DNA from: Naegleria gruberi
Lineage: Eukaryota
Reading direction: 5' to 3' (one strand)
Assembly: GCA_000004985.1 (NCBI GenBank)
Contig: GG738946.1
DNA: 34,929 nt
Positions within the stretch are counted from its first letter, which is position 1. Each line of letters begins with the position of its first letter. Below the pieces are notes generated by a model. The model saw only the letters and a list, made by a program, of their open reading frames with translations. It did not search any database and was not told the origin of the DNA. Both the position numbers and the translations under genes were made by a program. Shown here one piece after another: positions 1-34,929 of this stretch.

Positions 1-42
1 TATGATGGATTAATATATTTTAATGTAATATTTGATTTTTAG

Positions 43-412
43 GTTAATTGGAAACAAAATTCTATCAACAAGTGATAATGAAAGTATTGAATGGTTATAT
101 AGTTTTGATATTCATACAAATTCATTCTTTCCATTATTTATTTTACTCTATGTTGCTCAATTTATATTTTTACCTTTATTAAGCATGGATGGATTTATGG
201 GAATAATACTTTCAGATTTACTTTACATTTTTTCATTTTCATATTATTGGTACATTACATTTAAAGGTTATCTCAAATTAACTTTTATCAAAAATTCAGA
301 ATTATTCCTTTTACCAATTCCATTAATTGTAATACTTGGTATTGTTTGTATGGCAACTAGTATAAATTTAACTACATTCTTTGTTTCTCTTTATATTAAT
401 ACTAATAATTAA
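43..412 (+). CDS. Terminal exon (partial gene) of a multi-pass membrane protein whose 5' exons lie left of the window
   Basis: An intron-like AT-rich tract ends in tttttag at 36-42. It is followed by a ~123-codon open frame with hydrophobic helices (FFPLFILLYVAQFIFLPLL; LLPIPLIVILGIVCMATS) ending TAA 410-412. No family recognised. Confidence 0.4.
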
Positions 413-617
413 TAAAAAAAGAAATAACATTTAAAATTATTGTTTTTAAGAACATTCCATTTCACATCAAATGACCCTCTATTATTTAAATGGTCAACCA
501 ATCAATTATTATTTTGTTTTTTTGGGTCGCTCCTGTCAACATGACATGGTGAACAATTATAAATTCAACAAATTTAAAAAAAAAAGTTACCTTTATCCAG
601 GATCATTATCTTGTGTA

Positions 618-645
618 TTTTATTATTATTATTATTATTATTATT
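618..645. repeat. (TAT)n microsatellite in the 5' leader of the C2-domain gene
   Basis: Perfect tattattattattattattattatt run read directly. Confidence 0.9.
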
Positions 646-659
646 GTAGTACAGTCATT

Positions 660-1046
660 ATGAGTTTATTAGATGGAGATTTAATTATTGTTCGTACAAT
701 TGGAGCTAATTTATCATCAAAACAAGATGCCTACTGTCTAGTTGAAACTAATTTAGATGCCAATATAAAGAAGAAATCATTTGTTATTTCAAAATCATCA
801 AATCCAGAGTGGAATAATGAATTTGTAATTCCAGTCTCTGGAATGGTATTGAAGAATATTCCAAATGTAACACTTTTATTCACTGTTATGGATGAAAACA
901 AAATTACCAAAGATGAATTTATTGGAAATGTTTCTTTACAAATTGATACTAATCAATTTCATTTAAATGAAGAAGTTAAGAGAACTTTATCTTTAAATAC
1001 TCCTAAAAAGAATGAAATTGAAATTGCTATTAGAATTGTTAGAATT
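660..1046 (+). CDS. C2 (Ca2+/phospholipid-binding) domain protein, 5' exon running into an assembly gap
   Basis: ATG at 660. MSLLDGDLIIVRTIGANLSSKQDAYCLVE...NPEWNNEFVIPV...LLFTVMDENKITKDEFIGNVSLQI is a typical C2 beta-sandwich signature. The frame is open to the N run at 1047. Confidence 0.7.
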
Positions 1047-3205
1047 NNNNNNNNNNNNNNNNNNNNNNNNNNNNNNNNNNNNNNNNNNNNNNNNNNNNNN
1101 NNNNNNNNNNNNNNNNNNNNNNNNNNNNNNNNNNNNNNNNNNNNNNNNNNNNNNNNNNNNNNNNNNNNNNNNNNNNNNNNNNNNNNNNNNNNNNNNNNNN
1201 NNNNNNNNNNNNNNNNNNNNNNNNNNNNNNNNNNNNNNNNNNNNNNNNNNNNNNNNNNNNNNNNNNNNNNNNNNNNNNNNNNNNNNNNNNNNNNNNNNNN
1301 NNNNNNNNNNNNNNNNNNNNNNNNNNNNNNNNNNNNNNNNNNNNNNNNNNNNNNNNNNNNNNNNNNNNNNNNNNNNNNNNNNNNNNNNNNNNNNNNNNNN
1401 NNNNNNNNNNNNNNNNNNNNNNNNNNNNNNNNNNNNNNNNNNNNNNNNNNNNNNNNNNNNNNNNNNNNNNNNNNNNNNNNNNNNNNNNNNNNNNNNNNNN
1501 NNNNNNNNNNNNNNNNNNNNNNNNNNNNNNNNNNNNNNNNNNNNNNNNNNNNNNNNNNNNNNNNNNNNNNNNNNNNNNNNNNNNNNNNNNNNNNNNNNNN
1601 NNNNNNNNNNNNNNNNNNNNNNNNNNNNNNNNNNNNNNNNNNNNNNNNNNNNNNNNNNNNNNNNNNNNNNNNNNNNNNNNNNNNNNNNNNNNNNNNNNNN
1701 NNNNNNNNNNNNNNNNNNNNNNNNNNNNNNNNNNNNNNNNNNNNNNNNNNNNNNNNNNNNNNNNNNNNNNNNNNNNNNNNNNNNNNNNNNNNNNNNNNNN
1801 NNNNNNNNNNNNNNNNNNNNNNNNNNNNNNNNNNNNNNNNNNNNNNNNNNNNNNNNNNNNNNNNNNNNNNNNNNNNNNNNNNNNNNNNNNNNNNNNNNNN
1901 NNNNNNNNNNNNNNNNNNNNNNNNNNNNNNNNNNNNNNNNNNNNNNNNNNNNNNNNNNNNNNNNNNNNNNNNNNNNNNNNNNNNNNNNNNNNNNNNNNNN
2001 NNNNNNNNNNNNNNNNNNNNNNNNNNNNNNNNNNNNNNNNNNNNNNNNNNNNNNNNNNNNNNNNNNNNNNNNNNNNNNNNNNNNNNNNNNNNNNNNNNNN
2101 NNNNNNNNNNNNNNNNNNNNNNNNNNNNNNNNNNNNNNNNNNNNNNNNNNNNNNNNNNNNNNNNNNNNNNNNNNNNNNNNNNNNNNNNNNNNNNNNNNNN
2201 NNNNNNNNNNNNNNNNNNNNNNNNNNNNNNNNNNNNNNNNNNNNNNNNNNNNNNNNNNNNNNNNNNNNNNNNNNNNNNNNNNNNNNNNNNNNNNNNNNNN
2301 NNNNNNNNNNNNNNNNNNNNNNNNNNNNNNNNNNNNNNNNNNNNNNNNNNNNNNNNNNNNNNNNNNNNNNNNNNNNNNNNNNNNNNNNNNNNNNNNNNNN
2401 NNNNNNNNNNNNNNNNNNNNNNNNNNNNNNNNNNNNNNNNNNNNNNNNNNNNNNNNNNNNNNNNNNNNNNNNNNNNNNNNNNNNNNNNNNNNNNNNNNNN
2501 NNNNNNNNNNNNNNNNNNNNNNNNNNNNNNNNNNNNNNNNNNNNNNNNNNNNNNNNNNNNNNNNNNNNNNNNNNNNNNNNNNNNNNNNNNNNNNNNNNNN
2601 NNNNNNNNNNNNNNNNNNNNNNNNNNNNNNNNNNNNNNNNNNNNNNNNNNNNNNNNNNNNNNNNNNNNNNNNNNNNNNNNNNNNNNNNNNNNNNNNNNNN
2701 NNNNNNNNNNNNNNNNNNNNNNNNNNNNNNNNNNNNNNNNNNNNNNNNNNNNNNNNNNNNNNNNNNNNNNNNNNNNNNNNNNNNNNNNNNNNNNNNNNNN
2801 NNNNNNNNNNNNNNNNNNNNNNNNNNNNNNNNNNNNNNNNNNNNNNNNNNNNNNNNNNNNNNNNNNNNNNNNNNNNNNNNNNNNNNNNNNNNNNNNNNNN
2901 NNNNNNNNNNNNNNNNNNNNNNNNNNNNNNNNNNNNNNNNNNNNNNNNNNNNNNNNNNNNNNNNNNNNNNNNNNNNNNNNNNNNNNNNNNNNNNNNNNNN
3001 NNNNNNNNNNNNNNNNNNNNNNNNNNNNNNNNNNNNNNNNNNNNNNNNNNNNNNNNNNNNNNNNNNNNNNNNNNNNNNNNNNNNNNNNNNNNNNNNNNNN
3101 NNNNNNNNNNNNNNNNNNNNNNNNNNNNNNNNNNNNNNNNNNNNNNNNNNNNNNNNNNNNNNNNNNNNNNNNNNNNNNNNNNNNNNNNNNNNNNNNNNNN
3201 NNNNN
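1047..3205. other. Assembly gap (2159 N)
   Basis: Run of n characters. Frames crossing it are meaningless. Confidence 1.
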
Positions 3206-3242
3206 GAGTGGTATTTTATTACATAATACTTATTTTTTAATT
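3206..3242 (+). CDS. Short exon end right of the gap, stopping at a GTAAGT donor (3243-3248)
   Basis: ...SGILLHNTYFLI followed by gtaagt. The 110-nt AT-rich intron carries attacaa/tatt repeats and ends aaaaaaaaag at 3352. The phase-0 join to the next exon reads ...YFLI|AFFWSELES... Confidence 0.35.
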
Positions 3243-3352
3243 GTAAGTTTTATTATTATTACAAAAATATTAAATATTATTACAATATTATTACAAAAAT
3301 ATTACAATATTACAATATAATATTATTTAATAATTTAATATTAAAAAAAAAG

Positions 3353-4744
3353 GCATTTTTTTGGAGTGAATTAGAATCATTTCAAAGAGGATATGCAAGT
3401 GCAAATATACAAAAAAGACAATTTAAACATTTATTAATATTTATAACTTGTAGTATTTTATGGATTGGATTAGAAATTACAATGTCAATTTTAGTATTTA
3501 TTAAATGTTATCCAGATTTATATTCACCAAATATGAATACAATATGGTTTACATGGATTGTTAGAGTTGAACATTGTTTAAATGCATTTTTATCATTTTC
3601 ATTAATTATTTGGTTTTTATTTTACTCAATTTGGAAAAGAAAATCAATGTGGAATTTATCATTTGTTGAAGGTTTAAAAATTTATAAAAGAAATTCATTC
3701 ACTACTAATGGAAGACCAACACAAATAATAACACAAAATACTACCACCACACAATTAGCAGCAGTAACAACAGTACCACAACAACAACAACAACAACAAA
3801 TAACAACATTCAATAATAATAATAGATATAAAGAGAATGAAAATAATATTGAATATAATTTATCATCACAATCTTCATATAATTATAGAAATGGTCCAAA
3901 ATTAATGAATAGAATTGAATCAACTAGCAAATGGTTATTTTATTCAATGATTATTTGTATAATGGTTTATTTATTACAATCAATTTCACAATTAATATTT
4001 ACTGAAATTTATATTTCATTATATGGAAATGGACTTTTAATTTTATATGATTCTTATATTATTGTAATTGGATTTATTAATTCTCTATCAGATTTTACAC
4101 CATTTTTAATGTGTTATATATTTCATAAATCTAATCAAATTATACGTGATATTGTTAGAGATGAAAATGATTTAACACATTACACTGATTCAACTTTGAG
4201 TACACACAATAATTATTATCATAATTATCATAATTATCATAATGGAAATATTGGTGTTGGAGGTGCTATTATTGATGGTGGTATTGATGGTGGTATTGGA
4301 GGTGGTATAGAATCTGATTTGGATGAACAGAGTGAAGCAAGTTCATTAATCATGTCTCCACCATTACATAGTGGTGGTGGTGGTCTATTGAATGATCAAC
4401 AATATATTATTACCTCCTCTCCTTATTCACATAATAATAATAATAATAATAATAGAAATAGTCGTTCTAATAGTAATGCAATTCAAAGAGAACGAGCTAA
4501 TAGTAATCAAAGTAATAATAGTAGTAGTAGAAGTAGAGCCAATAGTATGGATTATCCCTATCAACAACAACAAACTTCCATAATGATGATGAATAGTAAT
4601 GGTGCTATAGGTGGTATTGGTAGTGGTAGTAGTGGTAATGGCAGTGGTAATAATCAAAAGAGAGGTTTCTTCTCAAAATTATTCAAATCAGGAATTGAAG
4701 AAGATACAATGCTTATTAGTGTACCCTATGAGAATAGGTTATAA
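3353..4744 (+). CDS. Multi-pass membrane protein exon with a long N/Q/G/S-rich C-terminal tail; possibly the 3' part of the C2-domain gene
   Basis: Open frame from the acceptor at 3352 to TAA 4742-4744. Hydrophobic segments include FKHLLIFITCSILWIGLEITMSILVF, NAFLSFSLIIWFLFYSIW, WLFYSMIICIMVYLLQSISQLIF and LLILYDSYIIVIGFINSL. The tail is poly-Q/T, (HNY)n, G-rich and poly-N. Confidence 0.55.
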   Translation, partial: AFFWSELESFQRGYASANIQKRQFKHLLIFITCSILWIGLEITMSILVFIKCYPDLYSPNMNTIWFTWIVRVEHCLNAFLSFSLIIWFLFYSIWKRKSMWNLSFVEGLKIYKRNSFTTNGRPTQIITQNTTTTQLAAVTTVPQQQQQQQITTFNNNNRYKENENNIEYNLSSQSSYNYRNGPKLMNRIESTSKWLFYSMIICIMVYLLQSISQLIFTEIYISLYGNGLLILYDSYIIVIGFINSLSDFTPFLMCYIFHKSNQIIRDIVRDENDLTHYTDSTLSTHNNYYHNYHNYHNGNIGVGGAIIDGGIDGGIGGGIESDLDEQSEASSLIMSPPLHSGGGGLLNDQQYIITSSPYSHNNNNNNNRNSRSNSNAIQRERANSNQSNNSSSRSRANSMDYPYQQQQTSIMMMNSNGAIGGIGSGSSGNGSGNNQKRGFFSKLFKSGIEEDTMLISVPYENRL

Positions 4745-5324
4745 CCTAATATATTTACATAACATTCTACCATCAAAATACTGTTAGTAGCAGTAGTAGA
4801 ATATTAAATAGGAAGATTTAGAGTTAATTTATTGAAAACTAGGTATTGGTGTTTCTCCAATCAAAACAAATATTGAAATAAATTAGTATAAAGAACAAGT
4901 ACATGATTATTATAACACTGTATTCACAATATGTTGAGTTTAAAAAATGAAACGAAATCTTAATATACTACTACTATTAAGAATGAAAGACAAAAGTATT
5001 TCGCATTAAATTTTATGATGTCATTAGTATCAATAGTTTAAATGGAATAGAGTTTGAATATTTAAAGGTATTGTTCATTCTCAAAATAATAGAACTTTAA
5101 ATATTTGTAACATACATTTTGGGGTTGTGAGCATTCAAATAATATTAAATATCCAATAAATATAAAATTTACAAAACATTTTAGAAATGATAGAAAAATT
5201 GTATTAACTCTAAAAAAGGATAAAGAAATTGTTTGGAATGTGTGTAACAAAATGCCAATTCATTTCAATAAAGACAAAGAATAATTAATAATAAAAAATT
5301 TATTAATTTTTATTAATATATTGA

Positions 5325-6372
5325 TCACAGTGTAATGCCCAATCTTGTCTTTGTAAATTTAAAAATATTTTTCTGTTCAAGTTCAGAAATACCTTGTGAA
5401 TTTTCCTGTAATCCAATTTTAGAAATACCTGTAAAATATTTCATATAGGCTAATTCAAATTGAGCTTCTTCTGAATCTTTTTTAATCCATTCAGGCATTA
5501 CAGATTCAGCTAATTGATCTAATTTAGTAAATGTTTGATCAGCTAATTTTAAATGACCTTGAAAGAATCTACATGAACCCATCATATTTTCTAATTTAAA
5601 AACACATTCCATATATGTTTGTGTATCTGTTTCATTCTTTTTTCTTCTTAAAATATTATAAACTCTTGAAATGGTTGATTGTTGAAATGGATAAAAACCT
5701 TTTCTTTCATATGCTCTTGCTAAATATGAACCTGAAATTGTAATTAATTGTGCTTCATATAAATCTAAAAATAATTCAATACCAATTAAAGCTTTTTCAC
5801 CTAAAATAACAGAAAAATCAACCTTATTAGTTTCTAAATATAATCTACTTAATAATAATGCAGTTTTAGTTGTTTGTGGTGACATCCATCCATAAAAACC
5901 TTCACTAATTGAAAGTGATTTTTCAAAATTTTGAACAGCCTTTCCAGTTTCACCTCTATTTAAATAATATTCACCCAATTCATGAAATGCTAAAGATGCT
6001 TCTAATCCATTCTTCCATGTTACTTTAGGTCCAATTTCTTGTATAGCTTTATTATGTAATTCAAATCCTTGATCATTTAATCCCATACTATTTAAAATTG
6101 AAGCCTTTACAATTTTCATTTGTGGAATTTCTTCAATTCCTTCTTTTGAATTTAATGCACTAGTAATTTTAATAACTGCTTGTTCATATTCTCCAATTAT
6201 TTGTAATACACATGCAATCTTCCATTCTAATTTATATAATGGTAATATTAATTCTTCTTTTTTTTCAATCAATTTTAAATGTTCAATACTAATTGAAATT
6301 AATTTTAATACATTCTCTTTAATTAATTCTGATTGAATTGGATGATTAGATTTTGTTAATTGATTATATATT
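5325..6372 (-). CDS. TPR-like repeat protein, exon 2 (3' exon)
   Basis: 348-codon open frame after the acceptor ...ttgattag (minus strand). Helical-repeat sequence with TPR-like units such as LAFHELGEYYLNRGETGKAVQNFEKSLSI. Stop at 5325-5327. Confidence 0.65.
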
Positions 6373-6544
6373 CTAATCAATGATTGTTATGATGATGATG
6401 TTATTATATGTTGTAATGATGTTATGTTGTTATGATTGTTATGAATTATTATTTTGATGATGTTATGTTGTTATGATGATGAATAATAATAATATTAAAT
6501 ATATTAATAATTAAAATAATTAAATAATAATAATAATAACATAC

Positions 6545-6891
6545 TGTTCATATCTTTTTTGAATAGTAATATAATCACCTGATGAAAAAGATTCATTATT
6601 AGCTTGAATAATAGAAGTAATTCCTTGTAACATGGATTGTTCTAATTGATTTAAAGGTTTACTTGTTGATGATTCATTATTATTATTATTAACAATAAGA
6701 CTTGTTGTATAATTGCAAGGCTTTAGGTTATTATTCATCATAAATAAATTTAATGATGATGATGAGACATGTAATGATGATGACGGAGTAGTAAATAAAT
6801 GTTTCAATGATGAAGAACCTCTGATTGGTACATTCTTAAAACCTTTGACGGAATGAAGAACGGAACGATTTAATGAGAGCAAACCTTTCAT
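6545..6891 (-). CDS. TPR-like repeat protein, exon 1 with an R/S-rich presequence-like N-terminus
   Basis: ATG (plus-strand cat 6889-6891). MKGLLSLNRSVLHSVKGFKNVPIRGSSSLKHLF resembles a mitochondrial presequence. The exon ends ...KRYEQ at a GTATGT donor (plus-strand acatac 6539-6544). A 172-nt intron (6373-6544) carries a GT-rich degenerate minisatellite. Confidence 0.6.
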
Positions 6892-8082
6892 TTTTTTTCA
6901 AAAAGTACTTTAAAATAATTGTCTAATTTTAGTAATTTTTAATATTCTACATTAATAATACAATTAAATAACTTAATAAATTATATTATTAGAATTAGTA
7001 CTAGTTCAGAAGAAATGTATCTATCAAATAATCTAATAGGTTTAAGACTTCACTTTCCAGTGAGATAATTAATAATAACTAGTTTGTGGAACAATTTAAC
7101 ACAAAATGTTTAGATTACTGTTTAATTCACTTTCAAGAGCGCTACATGATTCAAATAACTTTGTCACCAATTGTGTCTTTGTTCACATAATATACTTGAA
7201 CTTTTCTATTTCCAATAGTGAATCTGGTTCCAAGTCAGCATCATTTCCCATCAGTGACATCTTGATATTAAGCTATCATTCCTGGAGTAAATTTATTCTT
7301 TTCACAATAGATGATCCATTTTAATATCCATGTTAATTTTGAATACATGCAATAAAAATTATTCAATTGTAGTTAATTGTTTTCTACTTGACTGTGTGTT
7401 CGATACAGTAGGAATATTAGAATAGTGTGATTTTCTGTTTATACTACGAATTAATATTAGCAGAATTATTCTAAGCATTTTATTGCTGCTAAGACTGGGA
7501 TCACTAATACATGTCCATTTATATTGAAGATCAAATAATAGTAGAAGGAAATGCAGTTGGTAACTAACTGATGTACAATTAATATAGTACGTAACGAAGA
7601 AGTTCCAGTGTTTGGATGTAATATAACTTATCTTAAGTGTACACTGAATCACCACTCCTGAGTTACTCTAAGTACAATGTAAATAAATTCCTCTATTTAT
7701 TATAACTGTATTAAATGCTGTTACAATAGAACATTCACACAATTGGTTCGGTAGACATTTGCTCAAACAGGAATTTGGAAATAACCTAAGTACTTATGCA
7801 ATGTACCTGGTTTTGGGATTGTGTATTTTTCTTATTCACTGTTTGTTTCAGCATGTGTTCATATCCATTTCAATAGAACAACATCATTTCTACATATTTT
7901 GACCACCTTAATGAGAAAGCATAAAATATTGAGCTTACGTGCCAAATCATTGAAAGATGATATTTATGAAAACATTTTAATTTCCCCAAATCTTGACAAG
8001 TTGAAGTAAACGTGCTGTAATCTGTGATAATTTATTTCAAGATGTGCTGCTTTACTAATAATACTCTAATCTTAATGCCTAG

Positions 8083-11000
8083 CTACACAGACCACTGCAA
8101 TTCAACTTGTTCTTCTTCTTGAATGAACGACTCAGTATGCATTCTCTTATTTTGAATAATAATAACAATCAAAATGATAATGAGAATGAGTGGAATTATT
8201 CCAAGAAATCCTAAAAAACCAAGTTCAGCATTAGATTGCTTTCGTTTCATGATTTGAGAAGGCAAGTTATTAGATGATTCTGGAATGGTTAAAAATTCAA
8301 CCTTTTGAATAATAACTTCTTGAATAGTAACAGATTGTGCTTTTGAAGAACATTTACATTTGTAAATATTTCTATCTGAAAGTTCTGTATCACATTGAGA
8401 GAATTCACTTTGACAAATAACTTGTGAAGTTGTACTTATCTTTTTCATTGAAGTTGAATTAAATTCTTCTTCAATTGTAGAAGAATTTACAATTTTTTCA
8501 AATTGAAAATAATAAGAAATTAAGTTATTTGAAATTGAAATATTTTGATTTACAATTTCTGAATAAAGAGAATGATTAGCACTTCTTATAGTTGTTTGAA
8601 TGATGGTTGAGTTATCATTTACAATTAAAGTTTCATTCAATGTATTATAATAAATAGGTTTCATAATTAATCTTGAATAAACAACTTTTCTAAAATCAAA
8701 ATTATTAAAATAACTTAATGATGGATATTCTAAATATTTAAATCCATGATATTCAAATTTACTTTCAGATAAATCACTTGGATACATTTTTAAAGAAATA
8801 ACTAATGTCAAATCATTTTCAAAAATTACAGAACTTTTCACAAATTGACTTCTTTCTCTCAAAATCAATAAATCAGATAAACAATTCATAGTTTCATCAT
8901 AAAATTTGTTATTAATTGATAAATCTATTGATAATCTTGCTTTTACAATTAAAGAGAAAACATTTGACATTGTATTTACCAAATTTTCAGATAAAATTAA
9001 ATGTGTTAATTTCACTCCATCTTTCAATTGATTTTTAAAAATTATAAAAATTCTATTCAACATTTCGTTACATAATTCATCATAATTAATCAATAAATAA
9101 TACATTGTTGAAATTTGAGTTGATAATCTCTTTTCATTTTGAGGTTCATTCAAGTTTCTTTCTTCATATTCATCAAACATTATATTTAAAGTTTTAGATT
9201 TGGAATTTGAAATATCATTCCAATAAGTTTCATTCCAACTACAATCTAATTTTTTAAATCCTGGTAAACAGTTACATGTTTTAAATTGAGAATTATAAAT
9301 TCCACCATTAAAACATGTTGTCAATTGAGATAGAGTTGGTAAATACCTTCTTGCCATACCATCCACTGTTAATAATACATAACCAAAAACTAATTTTCTT
9401 GGATCACCTACTGGGATTGATTTATAGAATGTATCCCAAGAAGATTTCTTCAATTGAATTTCTGTCCAATTTGTTACATTTGGTAGGAGAATAGTTTGTT
9501 TTAGTTCTAATTCTGTATATGAATTAGAATAAATATTCCTAGTAGTAAAGAAGAGTGAAAGAGATTCAGAACCAGTGAAAGGAAGTTGAATATCAATTTG
9601 AGAAGATTTACCTTCATTGAGAGGAATTTTGAGTCCAGTTATAAAATCTAGGAATGAAATTTGTAATATTGTATCACTTGTAATACAACTAGAGCATGAG
9701 ATTGAAAATACAGTATCTAATGCATAACCAGTTAAAGGAGAAATAGAACAATTACATGGTTTAGGATTTAATGCAACATTAAAGTTATAAGAAAATGAAT
9801 CAAAAACCATTGATGAAATGTGAGTGACTTTGAAAGTTAAAATGTTTGAACTTCCTTCAATCAATTTAGATATTAATAAATTCATTGAATTAGATTTTGA
9901 AATATCCTTAACAACTCCTGTCAAATAATTAGATGGTAAATCATCTCCATTCAATTGCCATTTTCTTTCAATTTCTGAATCAATTCCATCAAATTTGTCA
10001 TTCAAACTCACAAGGAAATCCAATGATAGAATATCAAAAGTAGTTAATAATATTCTCTGAGGTGAAACATTCAATAAACTAATTTTTGGAATGTTTTCAA
10101 ATATTCTTTCTGAAACTTTGTTATTACCAATTTGAAGAGTTATATCAACTTGTTTAAGTGACTGAGGTATTTCAAATAATGTTTCTTTAAATTGTACAAC
10201 CCTTGTTAAAATATCAAGTAAAGATTGATCACATTGATGATTATCTTGAATACATGTAAAATTCCAATCAAACTTATTCAATAATATTGTTGATTCAATA
10301 GGAGTAATTTCTACATTCATAAGAACATGTTTGTTATCAAATATATTTGATTGATACATTATTATAGTATATTCAGGTTCCAAAGTGTGTAAAGTTATTT
10401 TCTCTGATGAAACTTTTCCAAAAATAGAAAGTATAACTTGAAATATATATTTGTTAGCCATAATATCAGAAAATGAATTAATCACCAAATCTCCATTGGA
10501 TTTTACATTAAAATCAACTGATGGTCCTTCAATTTGTTTCCATTCATATTTAATTTGGGATGTGATTGTTTCACTTAAATCTGAAAGGTCTGTATATTTT
10601 TTAATGTAAATAGGACAATTCAATGAATTAACAATCATAGATTGTGTATCATCTGCTACTTTAACTTGTGGAGCTACAAATTCTTGTTTTGTAAAATTGT
10701 AAACAATGGGATGACTACATTTAGCAAAATAATTACAAACTTCAAGTTGAAGTGAATAATTACCAGATGGAATTTCATCATATTTAAATGAAATAATTGA
10801 TGAACTATTATTAATGATTATTGGTTCAGGAGAATTGATAACATGCCAAATATAGATAATTTCATTGAAATTAATTAAAGAGCTAGTGCTAGAAGATGCA
10901 TCAATTACAATATCATCCAAAGCACCAAAGTTATGTGTTACAGTTGATAATTTAGCAATTGGTGTTGCTGGATTATCAGGAGGTTGAATTGAAATGAATA

Positions 11001-14000
11001 AATATTCAGGTGGAGAATTTTCAAACACTCTCGTATTAATTTTTAGAGTATAATTATTATTATAAAAACTATAGATTTGTAATTCGAATAAGCCAGATGT
11101 CTTGTTCTTCCAGTGACAAATAGTTGGGAAAATTCCTTGTTCAGAAACTTGAACTAATTTGTTACAGTCAACTGAATCATTTCCATAATTAGATGGAGCT
11201 TTCAAATATAAAATTAATGAATTTCCATTATCAGAGAATCTAATAATTGAAGAAATACTCGTTAAACAATCCTCTCCATAATAAGTATCTTGACACATGT
11301 TACAATTTGTTCCATTCCAATAACCTTGAATAGAATTTGAATGACACAAACATTTTCCATCATCATCTGAACATTTCCCATGAGAAGAACATGTCACATT
11401 GTCATTACAATAAGTAGAACAATTTGTTCCATAATAATTTAGAGTACAAATTTCAAATTCACAATTACTTCCATTGTAAATAACAGTTGTTGACAATATT
11501 TCACATGAACAATTATTATGGGAAGAACAATTTCCTCTTCCAGAACAAACTTGATTATCTGTTGACAGTTTACCAAAACAAATAATTGAATCAAATGTCT
11601 GATTTTCACATTCATTACCATAATAAGAATATTGACATGAACAAATATTTGGAGAAATACAAGAACCATTTCCATTACAAACATTTAAATCTATACTTTC
11701 AATTCCAAAACAGTTAAATTGAGAACATTCATCACCATAATATCCATCATAACATGTACAATTATTTGGTATTTGACATTTTCCATTTCCAGAACAAACT
11801 GAACTGTTGTTAAATAAAATATCAAAACATGAATATAAATCACATGATTCACCAAAATAATCATCTACACATGAGCAGTTATTTGGATTTAGACAAGAAC
11901 CATGAGTGGAACAAACTTGTGAAGAATTAAACAAATTTCCATAACATTGGAATAATTCACAATTATTTTCATTGTAACCTTCTTCACATGAGCAGTTATT
12001 TGGTGATACACATTCACCATGTTTTGAACAAACAGTATGATTATCAAATGGAACACCAAAACATTCATATAAATTACAACTATTTCCACTGTATCCATCT
12101 TTACATTTACATTCGTTTGGTTTAGAGCAATTTCCATGTTTTGAACAAACATTTGAAGAATTGAACAAATCTCCAAAACATTCAAATAATTCACAATCCA
12201 AACCATAATATCCATTCCTGCAATTACAATGATTTGGAGAAATACATTCACCAAATAATGAACAAACTTGTGAAGAATTAAACAAATTTCCATAACATTC
12301 AAATAATTCACATTCAAAACCAAAATATCCAAATTGACATGAACATTCATTTGGTGAAATACATAATCCATGTGATGAGCAAACTTTAGAAGAATTATAA
12401 ACAAAACTAAAGCAATTGAATAATGAACAATTATTTCCATAATGTCCCAATTGACATGAACAATTATTTGGTGAAACACAACTTCCATTCTGAGAACAAA
12501 CATTTGATGAATTAAACTCAATATCAAAACATTCAAATAATTCACAAGAATCTCCATGATAACCATTTTCACATGAACAATTATTTGGAGCAAGACATGA
12601 ACCACTTCCAGTACAAACTGTGGAGGAATTGTATAATTGACCAAAACATTCATAATTTTCACAAACATTTCCATAATATCCTAATTGACATGAACAATTT
12701 TGTGAAGATTGACAAATGCCACGTCCAGAGCAAACAAGTGAATCATTTTTTAACAAACCACTACATTCATAAAATTGACATTCTTGTCCATAATAACCTG
12801 ATTGACAAGAACAGTTTTGAGGAGTTGAACATTCTCCATGTTTCGAACACACTTGTGTGGAATTGTAAAGGTTTCCAAAACATTCGAATAATTCACATTC
12901 TTGTCCGTAATAACCATTCATACAAATGCAATTATTTGGAGAATTGCAATAACCATTGGAAGAGCAAATATTTGAATCGTTGAAAATCTTTTCATAACAT
13001 TTGAATAATTCACAATTAGATCCATAATAACCAGTATCACATGTACAATTATTTGGAGAATTGCATACACCCTTTCCATAACAAACACTTGAACTATTAA
13101 ACAAGTTTCCAAAACATTCAAAAAGTTCACAATTAATTCCATAATATCCTAATTGACATGAACAATTATTGAATGAAAGACATTGACCTTTTGATGAACA
13201 AACATGTGATGAATTGAATAAATTATCATAACATTGATATAAACTACAATCATATCCATAATAATTCTCATTACAAGTACAATTATTTGGTGATGAACAA
13301 ATGCCATTCAATGAGCAAACATTTGACATGTTAAACATTTTACCATAACAGTCAAAAGCTTCACAATTTCTTCCATAATATGCATTTTTACAATTACAAT
13401 TATCAGGTGATAAACAACTTCCATAACCTGAACAAACTGTCGAGTTATCAAATCTCAAATTAAAACAATCATAAAATTCACAATTATTTCCATAATGTCC
13501 AATTGAACATGAGCAATTATTTGGTGACAGACATGAACCAACTCCAGAACAAACACTTCCATTATTTCTATTTATCCCCAAACAATCAAATTCTGCACAT
13601 TCATATCCATAAAAATTCATAGAACATGTGCAATTATTAAAAGCAGAACAATTTCCATGTCCATAACAAACATTTGATGAATTTTTGATAATTCCAAAAC
13701 AATTATAAAGTTCACACGATATTCCATAGTATCCATTTTCACATGAACAATTATTTGGAGCAAGACATGAACCACTTCCAGTACAACCTTTTGAAGAATT
13801 GTATAATTGACCAAAACATTCATAATTTTCACAAACATTTCCATAATATCCTAATTGACATGAACAATTTTGTGAAGATTGACAAATGCCACGTCCAGAG
13901 CAAACAAATGAATCATTTTTTAACAAACCATTACATTCATAAAATTGACATTCTTCTCCATAATATCCAGATTGACAAGAACAGTTTTGAGGTGACAGAC

Positions 14001-14467
14001 AAGAGCCACGATTGGAACAAACATGTGTGGAATTGTAAAGGTTTCCAAAACATTCGAATAATTCACAATTAGATCCATAATATCCTGATCGGCATGTACA
14101 ATTATTTGGAGAATTGCATACACCCTTTCCAGAACAAACTTTTGAGGTATTGAACAGATTTCCATAACAAAAATGTGAATCACAATTAGCTCCATAATAA
14201 CCTGATTTACATGTGCAATTATTTGAACTTTGACAAGATCCGTGCCCAGAACAAACACTTGAACTATTAAACAAGTTTCCATAACAATAAAAATCCTGAC
14301 ATACAACTCCATAATATCCTGATTGACATGTGCAATTATTTGGAGAGGAGCAAGTGCCTAATGATGAACAAACACTTGAATTACTCTTCTTTATCCCAAA
14401 ACAATCAAAATCTTGACAATAACTTCCATAATAGTTTGTAAAACATGAACAATTATTTGGGGAAAGA
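8083..14467 (-). CDS. Giant type I membrane protein, distal part: tandem EGF (tenascin-type) repeats, a large Cys-poor extracellular region, a single TM helix and a short tail
   Basis: Continuous minus-strand frame. At least 26 repeats of 39 aa (C..G.....S.VCS..G.C.SPNNC.C..GYYG..CE.FEC.G) followed by about 1100 aa. The TM segment is LGFLGFLGIIPLILIIILIVIII and the tail is NKRMHTESFIQEEEQVELQWSV*. Stop at 8083-8085. The frame runs into the gap at 14468. Confidence 0.8.
11455..14467 (-). repeat. Tandem array of 117-nt units encoding 39-aa EGF-like repeats (26 visible; continues into the gap)
   Basis: Periodic 6-Cys 39-aa repeats are read directly. Near-identical ~400-nt segments recur 1170 nt apart (exactly 10 units), which alternate-frame ORFs at 12573 and 13743 also reveal. 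Confidence 0.85.
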
Positions 14468-16256
14468 NNNNNNNNNNNNNNNNNNNNNNNNNNNNNNNNN
14501 NNNNNNNNNNNNNNNNNNNNNNNNNNNNNNNNNNNNNNNNNNNNNNNNNNNNNNNNNNNNNNNNNNNNNNNNNNNNNNNNNNNNNNNNNNNNNNNNNNNN
14601 NNNNNNNNNNNNNNNNNNNNNNNNNNNNNNNNNNNNNNNNNNNNNNNNNNNNNNNNNNNNNNNNNNNNNNNNNNNNNNNNNNNNNNNNNNNNNNNNNNNN
14701 NNNNNNNNNNNNNNNNNNNNNNNNNNNNNNNNNNNNNNNNNNNNNNNNNNNNNNNNNNNNNNNNNNNNNNNNNNNNNNNNNNNNNNNNNNNNNNNNNNNN
14801 NNNNNNNNNNNNNNNNNNNNNNNNNNNNNNNNNNNNNNNNNNNNNNNNNNNNNNNNNNNNNNNNNNNNNNNNNNNNNNNNNNNNNNNNNNNNNNNNNNNN
14901 NNNNNNNNNNNNNNNNNNNNNNNNNNNNNNNNNNNNNNNNNNNNNNNNNNNNNNNNNNNNNNNNNNNNNNNNNNNNNNNNNNNNNNNNNNNNNNNNNNNN
15001 NNNNNNNNNNNNNNNNNNNNNNNNNNNNNNNNNNNNNNNNNNNNNNNNNNNNNNNNNNNNNNNNNNNNNNNNNNNNNNNNNNNNNNNNNNNNNNNNNNNN
15101 NNNNNNNNNNNNNNNNNNNNNNNNNNNNNNNNNNNNNNNNNNNNNNNNNNNNNNNNNNNNNNNNNNNNNNNNNNNNNNNNNNNNNNNNNNNNNNNNNNNN
15201 NNNNNNNNNNNNNNNNNNNNNNNNNNNNNNNNNNNNNNNNNNNNNNNNNNNNNNNNNNNNNNNNNNNNNNNNNNNNNNNNNNNNNNNNNNNNNNNNNNNN
15301 NNNNNNNNNNNNNNNNNNNNNNNNNNNNNNNNNNNNNNNNNNNNNNNNNNNNNNNNNNNNNNNNNNNNNNNNNNNNNNNNNNNNNNNNNNNNNNNNNNNN
15401 NNNNNNNNNNNNNNNNNNNNNNNNNNNNNNNNNNNNNNNNNNNNNNNNNNNNNNNNNNNNNNNNNNNNNNNNNNNNNNNNNNNNNNNNNNNNNNNNNNNN
15501 NNNNNNNNNNNNNNNNNNNNNNNNNNNNNNNNNNNNNNNNNNNNNNNNNNNNNNNNNNNNNNNNNNNNNNNNNNNNNNNNNNNNNNNNNNNNNNNNNNNN
15601 NNNNNNNNNNNNNNNNNNNNNNNNNNNNNNNNNNNNNNNNNNNNNNNNNNNNNNNNNNNNNNNNNNNNNNNNNNNNNNNNNNNNNNNNNNNNNNNNNNNN
15701 NNNNNNNNNNNNNNNNNNNNNNNNNNNNNNNNNNNNNNNNNNNNNNNNNNNNNNNNNNNNNNNNNNNNNNNNNNNNNNNNNNNNNNNNNNNNNNNNNNNN
15801 NNNNNNNNNNNNNNNNNNNNNNNNNNNNNNNNNNNNNNNNNNNNNNNNNNNNNNNNNNNNNNNNNNNNNNNNNNNNNNNNNNNNNNNNNNNNNNNNNNNN
15901 NNNNNNNNNNNNNNNNNNNNNNNNNNNNNNNNNNNNNNNNNNNNNNNNNNNNNNNNNNNNNNNNNNNNNNNNNNNNNNNNNNNNNNNNNNNNNNNNNNNN
16001 NNNNNNNNNNNNNNNNNNNNNNNNNNNNNNNNNNNNNNNNNNNNNNNNNNNNNNNNNNNNNNNNNNNNNNNNNNNNNNNNNNNNNNNNNNNNNNNNNNNN
16101 NNNNNNNNNNNNNNNNNNNNNNNNNNNNNNNNNNNNNNNNNNNNNNNNNNNNNNNNNNNNNNNNNNNNNNNNNNNNNNNNNNNNNNNNNNNNNNNNNNNN
16201 NNNNNNNNNNNNNNNNNNNNNNNNNNNNNNNNNNNNNNNNNNNNNNNNNNNNNNNN
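14468..16256. other. Assembly gap (1789 N) inside the giant gene
   Basis: n run, probably caused by collapse or uncertainty in the repeat array. Confidence 1.
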
Positions 16257-16487
16257 TAATGTTTGTAGAAGTGGCTACAAGATTATCAGCAAATGGTGTA
16301 TCTATACCAGTTCCTACAATGGTTGTAATTTTGAAAGAGGAATCAACCATTCGAATTCGGTTATTGTCAGAATCAACAATAATTATATTCCTGTCAGGAT
16401 TCAAAGAAACATGAACAGGAGAGCACAATCTGGTTGTTCTTGCATCAACTCCATCTGAATCATATCCACAAGAACCATTTCCAGCCA
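16257..16487 (-). CDS. Giant membrane protein, NHL-repeat segment (exon 2 start)
   Basis: ...VAGNGSCGYDSDGVDARTTRLCSPVHVSLNPDRNIIIVDSDNNRIRMVDSSFKITTIVGTG matches the NHL repeat pattern. It is in the same frame as the distal part. Confidence 0.7.
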
Positions 16488-16526
16488 CTAACACAACTTA
16501 ATCATATTTTAAACTTTCAAACTTAC

Positions 16527-16962
16527 CAGTTGAAATGACTCCAAAATTATCAATTTTTCTAATCTTGTGATTGTTAGTATCCGCAACAAACAAACTACCA
16601 GTTACATCATCAAAAAACACTCCTCGAGGAGAATTCATCTGTGAAGCAGTAGCCAAACCACCATCTCCATCACTTCCCTTCGTCATTTGTCCAGCAATTG
16701 TTGAAATGTATCCATATCTATCAATCTTTCTAATACGATGAAACACGTATTCTGCTACAAAGAGATCACCATCTTGATTGAATGTTAAATGACTAGGACC
16801 ACCTAACAGAGCATTCACTGCTAAGGCACCATCACATTGTTTAGAACCACCAACCTTAGTAATATAGTAGGAAGGTTTTGTTGAGGCCTCAATTAGATGC
16901 AACAGATAAAATACAACATGTAACAATACCATATAACACAGTAATACTACGAGAGACTTCAT
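16527..16962 (-). CDS. Giant membrane protein, exon 1: signal peptide plus NHL repeats
   Basis: ATG (plus-strand cat 16960-16962) in an aaaaATG context. MKSLVVLLCYMVLLHVVFYLLHLIEA is a signal-peptide-like leader. NHL repeats follow (GDLFVAEYVFHRIRKIDRYGYISTIAG; SLFVADTNNHKIRKIDNFGVIST). The exon ends at a GTAAGT donor (plus-strand acttac 16521-16526). Confidence 0.7.
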
Positions 16963-17308
16963 TTTTTTTCTTCTTTTTGAATATTTCAATGAACACAAGT
17001 AGAGTTTAATAGCACTACTACCTTACCGTGAAAACTTTAGTGTGTTGTTAATTTACCATAAGGTGATATTAGCGGTTGTTTAGTCCTTAATTGGAAGTGA
17101 AATAAAATAGTCCAAATAAGCATGGAAATTTATCAGGTTCAAAAGTAGCGACCTCCAACCAAATTTGATTTGCTGTAGAAATATGAAATTTGCTTAATAA
17201 AGAACATACAAGTTCAAAAAATTCATTCTTCTACTCTAGGATTTTCAGATTTAAATCTTAATAAATTTAATTATTTTATATATTAATTGGATTTTTAAAA
17301 TACAATCA

Positions 17309-18844
17309 TTATTCATGTACATAATTATCAACATCTGGAAATTCAATACGATAAATAGATTCAATTGGAGCCCATAAATTTTCTTCAATTTCCAAATCTT
17401 GAACTAAACCTGATGAAATGTCATAAACCCAACCATGTACGTGAATTGGTTTACCTTTTGCCCATGCTTTTTGTATAATACTTGTTTTACAAATATTTAA
17501 AGTTTGTTCAATAACATTTAATTCAATCATACGTTGCCATCTTTTTTCTTCATCTTGAATTGAATCAACTTCTTGTTTATGTAATCTATAAACATCTTTA
17601 ATATTTCTTAACCATTTATCAATTAAACCATGTGAAGTATTTTCTAATGCAGCTTTAACACCACCACATCTTGTATGTCCCATTACAATAATATGTTTAA
17701 TTTCTAAAACTTCAACTGCATATTGTAAAACAGACATTAAATTTAAATCTGTATTTACAACAATATTTGCAACATTACGATGTATAAACATTTGACCTGG
17801 ATCTATTTTTACAATACTTTCACATGATACTCTTGAATCTGAACATCCAATTAATAAAAATTTAGGTTTTTGTGTTTGTTTATGTTTTTTAAAATATTCA
17901 GAATCAATTCTAGTCTTTTCTCTAACATATTCTATATTATTCATTAATAATTTATCATAAATTTCAAATGATTGTAATTCTTCTTCATGATCTTTACAAT
18001 GAAAACAATGTTGTGAATTTTCTAATGAATGTGGTACAAATACTACTTCTGTATTTCCATTCTCTTTTAATGTATGAAATGAAAATGATCTTCCAATACT
18101 TTGAATTGGACTTTGTGGTACAAGTGGTTCTGGTGTACCAAATGGATTAAATCCATTTATATTCATATTATTTTCATTATTTTCATTATTATTAGAATTA
18201 TTCATTTCATTATTAGAATTATTCATTTCATTATTAGAATTATTATTATTAGAAGGTGTATTATTAGAATTATTATTATTATTATTATTAGAAGGTGTAT
18301 TATTTAAATATTTTAAATTATTATTATTATTAGAAATATTATTATCAGGTGAATGACTATTTTTAGTATTATTAATAATATCATTTAAAATATTACTTGT
18401 ATCAATAGAATTAGGTGATACATCATTAGAATTAATATTATTATAATTATTAGTATTAACTGATAAACGTTTTTCTTGTTTTTTCCATAAACCAATACCT
18501 CTCTTTGTTTGTTTCTTTTTATTTAAATGATTCATTGCTAATGATGTTGGTGATAATATATCATCTTCATCCATTGTTGTTATTGTAGTTGTAGTTGTTG
18601 GAGGTGTACTTGTTACATTATATATTGGTATATTATTATTATTATTAATTAATTGTTTACCAAATACAACAGTTGGAGAATAACGTTGAGTATTATTACT
18701 ATGATTACATTCTGGTGTACAATAATGTTGTTGTTCTTGTTGTTGTTGATATACTTGGGGAATTGATGATACAGTATTAGTTGAAGAGGGATTTAATGTT
18801 TTAATAATTTCCGTATCAGTTGGAGGGTTGTCAATGTGGGACAT
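17309..18844 (-). CDS. Beta-class carbonic anhydrase with a ~300-aa N/T/S-rich N-terminal extension
   Basis: C-terminal domain contains CSDSRVSCE, GQMFIHRNVANIV and LQYAVEVLEIKHIIVMGHTRCGG, the beta-CA zinc-ligand signatures (Cys/Asp/Arg...His-x-x-Cys-Gly). A single open frame from ATG 18844 to a stop at 17309. Confidence 0.8.
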   Translation of the reverse strand: MSHIDNPPTDTEIIKTLNPSSTNTVSSIPQVYQQQQEQQHYCTPECNHSNNTQRYSPTVVFGKQLINNNNNIPIYNVTSTPPTTTTTITTMDEDDILSPTSLAMNHLNKKKQTKRGIGLWKKQEKRLSVNTNNYNNINSNDVSPNSIDTSNILNDIINNTKNSHSPDNNISNNNNNLKYLNNTPSNNNNNNNSNNTPSNNNNSNNEMNNSNNEMNNSNNNENNENNMNINGFNPFGTPEPLVPQSPIQSIGRSFSFHTLKENGNTEVVFVPHSLENSQHCFHCKDHEEELQSFEIYDKLLMNNIEYVREKTRIDSEYFKKHKQTQKPKFLLIGCSDSRVSCESIVKIDPGQMFIHRNVANIVVNTDLNLMSVLQYAVEVLEIKHIIVMGHTRCGGVKAALENTSHGLIDKWLRNIKDVYRLHKQEVDSIQDEEKRWQRMIELNVIEQTLNICKTSIIQKAWAKGKPIHVHGWVYDISSGLVQDLEIEENLWAPIESIYRIEFPDVDNYVHE

Positions 18845-19827
18845 AAAATTGGAATGTACGTTAAATAGAAAACAAGGCTTGTTTTAATATTGTTGTTTTT
18901 TTGTTGAATATTAAATTGAGAGGGAGATTTTAAAGAGTGAACAAGACCTATTATGTGAACATGGATGCGCCCTTTTGAAGATTCTTCAAATTTCGCTTTT
19001 TTGCTTTTGTTTCGAAAGCCTTAGTGAAGCCACAACACGTTGATTGGATGATGACACGACCTAACGGTCATGCAATGTTTCCTATCATCAAAAAATCTAA
19101 CTTGACTACAATTCGGAAAGTCATTTGGTTACAAGAAGATTCACTGTAATTAATTCTAATAATGTTCACATGACTTTATTTGTGTGTTCTTTTGATCAAC
19201 ATTGCCTTACACAATTCAATTGAAGGTCAACATTTGTTAAATAATAATAATAATAATAATATTTGAACATTTGATAGAATATCATCTTAGAATTGTTTGA
19301 TTATTGATGTACTTTATATCTCAATTTTCCCAAATATACAAACATCTAAGTATATTTTGATAATCATATTCTGAACTTTATCATCGTTATGAATGTAAAA
19401 CAATATCATCCTTAATAAATGTGTTGATTATATCATTACACTCCTATAGTTTTTCTCTCTTTTTAAAAACCATTCTCACAAGTTTAAATTGACAACTAAC
19501 AACACTGCTTAAGTTTATTCAATACCTTAAAATAACCATTTAAATATTTATTCTATTCTCTTCTAATAAAAAGATTAGAAGTTAATTAGAAACAGTGGTG
19601 TCTATCATTCAGTTTAAATTTAAAAAAAAAATATATTGTCTCATCACTCTCGCAACATTCAAGAGAGTATTATATTTTATCACTCTTCTATCATCAAATA
19701 GTAGTAGATTATTATTAGTAGTAAATTAAAACACATATTGTCATCATCACATTGTATAACAACAATAACAATAACATCATCATCACTAATAATAATAATA
19801 ATAATAGGAAAAGGAATATAAATCTTT

Positions 19828-20163
19828 ATGAAATTTAATAATTCCTATCAATTATTAAATAAACAAGAAGAGGAATTAGAATATATAGATAATAATTGTA
19901 TAGGTTTAATAGAAGAACAAGAAGAAGAATATAATCATCATCAACATCAACATCATTATAAAAGAATGAATAATGATGAATCTATTTATATATTAAAAAA
20001 TAAATCATCCTATCGAACATTAGATTCTATTAATTTAATTAATAATGATGATTTAATTAATAATAATTTAAATAATTTAAATAATAATTTAAATAGTTTT
20101 AATAATAACAATGAAATACCATTATATGATAATATAAAATTAAATTATAATAATTGTGAATTA
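19828..20163 (+). CDS. Candidate first exon (N-rich leader) of the P4-ATPase gene; its join to the next exon is unresolved
   Basis: ATG 19828 after a long AT-rich promoter. The open N-rich frame ends TAA 20164-20166. It overlaps the next open frame in a different phase (see findings). Confidence 0.3.
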
Positions 20164-21022
20164 TAATAATAATAATTTAAATAATTTAAATTATGATAAT
20201 AGAAATATATTTATAAAAATTAAAGATTATTTATTAAAAACAAATAAATATTATAGTAGAAGTATATTTTTACCAAATGGATTAACTTATCCTAAAAATC
20301 AAAAATATCCTAAAAATGAAATTAAAAATCGTAGATATAATTTATTTACATTTTTACCACTTGTTTTATTTGAACAATTTAAATTTTTTTTTAATTTATA
20401 TTTTTTAATTGTTGCACTTTCACAAATAATTCCACAATTACAAGTTGGTTTTTTATTTACCTATGTTGCTCCTTTAGTTTTTGTTTTATCTGTTACTTTA
20501 TTAAAAGAATTATATGATGATTTAAAAAGATATAAAAGAGATTTAGAATCAAATTCACAATTATATAATGTTTTAAATAATTTAAATAATAATAATAATT
20601 TAAATAATAATAATATAAATAATAATTTTATTAAAAAACCATCATCAAATATTCAAGTTGGAGATTTAATTCAAATAGAAAGTAATCAAAGAATACCAGC
20701 TGATTGTATTTTATTAAAAACAACAGAGAAATCAGGTGCATCTTTTATTAGAACAGATCAATTAGATGGTGAAACTGATCAAAAATTAAGACATGCTATT
20801 CCAACTACTCAAAAATTACATTTAAATCAATTAAGAAAAATTATTGCTAATTTATATATTGAAAAACCTAAAAAGGATATTTATGATTTTTTAGGTAATT
20901 TTACTTGTTATGATATTGATGGTAATGTTAAAATTGTTGAAAGTTTATCTTTAGAAAATACTTTATGGGCAAATACTGTTGTTGCTACTGGTACTATTAT
21001 AGCTTTAGTTATTTATACAGGT
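20156..21022 (+). CDS. P4-type (phospholipid flippase) ATPase homolog, exon with the N-terminal motif, TM1-2 and A-domain
   Basis: YPKNEIKNRRYNLFTFLPLVLFEQFKFFFNLYFLIVALSQIIPQLQ matches the P4-ATPase N-terminal signature. PADCILL and TDQLDGETDQK correspond to the DGET motif. The exon ends ...VIYTG before a GTATGT donor at 21023. Confidence 0.75.
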
Positions 21023-21125
21023 GTATGTTTTTATTTTTAAATATTTAATTATATTTATTTTAATATTCATTTTAAATTTTTTAATTGTAATATTTAATTT
21101 TTAAATATATTTAAATATTTTAAAG

Positions 21126-21402
21126 AGAGAAACAAGAAGTTCATTAAATGCAAGTCAACCTAGATCCAAAGTAGGAAAATTAGATCAAGAATTAAATACA
21201 ATTTCTAAATTTTTATTTATATTAATGGTAATAATAAGTATATTTATGGTAGCATTAAAACAATTTCAAGGATTATGGTATATTACTATATTTAGATTTA
21301 TATTACTATTTTCATCAATTATACCAATTAGTTTAAGAGTTAATTTAGATATGGGTAAAACAGTTTATTCATTTTTTATTATGAAAGATAAAAAAATACC
21401 TG
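21126..21402 (+). CDS. P4-ATPase homolog exon (TM3-TM4)
   Basis: Begins after the acceptor aaag at 21125. [29 protein letters not shown] aligns to the P4 TM4 IPISL motif. Ends ...KKIPG with donor G|GTATTT at 21403. Confidence 0.65.
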
Positions 21403-21518
21403 GTATTTAAGGTAATTTATTTTTATATATATTTATATTTAATTATATTTAATATTTTAATTTTAATTTATTTTTTATTTTTATTTTTTAATTTAATTTT
21501 AATAGAAATTACATTTAG

Positions 21519-23076
21519 GTAATATATCATATAATGAAGATGGATTTGAACAAGTTAAAGAACATGTAACAAATTGTTATATAAATAATTCTAATAATTC
21601 AAATGATAATCAAATTAAAGAATTTATTAAAGCACTTGCATTATGTCATAATGTTACACCTATCATACAATCTAATAATAATATGAATAATATGAATAAT
21701 AGTATAGATGATAATTTAGATGATTTAAATAATATAAATAATAATATAAATATAGAAAGAGAATATCAAGGATCATCACCTGATGAAATAGCACTTGTTA
21801 AATTTGCAGAACAAAGTGGATTAATATTAGAAAATAGAACATTAACACAAATGACATTACGTAATCCAAATAATGAATTTGAAAATTATGAAATTTTAAA
21901 TATATTTCCATTTACAAGTTCATCTAAACGTATGGGTATTATAATTAAAAGAAAATTTAATAATAATTTAAATAATAATAATAATATAAATAATAATATA
22001 AATAATATAAATAATATAAATAATATAAATGAAGAAATAATATATTATTGTAAAGGAGCAGATTCAATAATGAAAAAATTAATAAAAACATCACAATTAG
22101 AATGGTTAGATGAAGAAGCAGATAATATGGCAAGAGAAGGATTACGTACACTTGTATTTGGATATAAAAAATTAAGTAAAATAGAATATTTAGAATTTAT
22201 AAATGAATATAAAAAAGCAACATCATTAATTAATGATAGAATTATAGAAATTGATAGAATTAAAAATAAATATTTAGATTCAGGTGATTTAAATATAATA
22301 GGAATATCAGGAGTTGAAGATTTATTACAAGAAAATGTACAACAATCTTTAGAACAATTAAGAAATGCTGGAATTAAAATTTGGATGTTAACTGGTGATA
22401 AAGTTGAAACTGCTATTTGTATTAGTAGATCTACTAAATTAGTTTCAAGAAATCAACAAATATTTCAAATCATTTCTTTAGATTTAAATAATATTAATAA
22501 TTTATTAGATGAATTTAATCAATTAAATGATTTTAATCAATTTAATTTTAATTCAAATAATTCAAATAATAATTTTAATAATTCAAATAATTTTAATAAT
22601 AATTTAAATTTAAATAATACAATTAATTGTGGATTAATTATAGATGGAGATACATTACAAATAGCATTAGATAAATTAGGAGATAAATTTATAAAAATAG
22701 CATGTAAAGCAACATCAGTTATTTGTTGTAGATGTTCACCAACACAAAAAGCTCAAGTAGTTTCACTTGTTAAAAAATTAACTAGAAAACAAACAGCAGC
22801 AATAGGAGATGGTGGTAATGATGTATCAATGATATTAAATGCTAATGTTGGTATTGGTATTGTTGGTAAAGAAGGTAAACATGCTTCATTAGCTGCTGAT
22901 TTTTCAATTAATCAATTTTCATATTGTACTGATTTAATTTTATGGCATGGTAGAAATTCTTATAAGAGATCAGCTGCTTTATCTCAATTTATTATACATA
23001 GAGGTTTAATTATATCTGTTATACAAGCTATATTTAGTTCAATGTTTTATTTTTCTACTATTGCTATTTTTACTGG
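21519..23076 (+). CDS. P4-ATPase homolog exon (N-domain and P-domain)
   Basis: Contains LALCHNV, SPDEIALVKFAEQSG, FTSSSKRMGIIIKRK, CKGADS, EGLRTLVFGYK, TGDKVETAICI, IIDGDTL, VICCRCSPTQKAQVV, AIGDGGNDVSMILNANVGIGIVGKEG and LWHGRNSYKRS. The frame is open from the acceptor tttag at 21518 to a GTATGT donor at 23077. Confidence 0.8.
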
Positions 23077-23176
23077 GTATGTTTTTTTTATTATTTATTT
23101 AATATTTACAATTTTTTTATTATTTATTTAATTTTATAATTTAATTTTATTATTTATTATTTTAATTTTATAATAG

Positions 23177-23699
23177 ATGGCTACTTGTTGGATATGCAAC
23201 ATATTATACTAATTTTTCAGTATTTTCATTAATTTTAGACGAAGATGTTAAAAGAAGTACAGTTTATTTATTTCCAGAATTATATAAAGAATTACAAAAA
23301 GGAAGAGTTTTATCATTTAAAACATTTTTAATTTGGTGTTTAAAAGCAACCTATCAAGGTGGTATTATAATGATATTAGCAATATTTTTATTTGAAAATA
23401 ATTTTTTAAGAATTCAAACAATTTCATTTACTGCTTTAATTTTAACAGAAGTTGTAATGGTTTCTATTGAAGTACATCGTAAATTTAATCCTTTAATTAT
23501 TTTATCTGAAATTTTATCAATTTCTATTTATATTGGTTCAATGTTTTTATTACCTTCCTACTTTGATTTACCTTTTATTATGACTTTTGATTTTTGGTGG
23601 AAATCTATTGTCATTACCATTGCTTCAACTTCTGTTGTTGCCATTTTCAAGATTATTTATTCAAGAATTAATCCACCTGTTTGGTCAAAATTGAATTAA
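23177..23699 (+). CDS. P4-ATPase homolog, terminal exon (C-terminal TM helices)
   Basis: Follows a 100-nt intron (23077-23176, taatag). FPELYKELQKGRVLSFKTFLIW and several TM helices. Stop TAA 23697-23699. Confidence 0.75.
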
Positions 23700-23738
23700 T
23701 TATTTATTTAATATTTTTTATAATTTTACAATAAAATT

Positions 23739-25646
23739 TTATCTTCTATTATTTCCATATTGTTGTTGCTGATGTTGCTGATGATGAGAAGAAGAAGAAG
23801 CAGTACGTGATGAATTATTAGCAACCATTGGAACAGGAGGTGGAGGTTGTCTAGTACTACTGCTGCTGCTATTATTATTGATTGAATTTGGTAAATGTTG
23901 TTCACAAATGAGACATAACATTCTTACAATATCTAAAAATTCCTTTAAATAATTTACCAAATCAAATAAACGTGATTTAGATTGAAAAATAACTCTTGTA
24001 TCACATTCAACTTCAATTTCAAAAGTAGATAATTTTGTAGATTCAATAATTTCACCATTCTTATGACAATTAAAAGATTCAACACTTGTTAAATCAATTC
24101 TACAAATACCAAAAGTGTATGAAATTCTTGATTTTCTTCTAATTTTCTTTGGTTTATCAACATTTAAATCTGGAAATCTATCAATTTTCTTTTCTCTTCT
24201 AAATGAAATTCTAAAATCATGAACTCTGTGTGGACATGAAAAATCAATATCACCATTTTCAAGTCTTGATTTTATCATTGCACGTATTGGTTTATCAGTT
24301 TCAGTATCAAATGTAACTCTAATATCACGATGATCTAATTCACCTTCTTCATTTCTAACATCATCTTCTGAAGGTGGTAAATAATATTCATAAAATTTAT
24401 CAGTTTCATTACATCTACCATAGGTTATTATTGGTCCATTATATTGTTTCTTCTTTTTTAAATCTTGTAATGAACTATATCTTTCATTTAATAAATTATT
24501 TACATATTTAAATATTTCAGGTGGAATTCTTGATTGAAATTCACAATCTTTAGATCTATGAACTATTACTTCTGATAATAAATGACTTCCATTTGTTAAT
24601 TGTGGTATCATTCTTTGTTTACGATCTTTAACTATTAAATATCCAACTTTACCTTCCAATTCTATATTATCAGTTTCAGAAAGTGAAAATATAAATTGTC
24701 CTAATTTTCTAATACTTTCATCATACATTAAATCATTTCCAAATAATGCATTAGCTGCACTTGTAAATGGACCATATATATTTAATACAGGTGGTAATGT
24801 TGTATTAATTGTTGTATTGGTTGTTGTTGTTGATGATGATGAGTTATTGTTATTAGTATTACTAGTATTATTATTATTATTGGATTGTACATTGGAGGCT
24901 TGATCAGAATTATTAGATTGATCCTTCTTTGATTTTTTAGGCTTTGGTTGTTTCTTAGGCTTCTTTTCCTTTGTTTGTTGTTCTTTAGATGAAGAAGTGC
25001 TGGTGTTGGTGTTGGTAATATTGGATGAAGCTAATGAATTTGCTATTGAAGGTTGTGGTGGTGGAGGTACATTCATCTTTGGAAGAGGTGGTGGAGGTTG
25101 TTTAGAATATTGTTGTTGAGTTGGCATAAATTGAGGTAAAGCAGGAGCAGTAGCACTTCTTAAATTGTTTTGTGGAATTTGTTTACTTGTTGGTGGAGGT
25201 GGAAATGAATGAATTTCTTCAGATTCCTCTTCTTCCTCTTCTTCCTCCTCTTCATCCTCATCTTGTTCTTCTCTTGTTCTTTTAAATTGTGTTGTTGTTG
25301 TTGTTGGTTGAGTATTGAATGGTAATGATCCAAATGCTGATGGTGCAAATCCACCTAATTTACCTGTTGCAGCAGATGTTGTTGAAGAAGGCATCAAGGC
25401 ATTAGAATACATTGGTGGTGGAAATAGTGAAGCTCCATGAGGTGGTGGTAAACCACCAGGTGTTGAGCCTTGTTGAGATGTTGGTTGATATTTACTAGTA
25501 AATGAAGTGAGTGGTGGTATTGTACCTGGATAGAATAGATTTGGTTGTAGACTAGGATATTGTCCTCCTGATGATACTCCTGGTAAACCTGGTGGTGCTA
25601 AACCTCCATACAATTGATGATGAGGTGGTGGAGGTGGATTATTCAT
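23739..25646 (-). CDS. Protein with a C-terminal Cet1-like RNA 5'-triphosphatase (triphosphate tunnel metalloenzyme) domain and a Pro/Gln/Ser-rich acidic N-terminal half
   Basis: NIELEGKVGYLIV matches the TTM motif A (E-x-E-x-K-x-G). RKSRISYTFGICRIDLTSV and the C-terminal STFEIEVECD (alternating Glu beta-strand) resemble Cet1/Prt1-type triphosphatases. A single open frame from ATG 25646 to a stop at 23739. Confidence 0.55.
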   Translation of the reverse strand: MNNPPPPPHHQLYGGLAPPGLPGVSSGGQYPSLQPNLFYPGTIPPLTSFTSKYQPTSQQGSTPGGLPPPHGASLFPPPMYSNALMPSSTTSAATGKLGGFAPSAFGSLPFNTQPTTTTTQFKRTREEQDEDEEEEEEEEEESEEIHSFPPPPTSKQIPQNNLRSATAPALPQFMPTQQQYSKQPPPPLPKMNVPPPPQPSIANSLASSNITNTNTSTSSSKEQQTKEKKPKKQPKPKKSKKDQSNNSDQASNVQSNNNNNTSNTNNNNSSSSTTTTNTTINTTLPPVLNIYGPFTSAANALFGNDLMYDESIRKLGQFIFSLSETDNIELEGKVGYLIVKDRKQRMIPQLTNGSHLLSEVIVHRSKDCEFQSRIPPEIFKYVNNLLNERYSSLQDLKKKKQYNGPIITYGRCNETDKFYEYYLPPSEDDVRNEEGELDHRDIRVTFDTETDKPIRAMIKSRLENGDIDFSCPHRVHDFRISFRREKKIDRFPDLNVDKPKKIRRKSRISYTFGICRIDLTSVESFNCHKNGEIIESTKLSTFEIEVECDTRVIFQSKSRLFDLVNYLKEFLDIVRMLCLICEQHLPNSINNNSSSSSTRQPPPPVPMVANNSSRTASSSSHHQQHQQQQYGNNRR

Positions 25647-26012
25647 TTGTTATTATTATTGTTGTTGTTGTTGTATTTATAATAGTAGTAATGTAATATA
25701 TATGATTGATCAATTGTTTTTATCCACAAAATTTAATGTAAATGATGACGAGTGTTGAATGATGATCAAGAGAACACAGTGTAAGATCCTCCTTGCTTTT
25801 TTTTGAAATTAAAATAAAATTAATTAGAAATTTTGATTTGTTTTTAGGTGGAATTCTTATCACATAATCAAAGCATTAATATTTGATTTCTATTCTATTT
25901 TACCTGCAATGATTCATAACCTCTTGTTTGTGTAGAATCTTAGTACTTTTTTTCAAAGGTTTGTTTCATTAATCTATTAATAATTTTAAGATTTTAAATA
26001 AGGCTAAAAAAA

Positions 26013-28222
26013 ATGTCAGATGACAATTTATCAGTAGTGAGTGGTAATACTACTCTAATGATCGATGATGAAATACAAGATGAAACTTTAAAGAGTTTTC
26101 TTCAATGTAATTGTAAAACATGTTTAGAAATGTATCATAAATCATCATCTGATGATATTCATTCCATTCATTCTAAGGCTAATTTATCATCAATTCACAA
26201 TCATCATCATCACGAAGCCTCACATAATCATCATCATCTTCACTGTGATGATTTATCTTCTCATCATTTCTCTCATCATCATCATTCCATTCTAGTAGAT
26301 GATCAACAACACAAAAGTGATAGAGATATATTAAGTAATTTAGATGCGTTAACAGTGATGAGTGTTCATACTACACGTTCACATCCAATGTTTCCTTCTA
26401 ATATTTATGATGATTGTTTGAGTGAACAAGATGATATTGAAGAGGGAAGAAGAAGTTTTCATAAATTGACTAATAATTTCAAATTCAATGATGATTTAGA
26501 ATTTAATGATGATGAGGTGGATGATAAGAAAAAGCCTTTTTCAAAAAGTGAAAAAGAAACATTTGATGAATTTGATTCAGAGAAGAAACTAGACGAATCA
26601 TTGAATACAACAAGGAGGAGAACTATTCAACATGTTGAAGATGATTTTATGAATATTGATAATGAAGAAGAAACAATTGAAAGAGTTGAAGAAGAAATGG
26701 AATTAATTATTGATGATAATATTGAGGAAGAAGAACCTGTGAAAGAGGAAGAAGAAATATGTTTAGAATTTGAAGATTTAAAAAGTGAATGTAGAAATGA
26801 AACTGTCCCAGAATTAGAGTTTGAGGAAGATGAAGAAATAAATAAGAAAGAATGTATTCAACAAGAAGGTCTACAATTCCAAGAAGATGAACTTGTGAAT
26901 GATAACGTATCAACTGGACATGTTGAACAACATGATGAAATTGTAACTTATTTAGATGAAGAGGTGGAGTCTATTGTTGGTGAAGAGTGCAAACTAGCAA
27001 ATAATTACGATGATGAAGAACAATTAAACGCTAGTGAATTAGATACGAAAGAGGAACAATTGATTGTACAATCTCCAATCATTGAAATAGATCAATATGA
27101 AGGTGATGAAATAGAAAATCAAACTCTCGTTGATACTAATCAAGATTTGATTGAGACTAATGTTCTAGAAACAGTTGTTCAAGATAGGATGGAAGATGAC
27201 GACATTTCCATTGAGATTTCCATTGAAGATTTTCCTGAAATAATTCAACCAATCCAAGATTGTGAAGAAATAATATTGGAAAATAATCAATTTAAAGAGA
27301 AGAGTGAAATTATTGAGTGTTTCATTAATGGATATTTAGAAAGAAGAAGATTCAATGCTAACAGGGAACTGCTAAATAATATTCAAGCAAGATGGAGACA
27401 AAATTCAGTGAAAATGGAAATGAACAAGGTCGTCGAAATGTTTAAAATTATCCAGACATTAGTTCAATCTGCTTTTATTAGAAAAGACATGTTTAAATTG
27501 AAAAATACGATTGAGCCAATGAAAACCATTTGTAAAGGAACCTCTGTAAGAAATGATATGAAGAACAAGTTTGAAATGATTGAAACAATTCAAAGCTTAC
27601 TAAGAGGAGAGATTTATAGAAAATATTTGCAAAATGAAAAGAATAATCAAATGATAACAGATGATTTCTGTTACTCACCAAACACAATGTTTGATAATAT
27701 TCCATCATCTCCTGTACAATTAGAAAAGATTGAACATACAAAAAGAACTGCCATTCAAGTGAGTGAGAGGAATTCAGATGATGAAAGAGTGAAATTCTTT
27801 CCACCTCCACTTCCAAAACCATTCAGACTTTCATCTAAGGAAAATCCACTCAAAAAACCAAAGAAAGAGCCAAAAATTGAAAAGGAGCTAGTAATTTATA
27901 ATTCTAAACCAATTCAAAACTATGGGAAGATTTCAATGATTAGACATGAAATTAAGAGAAAGAATGATGAATTTTATTTTGATCAAATTGAGGAAACACG
28001 AGATGAAGAAGCTAAACAATTGAATACAAATGAAGAAGAGGAAGAACCAATTATAGTTATTCAACCCAAGAAGAAAATGAAAATGTCCAAACCTTCACAA
28101 TCCTCAACCCCAATATTTAAAAGATTGGATTTAACTGATGATGAAATTGATCAGTTAATATTACAAAAAGACAAACTCTTTAAATTGGAAGGAGAAACCA
28201 AGATTTTAAAAGAAAAAGAAGA
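26013..28222 (+). CDS. Acidic, His-rich protein with IQ calmodulin-binding motifs, exon 1
   Basis: aaaaaaaATG start. Poly-H/E-D-rich sequence. IQ motifs IQSLLRGEIYRKYL, IQARWRQNSVK and IQTLVQSAFIRK. The frame ends at a GTAAGT donor at 28223 (an in-frame TAA lies inside the donor). Confidence 0.65.
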
Positions 28223-28277
28223 GTAAGTTTTACAATATTTGAAATATTACAACCTTTGTATTTTAATATTTCTCTAG

Positions 28278-28434
28278 AGAATTGAAGGAAATGAACAAGA
28301 CTAAAATTGATAAATTCCATGAATATAACAAGATTAAAGATTTGGGACAATTTCTAGTAGAAAAATTATCAACCATTGAAAATAGAACCATTTCACAAAT
28401 ATATGAAGATTATTCTCTTAATGAAAATGATTAA
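28278..28434 (+). CDS. IQ-motif protein, putative terminal exon after a 55-nt intron
   Basis: GTAAGT...tctctag intron (28223-28277). A 52-codon open frame (ELKEMNKTKIDKFHEYNKIKDLGQFLVEKLSTIENRTISQIYEDYSLNEND*) in AT-rich DNA, in phase with exon 1. Confidence 0.45.
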
Positions 28435-28436
28435 AA

Positions 28437-30821
28437 TTACATATTTAATTTCTTTAACATATTTTGTTTTGCTCTTTCCTTAATTGATAAAGCTCTATTT
28501 GTTACATTTGAAGAATTAGAATTGACATTTGAATTGATTGTAATATTTGTTGCTTGTGTTGTTGGTGTTGAATTAAAAAAGCTTGTATTAATTTGTGATA
28601 AATTCATTGAAATGTTTGAAATATTTGATTGATTCAATGAATGTGGAATTGCAGAAATATTCAATGTTGAATTATTATTATTATAATTATTTTTAGTATT
28701 ATTATTACTAGAATTAGATGATGAACTTGAAGTTGTACTCAATGTGGGTGAAACTTGTTGATTGGATGAATTATTATTAGAGTTAATACCATTATTTTGA
28801 GGAGTTGTAATTAATTCTTTTGGTGGTGTAATACTTTGTTTACAAGGTGGTGTTGGTGGTGCAGTATTTGAATCAATTAATACCTGTAATTTTTGTAAAG
28901 TAATTGTTGATGCTTTTTCCATTAATGAAGGTAATTCAACTTTAACTGTTTCAATTGGTGGAGAGGATAATTCTTCATCATCTTCTTTATTCAATAATAA
29001 ATTATTAAATGTATTACTATTTGTATTAATGATAGCATTATTGATATTTATAGTATTCTTTTTCTGTTGTGATAAAATAGATTGATAATTTGATAAAAAT
29101 GAATCTTCTTGATTTAAATCAAATTTATCTTGTTCTAATTGTAATGCTCTTGATTGTTGTCTATTTCTGACTTGTCGTTCAAAATTTTTAACTTCCATTA
29201 ATTTTAATGAGTTTTTATCCTTTTCAAGACTTTTAGAAATATTTTCAAATAAATTTGAAGAAATTGAATGTGTTAAATGTTGAACAACAACATCCTCATT
29301 ATCATCACGTATTGGATTTAAATCTTGTTGTTGATATGATTTACTACTATTAGGTGAAGGTATAGTTGGACAACTATCACTTCTTTTACTTCTTGCTTTT
29401 GCAAAATTAGCTAAATTCTTTAGTATTGCTGGATCATTATATATTGTTGTTGTTGTTGTAGTTGGAGTAGTGGAAGTGATAGTTGTTGATTGATTGGTTA
29501 GAGTTGATATTGTAGTATTATTACTATTATTGGATGTAATGTTATTATTAGAATTGTTATTATTGATCAATGTATTATTTGTAATGGTAGTATTACTAAA
29601 TGTTGGAATATTAGTTTTATGTGTTTTTAAATGTTCAATAATATAACTATGTTTCTTTAATAATTCTTCTGCTGATTTTAATTTTTCATCATTTACATTT
29701 TTATCATTGTTATTAATTATATTATTTGTAATATTATTATTTGTATTATTATTATTAGATTGTAAAGATAATTCAAAACTATTATTAATAGATGTATTAC
29801 CATTTATAGAATGTTTATCATCTTCTATTAAAGGAGATGCTAAAGTAGTTGCACCATTAATAAACCAAACATTTGAACATTTATCTAAAATTTCTTCAAA
29901 AATTAAATTTTCTTCATCAAGTGATTTAATTGGATTTCCTCTAAAATCTATATTTGTTAATAATTCCAATTCTAGAACTTGTTTCATATCTTGAAATGTT
30001 TCAATTTCATTTTTTTGTATATTTAAAATTTGTAAACTAAATTTTAATGGTAAAATTCCTTCAATTTTTTTAAGTTTATTATTACTTAAATCTAATACTT
30101 TAATATTACCATATATAGGAATTGAATAATTATTTATATTTGAAATTGAATTATTTTTTAATATTAAAAATTCTAAATTTGGAAATAATCTAACAATATT
30201 AAATAAACTTAATTTTGTTAAATTATTATTACTTAAATTTAAATATTGTAAAAATTGAATTGGATTATTTAATTTTCTGATTGTATCTTCAATTCTATTT
30301 ATATTATTATTTTCTAAATATAAATGACTAATTGAGGTAATTTTTTTTAATACAATATAATTTCTTAATTGTTCATTTAATAATTGAAAACATAATATTA
30401 TTTCATTTGTATTTAAATCTGTTTTAAATAATGAACTTTGATCATCATTATCAAGTATTATATTATTTAAATATAATGTTGTTGAATTTGTTGATGAATT
30501 GTTATTAATAGTTGGAGTAGGAGTAGAAGAATTGTTATGAGTATTAATTGAGGCACTTGATGATATATTAGTATTATTAGATGAATTATTGGATAAAGTA
30601 CGATTATGATGGTTACTAGTATTAAAAGTTGAAATATTTGATGATGATAAGGAATGAGGAAGGCTTGAAGATGATGCTGATTGAAGAAGAGATGAGAAGG
30701 ATGGTGTTATGTTTCCATTATTATTATTATTCAAAATAGATGAAATGGTTGTTGTAGGATAGGGAATTGAATGTGTTGTGTATCCTCTTGATGATGAGGC
30801 TGAATTGGGACGACTTCTCAT
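28437..30821 (-). CDS. Leucine-rich repeat protein with long N/S/T-rich low-complexity regions
   Basis: A single 794-codon frame. LRR units include LYLENNNINRIEDTI, LQYLNLSNNNLTKLSLFNI, LEFLILKNNSISNI, IKVLDLSNNKLKKIEG and LQILNIQKNEIETF. ATG at 30821 and stop at 28437. Confidence 0.7.
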   Translation of the reverse strand: MRSRPNSASSSRGYTTHSIPYPTTTISSILNNNNNGNITPSFSSLLQSASSSSLPHSLSSSNISTFNTSNHHNRTLSNNSSNNTNISSSASINTHNNSSTPTPTINNNSSTNSTTLYLNNIILDNDDQSSLFKTDLNTNEIILCFQLLNEQLRNYIVLKKITSISHLYLENNNINRIEDTIRKLNNPIQFLQYLNLSNNNLTKLSLFNIVRLFPNLEFLILKNNSISNINNYSIPIYGNIKVLDLSNNKLKKIEGILPLKFSLQILNIQKNEIETFQDMKQVLELELLTNIDFRGNPIKSLDEENLIFEEILDKCSNVWFINGATTLASPLIEDDKHSINGNTSINNSFELSLQSNNNNTNNNITNNIINNNDKNVNDEKLKSAEELLKKHSYIIEHLKTHKTNIPTFSNTTITNNTLINNNNSNNNITSNNSNNTTISTLTNQSTTITSTTPTTTTTTIYNDPAILKNLANFAKARSKRSDSCPTIPSPNSSKSYQQQDLNPIRDDNEDVVVQHLTHSISSNLFENISKSLEKDKNSLKLMEVKNFERQVRNRQQSRALQLEQDKFDLNQEDSFLSNYQSILSQQKKNTININNAIINTNSNTFNNLLLNKEDDEELSSPPIETVKVELPSLMEKASTITLQKLQVLIDSNTAPPTPPCKQSITPPKELITTPQNNGINSNNNSSNQQVSPTLSTTSSSSSNSSNNNTKNNYNNNNSTLNISAIPHSLNQSNISNISMNLSQINTSFFNSTPTTQATNITINSNVNSNSSNVTNRALSIKERAKQNMLKKLNM

Positions 30822-30888
30822 GATGATGATGATGAATTTATTAAGAGATTAAATATAAGGCTTTTTTTTGAATGATAAGGTATTTCAA

Positions 30889-30903
30889 TTTTGGCGCCAA
30901 AAA
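30889..30903. promoter_or_regulatory. Palindromic E2F-like site TTTTGGCGCCAAAAA in the divergent LRR/DHFR-TS promoter
   Basis: Perfect palindrome TTTTGGCGCCAAAA seen directly as a GC island in AT-rich DNA. It matches the E2F consensus TTTSGCGC in an inverted-overlapping arrangement. Confidence 0.45.
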
Positions 30904-31051
30904 TATACAGGTTGTTATCTTCTTAGTAAAATTTCACTTTGTGATATTGGAATGAGATGATTTTGTAAAAACACTCCAATCAATTCTCACCTATCTCTCA
31001 ACTGATTAGTGAAAAAGTTGATAAATCGTGGCTAGTCCAATAGAAATTTAA

Positions 31052-31061
31052 GGCGCCAAAA
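31052..31061. promoter_or_regulatory. Second E2F-like half-site GGCGCCAAAA about 70 nt upstream of the DHFR-TS ATG, next to a CCAAT box (31037-31041)
   Basis: aaggcgccaaaatt read directly. agtccaatag lies 15 nt upstream. Confidence 0.4.
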
Positions 31062-31126
31062 TTCAAAAACTATCCGTTAAATATTTTCCCACCATCACAA
31101 ACACTGAAAAAGAACAAAGAAAAAAA

Positions 31127-34929: not shown

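Follow-up and report, generated by a model that had tools for sequence, protein, structure and literature searches.

A repeat-flanked 95-nt deletion appears to break the recorded copy of the ATP9/Neo1-type flippase gene of Naegleria gruberi

Results and Discussion

The ATP9/Neo1-type flippase gene recorded in the draft genome of Naegleria gruberi appears to be a copy broken by a 95-nt deletion, and we consider it probable (roughly 0.75) that the organism itself keeps an intact copy, the recorded one being either an artefact or a null allele carried by one haplotype. An intact, working copy in the organism is thus presumed here. The lesion looks like an ordinary one, a repeat-flanked, frameshifting deletion in a draft scaffold, and not like a new kind of inactive flippase. 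Throughout, "the window" means the entire stretch of 34,929 nt that was analyzed, which is the whole of the small scaffold GG738946.1 of the N. gruberi draft.

A flippase of the P4B class

The plus strand of the window codes for a P4-ATPase between about positions 19828 and 23699. Its closest homologues are heterolobosean proteins, from N. lovaniensis (66% identity), Willaertia magna (61%), and Acrasis kona (54%), and these are followed in the protein search by hundreds of flippases of the ATP9/Neo1 type. Named matches carried the labels "ATPase IIA/IIB" or "NEO1" or were called aminophospholipid-translocase proteins. The top solved structures were ATP9A (9vdk, 1e-56) and Neo1 (7rd6/9bs1, 2e-33); the P4A chains among the structure matches listed (ATP11C and one other) scored 5e-12 or weaker. 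Four Pfam families were matched above their cut-offs: PF16209 (65 bits), PF16212 (133 bits), PF00122 (52 bits), and PF13246 (37 bits). The PhoLip_ATPase_N and PhoLip_ATPase_C domains flank the E1-E2_ATPase and Cation_ATPase N-domain modules, giving the full P4 architecture except for the start of the HAD domain, whose Pfam match in the window product begins only at profile position 76. The same Pfam architecture is found in the monomeric P4B flippases ATP9A (9vdk) and Neo1 (7rd6, 9bs1). Members of this subclass flip lipids without the help of a Cdc50 beta-subunit, a property that would be moot for a truncated product. Judged by these likenesses, the locus is the N. gruberi ortholog of the P4B flippases (human ATP9A/B and yeast Neo1).

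The initial annotation had proposed looking elsewhere in the genome for a paralogue that retains the DKTGT phosphorylation motif, but none of class 2 is visible in the N. gruberi proteome. Protein searches with the full-length sequence, with exons 2 and 3, and with a reconstructed exon 2 returned neither an N. gruberi protein encoded by this gene nor one from a class-2 paralogue. As no such protein came up, the gene is, as far as these searches can detect, the only P4B (ATP9/Neo1) ortholog of the species and not a spare copy. A literature search found no papers tying N. gruberi to P4-ATPases.

Exon structure and the missing block

We re-read the gene as four exons and three introns, preceded by an upstream ORF, as follows.

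19828-20166, plus strand: upstream ORF of 112 codons, with its ATG at 19828, one frame off exon 1; probably the N-terminal coding part of the flippase gene
20144-20166, plus strand: second ORF-breaking lesion, a 1-nt frameshift needed to link the ATG ORF with exon 1
20156-21022, plus strand: exon 1, 5' limit uncertain; LFEQF, TM1-2, and the A domain with DGET; ends ...VIYTG
21023-21125, plus strand: intron 1, 103 nt, GTATGT...AAAG, 5% G+C
21126-21411, plus strand: exon 2; TM3-TM4 with PISL, the deletion junction, then VFK
21401-21405, plus strand: deletion junction TGGTA, the single remaining repeat copy; sequence CCTGGTATTTAAGG
21408-21410, plus strand: in-frame TAA resulting from the deletion, where the ORF ends ...KKIPGI*, just 5' of the native donor
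21412-21505, plus strand: native intron 2, 94 nt, AAG/GTAATT...TAATAG/, phase 0, 2% G+C
21506-23076, plus strand: exon 3; starts KLHLGNISY, carries the N domain (SPDE, KGAD), the P domain (TGDK, GDGGND), and LWHGR, and ends ...IFTG
23077-23176, plus strand: intron 3, 100 nt, GTATGT...ATAATAG
23177-23699, plus strand: exon 4, C-terminal membrane segments; stop codon at 23697-23699

The P4-ATPase landmarks other than DKTGT had been described as present and in order, and all of them were located on the plus strand: LFEQF (20366-20380), DGET (20765-20776), PISL (21324-21335), SPDE (21776-21787), KGAD (22052-22063), TGDK (22391-22402), GDGGND (22805-22822), and LWHGR (22940-22954). The nucleotide-binding and P-domain motifs of a working P-type ATPase (KGAD, TGDK, GDGxND) are retained. 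The reported absence of DKTGT also held: none of the window's six frames encodes a DKTGT-like peptide. In an alignment of 119 orthologs, the window product has a gap of exactly 31 columns, a stretch without length variation, which spans the invariant D-K-T-G-T columns (kept in 118 to 119 of the 119) that hold the catalytic aspartate. At its edges, the threonine after IPG is found in 119/119 orthologs and the methionine before [VIE]FK in 118/119. Against the ATP9A chain, exon 2 aligns to residues 246-341 and the sequence from VFK onward to residues 370-524, so that some 30 residues (roughly 339-369), which link TM4 to the P domain and include the phospho-accepting aspartate, are without counterpart in the window. 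The motif originally quoted for the missing stretch is the P4A form and not the P4B form.

In place of the missing block, the initial annotation had drawn a 116-nt intron at 21403-21518 that could not encode the motif. This interval does run from GT to AG, has 5% G+C, and would join ...KKIPG to NISY... in frame, yet it is not intron throughout. Its first nine nucleotides, 21403-21411 (GTA TTT AAG), read VFK and end directly 5' of a donor, AAG/GTAATT (21411/21412); its last 13 nucleotides, together with the next two (21506-21520, AAA TTA CAT TTA GGT), read KLHLG in the frame of exon 3 and begin directly 3' of an acceptor, TAATAG (21505/21506). Joined over 21412-21505, VFK and KLHLG give the Acrasis sequence and the column consensus of the 119-ortholog alignment, and they flank the 31-column gap. 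By chance, a VFK-like match that is in phase and abuts a GT would be expected with a probability of about 0.004 to 0.005, and a KLHLG-like match with a probability of at most 5e-6.

The 94-nt interval between these remnants resembles introns 1 and 3 (103 and 100 nt) in length and in composition (2 to 5% G+C), and its acceptor resembles that of intron 3 (AATAG). The G-rich string GGTATTTAAGG, in contrast, is unlike the interiors of the three introns, which have 2 to 5% G+C. Taken together, the coding remnants, the intron-like character of 21412-21505, and the nonintronic character of this string place the native intron at 21412-21505. Some uncertainty attaches to its donor, because GTAATT lacks the +5 G and N. 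lovaniensis has no intron at FK/K. The window's three other confident donors (GTATGT, GTATGT, and GTAAGT) all have the +5 G; GTATTT at 21403 also differs from them, as had been pointed out. The 94-nt intron is read from the N. gruberi sequence itself and, on the data at hand, would be specific to the N. gruberi lineage. The VFK frame stays open through the whole of this intron (21403-21520), which is probably a by-product of its A/T-only composition. We also considered that the AT-only interval might have been copied from another intron or might be a degenerate form of the lost exon; both ideas were rejected, as the matches were of low complexity only.

The size of the loss follows from the codons at the gap. 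Between IPG and VFK, 31 residues (93 nt) are gone, and the window retains only GGTA where a glycine and a valine codon take six bases, which adds 2 nt and brings the loss to 95 nt. The missing stretch had initially been put at about 30 aa, but the loss is not a clean in-frame block. As 95 is not a multiple of three, exon 2 reads ...KKIPGI and then meets a stop. A single 95-nt deletion together with a 94-nt phase-0 intron accounts for the frames of exon 2, VFK, and exon 3, and we treat the closeness of the two lengths as coincidence. The junction lies in contiguous sequence and does not adjoin an N gap; for comparison with reads, the junction as assembled is ATACCTGGTATTTAAGGTAATT.

It is also possible to say what probably flanked the lost sequence. 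Threonine codons begin with A, methionine is ATG, and the window supplies CCT GGT A on one side and GTA on the other, so that TGGTA would have stood at both edges, 95 nt apart. We infer from this that a 5-nt direct repeat (CCT GGT ACN ... ATG GTA) flanked the lost 95 nt. Deletions between short repeats that arise by replication slippage or microhomology-mediated end joining likewise leave one repeat copy at the junction and remove one repeat spacing, here a single TGGTA and 95 nt; in the present case, the second copy is deduced from the invariant Thr and Met codons of the relatives. In the mechanism that we propose, 95 nt would have been lost inside exon 2 between the two TGGTA repeats, CCT GGT A(CN) and (A)TG GTA TTT AAG, which would be a signature of slippage or of a microhomology-mediated event. 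Such a deletion would take out 31 codons, including that for the phospho-accepting aspartate, shift the frame, and bring the TAA at 21408-21410 into frame, while leaving the native 94-nt intron and its flanking VFK/KLHLG codons untouched. On a natively spliced mRNA, reading would then end after TM4, making the allele a null. The product as assembled is, by its predicted sequence, unable to form the aspartyl-phosphate intermediate.

Three ways in which the block might still be supplied were rejected on logic. These are a trans-supplied mini-exon, RNA editing, and translational bypassing: nothing lies between 21402 and 21403 that could host an intron, and bypassing cannot create 31 specific residues.

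A second lesion near the N terminus

The gene cannot be read without a break from a start codon to its last domain. Exon 1 is devoid of ATG codons, and the one ORF upstream that has an ATG (19828-20166) lies in another frame; in N. lovaniensis, about 100 residues precede the YDRRN motif. The exon-1 frame is interrupted by stops as far down as 20143, and the frame of the upstream ORF closes at 20164-20166. A conserved YDNRNIF...KD motif just downstream fixes the exon-1 reading frame down to 20144. No AG acceptor was found between 20144 and 20200, and a cryptic intron that would rescue the N-terminal frame was rejected, as the only in-frame GT-AG bridges remove the conserved YDNRNIF...KD. Given an exon 1 without ATG, the mismatch in frame, and the lack of an acceptor or a tolerable bridge, a 1-nt frameshift is required to connect the two parts. 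This second frameshift, in an N-rich N-terminal region (an AAT-rich tract at about 20150-20166), would also break the ORF.

Conservation of the remaining coding sequence

Outside the two lesions, the gene looks much like those of its relatives. At 245 near-invariant columns, the window product differs at 10, compared with 8 each for N. lovaniensis and Willaertia. Six of the 10 differences are common to N. lovaniensis and/or Willaertia; the four unique ones are three conservative replacements (V>I, E>D, and L>I) and P>S. With Willaertia as the outgroup, the N. gruberi branch is longer, with 111 unique changes versus 50, and the excess goes toward FYMINK residues (50/111) and away from GARP residues. 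The ratio of unique changes is equal on either side of the new stop (39:17 upstream and 72:33 downstream). Relaxed constraint was rejected as the source of the excess substitutions, which stem from AT bias and are as marked upstream of the lesion as downstream; the pattern appears to fit an AT mutational drive and not relaxed selection. Since the gene shows no decay elsewhere, the lesion should be either very recent or not biological, and normal conservation would follow just as well from a very recent lesion as from an artefact.

The N. lovaniensis ortholog, C9374_004224 (PYSW02000020.1), has the same motifs and is 66% identical over its full length and 74% identical over commonly aligned columns. 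Two introns interrupt its gene, one after YTG and one after FTG, matching introns 1 and 3 of the window in position. The gene codes continuously from IPG through FK/K, with a complete DKTGT block and no intron there. The N. lovaniensis locus has 37% G+C, versus about 24% for the window.

Genomic surroundings

The scaffold is 35 kb long and contains N runs at 1047-3205 and 14468-16256. Outside these runs, its G+C content is about 24%, with 2 to 5% in the introns; the N. gruberi genome as a whole has 35% (PMC6125883). Three ORFs of the window, each a single exon, match N. gruberi proteins exactly, namely, EFC36083, EFC36084 (a bifunctional DHFR-TS), and EFC36089. These neighboring proteins have one recorded contig each, and the exact DHFR-TS protein was found on one contig only.

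Several features of the neighboring genes can be recorded here. Proteins of the window carry long poly-Asn tracts. On the minus strand, a giant gene at 8083-16998 is split by the N gap at 14468-16256 and encodes N-terminal NHL/teneurin-NHL repeats, dozens of teneurin-type EGF repeats, a REJ domain, and a C-terminal membrane anchor; the teneurin-like pairing of NHL and EGF repeats is unusual for a heterolobosean. A 39-nt intron (16487-16525, minus strand, GTAAGT...TTAG) links two NHL-repeat ORFs (...GVIST/VAGNGS...) and takes out an apparent in-frame stop. The ORF at 17309-18844 (minus strand) encodes a beta-class carbonic anhydrase, in which an Asn/Thr-rich N-terminal extension of about 330 residues precedes the Pro_CA domain (residues 330-481). 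Downstream of the flippase gene, its stop (23697-23699) and that of a convergent mRNA 5'-phosphatase gene (23739-23741) are separated by a gap of 39 nt, which leaves room only for overlapping or extremely short 3' untranslated regions.

A Logan contig from run ERR1598038 is collinear with 31042-34307 of the window (the DHFR-TS end) at 89% DNA identity and has 27% G+C. The organism in this run is closely related to NEG-M and might provide an intact flippase locus. Its flippase gene was not found with the exon-2/3 query or with the reconstructed intact exon 2; the top short matches to the latter query come from unrelated eukaryotes. A scan of JGI metagenomes gave a single match, at 27% identity.

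Possible origins of the deletion

The initial annotation had offered three readings of the locus, and of these a recent pseudogene and a local deletion in the assembly are favored by our results over a catalytically dead paralogue retained under selection. If the organism does keep an intact copy, the deletion may tentatively be traced to this AT-rich 35-kb scaffold itself, where it could have arisen in a sequencing clone or through a consensus of low coverage. We think of a cloning or consensus defect because the scaffold is small, gap-ridden, and unusually AT-rich and has two ORF-breaking lesions in one gene. AT-rich inserts are prone to deletions in E. coli clones. The draft is an 8x Sanger consensus, in which a false deletion of 95 bp rarely arises, and this counts against an artefact. 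The strain is also heterozygous and polyploid, and the recorded copy could, though this is rather unlikely, be a real null allele that this clonal strain carries on one of its haplotypes. In exact look-ups among protein records, the flippase ORFs had no match; those looked up were the 482-aa exon-3 ORF, the 61-aa exon-2 ORF closed by the new stop, the exon-4, upstream, and GTG-start exon-1 ORFs, and the spliced 638-aa product.

Should both lesions instead be real and present on every haplotype, the gene would be a recent pseudogene and NEG-M would have no functional P4B flippase. We regard this as improbable. Two independent ORF-breaking lesions within one gene speak for it, as do the junction in contiguous sequence away from N gaps, the N. 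gruberi proteome, in which our searches found neither a protein model for the gene nor a second class-2 gene, and the history of NEG-M as an axenic clone propagated for long. Set against these points are the rest of the gene, which is conserved like its functional relatives and has not accumulated extra changes past the stop, and the block itself, which is intact in 119/119 orthologs across many eukaryote groups; a loss would thus need very recent timing. Also, the yeast member of the class, Neo1, is described as essential (PMC12494553). A further departure from the preferred reading concerns the exons: exon 2 could end at 21402 (G/GTATTT), with VFK a chance match, and the deletion could have fused two introns into a chimeric one, with loss of the 3' part of the first, a DKTGT mini-exon of about 100 nt, and the 5' part of the second. 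Exon 2 does stay in frame up to a GT, and AT-only introns could recombine or collapse. However, this arrangement has to accept VFK in the right phase before a GT as an accident, at the low probability given above, and a G-rich GGTATTTAAGG among intron interiors of 2 to 5% G+C; neither position carries an intron in N. lovaniensis, and more events are needed than a single repeat-flanked deletion. We find this arrangement quite improbable, although less so than the reading that follows.

That reading is a dead pseudo-flippase under selection, in which the deletion would be real and a weak splice from GTATTT (21403) to TTTAG (21518) would yield an in-frame product that lacks the phosphorylation loop and serves a noncatalytic role. 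No GT-AG pair other than 21403/21518 restores the frame, and all the other motifs, together with 523 and 174 downstream codons, are open and conserved. But an intact native donor and acceptor lie 9 nt and 13 nt inside this interval and would yield a premature stop, and the skipped VFK and KLHL codons are still perfect, as expected of a very recent event and not of a long-selected state. The ORF is independently broken by the N-terminal frameshift, the gene is the only P4B ortholog with no spare paralogue beside it, and the kept KGAD, TGDK, and GDGGND would, by our reasoning, be purposeless without the aspartate. For all these reasons, we hold a selected dead flippase to be very improbable.

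Implications

The preferred reading, a copy broken by a 95-nt deletion in an organism that keeps an intact one, bears mainly on how the genome is used. Proteome-based surveys of presence and absence would wrongly score N. gruberi as being without P4B flippases; with no model of its only Neo1/ATP9-type gene among the proteins searched, such a false absence is likely in surveys of the N. gruberi proteome. The deletion would be of biological interest only if reads place it on every haplotype. In that event, a free-living eukaryote, or an axenic laboratory strain of one, would be without a flippase class that is essential in yeast.

What the first reader, a model, noticed from the sequence alone, without database searches (positions are those of the whole stretch)
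30822..31126. E2F-type palindrome TTTTGGCGCCAAAA and a GGCGCCAAAA half-site in the divergent DHFR-TS / LRR promoter
Two GC islands stand out in this otherwise AT-rich 305-bp bidirectional promoter. One is a perfect palindrome TTTTGGCGCCAAAAA (30889-30903). The other is GGCGCCAAAA (31052-31061), about 70 nt upstream of the DHFR-TS ATG and next to a CCAAT box.

Inverted overlapping TTTSGCGC sites are the classic E2F element of animal DHFR and TS promoters. Dictyostelids encode E2F/DP/Rb homologs.

This suggests conserved S-phase (E2F) control of dTMP synthesis genes. Both elements can be read directly in the sequence.
Basis: partly seen in the sequence, partly recalled or inferred. Interest (0 to 1): 0.55.

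Follow-up and report, generated by a model that had tools for sequence, protein, structure and literature searches.

The report
Conserved E2F sites, Naegleria DHFR-TS promoter

Summary
TTTTGGCGCCAAAAA (30889-30903) and GGCGCCAAAA (31052-31061) are the only GGCGCC and the only TTTSSCGC matches in the 34.9-kb window (expected 0.07 and 0.15).

The organism is wrong. The DHFR-TS protein is 100% identical to a Naegleria gruberi protein on a 34,929-bp contig, so this is Heterolobosea, not a dictyostelid.

The E2F reading holds up:
- TTTTGGCGC is the longest GC-containing word shared by the DHFR-TS promoters of N. gruberi, N. fowleri and N. lovaniensis. Willaertia magna keeps TTGGCGC plus TTCCCGCCAAA despite different neighbouring genes.
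- N. gruberi encodes E2F, DP, an E2F7/8-type DEL and RB. Its E2F recognition helix is identical to human E2F4.
- I predicted the motif for DEL, a classic E2F target, before looking. Its promoter carries two conserved E2F-type sites in four heterolobosean taxa.

Points against: the E2F gene's own promoter lacks the motif, the CCAAT box is not conserved, and W. magna carries the motif at several unrelated genes. S-phase periodicity, E2F binding and enrichment at RNR, PCNA or MCM genes could not be tested.

Verdict: real, conserved, probable E2F-family sites. This is a new member of a known kind, of moderate interest.

The parts
30822..31126 (.). 305-bp divergent intergenic region between the LRR-like gene (minus strand) and DHFR-TS (plus strand). 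It acts as a bidirectional promoter.
   Evidence: ORF list and sequence. The head-to-head arrangement is conserved in N. fowleri and N. lovaniensis but not in W. magna.
30889..30903 (.). Distal perfect palindrome TTTTGGCGCCAAAA(A), made of two overlapping inverted TTTGGCGC half-sites. Proposed E2F-family site. It lies 68 bp from the LRR ATG and 224-238 bp from the DHFR-TS ATG.
   Evidence: The word TTTTGGCGC is shared with N. fowleri (-106) and N. lovaniensis (-97) and is never seen in 500 shuffles. It has no hairpin tendency (z = 0.16).
31052..31061 (-). Proximal E2F-type half-site. It reads TTTTGGCGCC on the minus strand and lies 66-75 nt upstream of the DHFR-TS ATG.
   Evidence: It aligns with AACGCCAAA in N. 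fowleri and with a decayed CAACCAAA in N. lovaniensis.
31074..31079 (+). CCGTTA (complement TAACGG, Myb-type core), 12 nt downstream of the proximal site. It is conserved in all three Naegleria DHFR-TS promoters and may be a co-element.
   Evidence: The k-mer footprint places it at Ng -53, Nf -70, Nl -61. W. magna has TCGTTA instead.
31038..31042 (+). It is probably not a conserved element.
   Evidence: Present. It is absent at the aligned position in N. fowleri and N. lovaniensis and is not among the shared words.
31127..32734 (+). Bifunctional dihydrofolate reductase-thymidylate synthase gene, intronless, 535 aa. This is the presumed regulated gene.
   Evidence: Pfam PF00186 plus PF00303. 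It is 100% identical to an N. gruberi predicted protein (P0001).
28437..30821 (-). Divergently transcribed 794-aa low-complexity protein with SDS22-type leucine-rich repeats. It is a possible second target of the distal palindrome.
   Evidence: ORF. It has no Pfam hit itself. Its orthologues have faint or weak LRR_4/LRR_8 hits.

Best explanation
The two GC islands are binding sites for E2F-family winged-helix factors in the promoter of the Naegleria gruberi DHFR-TS gene. The likely binders are the E2F-DP heterodimer and/or the two-domain E2F7/8-type protein DEL.

Each TTTGGCGC half-site offers the central GCGC that the RRXYD recognition helices of E2F and DP contact, flanked by the T-run that orients the dimer. 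The distal element is a perfect palindrome, so it can be bound in either orientation and can serve both divergent genes.

By analogy with animals and plants, RB-bound E2F would hold the gene down in non-cycling cells (G1, differentiating flagellates, cysts). CDK phosphorylation of RB would release it at G1/S, so that dTMP synthesis rises with DNA replication. DEL is itself under E2F-type sites, so it would close a negative feedback loop.

**Shown here:** the motif, its rarity, its conservation, the presence of the factors, and the motif at a second classic target.

**Inferred:** actual binding, the sign of regulation, and cell-cycle timing.
For: 1. All GGCGC C and TTTSSCGC matches of the 35-kb window fall in this 305-bp region.
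2. The motif is identical to the E2F-family HT-SELEX-type motif TTTGGCGCCAAA (PMC5449588). It is one base from the mammalian DHFR site (PMC3205837).
3. In N. fowleri the only TTTSSCGC in 21.8 kb lies in the orthologous promoter. N. lovaniensis has it too.
4. W. magna keeps TTGGCGC at -73 and TTCCCGCCAAA at about -50, although its neighbouring genes differ.
5. The only words with at least 3 G/C shared by the three Naegleria promoters are TTTTGGCGC and CCGTTA (0 of 500 shuffles).
6. N. gruberi E2F (EFC36120.1) aligns to human E2F4 in 1CF7 at E = 7e-25, with an identical [24 protein letters not shown] stretch. NgruDP, NgruDEL and NgruRB are in the source data of PMC4862756. E2F orthologues exist in N. 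lovaniensis, N. fowleri, W. magna and Acrasis kona.
7. RRXYD contacts the GCGC core (PMC4862756).
8. I chose the DEL gene as a test in advance (note). Its promoter has a TCCCGCC-type site plus a TTTGGCGC site in N. fowleri, N. lovaniensis and an N. gruberi-like contig, and two TTTGGCGC-type sites in a distant environmental homologue. Of 10 motif hits in 56 kb, 9 fall in 2.2% of the sequence.
9. Plant bifunctional DRTS2 and DRTS3 promoters have functional E2F sites (PMC5464667).
Against: - No binding or expression data exist for Naegleria. I found no paper on Naegleria E2F targets.
- The E2F gene's own promoter in N. lovaniensis has no motif in 21 kb. In W. magna the only nearby site lies inside annotated exon 1.
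- Canonical S-phase genes (RNR, PCNA, MCM) could not be retrieved, so regulon enrichment is untested.
- In W. magna, E2F-type sites also sit upstream of PIP5K, SMYD-like and lipase-like genes. In N. fowleri they sit upstream of an Elongin-C-like gene and an unknown gene. The motif is therefore not restricted to obvious replication genes.
- The proximal site has decayed in N. lovaniensis.
- It is not proven that the N. gruberi palindrome is the positional orthologue of the N. fowleri and N. lovaniensis site.
- In Arabidopsis the DRTS E2F sites act as general repressors rather than cell-cycle timers, so S-phase timing does not follow automatically.
- The conservation statistics use related, non-independent species.
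Confidence: 0.65

Rival explanations
1. The motifs are real, conserved cis-elements, but an unrelated Naegleria DNA-binding protein that prefers GGCGCC/CCCGCC reads them. This could be a GC-box zinc-finger or another winged-helix factor acting as a general promoter element rather than a cell-cycle switch.
For: The motif also occurs upstream of genes with no obvious replication role: PIP5K, SMYD-like and lipase-like genes in W. magna, and an Elongin-C-like gene and unknown genes in N. fowleri and N. lovaniensis. No binding data exist. The E2F gene's own promoter lacks the motif.
Against: The match extends beyond the GC core to the T/A flanks typical of E2F (TTTTGGCGCCAAAA, TTCCCGCCAAA). The cognate E2F and DP helices are unchanged from human. 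The two promoters where the motif is most consistently conserved, DHFR-TS and the E2F7/8-type gene, are textbook E2F targets. Only a minority of the roughly 80 promoters examined carry the motif.
Confidence: 0.15
2. The distal palindrome mainly serves the divergent LRR gene or both genes. Only the proximal half-site controls DHFR-TS.
For: The palindrome is 68 bp from the LRR ATG but 224-238 bp from the DHFR-TS ATG. In N. fowleri and N. lovaniensis the single strong site lies near the middle of a ~220-bp shared promoter. A palindrome is orientation-free.
Against: In W. magna the LRR gene is not the neighbour (a PH-domain gene and a tRNA-Asp are), yet the E2F-type sites stay with DHFR-TS. This rival is compatible with the main explanation and does not exclude it.
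Confidence: 0.15
3. The GC islands are chance occurrences or neutral remnants with no regulatory role.
For: The motifs are short. The related species are not independent samples. The proximal site has decayed in N. lovaniensis.
Against: Three matches are observed against 0.15 expected, all within 305 bp. The motif is retained in three further species while the surrounding intergenic sequence has diverged to the point of being barely alignable. The same motif recurs at DEL promoters.
Confidence: 0.04
4. The palindrome acts through nucleic-acid structure (a cruciform or an RNA hairpin) or belongs to a small RNA gene in the spacer.
For: It is a perfect 14-bp palindrome. There is a weak snoRNA-like Rfam hit at 30782-30862 (E = 0.057, 22.6 bits against a gathering score of 48).
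Against: The hairpin is worth only -1.8 kcal/mol, with z = 0.16 against shuffles. The Rfam hit is far below threshold and does not cover the palindrome. There is no tRNA here. Orthologous sites keep only one half-site (TTTTGGCGCT), not the palindrome.
Confidence: 0.01

Closest known systems
Overlapping inverted E2F sites of mammalian DHFR promoters (TTTCGCGCCAAA)
   Same: Both are dyad-symmetric pairs of TTTSGCGC half-sites sharing a central GCGC, placed close upstream of a dihydrofolate reductase coding region. The sequences differ by one base.
   Different: The Naegleria gene is the fused DHFR-TS. There are two separate sites 150 bp apart in a bidirectional promoter. The position relative to the transcription start is unknown. 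Binding and G1/S activation are demonstrated in mammals and not here.
E2F cis-elements of Arabidopsis bifunctional DRTS2/DRTS3 promoters (PMC5464667)
   Same: The gene architecture (DHFR-TS fusion), the divergent neighbouring gene and the E2F-type site in the shared intergenic region are the same.
   Different: The plant sites are the TCCCGCC type (TCTCCCGCC, CGTCCCGCC), lie at -199 and -1591, and were shown to repress generally rather than to time expression. The Naegleria sites are the GGCGCC type, although W. magna uses TTCCCGCCAAA.
E2F-dependent promoters of atypical E2F genes (human E2F7/E2F8, Arabidopsis DEL1). The comparison rests on my own knowledge of that literature.
   Same: The Naegleria DEL orthologues carry two conserved E2F-type sites within about 250 bp of the ATG. 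This suggests the same E2F-to-atypical-E2F feedback wiring.
   Different: It is only inferred from sequence here. This feature lies outside the window and serves as supporting evidence for the regulon.
CDE/CHR (DREAM) bipartite elements of animal G2/M genes
   Same: N. gruberi has GGCGCC-AAAA-TTCAAA, a GC core followed 4 nt later by the complement of the CHR hexamer TTTGAA.
   Different: The CHR-like hexamer is in the opposite orientation. It is not conserved in N. fowleri (TTCAGA) or N. lovaniensis (TTCCAT). I do not file the element here.

Membership tests
E2F/DP-family binding site | Sequence matches the consensus TTTSSCGC (GCGC/GCGG core with a T-run flank) | tested here: met
   There are three strict matches at 30890(+), 30894(-) and 31053(-). 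The 12-mer TTTGGCGCCAAA equals the E2F-family motif listed in PMC5449588.
E2F/DP-family binding site | The organism encodes E2F and DP with the invariant RRXYD recognition motif | tested here: met
   NgruE2F has KRRIYD and aligns to E2F4 in 1CF7 at E = 7e-25. NgruDP has RRRVYD and NgruDEL has KRRIYD. Pfam gives PF02319 plus PF16421. The role of RRXYD is described in PMC4862756.
E2F/DP-family binding site | Located in the proximal promoter of a DNA-synthesis or cell-cycle gene | tested here: met
   The sites lie 66-75 nt and 224-238 nt upstream of the DHFR-TS ATG. The transcription start is unknown.
E2F/DP-family binding site | Conserved in orthologous promoters (phylogenetic footprint) | tested here: met
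   N. fowleri, N. lovaniensis and W. magna all keep it.
E2F/DP-family binding site | Recurs at other canonical E2F targets in the same lineage (regulon) | tested here: inconclusive
   The result is positive at DEL (E2F7/8-type) promoters in four taxa. It is negative at the N. lovaniensis E2F promoter and ambiguous in W. magna. RNR, PCNA and MCM genes could not be retrieved.
E2F/DP-family binding site | Physical binding by E2F-DP (EMSA, ChIP, DAP-seq) | not testable with these tools
   No such data were found for Naegleria.
E2F/DP-family binding site | Confers cell-cycle-dependent (G1/S) or RB-dependent transcription | not testable with these tools
   Mitotic synchrony methods exist for N. gruberi, but only tubulin transcripts were reported (PMC9036621).
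CCAAT box (NF-Y site) | CCAAT pentamer at a conserved promoter position | tested here: not met
   CCAAT is present at 31038-31042 in N. gruberi only. It is absent from the aligned region of N. fowleri and N. lovaniensis and from the shared-word list.
Myb-type site (YAACKG) | TAACGG core conserved next to the E2F site | tested here: inconclusive
   CCGTTA is conserved in the three Naegleria DHFR-TS promoters, 7-12 nt from the proximal site. W. magna has TCGTTA, and DEL promoters have C(T/A)CGTTACA, which does not fit YAACKG. No factor has been identified.
CDE/CHR (DREAM) element | GC-rich CDE followed after 4 nt by the CHR TTTGAA on the same strand, conserved | tested here: not met
   The hexamer is inverted (TTCAAA) and is not conserved in N. 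fowleri or N. lovaniensis.

The most novel reading that the evidence does not exclude
The core E2F cis-regulatory circuit is conserved in Discoba and therefore probably dates to the last eukaryotic common ancestor. The circuit consists of E2F-type sites on the dTMP-synthesis gene, an E2F-to-atypical-E2F (DEL) feedback loop, and possibly a fixed partner element (CGTTA/TAACG) beside the E2F site. If so, Naegleria would give the first cis-regulatory evidence, beyond mere presence of the proteins, for an ancestral E2F regulon outside animals, plants and amoebozoans.
Probability: 0.45. Interest if true: 0.55.

Novelty: new member of a known kind. Interest (0 to 1): 0.4.

Why it matters
E2F, DP and RB proteins have been inferred for the last eukaryotic common ancestor from gene presence alone (PMC4862756). 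Whether the target-gene wiring is equally old is hardly documented outside animals and plants.

Here the same palindromic site that controls mammalian DHFR is found, under purifying conservation, on the fused DHFR-TS gene of a heterolobosean and on its E2F7/8-type gene. This gives a concrete, testable example of deep conservation of a cis-regulatory link.

It also offers a sequence handle (TTTGGCGC) for defining proliferation-linked genes in Naegleria, a genus that includes the pathogen N. fowleri, where DHFR-TS is a potential antifolate target. The result is what theory would predict, so it confirms expectation and does not overturn it.

Tried and rejected
- **Dictyostelid origin.** Rejected. 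P0001 is an N. gruberi protein on a contig of exactly the window's length.
- **Promoters of classical S-phase genes.** I looked for N. gruberi RNR and MCM protein sequences in paper supplements so that I could fetch their loci. Only trees and accession lists are held. Queries with foreign sequences would not have brought Naegleria into the 120 listed hits.
- **N. gruberi E2F locus.** The exact-match look-up returned nothing, so the N. gruberi E2F promoter itself was not seen.
- **E2F autoregulation.** Not found in N. lovaniensis. In W. magna the only site lies in annotated exon 1.
- **Identity of the 229/230-aa gene** that carries ATGGCGCCAAAA in N. fowleri and N. lovaniensis. Pfam gives only a sub-threshold viral-cyclin-like hit (E = 0.0013) and PDB gives nothing. 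No orthologue is in the window.
- **Hairpin or cruciform and ncRNA readings.** Rejected.
- **CCAAT box and CDE/CHR readings.** Not conserved.
- **W. magna AAA and SMYD-like neighbours as hidden replication genes.** Nothing supports this.
- **Literature on Naegleria E2F targets or promoter motifs.** None found.

Full report
**Observation.** The sequence read shows TTTTGGCGCCAAAAA at 30889-30903 and GGCGCCAAAA at 31052-31061. CCAAT is at 31038-31042. The ATG of a 535-aa ORF is at 31127, and the ATG of a divergent 794-aa ORF is at 30821 on the minus strand. Pfam confirms that the plus-strand ORF is a bifunctional DHFR-TS (PF00186 plus PF00303). The motifs are far from chance. GGCGCC occurs twice in 34.9 kb, both times here (expected 0.07). 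GGCGCCAAAA with up to one mismatch gives three matches, all here (expected 0.17). The E2F consensus TTTSSCGC also gives three matches, all here (expected 0.15).

**Organism.** The DHFR-TS protein is 100% identical to 'predicted protein [Naegleria gruberi]' on a contig of 34,929 bp, exactly the window's length. The next best relatives are N. fowleri (66%), Willaertia magna (57%) and N. lovaniensis. The window is therefore a Naegleria gruberi scaffold (Heterolobosea, Discoba). The argument that 'dictyostelids encode E2F/DP/Rb' is irrelevant and has to be rebuilt for Naegleria.

**Are the factors there?** The source data of Medina et al. 2016 (PMC4862756) contain NgruE2F, NgruDP, NgruDEL (an E2F7/8-type protein with two DNA-binding domains) and NgruRB.
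- NgruE2F is in the protein collection as EFC36120.1/XP_002668864.1 of N. gruberi.
- Residues 63-131 align to the DNA-bound human E2F4 domain (PDB 1CF7) at E = 7e-25. The recognition-helix stretch [24 protein letters not shown] is identical. The coiled-coil/marked-box region matches E2F4 and E2F5.
- NgruDP carries NIRRRVYDALNVLMALNII.
- The RRXYD motif contacts the GCGC core (PMC4862756).
- E2F orthologues with PF02319 plus PF16421 exist in N. lovaniensis, N. fowleri, W. magna and Acrasis kona.

The proteins needed to read TTTGGCGC are therefore present and unchanged at the DNA-contacting positions.

**Conservation at DHFR-TS.** I fetched the orthologous loci.
- In N. fowleri and N. lovaniensis the LRR / DHFR-TS / SWIM gene order is conserved and the shared spacer is about 220 bp.
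- N. fowleri has TTTTTTTTGGCGCTAAAAA followed about 20 bp later by AACGCCAAATTTCAGACCGTTA. This is the only TTTSSCGC in 21.8 kb (expected 0.25).
- N. lovaniensis has TTTTTTTTGGCGCTCAAA. Its second site has decayed to CAACCAAATTTCCATCCGTTA.
- W. magna has different neighbours (a PH-domain gene and a tRNA-Asp). It still has TGTTGGCGCTTAA at -73 and CTTCCCGCCAAAC at about -50.
- Whole-spacer alignments are poor. A word count is clearer. The only words with at least 3 G/C shared by all three Naegleria spacers are those of TTTTGGCGC (Ng -238, Nf -106, Nl -97) and CCGTTA (Ng -53, Nf -70, Nl -61). None appears in 500 shuffles.
- The N. gruberi proximal site aligns with the N. fowleri AACGCCAAA site.
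- It cannot be settled whether the N. gruberi distal palindrome is the positional orthologue of the N. fowleri and N. lovaniensis strong site, separated by a ~150-bp insertion, or a product of site turnover.
- The CCAAT box is not conserved.

**A test chosen in advance.** I could not retrieve Naegleria RNR, PCNA or MCM genes. Supplements held only trees and accession lists. I therefore used the cell-cycle proteins available from PMC4862756.

The E2F gene itself gave a negative or ambiguous result. There is no TTTSSCGC anywhere in the 21-kb N. lovaniensis E2F locus. In W. magna there is a TAACGG-N8-TTTGGCGC element, but it lies inside annotated exon 1. This is not very damaging, because the single Naegleria E2F is most similar to E2F4/5, which are not autoregulated in animals (my own knowledge).

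I then predicted that the atypical E2F gene (DEL), a hallmark E2F target in animals and plants, should carry the motif (note). It does.
- N. fowleri has TCCCGCC at 9797 and TTTTGGCGC at 9927, with the ATG at 10001.
- N. lovaniensis has TTTCCCGCC at 9769 and TTTTGGCGC at 9913.
- An environmental contig that is 97-99.7% identical to NgruDEL has TTCCCGCC at -161 and GTTTGGCGCC at -47 from the true ATG, mapped by tblastn.
- A distant environmental homologue (40% identity) has AACGCGCCAAAAG and TTTTTGGCGCTG.

All four share the layout: site 1, then C(T/A)CGTTACA, then CCCTCT..TTTGGCGC. In the four DEL loci, 9 of 10 motif hits fall in the 2.2% of sequence that is DEL promoter. These counts include overlapping patterns and related species, so the computed P-values are illustrative only.

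**Specificity and caveats.**
- The motif is not confined to obvious replication genes. ATGGCGCCAA(AA) lies 60-90 bp upstream of an unidentified 229/230-aa gene in N. fowleri and N. lovaniensis.
- ATGGCGCCAAAA lies 170 bp upstream of an unknown N. fowleri gene, and TTGGCGCAAAAA lies 11 bp upstream of an Elongin-C-like gene.
- In W. magna, TCCCGCC-type sites sit upstream of PIP5K, SMYD-like and lipase-like genes, and TTTGCCGC sits upstream of an MGMT-like gene.
- E2F regulons elsewhere are broad, so this does not contradict the reading. It does leave room for a different GC-box factor.
- No Naegleria binding or cell-cycle expression data were found.
- In Arabidopsis the E2F sites of the bifunctional DRTS2 and DRTS3 genes repress generally rather than time expression (PMC5464667). 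S-phase timing is therefore an inference, not a consequence.

**Rivals dismissed.** The palindrome has no hairpin tendency (-1.8 kcal/mol, z = 0.16), and its orthologues keep only one half-site. Rfam gives only a sub-threshold snoRNA-like hit that does not cover the motif. There is no tRNA in the spacer.

**Mechanism.** The most likely mechanism (confidence about 0.65) is that E2F-DP and/or DEL bind the TTTGGCGC half-sites. RB-dependent repression outside S phase and de-repression or activation at G1/S would couple dTMP synthesis to replication. DEL, itself under E2F-type sites, would provide feedback. The distal palindrome is symmetric and closer to the LRR gene, so it may serve both divergent genes. 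The W. magna arrangement shows that the motif travels with DHFR-TS. A conserved CCGTTA (TAACGG) element 7-12 nt from the proximal site may mark a partner factor, but the evidence is thin.

**Comparison and novelty.** The closest known cases are three. The first is the overlapping inverted E2F sites of mammalian DHFR (ATTTCGCGCCAAACT; PMC3205837). The second is the E2F-family HT-SELEX-type motif TTTGGCGCCAAA (PMC5449588). The third is the E2F elements of plant DHFR-TS genes. The Naegleria element meets the sequence, factor-presence, position and conservation criteria. Its regulon criterion is partly met, and binding and periodicity are untestable here. It is a new member of a known kind. It is expected in theory, undocumented in Discoba as far as the searchable literature shows, and useful as cis-regulatory evidence for an ancestral E2F circuit. 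Interest 0.4.

Noticed in passing
whole window (1-34929): The window is a complete 34,929-bp Naegleria gruberi scaffold, not a dictyostelid sequence. It contains two runs of N (about 1.0-3.2 kb and 14.5-16.1 kb; 3,948 N in all).
   Followed up: yes
protein P0002: A 'hypothetical protein F2Q70_00033956 [Brassica cretica]' (566 aa, TS domain) scores 863 bits against the Naegleria DHFR-TS. That is higher than the N. fowleri orthologue scores. It suggests Naegleria-like contamination of that plant assembly, or a transfer.
   Followed up: no
window 31074-31079; L001 9925; L002 9243: CCGTTA (complement TAACGG, a Myb-type core) is conserved 7-12 nt downstream of the proximal E2F-type site in all three Naegleria DHFR-TS promoters. 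A related C(T/A)CGTTACA follows the first E2F-type site in all four DEL promoters. W. magna E2F exon 1 has TAACGG-N8-TTTGGCGC. This may be a partner element.
   Followed up: partly
L001 3790-3806; L002 3418-3435: A conserved ATGGCGCCAA(AA) E2F-type palindrome lies 60-90 bp upstream of an unannotated 229/230-aa gene in N. fowleri and N. lovaniensis. The gene has only a sub-threshold Pfam hit to a baculoviral cyclin-like family and has no orthologue in the window.
   Followed up: partly
L006 21630-21650 and 19460-19480: N. fowleri has AAAATGGCGCCAAAA about 170 bp upstream of an unknown gene. It also has TTGGCGCAAAAA 11 bp upstream of a 119-aa Elongin-C-like gene. These are further candidate members of the motif's regulon.
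   Followed up: partly
L002 9304-10000: The N. lovaniensis DHFR-TS gene model is truncated to the TS half (392 aa). The DHFR half and the real ATG (~9304) lie upstream. The reading frame is interrupted (stop at ~9678), either by an intron or by an assembly error.
   Followed up: partly
L003 (W. magna) 2730, 5332, 9953, 18901-18946: TCCCGCC/TTTGGCGG sites are about 10-fold over-represented in this 25%-GC locus (5 TTTSSCGS against 0.5 expected). They sit in several promoters (PIP5K, SMYD-like, lipase-like). The motif seems more widely used in Willaertia than in Naegleria.
   Followed up: partly
L003 9708-9778: A tRNA-Asp(GTC) gene lies about 220 bp upstream of the W. magna DHFR-TS ATG, where the LRR gene sits in Naegleria.
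   Followed up: yes
window 34400-34487: ARAGORN calls an 88-nt tRNA-like gene with an undetermined four-base anticodon (gatt). It may be an intron-containing tRNA or a false call.
   Followed up: no
L008 (ENA ERZ929261, 8.1-kb metagenome contig): An environmental contig encodes a DEL protein 97-99.7% identical to N. gruberi DEL, so a close N. gruberi relative is present in that metagenome. The contig's gene caller splits the gene and starts it 100 bp too early, inside the promoter.
   Followed up: partly
window 33161-33511 and L001 11929-12728: A small SWIM zinc-finger protein gene directly downstream of DHFR-TS is syntenic in N. gruberi, N. fowleri and N. lovaniensis. The upstream Swi5-domain and mRNA triphosphatase genes are syntenic as well.
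   Followed up: no
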